From contig JAHWJU010000003.1 of NCBI GenBank assembly GCA_019348255.1, forward strand, positions 1 to 63,514: a stretch of 63,514 nt of DNA, written 5' to 3'. The notes under the pieces are model-generated. The model had not been told where the DNA came from. It saw nothing but the letters and a program-made list of their open reading frames with translations, and ran no database searches. Source of the DNA: Actinomycetota bacterium. GTDB taxonomy: Bacteria > Actinomycetota > Acidimicrobiia > Acidimicrobiales > CADCTF01. The position numbers and the translations under genes were made by a program. Shown here one piece after another: positions 1 to 63,514 of this stretch. Each line of letters begins with the position of its first letter. The stretch's first letter is position 1.

Positions 1-177
1 GGGCAGCAACCAGAGGCAGTCGACGCCCAGCCACTGCAGGTAGTCGAGCTTCTTGCTGATGCCCCGCAGGTCACCGGTGCCGTCATTGTTGGCGTCGAAG
101 AAACCCCGCACCAGCACCTCGTAGAACACGGCGCGCTGGTACCACCGCGGATCGGACAGCTCCAGCGGCTGGCTCAT
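1..177 (-). CDS. treS: trehalose synthase (maltose alpha-D-glucosyltransferase), first 59 codons only; gene runs off the window edge
   Basis: Not in ORF track. Minus-strand ATG at 177-175 reads [59 protein letters not shown], the conserved GH13 TreS N-terminus. It starts 13 nt after the glgE stop. Confidence 0.8.
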
Positions 178-190
178 GCGCCCAGGTGGC

Positions 191-2131
191 TCATGCGCCC
201 AGGGGGCGGAGGTGCAGGATGTGGGCCACCTCATCGGCCGGGTCGAGCCTGACGTAGGGGTGGGAGCCCTGCCAGGTGAAGGACTGGTGGGTGAGCTCGT
301 CGTAGGCCTCGAACGGCTGGTCGAGGGGGAGTCCCATGGCGGCAAGGTCGAGGTCGAGGGTGCAGTCGTGCACGGACCACGGGTCGAGGTTCACCGCCAC
401 CAGGACGATGTCGGAGCCGTCGTCGCTCACCTTCGAGTAGGCGAGGATGTCGGCGTTGGTGGCCGGGTGGAACATGATGTTACGAAGCCGGTGCAGCGCC
501 GGGTGCCGCCGCCGGATGTCGTTGACGAGCGTGATGTAGGGCGCCAGCGATCGGGGCTCGTCCCAGTTGCGTTGGCGGATCTCGTACTTCTCGGAGTGGA
601 AGTACTCCTCGTTGGTGTCGGACATCGGCTCGTTCTCACACAGCTCGTAGCCCGAGTAGAGCCCGTAGCTGGGAACGAGGGTGGCAGCCAGCACGAGCCG
701 GAGCTTGAACGCCGACCTGGGTCCGTTGCGCAGGGGCCCTGCCAGGATGTCGGGAGTGTTGGGCCAGAAGTTCGGCCGCATGAAGTCGGCCTTCGGGCCG
801 AGGGCGATCTCCTCCACGTAGTCCACCAGATCCTCGCGCTCGTCGCGCCAGGTGAAGTAGGTGTAGCTCTGGCTGAAGCCCACCTCGGCCAACTTGGCCA
901 TGACCTTCGGGCGGGTGAACGCCTCGGCCAGGAAGAAGACGTCGGGATGCTCCTCCTGCACCGCCGGGATCACCCACTCCCAGAACGCCATCGGCTTCGT
1001 GTGGGGGTTGTCGACCCGGAAGATCCTCACCCCCTTGCCGATCCAGAAGTCGAGGACCTCCTTGCACGCCGCCCACAGCGCCTCGCGATCGGCTTCCTCA
1101 TCGGGCCAGAAGTTGATCGGGTAGATGTCCTGGTACTTCTTGGGCGGGTTCTCGGCATAGGCGATGGTGCCGTCGGGCCGGTGGTGGAACCACTCAGGGT
1201 GCTCGCTGACCCAGGGGTGGTCGGGGGAGCACTGCAGCGCGTAGTCGAGGGCGATCTCGAGGCCGAGCTCGTGGGCCTTCAGCACCAGGTCCTCGAAGTC
1301 GGTGAGCGTGCCGAGGTCGGGGTGGATGGCGGTGTGGCCGCCCTCGGGGCCGCCGATGGCCCAGGGGCTGCCGGGATCGTCGGGGGTCGCCGTCAGGGTG
1401 TTGTTGGGGCCCTTGCGGAACTGGCGGCCGATGGGGTGGATGGGCGGGAAGTAGACGATGTCGAAGCCCATCTCGGCCACGGCCGGCAGCCGGTTGCGGG
1501 CCCCTTGGAGGCCTCCCTCGCTGCGGGGGAAGAACTCGTACCAGGCGCCGTGCAGGGCCCGTTCCCGGTCGACCCACAACGGGACGGTGTCGCTGCGGGT
1601 CACCTGTGACGGGTCCGCGGGGCCGTAGAGCAGAGCCTGCACCGCCGGCGTGAGCGCCGGGGCCAGCCGCTCACCCGCATGCAGCGACGTGTCCCGTAGC
1701 ACCCCCGCCACCCCCTGCAGCGCCCCGGCATCGGCATCGGCGAGGTCGGCCACCGCGGCATCGACCAGCCGGGCGCCCTCCTCCAGCTCGGTGGCGATCT
1801 CCTGGCCGGCGGCCAGCTTCGTCTCGGCCTTGTGCCGCCAGGTCGCGTACTGGTCGGTCCACGCCTCCACCACCAGCTCGTGGCGGCCGAGCGTGGAGGG
1901 GACGAGCGTGCCCGTCCACCGGTCCAGCCCGGCGTTCAGGAGGGTCAGGGGCGTCTCGTTCCAGTCCTCTTTGTCCGCGGCCCGCCAGCAGAGCCGGCCG
2001 GCCAGGATGTCATGCCCGTCCCGGAACACGTCCGCGCTCACCGTGACCGTCTCGCCGACGACCACCTTCGCCGGGTACTGCCTCGTGGGCGTGGCCGGGC
2101 GTATGTCGTCAATGACGATGCGACCGATCAT
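191..2131 (-). CDS. glgE: alpha-1,4-glucan:maltose-1-phosphate maltosyltransferase
   Basis: ORF 191..2251 trimmed to ATG 2131 ([27 protein letters not shown], typical GlgE N-domain). GH13 catalytic motifs [10 protein letters not shown] and FLAEAFT are present. treS lies directly downstream. Confidence 0.9.
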
Positions 2132-2265
2132 CCCTGCGTGCCTACCACGCAGCGCCGGCTGATGAAACCTGACAGGCGGTGCACCCCGATCCCGGGGGCC
2201 GCCCGGGCTCCGGGTCGGGGCACGACCAGGACGGGCTGCGGCGCCACCCACTACCTTCGTGGCCG

Positions 2266-4797
2266 ATGAAGGCGCTGCGTAGTTTCACGGTCCGGCCCCA
2301 GCTACCTCCGGCACTGGCGCCACTGCACGAGTTGGCGATGAACCTGCGGTGGTCGTGGGACGACCGGACCCGTGAGCTGTTCCGGTGGGTCGACCCCCTC
2401 CAGTGGGAGGTGACGGGCCACGACCCGGTGGCGCTGCTCGGGCTGGTCCAGCGGGGACGGCTCGAGGCCCTGGCCAAAGACCCGGACTTCACCAGCTTCC
2501 TGGCCCAGGTGCACGGGGACCTGCGGCGCTACCTGGACGGCGAGCGCTGGTTCCAGTCCCGCTCCGGCGGGGCTCTCCGCCACGTCGCCTACTTCTCCCC
2601 CGAGTTCGGGATCGCCGAGGCTCTGCCGCAGTACTCGGGGGGACTGGGGGTGCTCGCCGGCGACCACCTCAAGGCCGCCAGCGGGCTGGGGGTGCCGTTG
2701 GTGGGCATCGGCCTGTTCTACCGGCAGGGCTACTTCCGCCAGGAGCTGAGCGCCGACGGGTGGCAGCAGGAGCGCTATCCCGTGCTCGACCCCCACGCGA
2801 TGGCCATCAGCGCGGTCGACGGGGCCACGGTCGTGGTCGACCTGGCGGGGACACCGCTGCACGCCCGCATCTGGAGAGCGGACGTGGGACGTGTGCGCCT
2901 CTACCTCCTCGACTCCGATGTCGAGGAGAACGATGCCGAGGGACGGCTGGTGACGGACCGGCTCTACGGGGGCGACCCCCAGGAGCACCGCATCCGCCAG
3001 GAGATCCTGCTCGGTGTCGGTGGCGTGCGGGCCCTCGAAGCGCTGGGGGAACCGGTGCAGGTCTTTCACACCAACGAGGGCCATGCCGGGTTCCTCGGCC
3101 TCGAGCGCATCCGCCGCTTCATCACCAAAGACGGGCTCACGTTCACCGAGGCGGTCGAGGCGGCGCGGGCGGGCACCCTCTTCACGACCCACACCCCCGT
3201 CCCCGCCGGCATCGACCAGTTCGAGCGCCCCCTCATGAGCCGCTACTTCAAGGCGTGGGCCGACGAGTGCGGCATCACCTTCGACGAGCTCATGGCTCTG
3301 GGGCACTTCCCGGGGGTGCCGGCGGAGGCTCCGTTCAACATGGCCGTGATGGGCCTGAGGCTGGCCGGCATGTCCAACGGGGTGTCCAAGCTCCACGGCA
3401 GCGTGAGCCGCACCATGTTCAGGAGCCTGTGGCCGGACATGCCTGCCGAGGAGGTGCCGATCACCTCTGTCACCAACGGGGTCCACGGCAGCACCTGGGT
3501 CGCACCGGAGATGGGCGACCTCATCGCCCGCCACGTACTGCCCACCTGGAACGAGGCCACCAGCGAGGACTGGGCCCGCATCGAGTCGGTTCGGGACGAC
3601 GAGCTGTGGAGGGCCCGGGAGCAGTGCCGCGACCGGCTGGTGACCTTCGTGCGCCGGCGACTCCAGGCATCGCTGCTGGCCCGGGGGATGAGCGCCTCCG
3701 ACGCCGCCTGGGCCGACGAGGCGCTGGACCCGCGCATCCTCACCCTCGGCTTCGCCCGCCGCTTCGCCACCTACAAGCGGGCCAACTTGCTGCTCAGCCA
3801 GCCGGAGCGGCTCAAGGCCCTCCTGCTGTCGACCGACCGGCCGGTCCAGTTCGTCTTTGCCGGCAAGGCCCACCCCCAGGACGATGCCGGCAAGGAGATG
3901 ATCCGCCAGATCATCTCCTTTTCCAGCGATCCCGACGTGCGCCACCGCATCACCTTCGTCCCCGATTACGACATCGCCGTGGCCCGGGTGATGTACCAGG
4001 GTTGCGACGTCTGGCTGAACAACCCCCGGCGACCGTTGGAGGCCTGCGGCACGAGCGGCGAGAAGGCGGCTCTCAACGGGGCGCTCAACTGCTCGATCCT
4101 CGACGGCTGGTGGGACGAGATGTTCGACGGCGAGAACGGCTGGGCCATCTCGTCGGCCGAGACCTACGAAGATCTCGCCCGCCGCGACTGGGTGGAGGCC
4201 TCGAGCCTGTTCGACATCCTCGAACGTCAGGTGGTGCCCCTGTTCTACGACCGCTCCGAGGGGCCGGTGCCCCGACGGTGGGTGCGGCGGGTGAAAGGCG
4301 CCCTCCGGTCACTCGGGCCCCAGGTGCTGGCGTCTCGGATGGTCCGCGACTACGTCGAGCACCTCTACGACCCCATCGGAGCCCAGGCCGACGCCCTGGG
4401 GGCGAACGGCCACGCCCGAGCCCGCGCCCTGGCCTCGTGGAAGGCCCGGGTCGGCGCCGGCTGGGGAGGGGTGCGGGTGCTCTCCGTCGAAGGCGGGGCC
4501 GCCGTCAGCAACCTCGGCGCCGCTCGCCACGTCGAGGCGGTGGTCGAGCTCGGTGCGCTCGACCCCGACGACGTGGCAGTGGAGCTGCTGAAGGGGACGG
4601 TGGGGCCCAACGACGAGCTGATCGCCCCGGTGAACCAGACCATGACCTTCACCGGCAAGGAGGACGGCGGCCGCTTCCGCTACTCCGCCGAGTTCGACTG
4701 CGACACGCCGGGACGGTACGGCTTCACCATCCGGGTCGTGCCCCACCATCCCGACCTGCTGTCCCCGGTCGAGTTGGGCTGCGCTTCCTGGGCCTGA
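2266..4797 (+). CDS. glgP: alpha-glucan (maltodextrin/glycogen) phosphorylase, GT35 family
   Basis: ORF 2179..4797 trimmed to ATG 2266 (MKALRSFTVRPQLP). Contains NLRWSWD, HTNEGHAGF and the PLP-lysine region CGTSGEKAALNG. Confidence 0.9.
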   Translation: MKALRSFTVRPQLPPALAPLHELAMNLRWSWDDRTRELFRWVDPLQWEVTGHDPVALLGLVQRGRLEALAKDPDFTSFLAQVHGDLRRYLDGERWFQSRSGGALRHVAYFSPEFGIAEALPQYSGGLGVLAGDHLKAASGLGVPLVGIGLFYRQGYFRQELSADGWQQERYPVLDPHAMAISAVDGATVVVDLAGTPLHARIWRADVGRVRLYLLDSDVEENDAEGRLVTDRLYGGDPQEHRIRQEILLGVGGVRALEALGEPVQVFHTNEGHAGFLGLERIRRFITKDGLTFTEAVEAARAGTLFTTHTPVPAGIDQFERPLMSRYFKAWADECGITFDELMALGHFPGVPAEAPFNMAVMGLRLAGMSNGVSKLHGSVSRTMFRSLWPDMPAEEVPITSVTNGVHGSTWVAPEMGDLIARHVLPTWNEATSEDWARIESVRDDELWRAREQCRDRLVTFVRRRLQASLLARGMSASDAAWADEALDPRILTLGFARRFATYKRANLLLSQPERLKALLLSTDRPVQFVFAGKAHPQDDAGKEMIRQIISFSSDPDVRHRITFVPDYDIAVARVMYQGCDVWLNNPRRPLEACGTSGEKAALNGALNCSILDGWWDEMFDGENGWAISSAETYEDLARRDWVEASSLFDILERQVVPLFYDRSEGPVPRRWVRRVKGALRSLGPQVLASRMVRDYVEHLYDPIGAQADALGANGHARARALASWKARVGAGWGGVRVLSVEGGAAVSNLGAARHVEAVVELGALDPDDVAVELLKGTVGPNDELIAPVNQTMTFTGKEDGGRFRYSAEFDCDTPGRYGFTIRVVPHHPDLLSPVELGCASWA

Positions 4798-4836
4798 CCA
4801 GGCCTCGCGTCAGCCAACCCGGCCGGGTGCTGCCAC

Positions 4837-5058
4837 CTAGAGGACTTCGCGGTCGCGGACCACGACCCTGTCGCTGCCGCCGCGGTTGAAGCCGCCCCAG
4901 CTGTTCCAGAACATCATGGACGTGATGAGGCCGATGACGCCCACGATCATGAGGATCACACCGACGGTGTCCAAGTCGACGCCCGACACCGACGCGTTGA
5001 TGGCGAAGGTGAGGATGGCGCCGACTGCGAGAAGGAAGACGCTGACTCCGATACCCAT
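4837..5058 (-). CDS. small two-TM membrane protein (DUF6458-like; family call tentative)
   Basis: Last 73 codons of ORF 4837..5325, from ATG 5058 with GGAGGT 9 nt upstream. MGIGVSVFLLAVGAILTF and VGVILMIVGVIGLITSMMFW are hydrophobic helices. The upstream part of the ORF is Arg/Pro-rich shadow sequence. Confidence 0.6.
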   Translation of the reverse strand: MGIGVSVFLLAVGAILTFAINASVSGVDLDTVGVILMIVGVIGLITSMMFWNSWGGFNRGGSDRVVVRDREVL

Positions 5059-5122
5059 CTTTGGTTGACCTCCGGCCGCCCCGCTGGGCGCTCGATGAAC
5101 GATGAATACGTTCCCGCCGTCC

Positions 5123-5147
5123 CCGCTCGGCAAACCACGCCGAGCGG
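5123..5147 (-). terminator. GC-rich hairpin downstream of the crotonase gene (candidate intrinsic terminator, no U-tract)
   Basis: CCGCTCGGC (5123-5131) pairs with GCCGAGCGG (5139-5147), a perfect 9-bp stem with a 7-nt loop. It lies 9 nt beyond the stop at 5156. Confidence 0.3.
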
Positions 5148-5155
5148 CCGGTTCG

Positions 5156-5932
5156 TCACCGCCCGCTGAAGCGAGCCCGCCCCGGGCCGTGTTCGAGGAA
5201 GGACCTGATGCCGGTGCCCGCGTCCTCGGTGGCGAAGGCCCGGGCGAACAGCTCCCGCTCCAGCTCCAACCCGGCGGGCAGCGGTAGGTCGGCGCCGGCG
5301 TCGATGGCCTGCTTGACCAGCGCATGGGCCAGCACCGGGCCCCGCGCCACGTCCGCCGCCCACGCCGAGGCGGCCTCGAAGACGTCGCCGGCGGCCACGA
5401 CCCGGTCGGCCAGCCCGATCCGCAGCGCCTCCTCGGCGTCCACCTGACGGCCGCTCACGATCAACTCCTTGGCTCGGGCCGCTCCCACCAACCGGGGCAG
5501 CCGCTGCGTCCCGCCGCCGCCGGGGATGATGCCGAGGAGGATCTCCGGTTGGCCGAGCCTGGCGTTGTCGGCCACCACCCGGAAGTCACAGGCGAGCGCC
5601 AGCTCACAACCGCCGCCCAGGGCGTAGCCGTTGACAGCGGCGATGACGATGCGGGGGATGGCGGCCACGGCGTCCAGGGCGGCGGCGAAGGCGCCGGCCA
5701 CCTCCGTGGCGACCGCCGGCCCGCCGAACTCGCCGATGTCGGCACCGGCGGCGAATATCCGCTCGCCGCCCCACACCACCACCGCTCCCGGCGGGTCGGC
5801 CACCAGCTCGGCCGCCACCTGGGCCAGCTCCTGGAGCAGCCGACGGGACAGAGCGTTCATCTTCGGGTGGTCGAGGCGCACCACGGCCACCCCGTCGGCG
5901 CGGCGGTCGAGGGTCACCAACCGCTCAGTCAT
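5156..5932 (-). CDS. enoyl-CoA hydratase/isomerase (crotonase family)
   Basis: ORF 5156..6394 trimmed to ATG 5932 (MTERLVTLDRRADGVAVVRLDHPKMNAL). Crotonase oxyanion-hole motifs FAAGADI and AAVNGYALGGGCELALACD are present. It overlaps the meaB stop by 8 nt. Confidence 0.85.
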   Translation of the reverse strand: MTERLVTLDRRADGVAVVRLDHPKMNALSRRLLQELAQVAAELVADPPGAVVVWGGERIFAAGADIGEFGGPAVATEVAGAFAAALDAVAAIPRIVIAAVNGYALGGGCELALACDFRVVADNARLGQPEILLGIIPGGGGTQRLPRLVGAARAKELIVSGRQVDAEEALRIGLADRVVAAGDVFEAASAWAADVARGPVLAHALVKQAIDAGADLPLPAGLELERELFARAFATEDAGTGIRSFLEHGPGRARFSGR

Positions 5933-6917
5933 CGGACGGTTCCTGGTCGTCTTCGCCGCCGGGGCGGCCGGCTCCGGCACGGCGCAGGATGTCCTCGGCG
6001 GCGCCGTAGGGATCGAGCTCGCGATCGAGCACCGCCCGGCGCAGCCTGGCGAACGGCTCGCCCCGGCACAGCTCGTGGGCCCGTTGCTCGAGTCGCCGCG
6101 CCACGATCTCCCGCAGCTCGTCGTCGATCCTGCGGGCCCGCCGCGCCTCCAGCTCGCCGCTGGACGCGAGGAACGAGTGGTGGCCTTCGATCGCCTCCCA
6201 CAGCTCGGCCACGCCTTGCCCCGCCACGGCGACCGTCTCGATGATCGGGGGCCGGTGCCGCTCCCGGGTGGCGTAATCGAGCGCCTCCTGCAGGTCCCGC
6301 CGGGCCTGCTGGGCACCCGGGCGGTCCGCCTTGTTGATGACGAAGATGTCCGCCACCTCCAGAAGACCTGCCTTGTTCGCCTGCACGGCGTCACCCCAGC
6401 CCGGGTTCACCACCACCACCGTGGTGTCGGCGGCGCCGGCCACCTCCACCTCGACCTGTCCCACGCCCACCGTCTCCACGAACACCAGCGGCAGGCCGGC
6501 GGCGTCGAGCACCCGGATGGCCTGGGGCGTGGCCAGCGCCAACCCGCCGAGGTGGCCTCTGGTGGCCATCGACCTGATGTAGACGCCGGCGTCGAGGGCG
6601 TGGTCCTGCATCCGCACCCGGTCGCCGAGGATGGCCCCGCCCGTGAAGGGCGACGACGGGTCGATGGCCAGCACGCCCACCTCACTGCCGGTCCTGCGCA
6701 CCACCTCCACCAGCCGGTTGGTGAGGGTGGACTTGCCGGAGCCGGGGGCGCCGGTGATGCCGATGCTGTAGGCCTGCCCCCCCAGGGGATAGGTCAGCCG
6801 GCCCACCTCCTGGGCGGCCGCACCCCCCCGCTCGACCAGGGAGAGCAGCCGGGCCACGGCGCCGCGGTCGCCGGCGACGGCGGCGCTCACCAGTGCGTCC
6901 GGATCGCGGCTGCGCAC
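5925..6917 (-). CDS. meaB: methylmalonyl-CoA-mutase-associated G-protein chaperone (MeaB/ArgK family GTPase)
   Basis: P-loop GITGAPGSGKSTL, the Switch region VETVGVGQ and the NKAD box (VINKADR). GTG start at 6917. Confidence 0.9.
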   Translation of the reverse strand: MRSRDPDALVSAAVAGDRGAVARLLSLVERGGAAAQEVGRLTYPLGGQAYSIGITGAPGSGKSTLTNRLVEVVRRTGSEVGVLAIDPSSPFTGGAILGDRVRMQDHALDAGVYIRSMATRGHLGGLALATPQAIRVLDAAGLPLVFVETVGVGQVEVEVAGAADTTVVVVNPGWGDAVQANKAGLLEVADIFVINKADRPGAQQARRDLQEALDYATRERHRPPIIETVAVAGQGVAELWEAIEGHHSFLASSGELEARRARRIDDELREIVARRLEQRAHELCRGEPFARLRRAVLDRELDPYGAAEDILRRAGAGRPGGEDDQEPSDD

Positions 6918-6962
6918 CGTTGCGCGCGGAATGCAGGCGGGTGCGGGGTCCAGGTGCGGAGG

Positions 6963-7226
6963 CTATCCCTCGATGGCGAGGGGGTCGATGTCGAAGTCGA
7001 TCCCCTTGGCCCGCACCTCGGTGAGCCCGGGTACCCGGTCCAACAGGATGCGCTGGATCCCCGCCTTCAAGGTCATGGAGGACATCGGGCAGCCGCCACA
7101 GGCGCCCATCAGCTCGATGTCCACCCGCCCCGTCTCCTCGTCGAGCTCGATCACGCGCATGTCGCCCCCGTCGGACTGCAGGGCGGGGCGGATGGCTTCG
7201 ACGGCTTCCAGCAGGGCGGTTTCCAC
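6963..7226 (-). CDS. NifU-like Fe-S cluster assembly domain protein
   Basis: 87 aa containing MGACGGCPMSSMTLK, the CxxC signature of the NifU C-terminal domain. Confidence 0.85.
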   Translation of the reverse strand: METALLEAVEAIRPALQSDGGDMRVIELDEETGRVDIELMGACGGCPMSSMTLKAGIQRILLDRVPGLTEVRAKGIDFDIDPLAIEG

Positions 7227-7241
7227 GACGGATGCATCTCC

Positions 7242-8069
7242 TCAGATCGGACGCCAACCATTCTCCCACCGTTCAACGGTCAAGGGCACCTGTGGCTTCC
7301 CGGGCGCGGCCACCAGCACCTCCAGGATCGAGCCGTTCTCGGCAACGGCGGTGACGGCCACGGCCAAGCCGGCGTCGAGGAGCCCCAGGCCGCGGCCCCA
7401 CACCTCGGCCAACCAGCCGCAGGGAAGCACGGCTCGATCGTCCTCGATGACGGCGGCGGCGGGCTCGACGCAGAGCTCCACGTCGGCGGGCCGGCCGAGC
7501 CAGCCCATCTCCCGCAGCGCCGGCCGTGCCCGCACGGCGGTCGGGACCATGAGTCGGTCGAGCCGGCCCCGCGCGGCCAGGGTGGCGGCCACCGACGCCT
7601 GGAGACGCAGCTGGAGGATGGGCGGGAGGCTCAACACGTAGAGCAGCCCCAGGCGGCTGGCGGCCGCCCTCTCGGCCGGCCCCGCCACCTGGCCCAGGCG
7701 GTCCAGCGCAACCCGGTCACTGCGGCGGCGGGCGTTCGAGCGCAGCGCGGTCAGGTGCGACCGCCACCGCGTCACCTCGGCCCGCCGGGCAGTGGCGAGC
7801 CGGTCGTTCAGCTCCACCCCTTCGGTGGCGAGCCGGGCCCCCACCGTGAAAATGGCCGCCTCCTCGTGCTGGGCCACCCATGCGTCCAACAGGTCGAGGC
7901 ACGGGCAGCGTTCGCCCCCCAGGGCCACGAGCGCCAGCTCCGCTTCGGGATCGAGGTGGTCGGCCAGGAAGAACTCACCCTCCCGCCACACCAGCCGGTG
8001 GTGCTCGGCCCCGGCCGGTCCCTGTGCCTGCACCTCGGCCAGCCCCTCCCACCACGCCGGCGGCGTCAC
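7242..8069 (-). CDS. hypothetical protein (no motif recognised)
   Basis: ORF 7242..8222 trimmed to GTG 8069, which overlaps the upstream stop as GTGA (8066-8069). High GC3 in this frame. The upstream part of the ORF is Arg-rich shadow sequence. Confidence 0.55.
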   Translation of the reverse strand: MTPPAWWEGLAEVQAQGPAGAEHHRLVWREGEFFLADHLDPEAELALVALGGERCPCLDLLDAWVAQHEEAAIFTVGARLATEGVELNDRLATARRAEVTRWRSHLTALRSNARRRSDRVALDRLGQVAGPAERAAASRLGLLYVLSLPPILQLRLQASVAATLAARGRLDRLMVPTAVRARPALREMGWLGRPADVELCVEPAAAVIEDDRAVLPCGWLAEVWGRGLGLLDAGLAVAVTAVAENGSILEVLVAAPGKPQVPLTVERWENGWRPI

Positions 8070-9193
8070 CGCCGGATCTCCAGGCTCAACACCTCGCCGG
8101 CGTCGAGAAGGCACACCGTCACCGTTCGCCACTCCGCCCCCAGCCCCGGGTCGAAGCGGATCGTCGTGTCTCCTACCGGCGCGCCCCCGTAGGCGCCACC
8201 GGCGTCGTCGACTGCGGCCCACACCGCGCCGGGCGCCTCGGGGAAACCCACGGCCAGCAGCCGCCAGTGGTCACCCCAGTCCTCGAGCGAGCCCACCGTC
8301 CAGCCGCCGGCGCTGTCGGGAAGCCGCCCGGCCACCGCGATCACCCGCCGCAGCCCACGATCGCCGGAGGCGGGCTGCACGATGCGCGCCCACGCCGGGG
8401 GAACCGGGGCCGCCGAGCCGCCTCCATCCCCCTCCACCCAGCCGGCACCGGCGAGGGCGGCGTGGAAGGTGGCGCCTACGCCGTATGCGTCCCGCTGTGG
8501 CCCCGGGCTGCCCAGAGCACCGAACGCCGCCGCAGCCGCTACCAGGCGGGAGTGGGCGCCGTTCATGGTTTCCACCGTCGGGCAGCGCCGCACCGCCGCC
8601 AGCTGCTGGCGAGCCAGCCATTCGAGATAGGTCGGGGCGCCGGCCGCAGACCTCTGCACGGCCAAGGTGCCCACAGCCACCGCGTCATCCAGGTCGACGG
8701 ACACTGCGCAGCCCGGCTTCATCTCCACGATCATGGTGCCATCACCGGGAGCGGGAGCCGGGCTCAGCTCGCAGATGCTGTCCACGCCGTCGCCGTCGAC
8801 GAACCGCAGGATCCACCGATCGCTCCACAGCTCCACCGAGGTGAGCACCCCGCCGTCCGAGCCCGGCACCACCCGCCCCACCGGGACCACGCCCTCGAGC
8901 GCAGCCGGCGGCTCGGCACGAGCCCAACGATGCAGCGTCGACAGCTCCGGCAGGCCGGTCACCAGCCAGTCCACCCCCCGCACCGCCAGTGCGTCGGCCG
9001 TCTCCGCCAGCACCGCGTCCAGCGCGGACGCGGCGACGAGGCCGGCGCCGGCCAACGCAAGGCCGGCGTCGACGAGCTCCTGCAGGGCCGCCGCGATCTC
9101 CTCGGTCAACGTTGCCGCCCCGTCGCCGGAGGGCCCCTCGGCTTCGGCGATCACCTCCTCCGAGCGCAGGCGCAGGTAGTTCTCCGGCTCCAC
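8066..9193 (-). CDS. hypothetical protein with an internal duplicated module (no family recognised)
   Basis: ORF 8066..9427 trimmed to GTG 9193, 4 nt after the murA stop. Two similar segments are present: GRVVPGSDGGVLTSVELWSDRWILRFV and GRLPDSAGGWTVGSLEDWGDHWRLLAVGF. Confidence 0.55.
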   Translation of the reverse strand: MEPENYLRLRSEEVIAEAEGPSGDGAATLTEEIAAALQELVDAGLALAGAGLVAASALDAVLAETADALAVRGVDWLVTGLPELSTLHRWARAEPPAALEGVVPVGRVVPGSDGGVLTSVELWSDRWILRFVDGDGVDSICELSPAPAPGDGTMIVEMKPGCAVSVDLDDAVAVGTLAVQRSAAGAPTYLEWLARQQLAAVRRCPTVETMNGAHSRLVAAAAAFGALGSPGPQRDAYGVGATFHAALAGAGWVEGDGGGSAAPVPPAWARIVQPASGDRGLRRVIAVAGRLPDSAGGWTVGSLEDWGDHWRLLAVGFPEAPGAVWAAVDDAGGAYGGAPVGDTTIRFDPGLGAEWRTVTVCLLDAGEVLSLEIRR

Positions 9194-9197
9194 CGGT

Positions 9198-10451
9198 TCA
9201 GCGCCGGCGCTCGACCTCGGCACCCAGGCCGCGCAGCTTGCCGGCGAAGTCGTCGTAGCCGCGGTCGATGTGGGAGGCGTCCTGCACCTCCGTCTCCCCC
9301 TCGGCCACGAGCCCGGCCAGCGCCAGCGCCACGCCCGCCCGCAGGTCGTGGGCCTTGACCCGCGCCCCCGACAGCCGCGGCACCCCGCGAACGACGGCGT
9401 GATGACCCTCGGTGCGGATGTCGGCACCCATGCGCATGAGCTCGGCGACGTAGGCGAAGCGGTTGTCGCGGAACACGTTCTCCGTCACGATCCCCACCCC
9501 TTCGGCCATCGCCAGCATCGTCACCAGCAGCGGCTTGTAGTCGGTGGCGATGCCGGGATAGGGAAGCGTCGCCACGTCCGTCGACTGCAGCCGGCCCGAG
9601 CAGGACGCCCACAGCCCGCTGCGGGAAGGCGAGACCCGCACGCCCATCACCCCCATCTTCTGGATGACCATGTCCATGTGGTCGGGCCGGGCCGCTTCGA
9701 TGGTGACCTCGCCGCCGGCGATCCCGACCGCCGCAACCCATGTCGCCGCCTCGATCCGGTCGGGGATGGTCGTGTGCTCCACCGCCGTCAGCTCGTCCAC
9801 TCCTTCGACCTCGATCGTCGACGTGCCGGCGCCGGAGACACGGGCTCCCATGCGGTTGAGCATGGCGGCCAGGTCCGCCACCTCGGGCTCCCTGGCCGCG
9901 TTCTCGACGATGGTCGTGCCCTTGGCCAGGACGGCGGCCATGAGCAGGTTGTCGGTGGCGGTGTGGCTCGGGAACTCCAGCACGACCCGGGTCCCCAGCA
10001 GGCGGTCGCAGGACGCCTCGATGTAGCCGTGGTGGACGTCGAAGCTGGCTCCCATCTTCTCCAGGCCCAACAGGTGCATGTCGATGGGCCGGGTGCCGAA
10101 GTTGTCACCCCCGGGCATCGAGACCCGGGCCCGGCCGAAGCGGGCCAGCAGCGGGCCGAGCACCACGATCGAGGCCCGCATCCGCTCCACCAGCTCATAG
10201 GGGGCCTCCGGCACGATGTCGGAGCCGCAGTGGACCGACAGATCCGTGCCGCTGCGCCGGGTGTCGATCCCCATCGACACCAACAGGTCGCACATCACCT
10301 CGACGTCGGCGATCCGGGGCACGTTGTGCAGGACGAAGTCGCCCTGCGCCAGCACCGTCGCTGCCAGCAGCTTGAGCGCCGAGTTCTTGGCGCCGCTCAC
10401 CCGCACGGTGCCCGACAGCGGGCCGCTCGGGCGCACCACGAGACTGTCCAT
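9198..10451 (-). CDS. murA: UDP-N-acetylglucosamine 1-carboxyvinyltransferase
   Basis: The 1023-aa ORF 9198..12269 is trimmed to ATG 10451 (MDSLVVRPSGPLSGTVRVSGAKNSALKLLAA). The active-site loop reads MPGGDNFGTRPID. The rest of the ORF is antisense to the MFS gene. Confidence 0.95.
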   Translation of the reverse strand: MDSLVVRPSGPLSGTVRVSGAKNSALKLLAATVLAQGDFVLHNVPRIADVEVMCDLLVSMGIDTRRSGTDLSVHCGSDIVPEAPYELVERMRASIVVLGPLLARFGRARVSMPGGDNFGTRPIDMHLLGLEKMGASFDVHHGYIEASCDRLLGTRVVLEFPSHTATDNLLMAAVLAKGTTIVENAAREPEVADLAAMLNRMGARVSGAGTSTIEVEGVDELTAVEHTTIPDRIEAATWVAAVGIAGGEVTIEAARPDHMDMVIQKMGVMGVRVSPSRSGLWASCSGRLQSTDVATLPYPGIATDYKPLLVTMLAMAEGVGIVTENVFRDNRFAYVAELMRMGADIRTEGHHAVVRGVPRLSGARVKAHDLRAGVALALAGLVAEGETEVQDASHIDRGYDDFAGKLRGLGAEVERRR

Positions 10452-10502
10452 GGTGCCCAGTGTGGCGCCTCCGGCGGGTCGGGGTAGACGTCGGGCCGTC
10501 CT

Positions 10503-12041
10503 ATGCTCCGGGGGCCCGTGACCCGCGTCGTGACCAGCGCCCGCGTGAGTCCCGGGCGCCTGCCCGAGATCCTGACCCCCCGCAATGGCCTGGTGGTGGA
10601 AGAGCCTGCCGGTGCCGGGCTGTACCGGGCCGTTCGGGGACCGGTGCACGACTATTGCCGCACACTCGAGGTCACGCCTGCCGACGGAGACCCGGCCGGG
10701 GACGTGAACGTCTGCCAGACGGTGACCTACGACCTCGCCGTCCCGTTCTTCGGATGGCTGTTCGGCTGGCCCTTCCGCCGGAGCATGCGCCGGCTGGGCG
10801 CGCCCGGGCGCCATCCGTGGTGGGCGCCCCCGGACCCTTTGGATCCGCGTGCAGCATCGATGTTGGCTTCCCTGTGTGCCCTGGCTGCGGTCGCCGCCTA
10901 CCCCGGCATCCTCCTCGGCCAGACGATCGAGTTCGCACGGGAGGAGATGGGCTTCCTGCCCTCGGCCCAGAGCCTGGCCCTGGCCGCCGTTCGGGGCGAC
11001 TTCGTGGTGGCGCTGGGCCTGGTCGCCTTCGCCGATCGCAAAGGCCGCCGGCAGGTGACGCTGGGCGCCCTGGCCGCCGGCTGCGTCCTGGTGGCGCTGG
11101 GTTCGCTGGCGCCCGACCTGGGGCTTCTCACCGGCACCCAGGTGGCGGGGCGCGGCTGTCTGACCGGCGCCCTCATCCTGATGGGGATCATGGCGGCCGA
11201 GGAGATGCCCGCCAACAGCCGCGCCTACGCCGTGAGCCTGCTCAGCGCGGCCGGCGCGCTGGGCGCCGGTATGGCGCTGGCCAGCCTCCCCCTCGCCGAC
11301 CTCGGCGTCCGCGGGTGGCGGCTGCCCTTCGCACTGTCGCTGGTGGGGGTCCCCCTGGTGGCCGTGATAGGGCGCCGGCTGCCGGAGAGCCGCCGGTTCC
11401 GGATGCCGCATGCCGAGGTGGGGATGCGCGGCCACGGCCGGCGCCTGTGGCTCCTGGGCGTGAGCGCCTTCCTCTTCTCGATCTTCCTGGGCCCCGCCTC
11501 GCAGTACCAGAACGTCTTCCTGCGCCGTGAACGCGGCTTCTCGGGGGCCCGCATCGCCCTGTTCACCATCGCCACCAACGTCTGGGGCGGCATCGGCATC
11601 GTCGCCGGTGGGCGTCTGGCCGATGTCCGGGGCCGGCGGGTCGTGGCCTCCGTCGGTGTGGTGGGCGGTGTCGGGGCCACTGTGGCGATGTTCTTCTCCA
11701 CCGGCTGGACCATCTGGGCCTGGTCGGTGGTCGGGGCCGTCATCGGCGCGGCAACCGTCCCCGCACTCGGCGTCTACGGGCCCGAGCTGTTCCCGACGTC
11801 GCTGCGCGGTCGAGCCAACGGCATCATCAGCGGGCTCGGCCGGGCCGGAAGCGTCGCCGGCCTGCTGTTCGTGGCCGCCGTGATCAACGACCGCACCAAC
11901 CTCGCACCGGTCCTCGCTCTGCTGGCACTGGGGCCCGCGCTGCTCGTGGTGCTGGTGCTCGTCGCCTACCCGGAGACGGCGCACCGGGAGCTGGAGGACC
12001 TGAACCCCGAAGATGCCCCCCCGATAGCCTCGGACCCGTGA
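10503..12041 (+). CDS. MFS transporter with a ~110-aa N-terminal soluble extension
   Basis: About 12 hydrophobic helices from about aa 115 onward. The loop 2-3 motif is FADRKGRRQV and the repeat-half motif is LADVRGRRVV. GC3 remains high across the N-terminal extension. Confidence 0.8.
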   Translation: MLRGPVTRVVTSARVSPGRLPEILTPRNGLVVEEPAGAGLYRAVRGPVHDYCRTLEVTPADGDPAGDVNVCQTVTYDLAVPFFGWLFGWPFRRSMRRLGAPGRHPWWAPPDPLDPRAASMLASLCALAAVAAYPGILLGQTIEFAREEMGFLPSAQSLALAAVRGDFVVALGLVAFADRKGRRQVTLGALAAGCVLVALGSLAPDLGLLTGTQVAGRGCLTGALILMGIMAAEEMPANSRAYAVSLLSAAGALGAGMALASLPLADLGVRGWRLPFALSLVGVPLVAVIGRRLPESRRFRMPHAEVGMRGHGRRLWLLGVSAFLFSIFLGPASQYQNVFLRRERGFSGARIALFTIATNVWGGIGIVAGGRLADVRGRRVVASVGVVGGVGATVAMFFSTGWTIWAWSVVGAVIGAATVPALGVYGPELFPTSLRGRANGIISGLGRAGSVAGLLFVAAVINDRTNLAPVLALLALGPALLVVLVLVAYPETAHRELEDLNPEDAPPIASDP

Positions 12042-13582
12042 CCGGGCTCTCCGAGTACCTGCGGGTGGTCTGGCGGCGAAAGTGGCGCATCGTCGTGGTC
12101 GCGCTGGTGCTCGCCGCCACCGTCTATGCCCGCAGCGACTCCAGGCCCGACGAGTACGCGGCCGAGGCGATGCTCTCGGTGACCCCCGGGAGGGCCTCCA
12201 CCCCGGGGGGCGCCGGCCTCCTCGCCCGCTCCTACGCGGTGATGGCGGGAACCAGACCGGTGGTGGCACGAGCGGTCGAGGACGGCAAGCTGCGGGAGGG
12301 GGCGTCGGTCGCCCGGGACCAGGTGTCGGCCGAGGCCACCGACGACGGCTTCGTTCGCATCCGGGCCGAGGGCCCCTCGCCCCGCCGGGCCGAGCAGCTG
12401 GCCACCGCCGTGGCTCAGGCGCTGGTGACGACGGTGAAGTCGCGACAAGACGCCGCCCGCCAGGAGGCCCTGGCCGCGCCCCTGGCCGAGATGGCCGATC
12501 TCGAACGCCAGCTGGGCTCGCGGGACCTGGCGGCCGACGCCCCCCTGCGGGCGGCGTTGCTCGCCCGCTACACCGAGTTGACCCGCGCCGTCACGGCCGC
12601 CCGCCTCGTGCCCCCGGACCGGGTGGAGATCGTCTCGCCGGCTCGCGCCCCGTCGGCGCCCGTGTCGCCCCAGCCGGCGGCCGACGCCCTCCTCACCCTC
12701 GTCCTGGCCCTCGGGGCGTTCTCGGTGCTGGCCGTGGGAGTCGAGGTGCTGAGTGACCGCTTCAGCACCGAACGCCCGGCCGAGGAGGCGGCCCGGATCA
12801 CCGGGCTGCCGGTGCTCGCCCAGATCCCCAAGGCGGGCGGCGCCGAGGTCATCGAGGCCTTCCGCACGCTGCGTACCAGCCTCATGTTCATGTCCACCTC
12901 CGAGCGGCTGAGGACCCTGGCCGTGGTGGGCGTGGACCCCGGGTCGGGCAAGACGTTCGCGGCGCTGAACCTGGCTCGTGAGGCGGCCGCGCTGGAGGTG
13001 CCGGTGGTGCTCATCGACGGCGACCTGCGCCGGCCCATCATCCACGAGCGCGTCGGCCTGCCCCGGACGCCGGGGCTGAGCGAGGTGCTCACCGGGACCG
13101 TCGACATCGCCCACGTCGGCCAGCTGGTGGCGGGCTGGCTCCGGGTGGTGCCGGGGGGTTCGCCCGTGGCCGATCCCGCCGGGCTGTTCGGCGGGCGCCT
13201 CTTCGGCGAGGCGCTCGACGGCATGACGTGGGCCGAGTTGGTGATCGTCGACACGCCCGCCAGCGGGCTGTTCGCCGACGCCTTGGCCATCGCCTCGCAG
13301 TGCGACGCCACGCTCGTCGTGGTCGACGCCCAGAACAGCCGGCGGCGACCGGTGCGCCACCTGGTCGACAACCTCCGCCAGGTGAGCGCCCAACCGATCG
13401 GGATCGTGCTCAACAAGACCGAGCCCACCCTGCGGCCCTCCTACTACGACACCAAGGATCCCAAAGGTCCCCGCTCACGCCCGGCGCCCTCCGCCGGGCG
13501 CGGGTCTCCCGCTGGTGGCGGCCAGGGCGGCGGCGAGGCATCACCCAGCCGTTCCACCCCCGCCGGCACCCAGTCCCAGTAG
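12038..13582 (+). CDS. polysaccharide co-polymerase / BY-type tyrosine autokinase (Wzz-like N-domain plus CpsD/CapB-like ATPase)
   Basis: GTG 12038 overlaps the MFS stop as GTGA. Two TM helices flank an extracytoplasmic coiled region. Walker A is VDPGSGKTF, A-prime is VLIDGDLRRP and Walker B is LVIVDTPA. The C-terminal tail has only a YY pair (PSYYDTK). Confidence 0.8.
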   Translation: MTGLSEYLRVVWRRKWRIVVVALVLAATVYARSDSRPDEYAAEAMLSVTPGRASTPGGAGLLARSYAVMAGTRPVVARAVEDGKLREGASVARDQVSAEATDDGFVRIRAEGPSPRRAEQLATAVAQALVTTVKSRQDAARQEALAAPLAEMADLERQLGSRDLAADAPLRAALLARYTELTRAVTAARLVPPDRVEIVSPARAPSAPVSPQPAADALLTLVLALGAFSVLAVGVEVLSDRFSTERPAEEAARITGLPVLAQIPKAGGAEVIEAFRTLRTSLMFMSTSERLRTLAVVGVDPGSGKTFAALNLAREAAALEVPVVLIDGDLRRPIIHERVGLPRTPGLSEVLTGTVDIAHVGQLVAGWLRVVPGGSPVADPAGLFGGRLFGEALDGMTWAELVIVDTPASGLFADALAIASQCDATLVVVDAQNSRRRPVRHLVDNLRQVSAQPIGIVLNKTEPTLRPSYYDTKDPKGPRSRPAPSAGRGSPAGGGQGGGEASPSRSTPAGTQSQ

Positions 13583-14140
13583 TTCGGCCACCCAGGTGGC
13601 CACTGCCTCGGCGACCACACGGTCGCGCCCTCTGAGACCGTGGTCGCCGCCGTCTATCCACTGATGCTCGACCGGGCCGGGGATGGCGGCGGTCGCCGCC
13701 TCGAGCTCGGCGGGGCCGGCGAAGGCGTCCCTCGTGCCGGAGAGGAAGAGGCAGGGGACGCCGATGCCGGGGAAGTGCCCGGTACGGAGACGCTCCGGCC
13801 GCCCCGGAGGGTGCAGCGGGTAGGACACCAGGACCAGCCCGGCGGCGTTGAGGCCCTCCGCCACCGCCATCGAGCAGATGCGTCCTCCCATGGAGCGCCC
13901 CCCCAGCACGAGGCGGCTCGGCTCGACCTTCGCGGTGCGGGTCAGCCGCTCCGCCTCCTCCACCACCGTCGACACCAGCACCGGGGGCCGGTCCGGCGCC
14001 TTTCGCCCCGCTGTCGTGTACGGGAAGTCGATGCGGGCCACCGCCACCCCCAGAGGCGTCACCGCCTCCTCGATGGCAACCAGAGCCGGTTGGTTGCGGT
14101 TCGCGCTGGCGCCCGGCGCCAACAGCAGCGCCGCCCTCAT
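13541..14140 (-). CDS. alpha/beta hydrolase (dienelactone-hydrolase/KANL3-like fold)
   Basis: ORF 13541..14767 trimmed to ATG 14140, which overlaps the upstream stop as ATGA. Nucleophile elbow GGRSMGG, with later SGTRDAF and GGDHGL giving a Ser-Asp-His arrangement. Confidence 0.75.
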   Translation of the reverse strand: MRAALLLAPGASANRNQPALVAIEEAVTPLGVAVARIDFPYTTAGRKAPDRPPVLVSTVVEEAERLTRTAKVEPSRLVLGGRSMGGRICSMAVAEGLNAAGLVLVSYPLHPPGRPERLRTGHFPGIGVPCLFLSGTRDAFAGPAELEAATAAIPGPVEHQWIDGGDHGLRGRDRVVAEAVATWVAELLGLGAGGGGTAG

Positions 14141-14841
14141 GCCGTCTGCAGGAGGATGCGACGGGCCTCGGTCAGGTCCTGGATGCGCTGACCGGCACCG
14201 GCCGCCTGGCCCCCGTGGTCGGGGTGGGCGTCTCTCACCATGGTGCGGAAGCGCTTCTGGATGTCGCTGCGGGCCGGTTCGCTGTCGGGGGCGAACCCGA
14301 GCAGCCGCAGCGCCCACAGCTCGTCGTTGGGCTGGCCCCGGCGTCGGAAGCTGCCGGCCTCGTCCCCGGTCAGGAACTCGATGAGCTTCTCGTCGATGCC
14401 GCCCGTCCAGCGGGTAGCCCGGCGCAGTAGCCGAAACACCTCCTCGCGGACCTTGTAGGAGAGGTGGCCGGCAGCGTAGAGGGCGCCCAGGATCTGCGGC
14501 ATCACGGCGCCATGGCCGTCGATCTCCAGTGACAGCGACTCCCCCTCCCCCACCAGACGGTGGGTGCTCGAGTCGAGGCCGTGGACGTCGGACTGGAAGC
14601 GGTGCAGGACCCGGGGCTGCACGATGCGCCGCCGCTGCTCGAGGTCCTGGAGCAACTCGTCCACCCGGTCGAGGGTCTCGTCGTCCTCCAGCGCGCTCAC
14701 GCCGGCAGCGACCACGCCGGCCAGCAGCAGGCCGCCGAAGCCCGGCGGGGGGTCGGTCGGGAGCCACAGGCTCCCCAGTGCCAGCCGGCGGGTAGGGGCG
14801 TAGGGGCGGGAGTGACGTACCTCCAGCTCGGCCAGCAGCAC
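14137..14841 (-). CDS. J-domain (DnaJ-like) protein with an uncharacterised N-terminal domain
   Basis: The C-terminal approximately 60 aa read LRLLGFAPDSEPARSDIQKRFRTMVRDAHPDHGGQ..IQDLTEARRIL, with the HPD tripeptide between two helices. GTG start at 14841. Confidence 0.7.
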   Translation of the reverse strand: MLLAELEVRHSRPYAPTRRLALGSLWLPTDPPPGFGGLLLAGVVAAGVSALEDDETLDRVDELLQDLEQRRRIVQPRVLHRFQSDVHGLDSSTHRLVGEGESLSLEIDGHGAVMPQILGALYAAGHLSYKVREEVFRLLRRATRWTGGIDEKLIEFLTGDEAGSFRRRGQPNDELWALRLLGFAPDSEPARSDIQKRFRTMVRDAHPDHGGQAAGAGQRIQDLTEARRILLQTA

Positions 14842-14845
14842 GGCG

Positions 14846-15499
14846 CTACACGTAGGTGAAGAGCACGTCGCGCAACCGCTGCGCGTTCGCGGCCACCACC
14901 TCGTCGTCCTCCTCCGCCTCGATGGAGGAGCTCACCTCGCGCGCCAGCTCCTGGACCCGACGCCACACCTCGGGCTCGATGCCGAAGGGCGGCTCGATGC
15001 TGCCGGCGGCGTCGGCGGCGTCGAAGAACTCACCCGCCAGCGCGAGGTCGTCGGGGTCGTCCTTCAGGCGGTCGGCAGCCACGTAGAGCTGGCCCATGAC
15101 GGCGTAGACGGCCTCGTCGTCGTCGCCCTCGGCGGCCACGGCCTCCAGGGCGTCGGGGTTGTCGATCTCGTCGAGGATGGCGTCGACCGTCTCTTCGTCC
15201 TTCTCGCCCACCACCAGATCGCTGGCTACCGCCCAGGGCTCACCCGGCTCGTAGCTGACCTCGACGTCGGCCCCGGTCGGCGTCTCCCACTGGTGCTCGA
15301 TGCTGTCGGCCTGGAGGCGCAACTCGATCGTGCCCCGCTGATCAGGTGTCAGGTCGTTCAGCTCGTAGACGATGACCTGCGTGTCCTCCTCGTCGTCAGG
15401 GGCGGCGTCGCTCAACGCGACGTCGCAGTCGGCGCAGACAGCCACGCCTTCGCGGTACTCGGCACCGCAGTTCGGACACCACCGGCTGACCTCGGACAT
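14846..15499 (-). CDS. highly acidic zinc-ribbon protein (hypothetical)
   Basis: N-terminal CPNCG-x12-CADCD zinc ribbon. The remainder is Asp/Glu-rich. The stop lies 4 nt before the J-domain gene start. Confidence 0.65.
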   Translation of the reverse strand: MSEVSRWCPNCGAEYREGVAVCADCDVALSDAAPDDEEDTQVIVYELNDLTPDQRGTIELRLQADSIEHQWETPTGADVEVSYEPGEPWAVASDLVVGEKDEETVDAILDEIDNPDALEAVAAEGDDDEAVYAVMGQLYVAADRLKDDPDDLALAGEFFDAADAAGSIEPPFGIEPEVWRRVQELAREVSSSIEAEEDDEVVAANAQRLRDVLFTYV

Positions 15500-15547
15500 G
15501 AAGGTGGAGGCTAGCGGCGGGTCGGCGGGCGTCGCCCCCCGGGGGCT

Positions 15548-15967
15548 CTAGAGAAGGCCGTAGGACCGGCGGGGCCGGCGGGCGGCACCCTGGAGGCCGG
15601 CGCCCAGACCGATGAGCAGGAGGCCCAGCGGCACGAGCTTGTCGGCGGCGACGCCGGTGTCGGCGAGGTCGGCGCCGGTCTGGCCGGTCTGGCCCGTCTG
15701 GCCGGTCTGGCCGGTCTGGGAGCCGGCGGTCTCGGCCGTTCCGGCTGCTTTCGCCGGCGCGGCGGTGGTCGGCGTCGCCGGAGTGACCGGGATCGACCGC
15801 ACGGGCGGCATGGTCGTGGTGGTCTGGGCTGCGGCCCCCGAGGCCGAAGCGAGGCCCGTGACCATCACGACGGAGAAGATGGCCGCCCTCGTCCGTCGCA
15901 CCGGCCGACCATAGCAAACGGTGCCGGCGGCGAGTGACACCACCGGCTGAATGTCGTGATCGGCCAC
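15548..15967 (-). CDS. small secreted Thr/Ala/Pro-rich protein with an LAXTG-type sortase sorting signal
   Basis: The C-terminus DLADTG is followed by the hydrophobic LVPLGLLLIGLGAGL and the basic tail RRPRRS. The signal-peptide-like segment RRTRAAIFSVVMVTGLASASGAAAQ suggests the alternative GTG start at 15901. Confidence 0.6.
   Translation of the reverse strand: MADHDIQPVVSLAAGTVCYGRPVRRTRAAIFSVVMVTGLASASGAAAQTTTTMPPVRSIPVTPATPTTAAPAKAAGTAETAGSQTGQTGQTGQTGQTGADLADTGVAADKLVPLGLLLIGLGAGLQGAARRPRRSYGLL
15675..15719 (-). repeat. 9-bp tandem repeat, 5 copies (ccggtctgg; third copy cccgtctgg), encoding (QTG)5
   Basis: Read directly from the sequence at 15675-15719. It is in frame inside the LAXTG protein (SQTGQTGQTGQTGQTG). 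Confidence 0.9.
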
Positions 15968-15981
15968 CGGCCCGGCGGCGG

Positions 15982-17658
15982 TCAGATCCCGGTGGCCTCG
16001 CGGTACCGGCCGAACACCCCGGCCAGAGCCTGCACCATCTCACCCAGCGTGGCGTAGCGCCTGGCGGCCTCGAGGATGGGCGGCATGAGGTTGGTGGTCG
16101 GCTCTGCTGCGGCTGCGGCCAGGTCACGCAGGGCTTCCTCTACCGCCCCATGGCTCCTGGAACGGCGGACCTCCGCCACCCGCTTCAGCTGTGACTCCTC
16201 GGCCTCGGGCCCGATGGCCAGCAGCGTCGGCCGCCCGTCGTCGCCCTCGGTGAAGGCGTTCACTCCCACGACGATGCGCCGTCCGTCGTTGACCTTCAAC
16301 TCGGCCTCGTAGGCGGAGCGGGCGATCTCGCCTTGGAACCAGCCCTTTTCGATGCCGGCGTACACACCGTCGAGCATCGACCCCTCGCCCATCTCCTCGA
16401 GGTGGGTGAAGATCTCCTCGGCTCGGCGCTCCATCTCGTCGGTGATCGCCTCGACCGCCCACGACCCCCCGAGCGGGTCGACGACGTTGGCCACCCCCGA
16501 CTCGTAAGCCACGACCTGCTGGGTGCGCAGGGCCAGCCGCGCCGCCTTCTCGGTGGGCAGGGCAAGGGCTTCGTCGTAGGCGTCGGTGTGCAGGCTCTGG
16601 GTGCCGCCCAGCACGGCGGCAAGGGCCTGGATGGCTACCCGGGCCACGTTGACCTCGGGCTGCTGCGCGGTGAGGGAGACGCCCGCGGTCTGGGTGTGGA
16701 AACGGCACTGCAGCGACCGCGGGTTCTTCGCGCCGTAGCGCCCTGACATCCACCGGGCCCAGATGCGCCGGGCGGCGCGGAGCTTGCCCACCTCTTCGAG
16801 GAAGTCCCAGTAGGAGTTGAAGAAGAACGACAGCCGGGGGGCGAACTCGTCGACGGCCAGTCCCGCGGCGGTCGCCGCCTCGACGTAGGCGAACCCGTTG
16901 CCCAGGGTGAAGGCGAGCTCCTGGGCGGCTGTCGAGCCCGCCTCCCGGATGTGGTAGCCCGAGACGGACACCGGGTGCCAGCGGGGCATCTCGGCGGTGC
17001 AGAAGCGGATCATGTCGGTCACTATCCGCATCGAGGGCCGGGGCGGGTAGATGAACTCCTTTTGGGCCTGGTACTCCTTCAAGATGTCGTTCTGGATGGT
17101 GCCGGCCAGGCGGGCCCGTTCCACTCCCGAGCGCTCCCCCACCACCACGTACATGGCCAGGGCCATGGCCGCGCCCGAGTTGATGGTCATCGACGTGGTC
17201 ACGCGGCTGAGGTCAATGTCGGCGAAGAGATCCTCGAAGTCGGCCAGGCTGTCGACGGCGACGCCCGCCTTGCCCACCTCGCCCAGTGACCGGGGGTCGT
17301 CGGAGTCGCGGCCCATCAGGGTCGGGAGGTCGAAGGCGGTGGACAGCCCGTCGCCCCCGCTGCGCAGGATCTCCTTGAACCGGGCGTTGGTGTCCTCGGC
17401 GGTGCCGAAGCCGGCGAACATCCGCATGGTCCAGAGCTTCGAGCGGTACATCGAGGCGTGAGGGCCCCTGGTGTAGGGGTACTGGCCGGGCCACCCGATC
17501 CGCTCCGGAACCGCCTCGGGACCCTCGTCGGGGATGTACAGCGGCTCGAGGGGGATGCCCGACAGGGTCTCGGCCGGAAGCTCCCGCTGGGGCGCTGCTT
17601 CGAAGCTGCGCCGCCACTCCTCATGCGCCGTCACCAGCCCAAAGGGTATCGTCGCCAT
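15982..17658 (-). CDS. icmA: B12-dependent acyl-CoA mutase large (substrate-binding) subunit, isobutyryl-CoA-mutase-like; no B12-binding domain
   Basis: ORF trimmed to ATG 17658 (MATIPFGLV). Contains [19 protein letters not shown] and [15 protein letters not shown]. Phe and Gln occupy the positions that are Tyr89 and Arg207 in methylmalonyl-CoA mutase. The protein ends after the TIM-barrel and linker. Confidence 0.75.
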
Positions 17659-17660
17659 CC

Positions 17661-18656
17661 ATGAGCCCCGAACGTCAACGTCCCGACCGCAACCTGGCAA
17701 TGGAGCTCGTGCGCGTCACGGAAGCCGCCGCCCTCGCCGCCTCCCGCTGGATGGGCCGGGGCGACAAGCTGGGCGCGGACGGCGCGGCCGTCGACGCCAT
17801 GCGGGTGATCCTCGAAACCGTCTCCATGGACGGGGTCGTCGTCATCGGCGAGGGCGAGAAGGACGAAGCCCCGATGCTCTACAACGGCGAAGAGATCGGC
17901 AACGGCCAGCCCCCGCAGGTCGACATCGCCGTCGACCCAGTGGAGGGGACCACCCTCACCTCACTGGGCCGGGGCGGTGCCACCTCGATCATCGCCGTCT
18001 CGGACCGGGGCACGCTCTACAACCCCGGGCCCATCATGTACATGCAGAAGATCGCCGTCGGACCTGAGGCGGTCGGCGTCATCGACGTCAACGCCTCGGC
18101 TACGGAGAACCTCGAGGCCATCGCCAAGGCCAAGGGCGAGAAGGTGCGCGACCTGACCGTCGTCATCCTCGACCGTCCCCGACACGACGACCTGGTGGCC
18201 GAGGTGCGGGCGGCCGGCGCCCGCATCCGCTCCATCCCCGACGGCGACGCCCCCGGCGCCATATCCACCGCGTGGCCCGACTCCGGAGCGGACGTCTTGA
18301 TGGGCATCGGCGGCACTCCGGAGGGCGTGATCTCCGCCGCCGCCTTGAAGTGCATGGGCGGCGAGATCCAGGGCCGGCTGTACGCCCGCAACGACGAGGA
18401 GCGCAAAGCCGCCAGGGACGCCGGTTACGAGATCGATGCCGTGCTCACCACCGACGACCTGGTCAAGGGCAACAACTGCTTCTTCGCCGCCACCGGCATC
18501 ACCGACGGCGAGCTGCTGCGGGGCGTGCACTACGACGCGCGGGGGGCGACCACACAGTCGCTGGTGATGCGGTCCCGGTCGGGGACGGTCAGGCGGATCG
18601 ACTCCCGGCACCGGCTGGACAAGCTCGCCGAGTTCGCCTCCGTCGACTTCTCCTGA
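17661..18656 (+). CDS. glpX: fructose-1,6-bisphosphatase class II
   Basis: [38 protein letters not shown] and [20 protein letters not shown], as in mycobacterial GlpX. Confidence 0.9.
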
Positions 18657-19619
18657 CTACTTCGGTTCTGGGGATCTCCGCGCACCTGGCAGGTGCGCGA
18701 ACATCCCCAGAACCGGCTGGCCCGGGACAGGGCGCCAGCCCCGGGCCAGAAGGAAGTCGTCGGCGGCGGTGCCGGCAGCGGTTCGAGCCCGGTGCGCGCC
18801 CCGGGCCGCGGCCTCGGCCAGGAACCGGGCCAGCAGGTGTGAGGCGATGCCTTGGCGGCGCTCCGCCGGCGCCACCACCAGCTCGAACAGGTGGGCGACG
18901 CCGGCGTCCAGGCAGCCGGTGAGGGTTCCCACCACCGTCCCCTGGCGCCGGCCGGTGATGGCGACCGGCACCCGACCCTCGCCGCCACAGGCCCAGTGGT
19001 GGGACAGGCGCGCCGCCTGGGGGTCGAGGTGGTCCGAGACGGCGAGCTCGAGCTCGAGCCCGCCCCTCGCCACCACCGCAGGTCTTTCCAGCGCGATGTC
19101 GGCGATCGGGCGCCACACCCGCCCCGGTCCCTCCTCGAGCAGGTGCACACGGTCGAAGGTGGCCTCCACCGAGTAGTCGGCCAGGGCCGCGCAGGCGGCG
19201 GCGATGCGCTCCGGCGGGGCGTCGTCGGCCACCGTCACGTGGGGCTCGAACGACCACGTGAGCGACCGGGCCAGCGGCTCGACGAAGACCTCGTCCCGGA
19301 GCCGGTGGATACCCGCCACCCCCGGGCCCCCGACCCGCAGGTAGAGCACGGGCGTGTCCGGGAGGAACGTGGCGGGCGGGCCGAGGGTGATGGTGAGGGG
19401 AGCGGCTCTACGGGCGGCGGCGCGCACCACGGCCAGCGCGTCGTCGAGGCGGTCCTCGCGCACGTTGACCGGCGGCACCAGTGTCAGGTGGGCCGGCATC
19501 CGCCCCAGCGTCCCGTCGCCCAGCGCCCGCCGCAGTCCTTCGATCTCGCCGGCCCAGGGCGCCGGCACCAACAACGCGACCCCCAGCCTCCGTTTCGGCA
19601 CCGCCAGACGGTGCCACAC
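18657..19619 (-). CDS. fusion protein: 2H phosphoesterase (LigT / 2'-5' RNA ligase-like) N-domain plus GNAT acetyltransferase C-domain
   Basis: Two HxT/S motifs are present (AHLTLVPP and PHVTVADD). The C-terminal GNAT motif A is LVVAPAERRQGIASHLLARF. The stop abuts the glpX stop with zero spacer. Confidence 0.7.
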   Translation of the reverse strand: MWHRLAVPKRRLGVALLVPAPWAGEIEGLRRALGDGTLGRMPAHLTLVPPVNVREDRLDDALAVVRAAARRAAPLTITLGPPATFLPDTPVLYLRVGGPGVAGIHRLRDEVFVEPLARSLTWSFEPHVTVADDAPPERIAAACAALADYSVEATFDRVHLLEEGPGRVWRPIADIALERPAVVARGGLELELAVSDHLDPQAARLSHHWACGGEGRVPVAITGRRQGTVVGTLTGCLDAGVAHLFELVVAPAERRQGIASHLLARFLAEAAARGAHRARTAAGTAADDFLLARGWRPVPGQPVLGMFAHLPGARRSPEPK

Positions 19620-19653
19620 CCGGGGGTCTGGCTGGTGGTGTGTGCTGTGGCAG

Positions 19654-20054
19654 TCAGCCGGAGGCGACCTCGAGACGCAGGTCGGCGCGGCGGCGGGCCG
19701 CCTCGGCCTCCTCCCGGGCCTCGTCGTCGCCGGCGGCCCGTAGCTGCTCCTCGGCCCGTTGCCGGGCTTCCCGGGCCCGGTTCACGTCGATCTGGTCGGC
19801 CAGCTCGGCCACGTCGGACAGGATGGACACCTGGTCGTCCTTGACCTCGACGAAGCCGCCGTGGACGGCGATCAGCTCGTCGCTCCCGCCCGATGGCCGC
19901 ACCCGCACCTTGCCCACCGCCAGGGCCCCGACGAAGGGAGCATGCCCGGTGAGGAAGGCGATCTCACCTCCCGAGACCGTCCGGGCGATGACCATGTCGG
20001 CCTCGCCCGAGTAGAGGACCCGCTCCGGCGAGACCACCTCGACCTGGAGCGTCA

Positions 20055-20055
<1 letters not shown>
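19654..20055 (-). CDS. atpC: F1 ATP synthase epsilon subunit
   Basis: ORF 19654..20883 trimmed to GTG 20055 (VTLQVEVVSPERVLYSGEADMVIARTVSGGEIAFLTGHAP), overlapping the atpD stop by 1 nt. Confidence 0.9.
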
Positions 20056-24133
<4,078 letters not shown>

Positions 24134-24149
24134 GGCGGTTTCCTGTTCT

Positions 24150-24680
24150 CTACAGCGATTCGCGGAGTTGCTCGAGACGGCGACGCACGCTCCCGTCGAT
24201 GACGTTGTCGCCGATGTTGGCCACGATCCCGCCCAGGATGGACGGGTCGACCGTGACCTTGATCGACACATTCTGCCCGGTGCGCTTGCTCAATGCTTCC
24301 TGCAGGCGTTGCCTCTGGTCGTCGTCGAGAGGTATCGCCGAGCGCACCTCGGCCACCACCTGGTCGCGCTCCTCGGCCGCCCGCCTCACCAGCCGGTCGA
24401 TGATGGTGGGCAGGTCACGGGCCCGGCCTGCGCCGACCACGAAGGAGACCAGGGCCTTGGTCACCGGCTGGGTCCGTCCCTCGAGGAGGTCCTCGACGAT
24501 GCCCTGGCGCAACTCCACCGGCAGCGCCTGGTCGGTCAGCTTCGAACGCAGCTCGTCGCTCGATTCGATGGCCCTGGCCACCTGATACAGCTCCGCTTCC
24601 ACCTGTTCCAGGTTGCCTTCGGCCCTGGCCACCTCGAACAGGGCCGTGGCGTAGGCGTGGCTTCGCTCGTCCGCGCCCAT
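24150..24680 (-). CDS. atpH: F1 ATP synthase delta (OSCP) subunit
   Basis: 176 aa with the OSCP-type helical N-domain (YATALFEVA). The C-terminal region ends [23 protein letters not shown]. The ATG shares 1 nt with the atpF stop. Confidence 0.85.
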
Positions 24681-25387
24681 CAGGCGCTGGCTCCCACCTG
24701 TTCGATGAAGCGGTCGACCAGCACCTTGTTGCTCTCACGGTCGAGGTTCTTCTGCACGACCACCTCGGCGGCGCCGATGGCCAGCTCGGACACCTGGGCC
24801 CGCAGGTCGGCCACGGCACGCTGCTGGGCGGCTTCGATCTCCTGGCGGGTGCGCTGGCGCAGGTCGTTGACCTCGGCCTCGGCCCGGGCCATCAGGTCCC
24901 GGCGCATCTGCTCGGCCGTCTGGCGGGCCTCTTCGATTATCCGGGCCGACTCGCTCTTGGCATCGGCCAACTGGCGCTGGTAGTCGGACAGGATCGTCTC
25001 GGCCTCGGCCTTGGTCTTTTCGGCCTCGTCGAGGTTGTCCCGAATGCGCTGGGTGCGGGCCTCCATCCCCTTCTTGATGCCGGGGTAGGCGAACTTCCAC
25101 ATCACGAACAACAGGGCGAAGAACGACAGCGTCCCCCAGATCAGCTCGTCGGCGGCCGGCACGATCGGGCTCGGCGCCTCCTGGCAGTCGTCCGGCTCGC
25201 CGCCGGCTTCGAGCTTGTGGATGCACTCCTCGCTCTCGTGGGAGATCTCCTTTTGACCCCCGCCCTCGGGGGCGGCGCCGGTACGACTGGCGCCTCCGTG
25301 GGACTCCTGGGCCGGGGCCGGTGCGGCTGCCACGACCAGGCCTGCCACGGCCAGCGCCAGACCTGCCATCAGGACCCGTGCGCGCAT
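24680..25387 (-). CDS. atpF: Fo ATP synthase b subunit with a signal-peptide-like N-terminal extension
   Basis: ORF 24680..25615 trimmed to ATG 25387 with GAGGAGG 5 nt upstream. The canonical TM segment is LIWGTLSFFALLFVMWKF, followed by a long charged helix. About 80 extra residues precede the TM segment. Confidence 0.8.
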   Translation of the reverse strand: MRARVLMAGLALAVAGLVVAAAPAPAQESHGGASRTGAAPEGGGQKEISHESEECIHKLEAGGEPDDCQEAPSPIVPAADELIWGTLSFFALLFVMWKFAYPGIKKGMEARTQRIRDNLDEAEKTKAEAETILSDYQRQLADAKSESARIIEEARQTAEQMRRDLMARAEAEVNDLRQRTRQEIEAAQQRAVADLRAQVSELAIGAAEVVVQKNLDRESNKVLVDRFIEQVGASA

Positions 25388-25397
25388 GACGACCTCC

Positions 25398-26444
<1,047 letters not shown>

Positions 26445-26888
26445 TCAGGCTCCAGTCCGGGAGGATCGTGGCTTGAGGGCGGGAAAGGCCAACGTCGCCG
26501 AGACGTAACGGCTCTCCCACACGAGCAGCCCGAGGTGGGTCACCACGATGGTCAGCCCGAGAGGCACCACCTCGACCCAGGACTGCTCGCGCACGGCCGC
26601 GACGGCCAGGACCAGAAGACCCATGCGGACGGCGAACCCGCCCAGGGCGGTGGCGAAGATGGCCGCCGGAGAGATGCGGGCCGCCCACGTCAGCGCCGCC
26701 GCCGACAGCACGAGGTTGCCGAGCACGAGGAAGATCCCGAACCCCGAAGAGAGGGCGCCGTCGAGGCCCCACACCGCCGCCGACGCGCCGATCAGCAAAG
26801 GCGCAACCGGAAGGCCGCGGCGCACCATGTCCAGCGCCAGCGCCCGCTCGGGCGCGGTGGCGTCGGGAGCCTTCATGGTTTGCGCCAC
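26445..26888 (-). CDS. atpI: ATP synthase protein I-like membrane protein
   Basis: 147-aa hydrophobic protein immediately upstream of atpB, 1 nt from its start. The assignment rests on position and four TM-like segments. Alternative ATG at 26876. Confidence 0.6.
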   Translation of the reverse strand: MAQTMKAPDATAPERALALDMVRRGLPVAPLLIGASAAVWGLDGALSSGFGIFLVLGNLVLSAAALTWAARISPAAIFATALGGFAVRMGLLVLAVAAVREQSWVEVVPLGLTIVVTHLGLLVWESRYVSATLAFPALKPRSSRTGA

Positions 26889-27076
26889 GGGCCCTTGGCC
26901 TCCTCGGCTTCCATGGCGTGGACGTAGCCGAACCAGTAACGGAGGAACATCCCGACCACGGCGACGCAGGCGAGGACGAGGGTGAAGGTGGGGCGGGTAC
27001 CGGTCCGGCCGTCGATCAAGTGGCCGAGCCAGCCGAAGATGGCGGGCGTGGCGACGAACTCCACGGCTCGGGACAT
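26873..27076 (-). CDS. AtpZ/AtpI-family small membrane protein (ATPase gene 1-like)
   Basis: Last 67 codons of ORF 26873..27430, from ATG 27076 (MSRAVEFVATPAIFGWLGHLIDGRTGTRPTFTLVLACVAVVG). Two TM helices. Overlaps the atpI start by 16 nt. Confidence 0.55.
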   Translation of the reverse strand: MSRAVEFVATPAIFGWLGHLIDGRTGTRPTFTLVLACVAVVGMFLRYWFGYVHAMEAEEAKGPWRKP

Positions 27077-27171
27077 GGTGTCACCGAATCCGTTGTAGAG
27101 GCTCTGCCGGTCGCCGCTCGCGTCCACGTCCTGCCCTCTCACCCGGTACGAATCCGCTTGTGACTGCTTTC

Positions 27172-28379
27172 TCAATCTATTTCTCTTCCCGAAACAGGTG
27201 CAACTTCTGGCGGCGCGGGCTGAGGGGTGGCCGCGAACGTAGTCGCTCGGTCGGTCGCCTCGCCGGGTGGGTCGTCCGAAAGCTCCCCCGGCGGTCTTCG
27301 TACGCCCGGCGAGAAGAACGTGTAGAGCAGCACGCCCAGTGCCAGCAGGGCGAAGGGAATCGCGGCATTCCCCTTCTTGGTGTACGCCGGGAACAGGGCG
27401 ATGCCGGAGAGGATCGCCGTCCATGCCCACAAGATGGCGACCGATCGGCGCTGGCCGTGGCCCAGGAACATGAGCCGGTGGTGGAGGTGCCCCTTGTCGG
27501 CCACGGCGAAGCGCCCGCTGCGGCGGATGATGGCGAAGGCGGTGTCGAGGATCGGCACCCCGAGGATGAAGAAGGGGATGAAGATCGGTGCGAAGAAGAA
27601 GTAGGTCTGGCCGCTGAACGGCTGGTCGGTGCGACCGCCGACGACGAGGGTGGCCGCGGCCATCAGGAGCCCGAGGAACAGCGCGCCGGCGTCCCCCATC
27701 TGGATGCGGGCGGGGTGGAAGTTGTGGGGCAGGAAACCGATGCAGATCCCGCAGGCGATGACCGCCAGCAGCGGGCCGATGCTCGTCTCGCTGAGCAGGC
27801 CGGCGCGGTCCGGCCCCAGCTGGATCGTGTAGAGGAAGAAGGCGCCGGCGGCGATGGCCACGATGCCGGCCGCCAGGCCGTCGAGGCCGTCGATCAGGTT
27901 GACGGCGTTGGCCATCCCCGCCACCCAGAGCACCGTGACCAGAGGTGCCAGGTCGGGCGATATCCCGACGAGGTCCAGGAAGGGGATTCGGAAGAAGACC
28001 ATCACGACACCGAGGGTCGACAACACGCTCCCGGCCAGGACGATCCCCGCCAGCTTGGCCGGCGCCGACACCTCCAACAGGTCGTCGAGCATCCCGACGG
28101 CGAAGATGACCGACCCGCCGAGGACGACGGCCAGGGGCTCCGACGAGCCGGCGAACACCGGGGCGAACCCGTCGATGCGGCTGGCCACGGCCATGGCGGC
28201 GAGAAACCCGAGGAAGAGGCTGGCCCCCGAGGTGGGCAGGGGCCGGGTGTGGATCTTGCGCTCGTCGGGCATCACCACGGCCCCGAAGCGGATGGCGAGG
28301 CGTCGGGTGACGAAGGTGAGAAGGAACGTCGACCCCGCAGCGATACCGAAGATCGCGGCATAGGCCGACAGGGTGGGGC

Positions 28380-28383
<4 letters not shown>
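27172..28383 (-). CDS. wecA: undecaprenyl-phosphate GlcNAc-1-phosphate transferase (WecA/Rfe/TagO family, GT4 MraY-like)
   Basis: ORF 27172..28923 trimmed to GTG 28383, which overlaps the glyA stop as GTGA. Contains [24 protein letters not shown] and the HHRL motif. Sits upstream of atp, as rfe does in mycobacteria. Confidence 0.85.
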
Positions 28384-29613
<1,230 letters not shown>

Positions 29614-29621
<8 letters not shown>

Positions 29622-30270
29622 CGGGGCCCTCCTGTGGGAAGACGAGCGCGACGAGGCGCCGGGTGAGGTCGTCTATCTCGGCTGCCGTGGACTGGTAGCG
29701 GGAACGGGGGGCGCCGATCGGGTCGAAGATGTCGTCGTCGTCGCTGTCGCCCATGAGCTCGCTGCGGGAGCGGCCGGCGTGGGCCTTGGAGAGCCACTCC
29801 TCGAGGGCCTGGCCCGGCGACCGCGGCCCGATCTCCCGGCCCCGGCGCACCAGCTCCTTCAGGGTGAAGGCTCGCGGCCACGCCTCGGGCACCAGCACCA
29901 CCGCCTCCCGCACGTGCATGCGGGCCATCCCCAGCACCAGGTCCGCTCCCCTCACCAACTCCGCCGAAACCGTCCGGCTGCGGTGGGCGCCGAGATCGAT
30001 CCCCTGCTCCCGCAGCACGTCCACGCCGTGGGCGCTGGCGGGCCGCCCCGCATCGAGGAGGCCGGCGGAATGGACGGTGGCGCTCACGCCGCGGGCAGCC
30101 AGCTGGTGACGGAGGATGCCCTCGGCCATGGGCGAGCGGCAGATGTTGCCGGTGCACAGGAGGAGGACGTCGATGGGGGCGACACTACTAAGGGCGGCCG
30201 CCGTTCTCGATCGTGCGCACGATCTCCGACCACGGGATCCGGCCCTCCCGCAACGGGCGCGGCTCGGCAC
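29614..30270 (-). CDS. low-molecular-weight protein tyrosine (or arginine) phosphatase; start codon unresolved
   Basis: P-loop [12 protein letters not shown] and DP loop IFDPIG. The conserved core begins at codon 30183-30181. The nearest in-frame starts are GTG 30270 and ATG 30303, both inside tsaC (see finding). Confidence 0.7.
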
Positions 30271-30814
30271 CGGTGCAGTCCACGACGGTGGACGGTGCGC
30301 CATCGCAGCGGCCGCCGTCGATGACCAGCTCGACCTTGCCGGCCAGCGCATCGGCCACTGCCTGGGCCGTGGCCGGGGTGGGCTGGCGGTGACGGTTGGC
30401 GGACGTGGTGACCAGGGGCCCCACCTGGTGCGCCAGGTCTCGCACCAGGTCGTGGTCGGGACAACGCAACCCGATGGTGGATCCGTCGCCCCCGAGCTCG
30501 AAGCTGCCGCTGGCGGCGCTGCGCCGGACGACGACGGTGAGCGGGCCCGGCCACCAACGCTCGACCAGCCTCTGGGCCGCCGGGGGCAGGTCATCGGCCA
30601 GCCGGAGCGCTTGGGAGTGGTCGGCCACCAGGACGGCCAGCGCGGCATCGGGCGGCCGCTCCTTGGCCACGAACAACCGGGCCGTGGCGCCGGCGACGGA
30701 GGCAGCCACGGCCAGGCCGTAGACGGTATCGGTGGGAATGACCACGGCCTGGCCCGCCCGCAGCGCCCCCACCGCCTGGGAGATGGCCGGCGGCGACGAC
30801 GCGGGCAGTATCAC
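30188..30814 (-). CDS. tsaC: L-threonylcarbamoyladenylate synthase (YrdC/Sua5 short form)
   Basis: ORF trimmed to GTG 30814, which overlaps the prmC stop as GTGA. Contains VIPTDTVYGLA, the KxR motif in VAKERP and the SxN motif in TTSANRH. Confidence 0.85.
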   Translation of the reverse strand: MILPASSPPAISQAVGALRAGQAVVIPTDTVYGLAVAASVAGATARLFVAKERPPDAALAVLVADHSQALRLADDLPPAAQRLVERWWPGPLTVVVRRSAASGSFELGGDGSTIGLRCPDHDLVRDLAHQVGPLVTTSANRHRQPTPATAQAVADALAGKVELVIDGGRCDGAPSTVVDCTGAEPRPLREGRIPWSEIVRTIENGGRP

Positions 30815-31683
30815 TGCCGCTTCCAGCGGGCCACGAGGATGCGCTCGCGACCGCACAGGTCCAGGCGCACCTCCACCTCGTCGAAGCCGGCGTCGTGGGC
30901 CATCGCCGCCGCGTCGCGGGCCTGGTGCGGCGCGATCTCCAGTACCAGGGTGCCGGGACGGGCCAGCCACGACGGAGCCTCCTTCACGACGGTCTGCGCG
31001 TCCTCCAGCCCCGTCGGGCCCGCCCGGAGCGCATCCGCGGGCTCCCAGTCCTGCACCTCCGGAGGCAGCACCTCACCGTCGGCCACGTACGGGGGGTTCG
31101 ACACGACCAGGTCTATGTGGCCGGCCAGCAACGGGGGCAGCGGGTCGAACCACGATCCCTCCGCCAGGCGGACACGGCGGCCGGCCAGGGTGCCGAGGCC
31201 GGCGAGGTTGGCCCTGGCCACGGCCAGCGCCTCGGCCGAACGCTCGGTGCCCCAGACCCGGGTGGCGGGAGCCTCCAGGGCGATGGACAGCGCGATCGCA
31301 CCCGATCCGGTGCCGAGGTCGACCACCGTCGGGGGCCGCGCCCCACGTCGGCCGGTTGAGGGCCGCAGGGCGCTCAGCTCCGCCAGGGCCACCTGCACGA
31401 CCATCTCCGTCTCCGGTCGGGGGATGAGCACCCGGTGGTCGAGGTAGAGGTCGAGGCGCCGGAAGCCCCACTGACCGAGCACGTACTGCAGGGGCTCGCC
31501 CCCCGCCCGCCGCTCGAGCAGGTCATCGAAGAACGGCAAAGCCCGCTCCGGGACCGGGTCGTCCAGCCCCAGCAGGTACGCGCTCCCCTCGTTGCCGGAG
31601 GCCCGCTCGACCAGTCGCCGGGCCTCGTTCTGCGAGGCGAGCCGGTCGGCCGCCCGAACGAGGAGATCTCGCCACGTCGGCAC
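30811..31683 (-). CDS. prmC: release-factor glutamine N5-methyltransferase
   Basis: ORF 30811..31911 trimmed to GTG 31683, 7 nt after the prfA stop. SAM motif VVDLGTGSGAIA and catalytic NPPY. Confidence 0.85.
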   Translation of the reverse strand: MPTWRDLLVRAADRLASQNEARRLVERASGNEGSAYLLGLDDPVPERALPFFDDLLERRAGGEPLQYVLGQWGFRRLDLYLDHRVLIPRPETEMVVQVALAELSALRPSTGRRGARPPTVVDLGTGSGAIALSIALEAPATRVWGTERSAEALAVARANLAGLGTLAGRRVRLAEGSWFDPLPPLLAGHIDLVVSNPPYVADGEVLPPEVQDWEPADALRAGPTGLEDAQTVVKEAPSWLARPGTLVLEIAPHQARDAAAMAHDAGFDEVEVRLDLCGRERILVARWKRQ

Positions 31684-31690
31684 CGGCCCG

Positions 31691-32725
31691 TCAGTCGCCG
31701 CGCAGCTGCCGCGCCCGCTCGTCGGCGACCAGTGCGTCGTGGATATCGTCGAGCTCCCCCGCCCCCAGGATCTTGTCCAGCTTGTACAGGGTGAGGTTGA
31801 TGCGGTGGTCGGAGACCCGGTTCTCCTTGAAGTTGTAGGTCCGGATCTTCTCGGAGCGCCCGCCGCCACCCACCTGCCCCCGGCGCTGCTCGGACTGCTC
31901 GGCCGCCGCACGATCCTGTTCGAGCTTGAGCAGGCGGGCCCGCAGCACCTGCAGCGCCTTCGCCCGGTTCTGGATCTGGCTCTTCTCGTCCTGCATGGCC
32001 ACCACCACGCCGGTGGGCTTGTGGGTGATGCGGACCGCGGAGTCGGTCGTGTTCACGCTCTGTCCGCCGGGGCCGGTGGAGCGGTACACGTCGACGTGCA
32101 GGTCGTTCGGGTCGATCTCGACGTCCACCTCCTCCGCCTCGGGTAGCACCGTGACGGTGGCCGAGGAGGTGTGGATGCGGCCCTGGGACTCCGTCGCCGG
32201 CACCCGCTGCACCCGGTGGACACCGCCCTCGAACTTCATCCGGGTCCAGACGCCGTCGCCCTTGAGGAGGAAGGTGATGTCGTTGAACCCGCCCATGTCG
32301 GAGGCGTCGGAGCCGAGGACCTCGATCTTCCAGCCCTGGCGCTCGCCGTAGCGCACGTACATCTCGTAGAGGTCCCGGGCGAACAGGTTCGCCTCCTCGC
32401 CCCCCTCCGCCCCCCGGATCTCCACGATTACGTTCTTCTCGTCGTTCTCGTGCTTGGGCAGCAAGAGGACCTTGAGCTCGTCCTCCAACGCGCAGATGCG
32501 GGCCTCGGCCGCTTCGACCTCGTCCCACATGCCGAGCTCCTTGGCCGCGCCGAGGTCGTCGATGGCGCTGCGATAGCCGCGGTAGGCCAGGACGATCGGC
32601 TCGAGCCGCTTGAACCGGCGCGACTCCTCACGCAACCGGCGCTGGTCACTCAGCACCTCATTGTCGCCGAGGCGCTCCAACACGGCTTCGTACTCCTTTT
32701 CCAGGTCAGCCAGCCGTTCGAGCAC
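31691..32725 (-). CDS. prfA: peptide chain release factor 1
   Basis: PAT tripeptide (RVPATESQGR) and the GGQ motif (STGPGGQSVNTT). Confidence 0.95.
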   Translation of the reverse strand: MLERLADLEKEYEAVLERLGDNEVLSDQRRLREESRRFKRLEPIVLAYRGYRSAIDDLGAAKELGMWDEVEAAEARICALEDELKVLLLPKHENDEKNVIVEIRGAEGGEEANLFARDLYEMYVRYGERQGWKIEVLGSDASDMGGFNDITFLLKGDGVWTRMKFEGGVHRVQRVPATESQGRIHTSSATVTVLPEAEEVDVEIDPNDLHVDVYRSTGPGGQSVNTTDSAVRITHKPTGVVVAMQDEKSQIQNRAKALQVLRARLLKLEQDRAAAEQSEQRRGQVGGGGRSEKIRTYNFKENRVSDHRINLTLYKLDKILGAGELDDIHDALVADERARQLRGD

Positions 32726-32743
32726 GGTGTCAATGTAGGGCCC

Positions 32744-33745
32744 TCAGAGCCCGCGCCACCCCTCGGGAACGGTGACCACCTCAGCCGGCATCACGAGGTC
32801 CTCGGCCAGTTCCCGGGTCACCGGGTGGTCGTCACCCTCCGGCACGCAGAAGACCAGCCGCGGCTCGCGGCCGTCGGCCAGCCAGGCGTCGGCTCCAGCC
32901 GGGACGAGGTCGACGTCGATGCCCACGGAGCACACCACCAGCAGCGGCTCGCCCTCGAGGCCCACGCCGGCCGCGGGAGCCGGCGCCAGTTGCCGGAGGT
33001 CTTGACGGGGTATCGGGGGCGGCACCGCAGAAAGCTGCCGCGCCCCCACCAGCTCCGGGGTGCGGGTGACCACGGCCCGCAGCCACCGCTCGGGAGCCAG
33101 GTGGTAGGCGGCGTGCCCGAAGCCGGTGGGCACCCGGTGCTCGGCGACGAGGCGGACGACCTCGAACAGCTCGTCTGGCCCCTGGTGCTCTCCCCGGACC
33201 TCCCGCTGGGCCTCCCGGTCGTGCTTTCCCACCCCGACGGCCAGCTGCGCCCCCTCGGGGCCGACCTCGACCCGCGCCACCTCCAGTCCGAGCACCTCGG
33301 CCCGCAGGATGCCCTCCTCCACCACGCACTCGGCCCCGACCTCTTCCAACATGGGCCGCAGGGCCTCGGCCCGGGGGTCGAGCGCAGGCTGGGGACTCAG
33401 CGGCTCCGGCTGGGCTTCGTGGATCGTCGTCCCTTCGATGCCGTAGATGCGGACGGAGCGGTCGAACAGCGCCGCCCGGCGGGCCAGCGTCGGGGCTCCG
33501 CCGCTGGCCAGCAGGTGCAGCTCGGTCGCACCGTTGCCGTTCCGGCCCGCCCAAGCCAAGGCGGCGCCGAGGCAGCGCTGCGGCTCGTCCTCGGCCAGCA
33601 CCCACGCGCTTCCGTCGGCTCGGAGCGCGGCGCCCCCGGGCAGGAAGCCTTCGTGAGCCTGGTCGACGGCGTCGCCCCAGCGGGCGCGGACCAGCGCCTT
33701 GAGCTTGGCCTTGAGGAGGGACTGGCGGAGCGCGGGATCGGGCAC
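32744..33745 (-). CDS. hypothetical protein between rpmE and prfA
   Basis: 333-aa ORF with high GC3. It is 18 nt upstream of prfA and 31 nt downstream of rpmE. No motif recognised. Confidence 0.6.
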   Translation of the reverse strand: MPDPALRQSLLKAKLKALVRARWGDAVDQAHEGFLPGGAALRADGSAWVLAEDEPQRCLGAALAWAGRNGNGATELHLLASGGAPTLARRAALFDRSVRIYGIEGTTIHEAQPEPLSPQPALDPRAEALRPMLEEVGAECVVEEGILRAEVLGLEVARVEVGPEGAQLAVGVGKHDREAQREVRGEHQGPDELFEVVRLVAEHRVPTGFGHAAYHLAPERWLRAVVTRTPELVGARQLSAVPPPIPRQDLRQLAPAPAAGVGLEGEPLLVVCSVGIDVDLVPAGADAWLADGREPRLVFCVPEGDDHPVTRELAEDLVMPAEVVTVPEGWRGL

Positions 33746-33776
33746 CAGGGCGCTGTCGCCGCTCGGGCCCGGGCTG

Positions 33777-33995
33777 CTACTTCTTCGCTCCGCCCTTTCG
33801 GGCCCCGTAGCGACGCTGGAAGCGCTCGACCCGGCCGCCGGTGTCGACCAGCTTCTGCTTACCGGTGTAGAAGGGGTGGCACTCGTTGCACAGCTCGACG
33901 TGCAGCTCGTCCTTGGTCGAACGGGTCGCGAAGGTGTTGCCGCAGGAGCACCTCACGGTAGACGTGTCGTACTGGGGGTGGATCTCGGCCTTCAT
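33777..33995 (-). CDS. rpmE: 50S ribosomal protein L31 (Zn-binding type A)
   Basis: [20 protein letters not shown]...[13 protein letters not shown], with four Cys retained. Confidence 0.95.
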
Positions 33996-34013
33996 GGTGC
34001 GGTCAGCCTACCG

Positions 34014-35903
34014 CTAGATCGTGCCCTGGGCTTTGGCGACCTCGGTCAGGAACTCGTCGTTGTTCCTGGTCGTCTTGAGCTTCTCGATTAGCAGCTCGAG
34101 GGCCTTGGCCGAGGTCCCGTCGTCGGCGAGGCCGTTCAGCACCCGGCGCAGACGCCACACCAACTCGAGCTGCTTGCGCTCGAACAGCAGCTCTTCGTGC
34201 CGGGTGGACGAGGCGTTGACGTCGATGGCGGGGTAGATGCGCCGCTCGGCCAGCCGCCGATCGAGTCGCAGCTCCATGTTCCCCGTGCCCTTGAACTCCT
34301 CGAAGATGACGTCGTCGGCCTTGGAACCGGTCTCCACGAGCGCCGTGGCCAGGATGGTGAGCGATCCGCCCTCCTCCAGGTTGCGGGCGGCACCGAAGAA
34401 CTTCTTGGGCGGGTAGATGGCGGCCTGGTCGATCCCGCCGGAGGTGAGCCGGCCCGACGCCGGCGCCGACAGGTTGTAGGCCCGGGCCAGGCGGGTGATG
34501 CCGTCGAGGATGACGACCACGTCGCGGCCGGTCTCGACCAGCCGCTTGGCCCGCTCGATGGCCAGCTCCGCCACGATGGTGTGCTCCTCTGCGGGCCGGT
34601 CGAAGGTGGAGGCGACCACCTCGCCCTTGACGTGCCGGCGCATGTCGGTCACCTCCTCCGGCCGCTCGTCGACGAGCAGGACCATGAGGTGGACCTCGGG
34701 GTTGTTGTTCTCGATCGACGTGGCGATCTGCTTGATGACCGTCGTCTTGCCCGCCTTGGGAGGCGACACGATCATCCCCCGCTGCCCCTTGCCGATGGGG
34801 GCGATGAGGTCGACGATGCGGGCGGTGATGGCGGCAGGCTGGCCCGGCAGCTCCATCTTGAGCTTCACGTCGGGGAACAGGGGCGTGAGGTCCTCGAAGC
34901 GCGGGCGCTGGCGGGCCTCCTCGACGCTCAGGCCAGCGATGGTGTCGATGCGCATCAGCGCGCCGTACCTCTCGTTGCCGATGGGTGGCCGAGCCGCGCC
35001 CTCCACCTGGTCACCCTTGCGGAGAGAGAAGCGCTTGGCCTGGCTGGTGGAGACGTAGACGTCGCGCGAGGAGCTGAGATAGCCCTTGGTGCGGACGTAG
35101 CCGTAACCCTGTTCGGTGAGCTCCAGCAGGCCGGCGACCGGGATCAGCTCACCCTGGTACTGCTGGTCGCTGCCCTGCTCCTGGACCTTGAAGTCGCGCT
35201 CGGGGCCCCGGTCGCGCCCTCGCCGGCGCCGGCTGCGGCGACTGCCGCCTTCTTCGAAGCTGCCCGGCTGGCGGTCGGTCCGGGGCTGGTTCTGGGCCGA
35301 ATGGGGTCCGGCCGCCTCGGCGGTGGCACCCTGGGGGCCGCGCTGGTTGCGCTCGTCGCGACCTCGTGAGGAGCCGGCGCCGTCACCTTCGACCGTGCCG
35401 GCCGGCGCGGGCCGATCGGGTGCGGGCGCCTCGTCCACTGCGGGAGCTTCGGGCACGGCCGGGAGCGGTCCTGCACCGTGGGGCTGGTCGGACCCGGCGT
35501 CCTTGCCGTTGACCGCCGGCGGCTCGACCGCCTCCTGCGCCGTGCCCGTTTCTACGCTCGACGAGGGGGTGGCCGGCGCAGCGTCCGGTTCGTCACCGCC
35601 GCCCGGCGACGGGGATGAAGCCTCGTCTGCGACGGTGGCAGGGCCGGGCCCCGCTCCGGCGTCGCCGGCCTTGGCGCGGGGGGCCCGCGCCCGCCGCGGC
35701 CGCGCGGCAGGCTCCTCGGCACCGTTGGCCGCCGCCGGCTGGGGCTCGACGCCTGCAGCCAGGAGGATGTGGGCGATCAGGTCCGCCTTTTTCGTTCGGG
35801 CTCCCGGCTTCACGCCTAGAGCCTCGGCGATCGTCTGGAGCTCGTCACGTTCCTTGCGCTCCAGTACCGAGCGTTCGAGCGCCTGCTCTCCGCTCATGTG
35901 CAC
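34014..35903 (-). CDS. rho: transcription termination factor Rho with a long Arg/Gly/Pro/Ala-rich N-terminal insertion
   Basis: N-terminal Rho_N helix ([11 protein letters not shown]), then about 200 low-complexity residues, then the CSD-like RNA-binding domain and the RecA domain with Walker A PPKAGKTT. Confidence 0.95.
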
Positions 35904-36092
35904 CTCGCTTGCTTCCGCGTCGGGCGGGTTCGTGGTTCAGGGAAGGTTGAAATGGCGCGGCATCCGGAAGCTCCGTCTCAACTTCGTCGGAGGGTTGCGT
36001 CCCGGGGAGAGGGTGGGCGGAGCCCGTGCCCCCGACCCAGCGCCGGTCGGTCGGCCGCCACAACCTGGCGGGCCGGCAGGCGATTCGGGGTC

Positions 36093-36121
36093 ACTCTACC
36101 CCCATTCCCCTACCCCGGCAA
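36093..36121 (-). promoter_or_regulatory. candidate housekeeping-sigma promoter for rho (TTGCCG-N17-TAGAGT)
   Basis: On the minus strand: TTGCCG at 36121-36116, a 17-nt spacer, then TAGAGT at 36098-36093. This would give a leader of roughly 180 nt before the rho start. Sequence match only. Confidence 0.3.
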
Positions 36122-36163
36122 GGCAGGGGCGACGGTGCCAGACGGCGTCCCCGACCCGGTTGT

Positions 36164-37204
36164 CTACAGCCCAAGCTCGGCGGTGATGGCGCTGTAGTCG
36201 GCCTCCACCGCGGCGGGTACCGCGATGTGGCCGATGGCGGTGTCGGGGTCCTTCAGCCCATGGCCCGTCAGCACGCACACGACCGTCGAGCCCTCCGGTG
36301 CTCCCACCCGCAGCAGGCCGGCAACCGACGCCGCCGACGCCGGCTCGCAGAACACCGACTCCTCGGCGGCGACGAAGCGGTACGCGGCCAGGATCTCGTC
36401 GTCGGTGACGGCGTGGATGCCGCCTCCCGACTCGGCCGCGGCGGCTCGGGCGCCGTAGCCGGAGGCAGGCTTGCCGATGCGGATGGCGGTCGCCACCGTC
36501 TCGGGGAACTCGATGTCGTGGCCCTCCACCAGGGGCGCCGCGCCGGCAGCCTGGAACCCGAGCATGACCGGGAGCTTGGAGACGAGCCCGGCGTCCTGGT
36601 ACCGCCGGTAGCCCTTCCAGTAGGCGGTGATGTTGCCGGCGTTGCCCACGGGGATGCAGTGGACGTCGGGCGCGTCGCCCAAGGCGTCGACCACCTCGAA
36701 CGCGCCGGTCATCTGCCCGTCGATGCGGTGGGGGTTGACCGAGTTGACGACCGTCACGGGCGCCCGTTCGCCCAGTTCGCGCACTATGGCCAGCGCGACG
36801 TCGAAGTTGCCCCGCACCTGGAGCACCTTGGCGCCGTGGATGAGGGCCTGGGCCAGCTTGCCGAGGGCGATGTAGCCCTCGGGGATGAGCACCGCGCAGG
36901 TGAGCCCGGCGCGGGCGGCATAGGCGGCGGCGGAGGCCGAGGTGTTGCCGGTGGAGGCACAGACGACCACCTTGGCCCCGTCCTCGACGGCCTTGGAGAT
37001 GGCGAGGGTCATGCCCCGGTCCTTGAACGACCCGGTCGGGTTGAGGCCCTCGTACTTGAGGTAGACGTTCGCCCCGACCCGCTCGGACAGCCTCGGCGCC
37101 GGCAGGAGAGGCGTGTTCCCCTCGTGCAGCGTGACCACCGGGGTGTCACCCGAGACCGGGAGGAGGTGGCGGTACTCCTCGATCAAGCCCCTCCAGGCGG
37201 GCAC
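36164..37204 (-). CDS. thrC: threonine synthase
   Basis: PLP-lysine motif [10 protein letters not shown]. Also [14 protein letters not shown]. Confidence 0.9.
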
Positions 37205-37208
37205 GCCG

Positions 37209-38495
37209 CTACTCCTCCCCGATGACCCGCAGCAGAGTGCCGATCCTGTCGACCACCTCGAGGTCGCGGAGGTCGGCCAGAGTGGCCTGAATGGCCCGCT
37301 CCGGCGCCAGGTGGGTGATGAGGATGAGTCGAGCCTCCTCGCCCAGGCCCTCCTGTTCCATGGCGCGGATGGAGACGTTGTGGGTGGCGAGCACCGCGAA
37401 GATGTCCCTGGCCACGCCGGGGCGATCGGCGACCTCGAGGCTGAGGTAGTACTGCGAGCAGATCTCGTCTACCGGGTGGATGCGTGCTCTCTCCCTCGGG
37501 GTGGTGCGCCCGGAGCCGCCCGCCCTCAGGTTGTGGGAGGCGTCGATGAGGTCCCCGAGGACGGCGCTGGCGGTCGGCAACCCTCCGGCGCCCCGTCCGT
37601 AGAGCATGAGCTCACCCACCGCCTCGCCCTCGATGAACACGGCGTTGAACGACTCGCGCACCGCCGCGAGGGGGTGGGTGACCGGGAGCATGGTCGGGTG
37701 CACCCGCACGGCCACCTCGTCACCCACCCGCTCAGCGATCGCCAGCAGCTTGACGACGTATCCCATCCGGGCCGCGTAGGCGATGTCGGCGGCCGTCACT
37801 CCGCTGATGCCCTCCCGGTACACGTCGCCGGCGACGACCCGCACGCCGAAGGCGATGGTGGCCAGGATGGCGGCCTTGGCGCCGGCGTCGAATCCCTCGA
37901 CATCGGCGGTGGGATCCCGTTCCGCGTACCCCAGCGACTGCGCCTCGGCCAGCGCGTCCGCGTACGCGGCGCCGGCCTCGGTCATGCGGGTGAGGATGTA
38001 GTTGGTCGTCCCGTTGACGATGCCCAGCACCCGGGTGATGCGCTCGCCCGCCAACGACTCCCGCAGCGGGCGGATGAGGGGGATGCCACCACCCACCGAC
38101 GCTTCGAAGAGCAGATCCACCCCGGCTGCGGCGGCCGCCTCGAACAACTCGGCGCCCACGTTGGCCAGCAGCTCCTTGTTGGCCGTGACCACCGGCTTGC
38201 CGGCCTTGAGCGCGGCGAGAACCAGGCCCCGAGCCGGCTCGATGCCGCCGATCACCTCCACCACCACGTCCACGTCGGGGTCGGTGACCACCGCCTCGGC
38301 GTCCGTGGTCACGACGTCCTCGGGCAGCGTCACCCGCCGTTCCCGAGCCAGGCTGCGCACGGCCACCCGCACCAGCTCGAGCCGCACGCCGCTGCGGGCG
38401 GCCAGCTCCTCGGGATCGTCCGTGAGCAGGCGCACCAGCCCGGCACCGACGTTGCCGCAGCCGAGGAGGCCCACCCGCACCGGTGCGTTGATCAC
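37209..38495 (-). CDS. hom: homoserine dehydrogenase (with C-terminal ACT domain)
   Basis: NAD motif [12 protein letters not shown], the catalytic region TANKELLA and the ACT-like [13 protein letters not shown]. Confidence 0.9.
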
Positions 38496-38504
38496 CTCCG
38501 AAGG

Positions 38505-39818
38505 CTACGCGTCGAGCCGGAGGAGGTCGTCGTAGGTCTCGCGCCGAACGACCACCCGGGCGTGGCCGCCGGCCACGAACAGGACCGCAGGACGGGGCAC
38601 CTTGTTGTAGTTCGAGGCCATGGAATGGCCGTAGGCGCCGGTGACGGGGGTGCAGAGGATGTCGCCGACCACCAGGTCCGCCGGGACGCAGGCGTCCGGC
38701 ACGATGAGGTCGCCGGACTCGCAGTGCTTGCCCACCACCCTCACCTGCCGGGGCCGGTCGGCAGTGGTGGAGCGGGGCAGGAAGGCCTCGTAGCCCGAGC
38801 CGTAGAGGACGGGCCGGGGGTTGTCGCTCATGCCGCCGTCGACGGCCACGTAGCTGCGTATCCCGGGCAGGTCCTTCACCGTTCCCACGCGGTAGAGGGT
38901 GACCGCCGCGGCTGCCGCGATGGCCCGTCCCGGCTCGGCCGTGAGGCGGGTGTCGGAAGGGATGCCGGCGGCGGCGCAGGCCTCGCGGGCGGCCGCCGCC
39001 CACTCGATGATCGTGGGGGCAGCCTCTCCGGTCACGTAGGGCACGCCCAGGCCGCCGCCCAGGCACAGCTCGGGAAGCCCGAGAGGGGTGAAGAAGTCAG
39101 CCAGCGCCTCGATGGCCTTGCGGAACGAGGCGAGCACGAAGATCTGGCTCCCGATGTGGGCGTGGATCCCCACGACCTCCATCTCCGGCAGACGCCGCAG
39201 CTGGTCCACGGCGCGGGCCGCAGCGCCGCTCGCGATCGAAAAGCCGAACTTGGTGTCCTCCTGGCCGGTCATCACGTACTCGTGGGTGTGGGCCTCGACG
39301 CCCGGCGTCACCCGCACCATCACCCGCGCCGACATCCCGGCCACCGCCAGTGCCGACAGGCGGTCGATCTCGTCGAAGGAGTCGACCACGATCCGCCCCA
39401 CGCCGGCCTCCACGGCCTCGGTCAGCTCGGCCAAGGACTTGTTGTTGCCGTGCAGGACGAGGCGCTCCGGCGGCACTCCGGCAGCCAGGCAGACCGCCAG
39501 CTCGCCCCCGGTGGACACGTCTATGCACATACCGCTGTCGTGCACGAGCGCGGCCATGGCCTTGCACAGGAAGGCCTTGGAGGCATAGGCGACGCCGTCG
39601 CCCCAGGCCGCCACCGCCTCGCGGCAGCGGGCCCGCAGGTGCTCCTCGTCGTAGACGAACAGCGGCGTCCCGTACCGCTCGGCCAGCTGGAGCACGTCGC
39701 ATCCGCCGATCGTCAACCTGCCGTCGGGCGCCACGGTGCCCGTGGACGGCAGGAGATGAAGCGGGAGCGGCCCCATGGCGGGACCAGTTTGACCGGCCGA
39801 GGGTCGCTCTCCGACCAT
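38505..39818 (-). CDS. lysA: diaminopimelate decarboxylase
   Basis: PLP-lysine region VAYASKAF, HIGSQI, and CESGD near the C-terminus. Alternative start at ATG 39776 (MGPLPLH). Confidence 0.9.
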   Translation of the reverse strand: MVGERPSAGQTGPAMGPLPLHLLPSTGTVAPDGRLTIGGCDVLQLAERYGTPLFVYDEEHLRARCREAVAAWGDGVAYASKAFLCKAMAALVHDSGMCIDVSTGGELAVCLAAGVPPERLVLHGNNKSLAELTEAVEAGVGRIVVDSFDEIDRLSALAVAGMSARVMVRVTPGVEAHTHEYVMTGQEDTKFGFSIASGAAARAVDQLRRLPEMEVVGIHAHIGSQIFVLASFRKAIEALADFFTPLGLPELCLGGGLGVPYVTGEAAPTIIEWAAAAREACAAAGIPSDTRLTAEPGRAIAAAAAVTLYRVGTVKDLPGIRSYVAVDGGMSDNPRPVLYGSGYEAFLPRSTTADRPRQVRVVGKHCESGDLIVPDACVPADLVVGDILCTPVTGAYGHSMASNYNKVPRPAVLFVAGGHARVVVRRETYDDLLRLDA

Positions 39819-39823
39819 GGCAC

Positions 39824-41572
39824 ATGCACAACCCGGTCGCCCTCCTCACCGAGCGGCTCCGGGCTGCCGTCGCCGGCGCCCTAGGGCCGGAGTTCGCGGG
39901 CGCCGACCCGGTGGTGCGGCGTTCTGCACAACCTCGCTTCGGCGACTTCCAGGCCAACGCGGCCATGGCGCTGGCCAAACAGGTGGGCCGGCCGCCGCGG
40001 GAGGTGGCCGCCGCCATCGTGGAGCACCTGGATGCCGGGGAGCTGTGCTCGGCCGTGGAGGTGGCGGGGCCGGGGTTCATCAACCTCACCCTGTCCGCGG
40101 ACGCGCTGGCCCGGGCGGCGGCGGGGCTGCTGGCCGACGACCGGCTGGGGGTGGCGCCGGCCGAACGCCGGCGGGTGGTGGTCGACTACTCCGCACCGAA
40201 CGTGGCCAAGGAGATGCACGTCGGCCACCTGCGCTCGACGATCCTGGGCGACGCCCTGGTCCGGGTGTTGCACTTCGCCGGCCACGACGTCGTGCGCCAG
40301 AACCACCTCGGCGACTGGGGCACCCCCTTCGGCATGCTCATCGAGCACCTGGTCGACATCGGTGAGCAGGAAGCCGTCCGGGAGCTTTCGGTCGGCGACC
40401 TCACCGGCTTCTACAAGCAGGCCAGGGACAAGTTCGACGCCGACCCGGACTTCGCCGGTCGCGCCCGCCAGCGGGTCGTGCTGCTCCAAGGCGGCGACGA
40501 GGCCAGCTTGCGGCTCTGGCGCCTCTTGTTCGAGGCGTCGAAGGTCTACTTCAACACCGTCTACGACCGCCTGGGCGTGCTGCTCACCGACGACGACATC
40601 GCGCCGGAGAGCTTCTACAACCCGAGGCTGGCGGAAGTGGCAGCCGAGCTGGAAGCGAAAGGCCTGGCCGTCGTGGACGACGGCGCGCTCTGTGTCTTCC
40701 CACCCGGGTTCACCAACCGCGACGGCCAGCCTCTGCCCCTCATCATCCGTTACTCGACCGGCGGCTACGGCTACGCCACCACCGACCTGGCCGCGCTGCG
40801 CTACCGCAGCCTCGAGCTTCAGGCGGGCCGCATCCTCTACGTGGTCGGCGCCCCCCAGGCGACGCATCTGGCGATGATCTTCGAGGTCGGGCGCATGGCC
40901 GGGTGGCTGGGGCCCGACCGGCCCGCGGAGCACGTGCCGTTCGGGTCGATCCTGGGTCAGGACCGCAAGATGTACAAGACCCGCTCCGGCGACTCGGTGC
41001 GCCTGATCGACCTGCTCGACGAGGCGGTGGAGCGGGCGGCGGCCAAGGTTGCCGAGGCCAACCCCGACCTCGACGCACCCACGCGTGAGCGGGTGGCGAG
41101 CCTGGTCGGGATCGGGGCGGTGAAGTACGCCGACCTGGCCAGCGACCGGATCAAGGACTACGTCTTCGACTGGGACCGCATGCTCGCCTTCGAAGGCAAC
41201 ACAGGGCCCTACCTGCAGTACGCCCACGCCCGCATCCGGTCGATCTTCCGCCGGGCGGAGGCGAGCGGGGCCGGCGGTCGACCCCCGGGAGAGGTGGTGG
41301 TGAGCGAGCCCGCCGAGCGGGCCCTCGTGCTCCAGCTCCTCGGCCTCGACGAGGTCGTGGCCGCGGTGGCGGAGTCACTCCAGCCCCACCGGCTGTGCAC
41401 CTACCTCTTCGAGGTCGCCTCCGCCTTCACCACCTTCTACGAGCAGTGTCCGGTGCTCCGGGCGCCGGACGCCGCCGTTCGAGGGTCGAGGCTTGCGCTG
41501 TGCGAGCTGACGGCCCGCACCCTGGCCCTGGGCCTCGGGTTGCTCGGGATCGATGCCCCCGACCGGATGTGA
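39824..41572 (+). CDS. argS: arginine--tRNA ligase
   Basis: ORF 39350..41572 trimmed to ATG 39824 (MHNPVALLTERLRAAV). HIGH-type motif MHVGHLRS. DALR anticodon-binding C-terminus ending GIDAPDRM. Confidence 0.93.
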   Translation: MHNPVALLTERLRAAVAGALGPEFAGADPVVRRSAQPRFGDFQANAAMALAKQVGRPPREVAAAIVEHLDAGELCSAVEVAGPGFINLTLSADALARAAAGLLADDRLGVAPAERRRVVVDYSAPNVAKEMHVGHLRSTILGDALVRVLHFAGHDVVRQNHLGDWGTPFGMLIEHLVDIGEQEAVRELSVGDLTGFYKQARDKFDADPDFAGRARQRVVLLQGGDEASLRLWRLLFEASKVYFNTVYDRLGVLLTDDDIAPESFYNPRLAEVAAELEAKGLAVVDDGALCVFPPGFTNRDGQPLPLIIRYSTGGYGYATTDLAALRYRSLELQAGRILYVVGAPQATHLAMIFEVGRMAGWLGPDRPAEHVPFGSILGQDRKMYKTRSGDSVRLIDLLDEAVERAAAKVAEANPDLDAPTRERVASLVGIGAVKYADLASDRIKDYVFDWDRMLAFEGNTGPYLQYAHARIRSIFRRAEASGAGGRPPGEVVVSEPAERALVLQLLGLDEVVAAVAESLQPHRLCTYLFEVASAFTTFYEQCPVLRAPDAAVRGSRLALCELTARTLALGLGLLGIDAPDRM

Positions 41573-41589
41573 CCGGGCTTCGGCCGAGC

Positions 41590-41979
41590 TCAGGCGCCCG
41601 CTTCGGTGATCTGAAGCAGGTCCTTGACCCGGTCGAGGAGCTCGAGGGGGTCGAAGGGCTTCGTGACGTAGTCGTCGGCGCCCACGGCCTTGCCCTCCTG
41701 GATGTCGAACGCCTGCGCCCTCGCCGACAGCAGGATGATCGGGATCCGCCTGGTCTCCTCGTCGGCCTTGAGGGTCCGGGTCACCTCGAGACCGTCCATC
41801 CTGGGCATCATGATGTCGCACAGCACGATGTCGGGTCGCTGCGTGCGGGCCATCTCGACGCCCTCCAGGCCGTCGTTGGCCATCATGACCGTGTAGCCCT
41901 CCATCTCGAAGTTGACCTGGAGCAGCTTCAAGATGACCGGATCGTCGTCGACCAGCAGGACCTTGACGTCGTCGGGCAC
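41590..41979 (-). CDS. single-domain response regulator (CheY-like receiver)
   Basis: ORF 41590..42120 trimmed to GTG 41979 (VPDDVKVLLVDDD). Phospho-acceptor in IVLCDIMMP. Conserved Lys in YVTKPF. The longer ORF runs antisense through the tRNA. Confidence 0.8.
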   Translation of the reverse strand: MPDDVKVLLVDDDPVILKLLQVNFEMEGYTVMMANDGLEGVEMARTQRPDIVLCDIMMPRMDGLEVTRTLKADEETRRIPIILLSARAQAFDIQEGKAVGADDYVTKPFDPLELLDRVKDLLQITEAGA

Positions 41980-42044
41980 CGGGTCATCGTAGGCGTGAGC
42001 CGGCGGGCGGGGGCAGGAACTACGATTGACCTGCTGGACGTGCG

Positions 42045-42119
42045 GCCCTCGTAGCTCAGGGGATAGAGCACCGGCCTCCGGAGCCGGTTGCGTAGGTTCG
42101 AATCCTACCGAGGGCGCCA
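42045..42119 (+). tRNA. tRNA-Arg (anticodon CCG), CCA encoded
   Basis: Cloverleaf folded by hand. Acceptor stem GCCCTCG/CGAGGGC, D-stem GCTC/GAGC, anticodon stem CCGGC/GCCGG with loop CTCCGGA, and T-arm GTAGG-TTCGAAT-CCTAC. Discriminator G, followed by CCA. Confidence 0.9.
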
Positions 42120-42170
42120 ACCGGTCTCAGGCCGCCGCTGCCTTGGAAGCGCGGCGGTTGCCGTCTTCCC

Positions 42171-42197
42171 GCGAACTTTTTCGTCGTTGGCAGCGTC
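42171..42197 (+). promoter_or_regulatory. candidate ECF-type promoter (GCGAAC-N17-CGTC) upstream of the sigma factor gene
   Basis: GCGAAC at 42171-76, a 17-nt spacer, then CGTC at 42194-97. It ends 7 nt before the GTG at 42205. It resembles the GAAC..CGT pattern of autoregulated ECF promoters. Sequence match only. Confidence 0.25.
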
Positions 42198-42204
42198 ATA
42201 GGGG

Positions 42205-42744
42205 GTGATGCACGATCTCGACGAGTGGCTGGAGCAGGCCTACGCACCCGCGTTCCGCACGGCCTGCCTGATCCTGCGCAACCCTGCCGACGCCGAAGAG
42301 GCGGTGCAGGAAGCGTTCCTTCGGGCGTGGCGCTTCCGCTCCGCCATGCCCCCCGACGACGGTCTGCGTCCGTGGCTGTACCGGGTGCTGGTCAACACCT
42401 GCTGGTCGAAGCTCCGCAAGGAGCGACCCCGCCGTTTGGCCGGCGCGGAGGTCGGATGGCATGCCATGGAGGCACTGCCCGCCCGAGAACCGTCACCCGA
42501 GGCTGTGGCCACCACCGGCGACGTCGCCCGGCTGGTGGGCGAGGTGCTGGCCGAACTGCCCGAGCACCTCAGGGTCACCCTGGTGCTGCGCTACTGGTCG
42601 GGGCTCTCCGAGCGTGAGATCGCCATCGCCATCCGCCGTCGGCCTGGAACCGTGAAGTCACGGCTCCACGAGGCTCGCCGCCGGCTGGCAGCCGACCCCC
42701 GTCTGGGTGCACTGGTGGATGAAGCGGCCGAGGGAGGCGCGTGA
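42205..42744 (+). CDS. ECF-type RNA polymerase sigma factor
   Basis: Region 2: AEEAVQEAFLRAWRF and PWLYRVLVNTC. Region 4: LRYWSGLSEREIAIAIRRRPGTVKSRLHEARRRL. Confidence 0.85.
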   Translation: MMHDLDEWLEQAYAPAFRTACLILRNPADAEEAVQEAFLRAWRFRSAMPPDDGLRPWLYRVLVNTCWSKLRKERPRRLAGAEVGWHAMEALPAREPSPEAVATTGDVARLVGEVLAELPEHLRVTLVLRYWSGLSEREIAIAIRRRPGTVKSRLHEARRRLAADPRLGALVDEAAEGGA

Positions 42745-43829
42745 TGATCGACGAACGGCAACTGACGAAGGCGCTCGAACAGCTGTCGGCCAGCTATGAG
42801 CTCCCCGAGAACGGGAGGCAGGCCATTCTCGACGCAGCCGGCGAGAGCGTGGGACCGCCGCGAACGCGAGGCTGGGCCCGACCGCCACGTCTCCTATTGG
42901 TCGCGGCGGCGGTGGTGGCCGTCTTGGGCGTCGCTGCCGCCTTGCCCACCGGTGGAGGACAGGACAACGCGGCGACCCGTGCGCTGCCCGCGATGGACAC
43001 GGCAGACGAAGCCGGGGTAGCTGACGTCCAGGTTGTCGGAGGCCAGAGCCAGCTTCAGCCTCAGAACCAGGCTCAGGCCTCGGCCGGCGGGTCCCTGAAG
43101 CCCACATCGGAGGGCGCCGCCGCTTCCGCGGTCGGAGGGGGGGCGTCCCCGGAATCCGGCGCCCGGGTGGTGAAGTCGGCCGACGTGCAGGTGGAGGTGG
43201 GGAAGGGCGAGTTCGAGCCGGCGCTCGACCGGCTGAGTGCGCTGGCCGTCGGGCGAGGGGGCTTCGTGGCCCAGACCGACACATCCGAAGGTCGGTCGGC
43301 GGCGACGGGCAGAGTCACCCTCCGGGTGCCCGCGGCCGAGTTCGAGGCGGTCGTGGGCGAGGTACGGCGGCTGGGCAAGGTGCTGTCGGCTTCGAGCCGG
43401 GGCCAGGACGTGACGGCTCAGTACCAGGACATCGAGGCCCGCCTCAGGGGGCTTCGTGCCAGCCGCGATCAGATCCTGACGGTCCTGGCCAAGGCCAACA
43501 CCGTGGGTGACATCCTGGCCGTGCAGGAGCGACTGAACTCCGTCCAGGTGCAGATCGAACAGCTCCAGGGCCAACAGAAGGTGCTCGACGACCAGACGAC
43601 GTTCGGAACCGTCGCCGTGCACCTGGCCGAGCCCGGGGCCCGGCTCGATCGTGCCCCTGAGCGCGACGGGTTGGCCGGGGCCTGGGACGACGCCCGCCGT
43701 GGGTTCGTCGGCGGCCTGGAGGCCATCGTCCGCGGGTCGGGCACGGCCCTCATCCTGGTGCTGTCACTGGCGGCGGTTGCCTTCGCCACCCGTGGGGTGT
43801 GGCTGATGGTGGGCCGGCGCTGGATCTGA
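42741..43829 (+). CDS. single-pass membrane protein with an extracytoplasmic DUF4349-like domain and a C-terminal TM helix; candidate anti-sigma factor
   Basis: The GTG/ATG start overlaps the sigma stop (GTGATG). The layout is about 45 cytoplasmic aa, a TM helix (LLLVAAAVVAVLGVAAAL), then VVKSADVQVEV...GRVTLRVPAAEFEAVVGEVRRLGKV...coiled coil...TVAVHLAEP and a C-terminal TM helix. Confidence 0.7.
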   Translation: MMIDERQLTKALEQLSASYELPENGRQAILDAAGESVGPPRTRGWARPPRLLLVAAAVVAVLGVAAALPTGGGQDNAATRALPAMDTADEAGVADVQVVGGQSQLQPQNQAQASAGGSLKPTSEGAAASAVGGGASPESGARVVKSADVQVEVGKGEFEPALDRLSALAVGRGGFVAQTDTSEGRSAATGRVTLRVPAAEFEAVVGEVRRLGKVLSASSRGQDVTAQYQDIEARLRGLRASRDQILTVLAKANTVGDILAVQERLNSVQVQIEQLQGQQKVLDDQTTFGTVAVHLAEPGARLDRAPERDGLAGAWDDARRGFVGGLEAIVRGSGTALILVLSLAAVAFATRGVWLMVGRRWI

Positions 43830-43946
43830 GGGGAGTGGGCTCTGGATCTGACGCGGGGCTCTGGGCCTGCGGCGACCGCTCCACCGAGGCGGTAGCTCCG
43901 GCAAATCCCGAAGTAGGCGTGCCGCCCCCGGCTACTGTCCGCCGCC

Positions 43947-44945
43947 GTGGCAGCCGTCGACGCGGTGATCGCCGTAGAGGACCTGCGCAAGGTGTTCTCG
44001 GTGCCGGTCCGCGACGCCGGCCTCAAGGCTGCCGCCCGCAGCCTCGTGCGGCGCAGGACCCGCGAGGTCGCAGCCGTGGACGGCATCTCCTTCACCATCG
44101 ACCCCGGTGAGGTGGTCGGCTTCCTCGGCCCCAACGGCGCCGGCAAGACGACCACACTGAAGATGCTGAGCGGGCTGCTGCACCCGACGAGCGGCCAGGT
44201 GCACGTGCTCGGTCACCGTCCCCAGCGTCGGGAGCGGGCGTTGCTCCGCCAGCTCACCTTGGTGATGGGCAACCGCAACCAGCTCCAGTGGGACCTGCCC
44301 GCCCTCGACTCCTTCGAGCTCAATCGGGCGATCTACCGGATTCCGCCCCGCGAGTTCACCCAGATGCGCGACGAGCTCATCGACCTGCTCGATCTGGGAC
44401 CGCTCGTCCACAAGCCGGTGCGCAACCTGTCCCTGGGCGAGCGGATGAAGGTGGAGATCGCGGCGGCCCTGCTGCACCGCCCCGTCGTCCTCTTCCTCGA
44501 CGAGCCCACCATCGGCCTCGACGTCACGATGCAGCGCCGGGTGCGGTCGTTCGTGGCCGAGTACAACCGGCGCCACGGGGCCTCGGTGCTGTTGACCAGC
44601 CACTACATGGCCGACGTGCGGGCGCTGTGCCGCAGGGTGATCGTGATCCACCACGGGCGGGTCCTGTTCGACGGCGACCTCGCCGCCCTCGGTGCCCGGT
44701 TCTCCACCGACAAGACCATCGTGGTGCGTCTCCCCGACCTCGACGCCGCCATGATCGCCCGCCTCGGTGCCTACGCCACGGTGCTGGGCACCGAGGCCGA
44801 CTCCGTCACCCTGCGGGTGCCCAGGGCCGATGCCCCCGGCGTGACCGCTCGGCTGCTGTCGGAGCTCGCCGTGGCCGACCTGACCGTCGAGGACCCACCG
44901 ATCGACGATGTCATCGAAGACGTCTTCGCCGTGGAGCCGCCGTGA
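43947..44945 (+). CDS. ABC transporter ATP-binding protein (ABC-2 type)
   Basis: Walker A GPNGAGKTT, signature LSLGERMK and Walker B VLFLDEPT. GTG start at 43947. Confidence 0.9.
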   Translation: MAAVDAVIAVEDLRKVFSVPVRDAGLKAAARSLVRRRTREVAAVDGISFTIDPGEVVGFLGPNGAGKTTTLKMLSGLLHPTSGQVHVLGHRPQRRERALLRQLTLVMGNRNQLQWDLPALDSFELNRAIYRIPPREFTQMRDELIDLLDLGPLVHKPVRNLSLGERMKVEIAAALLHRPVVLFLDEPTIGLDVTMQRRVRSFVAEYNRRHGASVLLTSHYMADVRALCRRVIVIHHGRVLFDGDLAALGARFSTDKTIVVRLPDLDAAMIARLGAYATVLGTEADSVTLRVPRADAPGVTARLLSELAVADLTVEDPPIDDVIEDVFAVEPP

Positions 44946-45796
44946 CCGGCCCGGTGGTGCCCGTGGCGGCGCCGCTGCCCGAGGAGGGCAGGGTGCGGGC
45001 CATGGCGCGGCTGTACGCCACCCTCATGCGCACCGCGGTGGTCGAGCAGTTCCAGTACCGCGCCTCGAACTACTTCTACATGATCGGGATGGTGGCCGAA
45101 CCGGTCGTGTACCTCGTCGTCTGGTCCACGATCGCCCGCAGTACCGGTGGCTCCGTCGAGGGCTACACGCCGGGGCGGTTCGCGGCGTACTACATCGTGT
45201 GGACGCTGGTCCGGAACATGAACATCGTGTTCACCCCCTACGGCTGGGAGGAGCGGGTCCGCCAAGGGCAGCTGGCCGGCCAGCTGCTCCAGCCGATGCA
45301 CCCGATCCACCACGACCTCGCCTCCTTCGCCGGCTGGAAGGTGGTGGTCATCATTCTCTGGCTGCCCATCGCCGGGGTGCTCACCATCGCCTTCAGGCCG
45401 GAGCTGAACCCGACCTTGCTCCAGGGCGTGGTCTTCTTCGTCGCCATCTGGGGTGCCTATCTGATCCGCTCACTGCTGTTGTGGGTCCTGGGCATGGTCA
45501 CCTTCTGGACCACCCGGGTCAGCGCGCTCTACGAGGCGTACTTCGTGGCCGAGCTGCTCCTGTCGGGCCGGCTCGTCCCCCTGGCCCTGATGCCGGGGTG
45601 GGCCCAGTCCGTCGCCGGGCTGTTGCCCTTCAAGTGGACCTTCGGCTTCCCCATCACCGCGCTGGTCGGTCCCATCGACCGCCGAGAGCTCCTGGTCGGG
45701 CTGGGCGCACAGCTGCTCTGGATCATCATCGGCGCCCTGCTCGTCAAGGCGGTGTGGCGCATCGGGGTGCGCCGCTTCACGGCGGTGGGTGGATGA
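44942..45796 (+). CDS. ABC-2 family transporter permease
   Basis: ORF 44288..45796 trimmed to GTG 44942, which overlaps the ATPase stop as GTGA. Six hydrophobic helices. Confidence 0.8.
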   Translation: MTGPVVPVAAPLPEEGRVRAMARLYATLMRTAVVEQFQYRASNYFYMIGMVAEPVVYLVVWSTIARSTGGSVEGYTPGRFAAYYIVWTLVRNMNIVFTPYGWEERVRQGQLAGQLLQPMHPIHHDLASFAGWKVVVIILWLPIAGVLTIAFRPELNPTLLQGVVFFVAIWGAYLIRSLLLWVLGMVTFWTTRVSALYEAYFVAELLLSGRLVPLALMPGWAQSVAGLLPFKWTFGFPITALVGPIDRRELLVGLGAQLLWIIIGALLVKAVWRIGVRRFTAVGG

Positions 45797-46602
45797 GGGC
45801 CGATCGCACGTCGGCCCCCGACGCCGCCCGCCTGACGGTGCTCTTCCTCCGGATCGGGGCCCTCAACGAGCTCCAGTACCGGGCCAACTTCTTCATCCAG
45901 CTGATGCAATCCCTTCTCGCTCTTGCCACCGGGCTGGTGGTACTGGCCCTGGTCTTCGACCGTACGGATGAACTGGGCGGATGGTCCCGCCCCCAGCTCC
46001 TCGCCGTCCTCGGCGTGTTCACCCTCATGGGCGGGATCATCCGCTCGGTGATCCAACCGAACATGCAGCGCCTGCTGGAGGAGATCCGCCTCGGCACCCT
46101 CGACTACCTCCTCCTTAAGCCGGAGGACGGCCAGGTTCTGGCCAGCATCCGGGAGGTCCGGATCTGGCAGGCCGTGGACATCCTCGTCGGCGGTGTGGTG
46201 GTGGCGGCGGCGGTGGTGCAGCTCGAGGGAAGGGTCGGGTGGCTCGAGGCGGCTTCGTTCCTCGGGCTGCTGGCGCTGGGCGCCACCACGATCTACTGCT
46301 TCTGGCTGATGTTGGCGGCCGCCGGCTTCTGGCTCGTGCGCATGGACGAGGTGCAGGAGCTGTTCACCGGCATCTACCGGGCCGGCGCCTATCCCGTGGG
46401 GATCTACCCGGGGTGGCTCCGTGCCGTTCTCACCTTCCTGGTGCCTCTGGCCTTCGCGGTGACCGTTCCGGCCGAAGCGGTGACGGGGAGGCTGGAGCAG
46501 GGCAACGCCGCGCTGGCCTTGGGCATGACCGCGGCGCTGGTGCTGGTCAGCCGCCGGGTGTTCCGGATGGGGCTGCGTCGCTACTCGGGCGCCTCAGCCT
46601 GA
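45793..46602 (+). CDS. ABC-2 family transporter permease (second subunit)
   Basis: ORF 44908..46602 trimmed to ATG 45793 (ATGA overlap). Contains LNELQYRANFFIQL. Six hydrophobic helices. Confidence 0.8.
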   Translation: MRADRTSAPDAARLTVLFLRIGALNELQYRANFFIQLMQSLLALATGLVVLALVFDRTDELGGWSRPQLLAVLGVFTLMGGIIRSVIQPNMQRLLEEIRLGTLDYLLLKPEDGQVLASIREVRIWQAVDILVGGVVVAAAVVQLEGRVGWLEAASFLGLLALGATTIYCFWLMLAAAGFWLVRMDEVQELFTGIYRAGAYPVGIYPGWLRAVLTFLVPLAFAVTVPAEAVTGRLEQGNAALALGMTAALVLVSRRVFRMGLRRYSGASA

Positions 46603-46604
46603 CG

Positions 46605-46637
46605 GCTCACCTGCGCGCGAGGGTGCGCCGCGTGAGC
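46605..46637. terminator. hairpin between convergent genes (candidate bidirectional terminator)
   Basis: GCTCAC (46605-10) pairs with GTGAGC (46632-37), with a few inner GC pairs. It fills the 35-nt convergent spacer. Confidence 0.3.
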
Positions 46638-47069
46638 TCAGCGGACCAGGACGACGACGAACGAGCCCAGCATCAAGGCTGCAGGCACGACCAGCGCCAC
46701 CCCCCCGCTCAACAGGGCTGGTCCCACCCAATCATCAAGGGTGAGGGAGTGCCCCGCGCGCCGCACCCGCACTATCCCGACCACCGTCAGCGCCACACCC
46801 ATGACGCCGAGCACGACTTCGATCACGACCACCACCAGACCCAGGAGCAGCATCTGGCCCAACAAACCGGGGAAGTCCCTGACGAGGCACTCCAACACCT
46901 CTTCCATGCCGCACGGCCTCGTCGCCCGCGAAGGAAGGACGCGCCCCGCCAATGCGATCGGCAGCTCCCGGCCGAGGCTGCCGGCTACCACGCCGATGAC
47001 CACCGCGGCGGCCACCACGGGACGCCGGTCTACGGGCGCCCGCAACCAGGAGGTGGTAGACGAGGCCAT
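46638..47069 (-). CDS. hypothetical membrane protein (3 TM-like segments)
   Basis: High GC3 on the minus frame, checked codon by codon. ORF 46638..47141 trimmed to ATG 47069 (MASSTTSW). The start is uncertain (ATG 47141 is also possible). Confidence 0.55.
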   Translation of the reverse strand: MASSTTSWLRAPVDRRPVVAAAVVIGVVAGSLGRELPIALAGRVLPSRATRPCGMEEVLECLVRDFPGLLGQMLLLGLVVVVIEVVLGVMGVALTVVGIVRVRRAGHSLTLDDWVGPALLSGGVALVVPAALMLGSFVVVLVR

Positions 47070-47688
47070 GACCACACCGTTGCAGACCCCTGGGCGTCGG
47101 GGCGCCACGCCCGATCCGCTCACATCTGCCGTGCAGCGCATCGAGGACTCGGCAGTGCTCGATGCTCCTGCGAGAGCGCTGGGCGCCGTCGCCGATCAGG
47201 TGCTGGCGTCGGACCGGGCGCGGTCGGTGCTGCGGGGGGAGCCGCTGGGCCACGCCCTGCACCCACTCCTGACCGACTTCCCGCTCGGAGCATGGATGAG
47301 CACGTCGCTGCTGGACCTCTTCGGCGGGAAGCGGTCCAGGCCGGCGGCCACCGGGCTTCTCGCCTTCGGCATCGCCGCCGCAGTTCCCACCGCGCTGGCC
47401 GGCCTGGCCGAGTGGCGGGACACGACCGGGCGGGCCCGTCGGGTGGGCGTCGTGCACGCCGCGGTCAACAGCACCGCCCTGGTCCTGTACTCGAGCTCCC
47501 TTGTCGCCCGCCTGCGCGGGCGTCACCGTGGCGCGATGGGCCTCGGCCTCGCGGGCGGCACCGTCGCCTTCGTCGGCGGCTACCTCGGTGGCCACATGAG
47601 CCTGGTGCTCAAGGTGGGAACGGCCGACCCGGTGCTGGTCGACGGACCGGAGCTGCCGGACGAGGGACCCTTTGCTCCTCAGTCCTAG
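47068..47688 (+). CDS. DUF2231-like membrane protein
   Basis: ORF 46741..47688 trimmed to ATG 47068 with AGGAGGTGG 12 nt upstream. Contains GHALHPLLTDFPLGAW followed by 3-4 TM helices. Confidence 0.7.
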   Translation: MTTPLQTPGRRGATPDPLTSAVQRIEDSAVLDAPARALGAVADQVLASDRARSVLRGEPLGHALHPLLTDFPLGAWMSTSLLDLFGGKRSRPAATGLLAFGIAAAVPTALAGLAEWRDTTGRARRVGVVHAAVNSTALVLYSSSLVARLRGRHRGAMGLGLAGGTVAFVGGYLGGHMSLVLKVGTADPVLVDGPELPDEGPFAPQS

Positions 47689-47722
47689 CCCGGAAGGGGC
47701 GTGAACGGCGCCGCTGGCGCAG

Positions 47723-47902
47723 TCAGCCCCTGCTCTCCGGGTCGAGGATCTGGGCGTCGCGGTCGTTGGTGGGCTGAACCGGGTCGCCGCCGGACTTCTC
47801 CGTCGGGGACTCCTTCACGTCTTGCAGCTTGTCCTCGAGCTCCTGCGGGCGATCTTGCACCGCTTCGACGTGGCGGTCATCTTGCACGGCGTCATCTGGC
47901 AT
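47723..47902 (-). CDS. possible 59-aa acidic protein (not in ORF track, below its length cut-off)
   Basis: Minus-strand translation: MPDDAVQDDRHVEAVQDRPQELEDKLQDVKESPTEKSGGDPVQPTNDRDAQILDPESRG. GC3 is mostly G/C. The SD is weak. It fills an otherwise empty 272-nt gap. Confidence 0.3.
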   Translation of the reverse strand: MPDDAVQDDRHVEAVQDRPQELEDKLQDVKESPTEKSGGDPVQPTNDRDAQILDPESRG

Positions 47903-47960
47903 GGTGCTGCCCTACCCCTGCCCGGCGCCATCGGAAACAGCCGCCGCCGACGTCGGCCAG

Positions 47961-49340
47961 TCAGCCGGAGCCGAAGTGTCCGGCGGCGCCGAGGTTGACG
48001 ACCGTTCCGTCGGCGCTGACGATCCAGTAGCCGTCGCCGCGGGCGGTGCGGGTCATGCCCACCACGGGCGTGGGGAGGCGCCGGTCGGCGGCCGAGCCGA
48101 GGAAGCCGGCGTTGCCGAAGTTGAAGATCCCGCCGTCCGAGGCGACCAGCCAGTACCCACCGCCGTCGGACGTCGGGCTCATGCCGACGACGGGCTGGTT
48201 GAGCCGGATGTCACCCGTGCTGCCGTGGAAAGCGGCGGTGCCGAAACCGAACATCCCGCCGTCCGCGGCCACGAGCCAGTAGCCGCCCCCGTCGGGAGTG
48301 GGAGCCATGCCCACCACCGGCGAGTTGAGCCGCATGCTGCCGGTGCTTCCGTGGAACCGGGCGGTGCCGAAGCTGAAGATGCCGCCGTCGCCGGCCACGA
48401 GCCAGTAGCCGCCCCCGTCGGGAGTGGGAGCCATGCCCACCACCGGAGAGTTGAGCCGCATGCTGCCGGTGCTGCCGTGGAAGGCGGCGGTGCCGAAGTT
48501 GAAGATGCCGCCGTCGCCCCCGAGTAGCCAGTACCCGCTGCGGTCCGGAGTCGAGGCCGCCCCCACGACCACCCAGTTGAGCGGGATCGTCTCGGCCGAG
48601 CCGAAGCTGCGGGCACTGCCGCGGGGCCGGACGCCGCCGAGGCCGGTGACGGTGGCGTAACCGGCCTCGTCGGCCGCGGCGAGAAGGCCCACCACGTCGG
48701 CTCGGACCGGGTCCCCGCCCATCGTCCCCCCGTCGCCCACCCACTCCCAGTGCCACGGCTCCGGGCAGGCGCTTCCGCCCGGCTCCGCCCATCCCGGGTG
48801 GTTCCACCCGAGGCGGCCGGCATTCGCCTTCAAGAAGCGGTAGCCGGGCGAGGTGAAGGTCATCGGCGAGCCCTCGGAGAAGTCCACGGCCTTGCCCCAC
48901 CCGTGCATCGAGGTCCCCTTCGGCCGGCCGTCGGGGTGGTACTGCGGCGTCGCCGCGCAGGCGCTGTTCCCCCGCTCGCTCCAAGCCGAGGCAACCGCCA
49001 CCTGGCCACTGATGGGCCGGTAGCAGTCGCGGCCGCCGAGGCGCACCCGGGCTCCCGACGCCGACCGGAAGAGCAGGGCCAGGCTGGGCCCCGCCTCCCT
49101 GGCCACACGGCACCCCGGCGCCACCGAGATGAGCCGCTCTGAGGGGACGTAGCCGTTCTCGACGCCGGCCAGCGGCGTCGGGCGGTTGTCGGGCTGTACC
49201 GCCGGCTCGCCGGCCGAGGCCGGCGCCGGCGGCGCTGCCAGCACGACGAGGGTGGCCAGGACGACCGAGACCGACAGCTTGTGGACGCGGGGGGATCGCA
49301 CACCGCGATTGAACCACCGTCCTGGCGGAGCTACCGGCAT
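47961..49340 (-). CDS. secreted VanY-type (LAS/M15B) D-Ala-D-Ala carboxypeptidase domain fused to about six ~42-aa propeller-like repeats
   Basis: Signal peptide LSVSVVLATLVVLAAPPAPASA. Zn motifs SMHGWGKAVD and EPWHWEW. These are followed by repeats of the form GYWLVAxDGGIFxFGTAxFHGSTGxxRLNxPVVGMAPTPDGG. Confidence 0.85.
   Translation of the reverse strand: MPVAPPGRWFNRGVRSPRVHKLSVSVVLATLVVLAAPPAPASAGEPAVQPDNRPTPLAGVENGYVPSERLISVAPGCRVAREAGPSLALLFRSASGARVRLGGRDCYRPISGQVAVASAWSERGNSACAATPQYHPDGRPKGTSMHGWGKAVDFSEGSPMTFTSPGYRFLKANAGRLGWNHPGWAEPGGSACPEPWHWEWVGDGGTMGGDPVRADVVGLLAAADEAGYATVTGLGGVRPRGSARSFGSAETIPLNWVVVGAASTPDRSGYWLLGGDGGIFNFGTAAFHGSTGSMRLNSPVVGMAPTPDGGGYWLVAGDGGIFSFGTARFHGSTGSMRLNSPVVGMAPTPDGGGYWLVAADGGMFGFGTAAFHGSTGDIRLNQPVVGMSPTSDGGGYWLVASDGGIFNFGNAGFLGSAADRRLPTPVVGMTRTARGDGYWIVSADGTVVNLGAAGHFGSG
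48175..48552 (-). repeat. three tandem 126-bp coding repeats; the two at 48301-48426 and 48427-48552 are near-identical over about 100 nt
   Basis: The period is read from the recurrence of ggagccatgcccaccaccgg at 48301 and 48427. A stretch of about 50 nt (gccacgagccagtagccgcccccgtcgggagtgggagccatgcccaccaccgg) occurs twice. Confidence 0.8.
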
Positions 49341-49397
49341 CCACGGCTGGGGCTATGGACGGCGCGCGGCAGCTCGGCCACCGGCTAGAAAGCGCCC

Positions 49398-49610
49398 ATG
49401 AGCGATTACCCCACCAAAGGCAACGAAGATGCGGCCGCGGCCCAGTCCGGCTCGGCCGGAGCGGAGACCGAGACGGGTGTCCCGCCCGAAGAGCTGGGCG
49501 GCGCCGCCCCCCAAGGCACCAACGCCCCCGACTCCCCGGTGCGGGGCGAGCCCGGCAGCCAGGCAGAGGCCGGCTCCGTGATGGACGACTCGACCCCGGT
49601 CGAGGAGTAA
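49398..49610 (+). CDS. possible 70-aa acidic, low-complexity protein
   Basis: ORF-track entry. GC3 is high and the stop is TAA. No clear SD and no motif. Confidence 0.35.
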   Translation: MSDYPTKGNEDAAAAQSGSAGAETETGVPPEELGGAAPQGTNAPDSPVRGEPGSQAEAGSVMDDSTPVEE

Positions 49611-49739
49611 CAACCGCCTTTCGAACAGACGGCTCGGCGGGAGCCGGCCGGCGCTGCGGCACGGCCACGGTTCGACGCGTGCCGCCGGCGCTCCGTGCGC
49701 CTCATGCCGGCACCGCCCCGCCCGACGTCCTAGGGTCAA

Positions 49740-49765
49740 CCCGGTCGTCCTGTCGGACGACCGGG
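49740..49765 (+). promoter_or_regulatory. perfect 11-bp hairpin in the 5' region of the SOD gene
   Basis: CCCGGTCGTCC (49740-50), loop TGTC, then GGACGACCGGG (49755-65). It ends 8 nt before the GGGGGAG SD and 17 nt before the GTG at 49783. Confidence 0.4.
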
Positions 49766-49782
49766 AACCGGTAGGGGGAGAT

Positions 49783-51606
49783 GTGGCGAAGCATCCGTGG
49801 TCGAAGTCGCTCCTGGTGACGGCACTGCTGGCAGCACCGCTGGCGCTGGGCTCCGGACCAGCTCTGGCGGCCACCGATGGCGCATCGGCCACGGCCGACC
49901 TGCGCACCGCCCAAGGCGCCAGCATCGGCACCGTCACCTTCCAGCAGGTGGGGGAACGGGTCCAGGTGCGGGCCCGGGTGACGGCTGGGAGCAATGTGGC
50001 ACCCGGCTTCCACGGTTTCCACGTGCACGAGACGGGCACCTGCACCGCCCCCGGGTTCACCTCTGCCGGTGGTCACTACAACCCCGACACCAAGGGCCAC
50101 GGCGACCATGCCGGCGACCACCCGCCGCTCCTCGTGCAACAAGACGGTTCTGCCAGCGCCGCGTTCACCACCGATGCCTACTCGGTCGACAAGCTGATCG
50201 CCGACGACGTGGCCGTCATCGTCCACGCCAACCCGGACAACTTCGCCAACATCCCGACCCGTTACGTTGCCGGCACCACCACCGGACCCGACGACTTCAC
50301 GGTCGCCACCGGTGACTCGGGGGGCCGTGTGGCCTGTGGCGTGGTCGCCTCGGGGGCGCCGACGCTCCCTGGCGGCTACTGGATGGTGGCCGACGACGGC
50401 GGCGTCTTCGCCCACGGGACGGCGGCCTTCTCCGGCAGCCTCGGCGGCACCCGCCTCAACTCGCCCATCGTGGGGCTCGAGCCGACGCCCAGCGGACAGG
50501 GGTACTACCTGGCCGCCGCCGACGGCGGCATCTTCACCTTCGGGGACGCCTCCTTCGAGGGAAGCACAGGGGCGCTGAAGCTCAACTCACCGGTGGTGGA
50601 CCTCGCCGTGCCGGTCGCCGATGCCAGGGCGGTCCTGGTCGACGCCGCTGGTGACGCGGTGGGCACCGTCACCTTGGCCCAGGAGCCGGGGCGGGTGCGG
50701 GTGACAGTGAGCGCCAGAGGGCTCAAGCCGGGCTTCCATGGCTTCCACCTCCACGACGTGGCGCTGTGCGAGGCACCCGGCTTCACCTCGGCCGCGGGGC
50801 ACTACAACCCGGGTGCTGACGCTCACGGCGGCCACTCCGGCGACAACCCGACGCTGCTGGTCAAAGAGGACGGGACCGTGGAGGAGAGCTTCGTCACCGA
50901 TCGCTACACCGTCGCCGAGGTGGTGGAGGCGGAACTGGCCGTCATCATCCACGCCGGTTCGGACAACTTCGCCAACATCCCCACCCGGTACCAGTCGACG
51001 CAGTCGATCAATCCGGGTCCCGACGACGAGACACTTCGTACCGGCGACGCCGGCCCCCGCGCCGCTTGCGGACTCCTGCGGGCGACCGGCAACACGACCA
51101 AGGGCGGCTACTGGCTGGCCGCCGCCGATGGTGGTGTGTTCGCCTTCGGCGATGCCGGGTTCCTGGGGAGCCAGGGCGGCAGCCGGCTCAACGCCCCGAT
51201 CGTGGCCATGGCGGCGACACCCACCGGCGACGGCTACTGGCTGGCCGCCTCCGACGGGGGGATCTTCGCCTTCGGTGACGCCGGCTTCCACGGCAGCACC
51301 GGCGACCGCAAGCTCAACCAGCCCATCGTGGCCATGGCCGCCACGCCGACGGGGAGGGGCTACGTCCTCGTCGCCCGCGACGGCGGCGTCTTCGCCTTCG
51401 GCGACGCCACCTTCCACGGCAGCACCGGCAGCATCACCTTGAACCAGCCGATCGAAGGGGCGGCACTCACGGCCAGCGGCCACGGCTACTGGTTGTTCGC
51501 CGCCGACGGAGGCGTGTTCGCCTTCGGCGACGCCCCCTTCGAGGGCAGTGAGGGCGCGCTGCGCCTGGCCAGGCCGGTCAGGGGAGGCGCGGCCCGCTCC
51601 GGCTGA
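49783..51606 (+). CDS. sodC: secreted protein with two Cu/Zn superoxide dismutase domains interleaved with six propeller-like repeats (SOD-2 repeats-SOD-4 repeats)
   Basis: Signal peptide LLVTALLAAPLALGSGPALAA. SOD 1 has FHVHETGTC, GGHYNP, HGDHAGDHP and VIVHANPDN. SOD 2 has FHLHDVALC, AGHYNP, HGGHSGDNP and VIIHAGSDN. The repeats read GYWLAAxDGGVFAFGDAxFxGSxG. Confidence 0.85.
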   Translation: MAKHPWSKSLLVTALLAAPLALGSGPALAATDGASATADLRTAQGASIGTVTFQQVGERVQVRARVTAGSNVAPGFHGFHVHETGTCTAPGFTSAGGHYNPDTKGHGDHAGDHPPLLVQQDGSASAAFTTDAYSVDKLIADDVAVIVHANPDNFANIPTRYVAGTTTGPDDFTVATGDSGGRVACGVVASGAPTLPGGYWMVADDGGVFAHGTAAFSGSLGGTRLNSPIVGLEPTPSGQGYYLAAADGGIFTFGDASFEGSTGALKLNSPVVDLAVPVADARAVLVDAAGDAVGTVTLAQEPGRVRVTVSARGLKPGFHGFHLHDVALCEAPGFTSAAGHYNPGADAHGGHSGDNPTLLVKEDGTVEESFVTDRYTVAEVVEAELAVIIHAGSDNFANIPTRYQSTQSINPGPDDETLRTGDAGPRAACGLLRATGNTTKGGYWLAAADGGVFAFGDAGFLGSQGGSRLNAPIVAMAATPTGDGYWLAASDGGIFAFGDAGFHGSTGDRKLNQPIVAMAATPTGRGYVLVARDGGVFAFGDATFHGSTGSITLNQPIEGAALTASGHGYWLFAADGGVFAFGDAPFEGSEGALRLARPVRGGAARSG

Positions 51607-51662
51607 TCTCGGCCCGACAAGGGGACGAAGCCACCGGACGCGGGCGCGGTAATGTCCGGCTG

Positions 51663-52256
51663 ATGCGCCCGCGAGCGAAGTGCCTCGTTGGCCTGCTGGC
51701 GTTGGTGGTGGCCGGCGGCTGCCGAGGCGACGCACCCGACGACGCCGCCGACAAGCCGGAGCCCCGTTCGGTGGTGCGCACCGACGATGAACCGACCTCC
51801 ACCACCGGCGACGCGGGGGCCGACGACAAGGCCGACGTCGCCGACCTGCCCGAACCGGCCGAGCTAGACCTCGAGGAACGCCACCCCAACGGCACCGTCT
51901 TTCGGATCAAGCGGGTCTCCTTCGGGCCAACGGCGATCCTGGTGGACGTCGAGGTGATCAACGGCGCCGACAGGGAGGTGCATCTGAACTCCGGGCTCGG
52001 CACCCGCCTGTTCGACGATCTGGAGGGCGAGTACAACTTCGTCAAGCCCGACCAGAACCCTTCGGTGAAGATCGCCCCGGGCTCCACCCTCACCGGCACC
52101 CTCGCCTTCAGGGGTCCGGTGGACCGCAAGGCGACGGCGCTGACCCTGGCAGTCAACAAGACGACAGCCGATAGCGGCTTCGACATCCGCGAGCAGTCCA
52201 AGTACGACAGCTCGCCGAAGTTCCAGTTCGCGGACATCAAGGTGAGAAGGGGCTGA
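51663..52256 (+). CDS. putative lipoprotein (Ig-like DUF4352-type domain; tentative)
   Basis: Lipobox LVVAGGC near the N-terminus, an acidic linker, then a beta-rich approximately 120-aa domain. Confidence 0.65.
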   Translation: MRPRAKCLVGLLALVVAGGCRGDAPDDAADKPEPRSVVRTDDEPTSTTGDAGADDKADVADLPEPAELDLEERHPNGTVFRIKRVSFGPTAILVDVEVINGADREVHLNSGLGTRLFDDLEGEYNFVKPDQNPSVKIAPGSTLTGTLAFRGPVDRKATALTLAVNKTTADSGFDIREQSKYDSSPKFQFADIKVRRG

Positions 52257-52279
52257 ACAGCCTGGCGCGGGCGGCACTG

Positions 52280-52885
52280 ATGGCGGCGGTGGTCTTGGCC
52301 TTGACCGTCCTCGGCCTAGGTGGCTGTGAGCGGGCGACGGTAGAAGAGACAGCGCCACCGGCACCCGATCTTCCGGCGAGGACGCAGTTCGAGATCCGCG
52401 AGGGCGAGGTGCGGACCGAGGTGTCGATCCAGTCCGAACAGACCCGCTCGCAGGTCGAGGTCCGGGTGCAGCAGATCCTGACCGACCTGCAGGCCGAGGA
52501 CTCGCCCGAGGGCACAGTCATCACCTTGCCTGAGCGAGTGCTGTTCGACTTCGACCGGGCCGATCTCAAGGCCGAGGCCGCAGCCCGGATCGACCAGGTG
52601 GCCGAGGTGGTCCGCTTTTACCGCGACGCCCGGATCACCATCCGCGGCCACACAGACTCGGTGGGCGCCGACGCCTACAACCAGACCCTGTCGGAGCGAC
52701 GGGCCGAAGCGGTGCGGCGCGATCTGGTCGAGCGCCATTCGATCCCTGCCGCACGGTTGGTGGCCGTCGGCTTCGGCGAGAGGTTCCCGGTCGCGCCCAA
52801 CACCAACCCGGACGGTTCAGACAACCCGGCCGGCCGGGAGCAGAACCGCCGGGTCGAGATCGTGGTCGAGGGCGTGCACCGGTAG
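52280..52885 (+). CDS. OmpA/MotB-family peptidoglycan-binding lipoprotein
   Basis: Lipobox LGLGGC. OmpA_C motifs FDFDRADL, GHTDSVGADAYNQTLSERRA and NRRVEIV. Confidence 0.8.
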   Translation: MAAVVLALTVLGLGGCERATVEETAPPAPDLPARTQFEIREGEVRTEVSIQSEQTRSQVEVRVQQILTDLQAEDSPEGTVITLPERVLFDFDRADLKAEAAARIDQVAEVVRFYRDARITIRGHTDSVGADAYNQTLSERRAEAVRRDLVERHSIPAARLVAVGFGERFPVAPNTNPDGSDNPAGREQNRRVEIVVEGVHR

Positions 52886-52940
52886 CGGGAGCCCTAGCCG
52901 ATCCGTCGCCGGACGGTGCACACGACGCCGGCGGAGAGTG

Positions 52941-52979
52941 TCCCGGCTGGCCGGTGGCGGGATTCCGGCCAGCCCGGGA
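52941..52979 (+). terminator. strong GC hairpin downstream of the OmpA-like gene (candidate terminator, no U-tract)
   Basis: GGCTGGCCGG (52945-54) pairs with CCGGCCAGCC (52965-74). One bulge and 4 further pairs extend the stem. The loop is 10 nt. Confidence 0.35.
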
Positions 52980-53121
52980 CGGAAGCTCAACCGCCCATCG
53001 GCTCACCCTGTTCCCGGTTGCCGGTGTTCACTTTTCCCGCACGATCCCGGGACCGCTCCGCGGTGGTGGCGGGCCGCGAAGGCGGGGTAGGACGGTCCGG
53101 AACCAACCCGAAGGAGAACGT

Positions 53122-53352
53122 ATGGCCGACACCGAGAGCGGCGCCGTAACCGGCACCCCGGACAAGGACTACAACATCATCTGGTTCACAGAAGCCTGCC
53201 TCAGCAACGTCCTGCGACTCGAGACCTACATCGCCGACGCCGACCGTGCCGGCGACACCGAGCTGGCGGAGTTCTTTCGCAAGGCCCAGGCCGAGAGCCG
53301 CAAGGGCGGAGAACAGGGCAAGGCGCTGCTGGCCGCGCGTCTGGCGGGCTGA
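53122..53352 (+). CDS. small helical hypothetical protein (76 aa)
   Basis: ORF 52954..53352 trimmed to ATG 53122 with GAAGGAGAA 4-5 nt upstream. Sequence: MADTESGAVTGTPDKDYNIIWFTEACLSNVLRLETYIADADRAGDTELAEFFRKAQAESRKGGEQ. Confidence 0.6.
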   Translation: MADTESGAVTGTPDKDYNIIWFTEACLSNVLRLETYIADADRAGDTELAEFFRKAQAESRKGGEQGKALLAARLAG

Positions 53353-53380
53353 CCGTCGTCGGGCTCACCACACCCAGCCG

Positions 53381-54898
53381 CTAGCCGATCGGCACCGGCG
53401 GCGGGGCGGGGGGTGCCGGCAGCGGCGACGGCCGGGTGGTGGTGGTCGTGGGCGGGGGCGGGGGCGGCGCAGTGGTCGACGGCGACGACTCGGGGGGAGG
53501 CGACGAGCGACCCGACGGAGCGTCCTGGTCGTCTCGGTCCCGGTCCGGCTCCCGGGCCGGCGCCGGCGCCGGCGCCTGGCGTATGACCGGGGCCGGAGCA
53601 GGCGCCCGTGCCGGGGCCGGTGCGCGCGTCGCGCCGGCGGACGGCGGTCGCAACGGCGCCGGGCTCCGCAGGTCACCGAAGCGGCTGAACGGCAGATCGG
53701 GCACGGCCGAGCCCAGCCGGAAGGCGCCGTCGCCCTTCCAGAAGCTGGTCTCGCCTCTGGCTCCGGCCCAGTTGAAGGAAAAGTGGATGTGGTCGGTGTG
53801 GTCCTGCACCCCGCTGAAGGGCCGCCATCCCGCCTCGGCGAGGAACGATGACCAGATCCGGCCGTCCCAGATGATGTACATGATGCCGAGACGCCGGGCC
53901 ATGGCGTAGGGATTACCGGCGTCGTCCGACGCGAACAGCCATCCCAGGACCTCGTCCGCGACCGCCCGCTCGGCCGGGTCGTAGGCATCGAGCCCCCAGT
54001 TGAAGGCCCGGCCCTCCTTGTGCTCGGACACTCCCGGCAACTCGCAGGGCCGGCCGATGCCCATGTTGCGGCTCCCCGGGTAGCGCCCGAGCAAGAGGTC
54101 CCGAAAGCCGAGGACCCCGGGCTTGGCCTCCGGATCGCAGCCCGTCTGAGGTTCGTACAGCGCCAGCGGCTCGAGCGGCAGGCCCTCCCACCGGTCGTGG
54201 CCGGGCAGGTCCAGCGCCGGGGCCGGCCCCCCGGTGCCGCCGACCTCCGGGCCCCGGGCTCGAGCCTCACCGGCCAGCAACTGGCCTCCTGCACCCTCCT
54301 CCACCAGTGACGGCACCGCCGTCAGCGTCCACCGCACCCCGTCCCATGCGGCCTCGAAGCCGAGATAGGCGAAGGTCGATCCGGCGCAGGTGACGATGCC
54401 GTTGACCTGCGTCGTGGCCGCGGTGGGGGGTGGCCCCAGCGGTCGGACGTAGGCGCCTTGGGCGAAGCGGCCAACGGGAGGCGACCACGACACCACCAGT
54501 TGCGCGGCGGGGCAGGTGTCGGGGGTGGAGGTTCCCGGGCCGGCGGCGATCCAGCGCCCGAGGGCGGGCTTGCCCAGAGGCAGCCCGCCCATAGCCGCCA
54601 CCAACATGCGGGCCGCCCTCTCCACTCCCGCCCGTCCCGGCACCAGACTGGTCGCCGCCACCGCCGGTCCCCCCTCGGCGGCCACGTACGGCGCGGTGAC
54701 GGGGGCGCTGCCGAGGCCTGTCGCTGCCGGCGTCCGTCCCACGACCGACCCGAACGCCAGGAGCACGGCGACGGCGGCGGTGAGGCTGGGCTGCAGCGTC
54801 GACTGCCGACCATGCGCCCACGCCTCCATAGCTTGGCGCGACGGCACCCGGGGGAGGGCCAGCTTCGAGAGCTTCGACGACCGCAGGAGGAGTGCCAT
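53381..54898 (-). CDS. secreted protein with a LAS-metallopeptidase-like C-terminal domain and a Pro/Thr-rich tail
   Basis: ORF 53381..55021 trimmed to ATG 54898. Hydrophobic segment LTAAVAVLLAFGSVVG. Contains SEHKEGRAFNWGLD and HTDHIHFSFNW. The tail is rich in APAPAP/PPPPPPTTTTT. Confidence 0.65.
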   Translation of the reverse strand: MALLLRSSKLSKLALPRVPSRQAMEAWAHGRQSTLQPSLTAAVAVLLAFGSVVGRTPAATGLGSAPVTAPYVAAEGGPAVAATSLVPGRAGVERAARMLVAAMGGLPLGKPALGRWIAAGPGTSTPDTCPAAQLVVSWSPPVGRFAQGAYVRPLGPPPTAATTQVNGIVTCAGSTFAYLGFEAAWDGVRWTLTAVPSLVEEGAGGQLLAGEARARGPEVGGTGGPAPALDLPGHDRWEGLPLEPLALYEPQTGCDPEAKPGVLGFRDLLLGRYPGSRNMGIGRPCELPGVSEHKEGRAFNWGLDAYDPAERAVADEVLGWLFASDDAGNPYAMARRLGIMYIIWDGRIWSSFLAEAGWRPFSGVQDHTDHIHFSFNWAGARGETSFWKGDGAFRLGSAVPDLPFSRFGDLRSPAPLRPPSAGATRAPAPARAPAPAPVIRQAPAPAPAREPDRDRDDQDAPSGRSSPPPESSPSTTAPPPPPPTTTTTRPSPLPAPPAPPPVPIG

Positions 54899-54980
54899 TG
54901 GAGTTCTTTTCCAGTTTGGCCTCTGTAGTGAGGTCGTGCCCGCGCTTCGTGATGTTTCCTTAACGGTGTCTTCCGGATCC

Positions 54981-56315
54981 TCAGCCCCGGGGAGGAGACG
55001 GCGTGGCTGCCCGCACCACAAGCACGGCCACGTCGTCGAGCGTGCTGCCGGCCTGGTGGTCGATCACCGCCAGCTCGAGCCGACGGGCGATCCCGTCGGC
55101 GGTGCGGCCCGCGCAGCCGACGAGCAGCGACTCGAGCCGCTCCTGACCGAACTCCAGGCCGTCGGGAGCCCGAGCTTCGATGACGCCGTCGGTGTAGAGC
55201 ACGATGGCGTCTCCGGGCGAGAGCGTCAGGACCTGGTCCGAGATGCAGGCGTCCGGGAAGAGCCCGAGCGGCATCCCACCCGACACCCCGGCGGACTCCA
55301 CGTGGCCGTCCTCACGCAGCACCAGCGGAGGCGGGTGCCCGGCATTCGCCAGGGTGACGGCCACGCCGAGGGCAGTCGGGACCAACCGCAGGAACACAGC
55401 AGTGCAGAACCGGTCTCCGGTTCGCTGGTTGTTGAGGGCGTCGTTGAGCGACCTCAGCACCGCGCTCGGACCACCGTCGCCGGCCACGGCCCGCACCGTG
55501 TAGCGGGCGATACCCGTCAGGGCCGCCGCCTCCGCCCCCACCCCGCTGACGTCTCCCAGCACCACCCCCCATTCCCCATGACCGGTGCTGAAGACGTCGT
55601 AGAAGTCGCCTCCAACCAGGTTCCCCGATCCGGTGGGGCGGTAACGGGCGGCGCAGTCCACCCCCCGGATGACCGGCAACAGCGGTGGCAACAGCGTCTC
55701 CTGGAGCACGCGCGCCACCTCGGCCCTCTCGGCCAACACGTCGGCCTTTTCGAGGGCGACCGCCAAGTGGGCGCTGATGCCGAGGAGGAGTTGCTCGTCG
55801 CGCCGGTCGAAGGCCCGCTGCTGGTGGTGGCCGAGGAAGAGGGCGCCCAGCACCTCTCCGGAGCGGATGACCACGGGAGCGGCCATGTAGCTGCGCACCG
55901 GGCCCCGCTCCCGGAAGGAGCCATAGGGGCGAGCCGCCTCTTCGCTCAGCGCCCACAGGAGCGTGTCGTCGACCCGCAGCGGGGCCCTGCTGGAGAAGGC
56001 GGCCGCCAGGAGCGGGGCCCGGACCGGCGCTGGTGGGTGTTGGAAGTCCCTCTCCGCTGCCCCGACGAGGACCTGCAGGTCCGCCTCCTGAGCCCCCACG
56101 TACATCGCGAAGTCGGCTCCGGTTAGCTCCCGGGCCGCCTCGGCCAACCCCTCCACGAGCCGCTCCACCTCCAGCTCGCCCAGGATCTCCGGCAGCCGCA
56201 GGAGCACCGTCTCCAACCTCGACCGCTCGGCTTCGAGCTGCTTCAACAGCGCCTCCGTCGGGGTGTCGAGCCGCCAGTCCGATGCCCTTCGTCCTCCGAC
56301 GCGCTCGCCGCTCAC
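54981..56315 (-). CDS. GAF-domain PP2C (SpoIIE/RsbU-type) serine phosphatase
   Basis: ORF 54981..56615 trimmed to GTG 56315, which overlaps the upstream stop as GTGA. Coiled-coil region, GAF domain (GALFLGHHQQRAFD) and PP2C motifs GGDFYDVF, LGDVSGVGAEAA and VLYTDGVIEA. Confidence 0.85.
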   Translation of the reverse strand: MSGERVGGRRASDWRLDTPTEALLKQLEAERSRLETVLLRLPEILGELEVERLVEGLAEAARELTGADFAMYVGAQEADLQVLVGAAERDFQHPPAPVRAPLLAAAFSSRAPLRVDDTLLWALSEEAARPYGSFRERGPVRSYMAAPVVIRSGEVLGALFLGHHQQRAFDRRDEQLLLGISAHLAVALEKADVLAERAEVARVLQETLLPPLLPVIRGVDCAARYRPTGSGNLVGGDFYDVFSTGHGEWGVVLGDVSGVGAEAAALTGIARYTVRAVAGDGGPSAVLRSLNDALNNQRTGDRFCTAVFLRLVPTALGVAVTLANAGHPPPLVLREDGHVESAGVSGGMPLGLFPDACISDQVLTLSPGDAIVLYTDGVIEARAPDGLEFGQERLESLLVGCAGRTADGIARRLELAVIDHQAGSTLDDVAVLVVRAATPSPPRG

Positions 56316-57085
56316 GCCGTCTGCCCCGCCGGACGGTCCACCTCGAACCACACGCTCTTGCCCGACAACAGGGTGTCGATGCCCCAGCCCGTCGACAGCG
56401 AGTCGATGAGGGCCATCCCGCGGCCCGACTGGGCCTCGTCGGCGGCGTTGCGCCGGTGGATGACGGCGTCGGCGGAGTCGATGACCTCCACGCGAACCTT
56501 CGCCGGCCGCAGGTGGATGGCCAGCTCCACCTCGGAGTGCGCGTGCACGACGGCGTTGGTGACCAGCTCGCTCACCAGCAGAGTCGCCGTGTCGAGCAGC
56601 TCGTGGCAGTCCCACCGATCAAGGGTGTCGTGGACGAAGCGGCGCGCCGCCCCCGCGCTGCGCAGATCGGGTGCGAAGCGCCGGCGCTCGGTCGCCACCA
56701 CCTCGTCGACGTCGCTCAGAAGGCGGGCCAGCTCGACCAGCTCGTCGGCCATCCGGCTGGCCGGCACGCTCTTGGAGAGGTAGCCGATGCTCGAGGCCAG
56801 CGGCGAGCGGTTCCACAACTGGTGCTCTGGATAGGCCGACACGGCCACGATGGCCGCCGCCGGCGCCGCCTGCCGTAGCGGCGCGACCGCGGCCAGGCCG
56901 TCCATGCCCGGCATGACCATGTCCAGCAGCACGATGTCCGGTTGAAGCTCGGCCGCAGTCGTGATCCCGCGGGCCGCATCACAGGCCTCGCCCACCACCT
57001 CGAGGTCGCTCGCTCCGTCCAGGGCGTAACGCACGAGCAACCGGTAGTCGGGATTGTCGTCTACCACCAGCACCCGGTAGGACAC
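56312..57085 (-). CDS. receiver domain fused to an RsbW/SpoIIAB-like anti-sigma serine kinase domain
   Basis: REC domain: VLVVDDNPDY and IVLLDMVMPGMDG. HATPase_c_2-like domain: RRFVHDTLDRW, ELVTNAVVHA and GRGMALI. GTG start at 57085. Confidence 0.8.
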   Translation of the reverse strand: MSYRVLVVDDNPDYRLLVRYALDGASDLEVVGEACDAARGITTAAELQPDIVLLDMVMPGMDGLAAVAPLRQAAPAAAIVAVSAYPEHQLWNRSPLASSIGYLSKSVPASRMADELVELARLLSDVDEVVATERRRFAPDLRSAGAARRFVHDTLDRWDCHELLDTATLLVSELVTNAVVHAHSEVELAIHLRPAKVRVEVIDSADAVIHRRNAADEAQSGRGMALIDSLSTGWGIDTLLSGKSVWFEVDRPAGQTA

Positions 57086-57087
57086 CC

Positions 57088-58290
57088 TCAGCCCTCCTCG
57101 GTCGTGACCGGGAGCGTGAAGGACACGGTGGTCCCGCGGCCTGGCAGCGACTCGAGCCAGATCTGGCCGCCGTGACGTTCGACCACCCGGCGGCAGAACG
57201 CGAGTCCGAGGCCGGCGCCGGCGTAGGACTCCCGAGGATGCAGGCGGCCGAAGATGGTGAACAGGCGGGGAACCTCGGCCGGATCGATGCCTATCCCGTC
57301 GTCACGGACGCTCACCACCCATTGGCCCTCGCGGCGGCTGAGACCTACGTGCACCTCACTTCGGTCGCCACGGCGGAACTTGAGCGCGTTCTGCAGGAGG
57401 TGGGCGAGCAGCCGGCCGAGCTGCCACCGGTCCCCCCGGACCACCGGGAGCGGGTCGACCGTGACGACCGCGCTGGCTGCGTCGATGTCGGGGCCCATCT
57501 CTGCCCGCACGTGGTCGAACAGCCACGCCAGGTCGACCGGCTCCAGGTGCTGCTCGGCCGCGCTGGCCTTGGCGTAGGTCAGCAGCTCGTCCACGAGTGC
57601 CGTCATCGCCTGGATTCCTCCACGTGCTCGGGCGACGAGAGCGACAGCTTCCTCGCCGCCCCGGGCGTGACGAGCCTGCACCAGGTCCAAGAAGCCCTCG
57701 ACCACCTGCAACGGCTCACGCAGGTCATGGCTGGCCACGAAGGCGAAGCGCTCCAACTCGGCGTTGGACCGCTCCAGCTCCACCGTCTGGGCCCGCAGCG
57801 CCGCTTCGGCCCGGTCGCGCTCCTCGAGGCGGCGCTCGAGCATCTGGCGCTGGTCCTCGATCGTCTTCGACTGGCGGTACAGGTTGGCGAACACCGCCAC
57901 CTTGGTCCGCAGGACATCGGGCTCGAAGGGCTTGGCCAGGTAGTCGACGGCGCCGGTTCCGTACCCTTCGAGCTGGTGTTCGACCTCACGGTTCAGTGCT
58001 GTGAGGAAGATGATCGGGATGTTGGACGTGCGGGCCCGCGCCTTGATCAACCGAGCGGTCTCGAACCCGTCGAGCTCCGGCATCTGCACGTCGAGCAGGA
58101 TCACGGCAACGTCTTGCACCAGGAGGTGGCGCAACGCCTCGGCGCCGGAATTGGCCCGCAGGATGCGGAGGTCCAGCGGCTCCAGCACCGCCTCCACCGC
58201 CAAGAGGTTCTCGGGGCGGTCGTCCACCACGAGCACGGGGACGGCGCCGGCGGTGCGGGCGGTGTCGACCCGCTCGCCGCTCGAGGTCAT
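57088..58290 (-). CDS. receiver-histidine kinase (REC-HisKA-HATPase_c)
   Basis: ORF 57088..58728 trimmed to ATG 58290, which overlaps the cheB stop as ATGA. REC: VLVVDDRPENL and ILLDVQMPELDG. H-box FVASHDLREPL. G-boxes DDGIGI and GAGLGLAF. Confidence 0.85.
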   Translation of the reverse strand: MTSSGERVDTARTAGAVPVLVVDDRPENLLAVEAVLEPLDLRILRANSGAEALRHLLVQDVAVILLDVQMPELDGFETARLIKARARTSNIPIIFLTALNREVEHQLEGYGTGAVDYLAKPFEPDVLRTKVAVFANLYRQSKTIEDQRQMLERRLEERDRAEAALRAQTVELERSNAELERFAFVASHDLREPLQVVEGFLDLVQARHARGGEEAVALVARARGGIQAMTALVDELLTYAKASAAEQHLEPVDLAWLFDHVRAEMGPDIDAASAVVTVDPLPVVRGDRWQLGRLLAHLLQNALKFRRGDRSEVHVGLSRREGQWVVSVRDDGIGIDPAEVPRLFTIFGRLHPRESYAGAGLGLAFCRRVVERHGGQIWLESLPGRGTTVSFTLPVTTEEG

Positions 58291-58907
58291 GTCGAGCTCC
58301 GCTCGCCCTGGGGATGACTCGAGCTCCGCTCGCCCTGGGGATGACTCGTGATCATTTGGCCGAGCAGAGGTCCGATCTCCTCCAGCGGGGCGACGGTGGC
58401 GTCGACCCCGGTGGCCAGCGCCGCCTCCGGCATGTCGCGCCGCGCCGCCGTCGCCGGGTCCTGCACGACGGCCCGGCCTCCCCGCCGGACGATCCGAACC
58501 AGCCCTCGGGCCCCGTCGGAGTTGGCACCCGTCAGCACCACCCCCACCACCCGATGGGTGAAGGCCTCGGCCGCCGACTCGAACAGCACGTCGATGGAGG
58601 GGCGGCTGTGGCGGACCGGGCCCTCGGTGGAGAGTGCGAGCCGGTGTCCGTCGATCAACAGGTGGTACCCGGGTGGCGCAAGATGGACGTGGCCGACGCT
58701 GATGGGCTCTTTGTCCTCGGCCTCGCACACCGGCCAGTCGGTGTGCCGGGCCAGGAGCTCGGCCAGGTAGGAGGCGTCGTGCATACGGTGCTGGGCGACG
58801 ACGATCGCCGCCGGCAGGTCCTGGGGCACGTGCGCGAGCAAGCGGGACAGCGCATCCAGACCCCCCCAGGAGCAGCCGACCACCACCAGGTGGTCGGCGG
58901 CGCTCAT
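58287..58907 (-). CDS. cheB: CheB-type protein-glutamate methylesterase, catalytic domain only (no receiver)
   Basis: Ser-His-Asp context: VVGCSWGG, VAQH and LTGANSDG. The C-terminus carries a duplicated SHPQGERSS. Confidence 0.85.
   Translation of the reverse strand: MSAADHLVVVGCSWGGLDALSRLLAHVPQDLPAAIVVAQHRMHDASYLAELLARHTDWPVCEAEDKEPISVGHVHLAPPGYHLLIDGHRLALSTEGPVRHSRPSIDVLFESAAEAFTHRVVGVVLTGANSDGARGLVRIVRRGGRAVVQDPATAARRDMPEAALATGVDATVAPLEEIGPLLGQMITSHPQGERSSSHPQGERSST
58294..58347 (-). repeat. perfect 27-bp tandem duplication (gagctccgctcgccctggggatgactc, 2 copies)
   Basis: Read directly: copy 1 at 58294-58320 and copy 2 at 58321-58347. It duplicates the last 9 codons of cheB and the GGAG upstream of the next gene's ATG. 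Confidence 0.95.
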
Positions 58908-58911
58908 GACG

Positions 58912-59765
58912 TCACCTCGCCTTCCGGAACAGCTTGTTCTGCGGGTCGAGCACGTCGTAGTGATCGGCGTGGGAGGTGAAGGCGATGCTCTCCTTCGGGC
59001 CCAGCGCCAGCACCCCCAGCCGTTGGAGGCTCTCGTAGAACAGGTCGTGGACCCGGTTCTGCAGCGACATGTCGAAATAGATCATCACGTTGCGGCACAC
59101 CACGACCTGGAACTCGTTGAAGCTGCGGTCGGTGGCGAGGTTGTGGCGGGCGAAGACGATGTTGTCGCCGAGGGAGCGGTCGAACTGGGCGCCCTCATAG
59201 GCAGCCACGTAGTACTCCGAAAAGGCGCGGCTGCCTCCGGACGCCAGGTAGTTCTCGGTGTACTCCTTCATCTTCTCCAGGGGGAAGAGAGCCTGGCGGG
59301 CCTGCACGAGAACCGCCTCATTGATGTCGGTGGCGTAGATGCGGGTCCGGTCGTAGAGGCCCTCCTCCCGCAGAAGGATCGCCAGCGAGTACGTCTCCTC
59401 GCCGGTGGAACAGCCCGCGTTCCAGATCCTGATGAACGGGTACGTGCGCAGGAGGGGCACGACCTTCGTGCGGAAGACCCGGAAGAAGCTGGGGTCGCGG
59501 AACATGGCGGTCACGTTGATGGACAGGTCGAGGAGCAGTCGCTCCATGCACTCTGGCTCGTGCAGGAGCCGTTCCTGCAGCCCCGACAGCGTCTGCAGCC
59601 CTTCCAGGGACAGCCGCCGGGTCAAGCGACGGCGCAGCGACGGGCGGGCGTACTGGCGGAAGTCGAAGCCGTAGTGTCGGTACACGGCCTCGAGCAACAG
59701 GTCCATCTCGATCGCCTCACGTTCGGCGTCGAGGGATTCGGGATCGTGGTGCGGAACAGGCGAGT

Positions 59766-59769
<4 letters not shown>
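58912..59769 (-). CDS. cheR: CheR-type protein-glutamate O-methyltransferase
   Basis: GTG 59769 overlaps the hybrid kinase stop as GTGA. Contains [10 protein letters not shown], the SAM motif [14 protein letters not shown] and [10 protein letters not shown]. Confidence 0.9.

Positions 59770-63514
<3,745 letters not shown>

What the first reader, a model, noticed from the sequence alone, without database searches (positions are those of the whole stretch)
47961..51606. The same uncharacterised ~42-aa repeat decorates two different extracytoplasmic enzymes encoded head to head
A VanY-type peptidoglycan peptidase (minus strand) and a double Cu/Zn-SOD (plus strand) are transcribed divergently, 442 nt apart. 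Both carry about six copies of the unit GYWLxAxDGGxFxFGxAxFxGSxGxxxLNxPxVGMAxTPxGx. The spacing and the conserved Gly, aromatic and Asp positions suggest blades of a six-bladed beta-propeller. I cannot assign the unit to WD40, Kelch, NHL, PQQ or RCC1 by eye. A shared module on a wall hydrolase and an oxidative-stress enzyme suggests a common anchoring or ligand-binding function at the cell envelope.
Basis: partly seen in the sequence, partly recalled or inferred. Interest (0 to 1): 0.65.

Follow-up and report, generated by a model that had tools for sequence, protein, structure and literature searches.

The report
Unnamed six-blade wall-binding propeller module
Two neighbouring secreted enzymes of an uncultured Acidimicrobiales bacterium share a 42-residue repeat that is predicted to fold into a six-bladed propeller; the same unnamed module sits on about 24 secreted proteins of this genome and at the wall-binding end of phage lysins, so it most likely tethers proteins to the cell wall.

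Summary
The VanY-type peptidase (47961-49340, -) carries six 42-aa units. The double Cu/Zn-SOD (49783-51606, +) carries 2+4 units.

- **Fold.** AlphaFold2 models both with high confidence (pLDDT about 94, pTM 0.90-0.91). Foldseek returns only beta-propellers, none close (TM 0.66 or less).
- **Family.** No Pfam or NCBIfam model and no PDB sequence matches the repeat. The only homology signal is remote and RCC1-like.
- **Spread.** The module is not special to these two genes. Twenty-four secreted proteins in this genome carry it, usually as exactly six units, and many are peptidoglycan enzymes. A profile finds 21,377 protein clusters in public data. Within the phylum sample it is abundant only in part of Acidimicrobiales.
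- **Function.** Forty-nine viral contigs encode the repeat. In 28 of 47 proteins scanned it follows an Amidase_2 endolysin domain as 2 or 3 C-terminal units, where lysin wall-binding domains sit. It also tends to exclude SLH anchors across genomes.
- **Gene pair.** The head-to-head arrangement is kept only in close relatives. The spacer holds an overlooked 70-aa gene.

Verdict: an undescribed, probably RCC1-related, six-bladed cell-wall-binding module. The ligand is unknown.

The parts
47961..49340 (-). Gene for the secreted VanY-type (M15B/LAS) peptidase fused to the six-blade module, 459 aa
   Evidence: ORF. Pfam VanY. More than 80 orthologues with the same architecture in Acidimicrobiales MAGs at 54-87% identity.
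49212..49340 (-). N-terminal signal peptide, residues 1-43, predicted cleavage ASA|GEP. The true start codon is probably some 15-20 codons downstream.
   Evidence: Read by eye from the translation. The orthologue in L106 and the A2 consensus start later. No signal-peptide predictor was run.
48732..49103 (-). VanY catalytic domain, residues 80-203, with S144-MHGWGKAVD and E194-PWH zinc-site motifs
   Evidence: Pfam PF02557 at 29.3 bits against a cut-off of 25. Motifs located.
47964..48698 (-). Six-blade module of the VanY protein, residues 215-459. It has 18 strands, that is six sets of strands A, B and C, and starts with an A strand (DVVGLL).
   Evidence: AF2 model of residues 205-459: pLDDT 94.6, pTM 0.90. 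Foldseek returns propellers only. Units listed.
49398..49610 (+). Overlooked small gene in the 'spacer': a 70-aa acidic, low-complexity product
   Evidence: The open frame is conserved in relative L106, where a 73-aa gene is called (73.5% aa identity). GC3 is 0.86. Substitutions by codon position are 11/8/25.
49783..51606 (+). Gene for the secreted double Cu/Zn-SOD interleaved with the six-blade module, 607 aa
   Evidence: ORF. Pfam and NCBIfam. More than 100 orthologues with the same SOD-2 units-SOD-4 units layout.
49783..49869 (+). Signal peptide, residues 1-29, predicted cleavage ALA|ATD. There is no lipobox cysteine.
   Evidence: Read by eye from the translation. AF2 pLDDT is below 50 for residues 1-30.
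49885..50352 (+). SOD domain 1, residues 35-190. Ligands H80, H82, H98, H106, H109, D112, H148; Arg R182; disulfide C87-C185.
   Evidence: Foldseek hit 1pzs (M. tuberculosis SodC), TMt 0.86, 42% identity; Foldseek does not report which of the two SOD domains it aligned.
50374..50607 (+). First part of the propeller, residues 198-275: strands B1, C1, A2, B2, C2, A3
   Evidence: Secondary structure of the AF2 model. Units at 198 and 240.
50623..51075 (+). SOD domain 2, residues 281-431, inserted between strands A and B of blade 3. Ligands H322, H324, H340, H348, H351, D354, H390; Arg R426; disulfide C329-C429.
   Evidence: SOD1 plus two units and SOD2 plus two units are a DNA-level duplication at 726-732 nt spacing.
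51106..51603 (+). Second part of the propeller, residues 442-607: B3, C3, then blades 4-6, then a terminal A strand inferred to complete blade 1
   Evidence: Strand count in the AF2 model is 6 A, 6 B and 6 C. pTM is 0.91 for the whole chain.

Best explanation
The 42-residue unit is one blade of a compact six-bladed beta-propeller. Each blade has three regular strands plus a conserved 16-residue return loop. It is a self-contained, non-catalytic module.

The module belongs to a very large family that no library searched here names. The family is expanded in part of the order Acidimicrobiales and is probably a shortened, distant offshoot of RCC1-like repeats.

Its most likely job is to bind a component of the cell's own wall, either peptidoglycan or an attached polymer. 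That would hold or aim secreted proteins at the envelope of a bacterium inferred to lack an outer membrane. The cargo includes wall-remodelling enzymes such as this VanY peptidase, and protective enzymes such as this double SOD.

- In the VanY protein the module follows the catalytic domain.
- In the SOD protein the ring is built from 2+4 units, with the second SOD domain inserted into a hairpin of blade 3. Both SOD domains therefore hang from one face of a single ring.
- Phages of such hosts use 2-, 3- or 6-unit versions as the wall-binding end of their endolysins.

Status of each step:
- Shown: the repeat, its spread, the partner domains and the phage-lysin context.
- Predicted: the fold.
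- Inferred: ring closure in the SOD protein, oligomeric six-blade rings in the lysins, and wall binding itself. The ligand is unknown.
For: **Fold.** AF2 gives pLDDT 94.6 and pTM 0.90 for the VanY module, and pLDDT 93.9 and pTM 0.91 for the whole 607-aa SOD chain. The 50 best Foldseek hits in PDB, which are all that were listed, are beta-propellers.

**Blade number.**
- 20 of 24 proteins in this genome have exactly six detected units.
- The SOD protein has 2+4 units, with 6 A, 6 B and 6 C strands.
- Viral proteins have 2 units (19 ORFs), 3 units (23) or 6 units (4), and none has 4 or 5.

**Extracytoplasmic and modular.**
- All complete paralogues start with a signal-peptide-like N-terminus (read by eye).
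- Partners in this genome are VanY, Amidase_2, SpoIID, YkuD+PG_binding_1, 3D, Polysacc_deac_1, CAP, Peptidase_S8, CWB2+BNR, FG-GAP, Calx-beta, CHRD and PA+LVIVD.
- Among 75 diverse representatives there are 62 partner Pfam families, including CHAP, Amidase_3, GH43 and Ig-like spacers.

**Wall binding.**
- 28 of 47 viral proteins combine Amidase_2 with C-terminal repeat units, and most match PHROGs endolysin families.
- Their neighbours are tail, virion and integrase genes.
- A deposited phage (MK557849.1) has the module near the C-terminus of a 1304-aa protein encoded next to the minor tail protein.
- By established knowledge, endolysins of phages of Gram-positive hosts carry an N-terminal enzyme domain and a C-terminal wall-binding domain.
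- Among 151 genomes of the order, 66 have the module and 10 have SLH anchors, with only one overlap (OR 0.13, p 0.043). None of the 50 genomes with five or more matches has SLH (p 0.031).

**RCC1 link.**
- The best PDB profile hit is the HERC2 RCC1-like domain (E 0.0024), and RPGR also appears.
- hhalign of the unit against genuine RCC1_2 units scores 20.3, against 7.9 +/- 1.9 for column shuffles (0 of 100 reach it). The register is consistent over four blades.
Against: - No binding experiment exists, and the ligand is unknown.
- I could not open the model coordinates. Ring closure and the SOD2 insertion therefore rest on strand counts and pTM.
- The SLH exclusion is not significant at family level in the small sample (p 0.23), and phylogeny was not controlled for.
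- LysM is not depleted in genomes that have the module.
- The YkuD and CWB2 paralogues already carry another wall-binding domain. The propeller may therefore bind something other than peptidoglycan, or do something else.
- Related RCC1_2 propellers occur on proteins that also have SLH anchors (L111). There the propeller is not the anchor.
- The strongly conserved residues could be purely structural.
- The phage protein MK557849.1 'GH25' gave no Pfam or PHROG match at the thresholds used, so its lysin nature rests on the depositor's label.
Confidence: 0.6

Rival explanations
1. The propeller is a protein-protein docking or self-assembly module. It would dock cargo onto a surface scaffold or S-layer-like lattice, as dockerin-cohesin pairs do, and would not bind wall glycan.
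For: - Propellers, including RCC1-like ones, are classic protein-interaction platforms (established knowledge).
- Secreted propeller-only proteins exist (contig C7), and multi-propeller proteins exist (P0241 with 7 matched stretches; 11-unit viral ORFs). These could serve as scaffolds.
- Surface positions of the unit vary.
Against: - Endolysins act from within on the wall. Their C-terminal domains typically bind wall polymers, not proteins (established knowledge).
- The module recurs on many peptidoglycan enzymes.
- No conserved partner gene was seen next to module genes.
Confidence: 0.15
2. The propeller is a lectin or carbohydrate-binding module for external polymers such as plant, fungal or algal glycans. 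It would aim secreted degradative enzymes at food substrates rather than at the cell's own wall.
For: - Partners include GH43, proteases, phosphatases, PQQ-like propellers and beta-helix proteins.
- Multivalent propeller lectins with near-identical blades are known, for example RSL, AAL and tachylectin-2 (own knowledge).
Against: - This does not explain fusion to SOD, VanY, SpoIID, L,D-transpeptidase or CAP.
- It does not explain use by phage endolysins.
- The module is confined to particular lineages rather than to habitats.
Confidence: 0.1
3. The propeller has an activity of its own. It might be a second enzyme, as in the lactonase propeller fused to Deinococcus Cu/Zn-SOD. It might instead be a tight-binding regulator or inhibitor of wall enzymes, as BLIP-II is for beta-lactamases.
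For: - A Cu/Zn-SOD naturally fused to a six-bladed lactonase propeller exists (PMC12362111; PDB 9m58 and 9m59 appear).
- BLIP-II is an RCC1-like propeller with three-stranded blades (own knowledge).
- One representative pairs the module with a Beta-lactamase2 domain.
Against: - The inner A strand is P-[IV]-V-G-M-A, with no polar residues to build a central metal site like the Ca site of SGL lactonases (PMC12362111).
- There is no match to SGL or any enzyme family.
- Fusion to 60 or more unrelated domains is typical of a binding module, not an enzyme.
- 2- and 3-unit lysin tails make a conserved active site unlikely.
Confidence: 0.07
4. The divergent VanY/SOD gene pair is a co-regulated functional unit, coupling wall remodelling to oxidative-stress defence through a shared control region.
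For: - The two genes are head to head.
- The arrangement is kept in a close relative, with SOD at 82% and VanY at 80% identity (L106).
Against: - SOD orthologues at 51-56% identity sit in unrelated neighbourhoods.
- A VanY orthologue at 72% identity sits beside Amidase_2 and SpoIID genes instead.
- The spacer holds its own small gene.
- No Rfam element and no promoter or terminator consensus was found.
Confidence: 0.05

Closest known systems
RCC1-like repeat propellers (Pfam RCC1 PF00415, RCC1_2 PF13540; BLIP-II; RCC1-like domains of HERC2 and RPGR)
   Same: - The blade layout matches in one register over several blades: A strand P-V-V-G (RCC1_2: PVxVsG), B strand GYWLVA (HSLAL), tight D-G-G turn (DGt), C strand IFAFG (VwaWG), then a Gly-rich loop.
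- The profile hits the HERC2 RCC1-like domain at E 0.0024 and RPGR more weakly.
- hhalign is clearly above shuffled controls.
- Bacterial RCC1_2 proteins are also secreted surface proteins (L111).
- BLIP-II also has three-stranded blades of about 40 aa (own knowledge).
   Different: - The period is 42 aa, not 50-60. There are six blades, not seven.
- The Pfam models do not reach threshold. The own genome scores 13.7 bits against 22, and only 3 of 20 domains give weak hits.
- GQLG is replaced by F-x-G-S-T-G.
- The two families coexist in 6 of 20 genomes. This is a separate family, not a local replacement.
Shared cell-wall-binding modules of Gram-positive surface proteomes: SLH domains, CWB2 (Clostridioides difficile Cwp family), choline-binding repeats, LysM, SH3b
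   Same: - One non-catalytic module is shared by dozens of secreted proteins with unrelated functional domains, many of them peptidoglycan hydrolases and proteases.
- The module is borrowed by phage endolysins as their C-terminal domain.
- It is nearly mutually exclusive with SLH across genomes of the order.
   Different: - There is no sequence or fold relationship: this is a propeller, not a three-helix bundle, toprim-like fold, solenoid or small beta domain.
- The ligand is unknown and binding is untested.
- It co-occurs with PG_binding_1 and CWB2 in single proteins.
Deinococcus radiodurans DrSOD: Cu/Zn-SOD fused to a six-bladed SGL lactonase propeller (PMC12362111; PDB 9m58, 9m59)
   Same: A secreted bacterial Cu/Zn-SOD joined to a six-bladed propeller. 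The structure appears among the Foldseek hits of the SOD model.
   Different: - DrSOD has one SOD domain followed by an SGL-family, Ca-binding, catalytic propeller.
- Here two SOD domains are interleaved with an unrelated 42-aa-repeat propeller that has no metal-site residues.
- That paper's InterPro search for SOD plus six-blade propeller reported mainly Deinococcus homologues and a few others, and its text does not mention Actinobacteria or Actinomycetota.
Propeller lectins and phage receptor-binding propellers (Ralstonia RSL, a trimer of two-blade chains; staphylococcal phage phi11 gp45 five-bladed platform with a putative GlcNAc site)
   Same: - The blades are highly similar to each other.
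- Chains of 2 or 3 blades could assemble into a six-blade ring.
- A phage tail-region protein carries the module.
- Phage propellers that recognise wall glycans are documented (PMC6115969).
   Different: - No sequence similarity was detected.
- The top Foldseek hits are WD40 proteins, not lectins.
- Oligomerisation and sugar binding are inferred, not shown.
Mycobacterium tuberculosis / M. smegmatis SodC (PDB 1pzs; 6adq chain Y)
   Same: The SOD domains are of the mycobacterial SodC type: NCBIfam SodCMycob at 276 bits, and 1pzs at TMt 0.86 and 42% identity.
   Different: - Mycobacterial SodC is a single-domain lipoprotein held on the membrane (own knowledge).
- This protein has no lipobox, has two SOD domains, and carries the propeller, which may take over the tethering role (inference).

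Membership tests
Beta-propeller fold (six-bladed) | Closed ring of repeated antiparallel beta-sheets (blades) around a central axis | tested here: met
   - AF2 pLDDT 94.6 and pTM 0.90, with 18 strands in six identical sets.
- The 50 best Foldseek hits in PDB are all propellers and cover about 250 of 255 residues.
- This rests on prediction only. The coordinates could not be inspected, so closure is inferred.
RCC1 / RCC1_2 (PF00415, PF13540) | Match to the Pfam model above the gathering score | tested here: not met
   - The two window proteins give no hit at E up to 1.
- The own genome's best hit is 13.7 bits against a cut-off of 22.
- 3 of 20 paralogous domains give weak hits.
RCC1 / RCC1_2 (PF00415, PF13540) | Seven blades of about 50-60 residues with the G-x-V-x-x-W-G-x-N-x-x-G-Q-L-G signature | tested here: not met
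   - Here there are six blades of 42 residues.
- Genuine RCC1_2 units from the same phylum have a 50-aa period.
- The signature is only partly kept, as D-G-G-[IV]-F-x-F-G-D-A.
RCC1 / RCC1_2 (PF00415, PF13540) | Detectable remote homology by profile methods | tested here: inconclusive
   - PDB profile search: HERC2 RCC1-like domain at E 0.0024, RPGR at 0.3-0.6.
- hhalign unit against unit: P 2.5e-4, score 20.3 against a shuffled maximum of 14.4.
- Six-blade alignment: E 0.0055 but HH probability only 6.6%.
WD40, Kelch, NHL, PQQ, FG-GAP, SGL, TolB-type propeller repeats | Match to the corresponding Pfam repeat models | tested here: not met
   - None appears for the module, even at E up to 10, across 20 paralogous domains.
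- Foldseek WD40 hits have TM 0.66 or less and 9-21% identity.
VanY / peptidase M15B (LAS metallopeptidases) | Pfam VanY above cut-off, plus the zinc-site motifs SxHxxGxAxD and ExxH | tested here: met
   29.3 bits against a cut-off of 25. SMHGWGKAVD at residue 144 and EPWH at residue 194. Substrate specificity was not tested.
Cu/Zn superoxide dismutase (SodC, mycobacterial type) | Family model above cut-off, with four Cu ligands, Zn ligands, catalytic Arg and disulfide in each domain | tested here: met
   - Sod_Cu at 196 bits. SodCMycob at 276 bits against a cut-off of 230.
- Both domains keep every ligand.
- 1pzs gives TMt 0.86.
Cell-wall-binding domain of surface proteins and endolysins (functional class, not a homology family) | Non-catalytic module shared by many secreted proteins, and found C-terminal to the enzymatic domain of phage endolysins | tested here: met
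   - 24 proteins in the genome carry it.
- 28 of 47 viral proteins are Amidase_2 followed by C-terminal units.
- The contigs have phage gene context.
Cell-wall-binding domain of surface proteins and endolysins (functional class, not a homology family) | Demonstrated binding to peptidoglycan or a wall polymer | not testable with these tools
   This needs binding assays with sacculi of a cultured carrier, for example Acidithrix ferrooxidans PY-F3 or Acidiferrimicrobium sp. IK.

The most novel reading that the evidence does not exclude
The 42-residue six-blade propeller is a previously undescribed class of cell-wall-binding domain. It would define the main surface-protein display system of a large part of the Acidimicrobiales.

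- It would recognise a lineage-specific wall polymer.
- It would stand in for SLH-type anchoring.
- It can be built from one six-blade chain, two three-blade chains or three two-blade chains.
- It has been captured by the phages of these bacteria for their endolysins and tail proteins.

The double SOD would then be a wall-tethered enzyme in which a whole catalytic domain is spliced into a propeller blade.
Probability: 0.5. Interest if true: 0.72.

Novelty: new variant of a known kind. Interest (0 to 1): 0.6.

Why it matters
Acidimicrobiia are abundant in soils, waters and mine sites but are almost uncultured, and little is known about their envelope.

- **Scale of the gap.** A single unnamed module marks about 24 secreted proteins in this 3-Mb genome. 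Relatives give 23-97 profile matches per genome. The profile finds more than 21,000 protein clusters at 50% identity. This is one of the larger gaps in domain annotation for the group.
- **Annotation.** Naming the module would re-annotate thousands of 'hypothetical' proteins as surface-displayed.
- **Wall biology.** If it binds the wall, it points to a wall component specific to these lineages.
- **Tools.** It would give a ready-made targeting domain for labelling or lysing these bacteria. Phage lysin tails of 2-3 units, about 85-130 residues, are natural minimal versions.
- **Protein evolution.** The 1-, 2- and 3-chain ways of reaching six blades, and the SOD domain inserted inside a blade, are useful cases for studying propeller evolution and design.

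Tried and rejected
- **Named-family assignment.** Pfam and NCBIfam give nothing on the repeat. Recurrent weak Pfam hits to Ribosomal_L24e (15 of 20 domains) and DUF5818 (12 of 20, over a 17-residue hairpin) were judged to be motif noise.
- **PDB sequence search.** A single-sequence search gave only chance-level hits.
- **Vicariance with RCC1_2.** I tested whether the 42-aa family simply replaces RCC1_2 in some lineages. It does not: RCC1_2 is present in 6 of 20 genomes with the module and in 6 of 11 without (Fisher p 0.26).
- **LysM depletion.** LysM is not depleted in genomes with the module.
- **Functional coupling of the gene pair.** Rejected on synteny.
- **Spacer elements.** No regulatory RNA, sigma-70 promoter or intrinsic terminator was found in the spacer or flanks.
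- **Velcro closure in the VanY module.** My first idea was a closure by strand exchange. It is not needed there, because the domain runs A-B-C six times. A terminal A strand probably does close the ring in the SOD protein and in the C-terminal paralogues.
- **Family f15.** The N-terminal domain of the single-copy proteins in this distant family looked LAS-peptidase-like by eye. It got no Pfam or NCBIfam hit and only a weak PDB lead (9flh, E 0.017), so it stays unassigned.
- **Literature.** Searches for the motif strings, for Acidimicrobiia plus propeller, and for endolysin plus propeller or RCC1 found no description of this module.
- **Model coordinates.** They are not exposed to the Python box, so blade contacts could not be measured.

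Full report
**1. The observation**

Two long ORFs lie at the stated coordinates.

- The minus-strand product (47961-49340, 459 aa) matches Pfam VanY over residues 80-203, at 29.3 bits against a cut-off of 25. It keeps the LAS zinc-site motifs SMHGWGKAVD (residue 144) and EPWH (residue 194).
- The plus-strand product (49783-51606, 607 aa) has two Sod_Cu domains (196 bits) and matches NCBIfam SodCMycob at 276 bits against a cut-off of 230. Both domains keep every Cu and Zn ligand, the catalytic Arg and the disulfide pair.
- Both proteins begin with signal-peptide-like sequences. Neither has a lipobox (read by eye).

The 42-residue unit is real.

- In the VanY protein, units start at 227 (degenerate), 269, 311, 353, 395 and 437 (short).
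- In the SOD protein, units start at 198 and 240, then after the second SOD domain at 442, 484, 526 and 568.
- Units are 30-90% identical within and between the two proteins.
- At DNA level the repeat has a 126-nt period at about 70% identity, so the copies are old rather than recent.

**2. Not a two-gene curiosity**

An HMM of the 12 units was run over all ORFs of the 2.99-Mb assembly, which is 92.9% complete. It finds 24 proteins, and 20 of them have exactly six detected units.

- Where the N-terminus is complete, every one starts with a signal-peptide-like sequence (read by eye).
- Partner domains are VanY, Amidase_2, SpoIID, YkuD+PG_binding_1, 3D, Polysacc_deac_1, CAP, Peptidase_S8, CWB2+BNR, FG-GAP (two proteins), Calx-beta, CHRD+DUF4394, PA+LVIVD (two proteins) and Sod_Cu.
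- One protein (contig C7) is just a signal peptide plus the module.
- Three module genes (S8, Amidase_2, SpoIID) cluster on contig C64.

**3. The fold**

- AF2 on the VanY module (residues 205-459, with 79 orthologues) gives pLDDT 94.6 and pTM 0.90. There are 18 strands in six identical sets.
- Each 42-residue unit contributes an inner strand (P-[IV]-V-G-M-A), a second strand (G-Y-W-L-V-A), a D-G-G turn, a third strand ([IV]-F-x-F-G), and a conserved 16-residue loop (D-A-x-F-x-G-S-T-G-x-x-x-L-N-x-P) leading to the next blade. This mapping combines with the logo of 2,444 units.
- Foldseek against PDB returns only beta-propellers among the 50 best hits listed. They are mostly 7-bladed WD40 proteins, with TM 0.66 or less and 9-21% identity. 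The fold class is clear, and there is no close solved relative.
- PDB sequence searches find no relative either.

**4. The SOD protein**

- The full-length model has pLDDT 93.9 and pTM 0.91 over 607 residues. That is hard to obtain unless all parts pack as one body.
- The strand order is B,C | A,B,C | A - [SOD2] - B,C | A,B,C | A,B,C | A,B,C | A. That makes six A, six B and six C strands.
- The simplest reading is one six-blade ring in which:
  - the C-terminal A strand completes blade 1;
  - SOD2 is inserted in the A-B hairpin of blade 3;
  - SOD1 enters at the equivalent point of blade 1. Both SOD domains then hang from the same face, inferred to be two blades apart.
- DNA repeats show that [SOD + two units] was duplicated internally, at 726-732 nt spacing.
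- The layout is conserved in more than 100 orthologues from Acidimicrobiales MAGs at 46-83% identity.
- The SOD domains are closest to M. tuberculosis SodC (1pzs, TMt 0.86, 42% identity).

**5. What family is it?**

- No Pfam or NCBIfam model reaches threshold.
- RCC1_2 gives 13.7 bits in this genome against a cut-off of 22, and weak hits in 3 of 20 domains.
- There is, however, a consistent remote signal:
  - A profile of 20 paralogous modules hits the RCC1-like domain of HERC2 (E 0.0024) and, more weakly, that of RPGR.
  - One viral homologue hits Pfam WD40_RLD.
  - hhalign of the unit against 53 genuine RCC1_2 units from the same phylum scores 20.3, against 7.9 +/- 1.9 for 100 column shuffles (maximum 14.4).
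  - A six-blade alignment keeps one register for strands A, B and C over four blades (E 0.0055, HH probability only 6.6%).
- Genuine RCC1_2 has a 50-aa period and typically seven blades. This module has 42 aa and six blades.
- The two families coexist in 6 of 20 genomes, so this is a separate family.
- I file it as a probable distant RCC1-like offshoot, not as a member.

**6. Distribution**

- The profile finds 21,377 representative clusters at 50% identity (E up to 1e-3), and 11,234 at E up to 1e-30.
- Both full-length homologue searches hit the limit of 8,000 scored candidates.
- Across 401 genomes of the phylum, 18 have the module.
- Across 151 genomes of the order, 66 have it.
- All 13 genomes of the window's own family have 23-53 matches. 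Other families of the order range from 0 to 97.
- Named carriers are Acidimicrobiales and Acidimicrobiaceae MAGs, plus the cultured Acidithrix ferrooxidans PY-F3 and Acidiferrimicrobium sp. IK.
- A distant actinobacterial family (f15) has one or two proteins of about 400-430 aa, with divergent units behind an unassigned N-terminal domain.
- Among 75 diverse representatives, 62 Pfam families occur as partners. They include fn3, TIG and Big spacers, S8, A4, CHAP, Amidase_3, GH43, phosphatases and cadherin-like domains.

**7. Function**

The partner list already suggests an envelope-targeting module. Two further tests bear on it.

*Phages.*
- tblastn against deposited phages finds the module (E 7e-21) near the C-terminus of a 1304-aa protein of Caudovirales GX15bay. 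The depositors annotated it 'glycoside hydrolase family 25', and it is encoded right after the minor tail protein.
- IMG/VR holds 49 loci.
- Their ORFs are mostly 230-380 aa, with only 2 or 3 units at the very C-terminus.
- 28 of 47 proteins scanned have an Amidase_2 domain, and most match PHROGs endolysin families.
- Neighbouring genes are minor tail, virion structural, integrase and phage helicase or RNAP genes.
- By established knowledge, lysins of phages that infect Gram-positive hosts have an N-terminal enzyme domain and a C-terminal wall-binding domain. The module sits exactly in that position.
- Unit counts are 2 (19 ORFs), 3 (23 ORFs) and 6 (4 ORFs), and never 4 or 5. This fits six-blade rings made by trimers, dimers or single chains (inference). 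A known analogy is the RSL lectin, a trimer of two-blade chains (own knowledge).

*SLH anchors.*
- In 151 genomes of the order, SLH anchors occur in 10 and the module in 66. Only one genome has both, and it has a single module match (OR 0.13, p 0.043).
- None of the 50 genomes with five or more module matches has SLH (p 0.031).
- This is suggestive only. Phylogeny is uncontrolled, and the family-level test in the smaller sample is not significant (p 0.23).
- LysM is not depleted.

**8. Against a catalytic role**

- The inner strand has no polar residues that could build a central metal site like that of the SGL lactonase propeller fused to Deinococcus SOD (PMC12362111).
- No enzyme family matches the module.
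- That paper's InterPro survey of SOD-propeller fusions reported mainly Deinococcus homologues and did not mention Actinobacteria. This fits the module being invisible to current signatures, although I could not query InterPro, Gene3D or SUPERFAMILY myself.

**9. The gene pair**

- The head-to-head arrangement is kept in a close relative (L106: SOD 82%, VanY 80%, upstream DUF2231 gene 81% identity).
- It is not kept around SOD orthologues at 51-56% identity.
- It is not kept around a VanY orthologue at 72% identity, which instead sits next to Amidase_2 and SpoIID genes.
- The 442-nt spacer contains a conserved 70-aa acidic ORF (49398-49610, +). Its GC3 is 0.86, and substitutions are biased to the third codon position.
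- No Rfam family, sigma-70 consensus or intrinsic terminator was found.
- The adjacency therefore looks incidental.

**10. Verdict**

The module is a compact six-bladed propeller. It is probably a distant RCC1-like lineage, it is unnamed in the libraries available here, and no paper found in these searches describes it. Its most likely role is wall binding or targeting, and the phage-lysin context is the strongest argument for that. The ligand, the oligomeric assembly of the short versions and the ring closure in the SOD protein all remain to be shown.

Noticed in passing
window 49398-49610 (+): The 'intergenic' region between the two genes holds a 70-aa acidic, low-complexity ORF (MSDYPTKGNEDAAAAQ...STPVEE). 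It is conserved as a called 73-aa gene in a close relative. GC3 is 0.86, and substitutions are biased to the third codon position. Its function is unknown.
   Followed up: partly
window 49212-49340 (-): The annotated ATG of the VanY ORF is probably too far upstream. Orthologues, and the L106 gene, begin roughly 15-20 codons later, at the hydrophobic part of the signal peptide.
   Followed up: no
window 46741-47688 (+): The upstream gene is 81% identical over 194 residues to a DUF2231-family membrane protein gene that occupies the same position in relative L106. The block DUF2231 / VanY / small ORF / SOD is syntenic among close relatives only.
   Followed up: partly
G000 contig C64: 6013-8121 (+), 8167-10074 (+), 12356-14614 (-) (loci L002, L017, L013): Three module-bearing genes (Peptidase_S8, Amidase_2, SpoIID) sit within 8.6 kb. 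In another MAG (L105) the VanY-module orthologue lies directly beside Amidase_2 and SpoIID genes of similar size. This may be a conserved wall-hydrolase cluster.
   Followed up: partly
L131, L133, L134 (IMG/VR contigs, about 42 kb): One of these lysin-carrying viral contigs (L131, the only one measured) has only 45% G+C, far below the roughly 70% of the Acidimicrobiales carriers. It encodes a phrog_4291-type RNA polymerase. The module, or its hosts, may therefore extend beyond high-GC lineages. L133 and L134 carry the same 265-aa ORF but their G+C was not measured.
   Followed up: no
L126:3915-7115 and L127:4119-7193 (viral contigs); P0241 (1261 aa): Some proteins carry 11 units, or several separate matched stretches. 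They probably hold two or more propellers in tandem. Their role (higher avidity or a scaffold) was not examined.
   Followed up: no
L121:783-1967 (+), L122:946-2247 (-) (family f15, other Actinomycetota): Single-copy proteins of about 400-430 aa join divergent copies of the repeat to an N-terminal domain with SEHKEGRAFDW and HTDHVHFSF motifs. That domain has no Pfam or NCBIfam match, and only a weak PDB lead (9flh, a 'LysM domain-containing protein', E 0.017).
   Followed up: partly
L111 (G162:C255): A genuine RCC1_2 protein from another actinobacterial genome combines six 50-aa RCC1 repeats with fn3-like and SLH-like C-terminal sequence (read by eye). In that relative of the fold, the propeller is not the anchor.
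   Followed up: no
L173:2983-6897 (phage MK557849.1, QBQ74878.1): The depositor's label 'glycoside hydrolase family 25' for this 1304-aa tail-region protein was not reproduced by Pfam or PHROGs at the thresholds used. The record has five separate places that match the module.
   Followed up: partly
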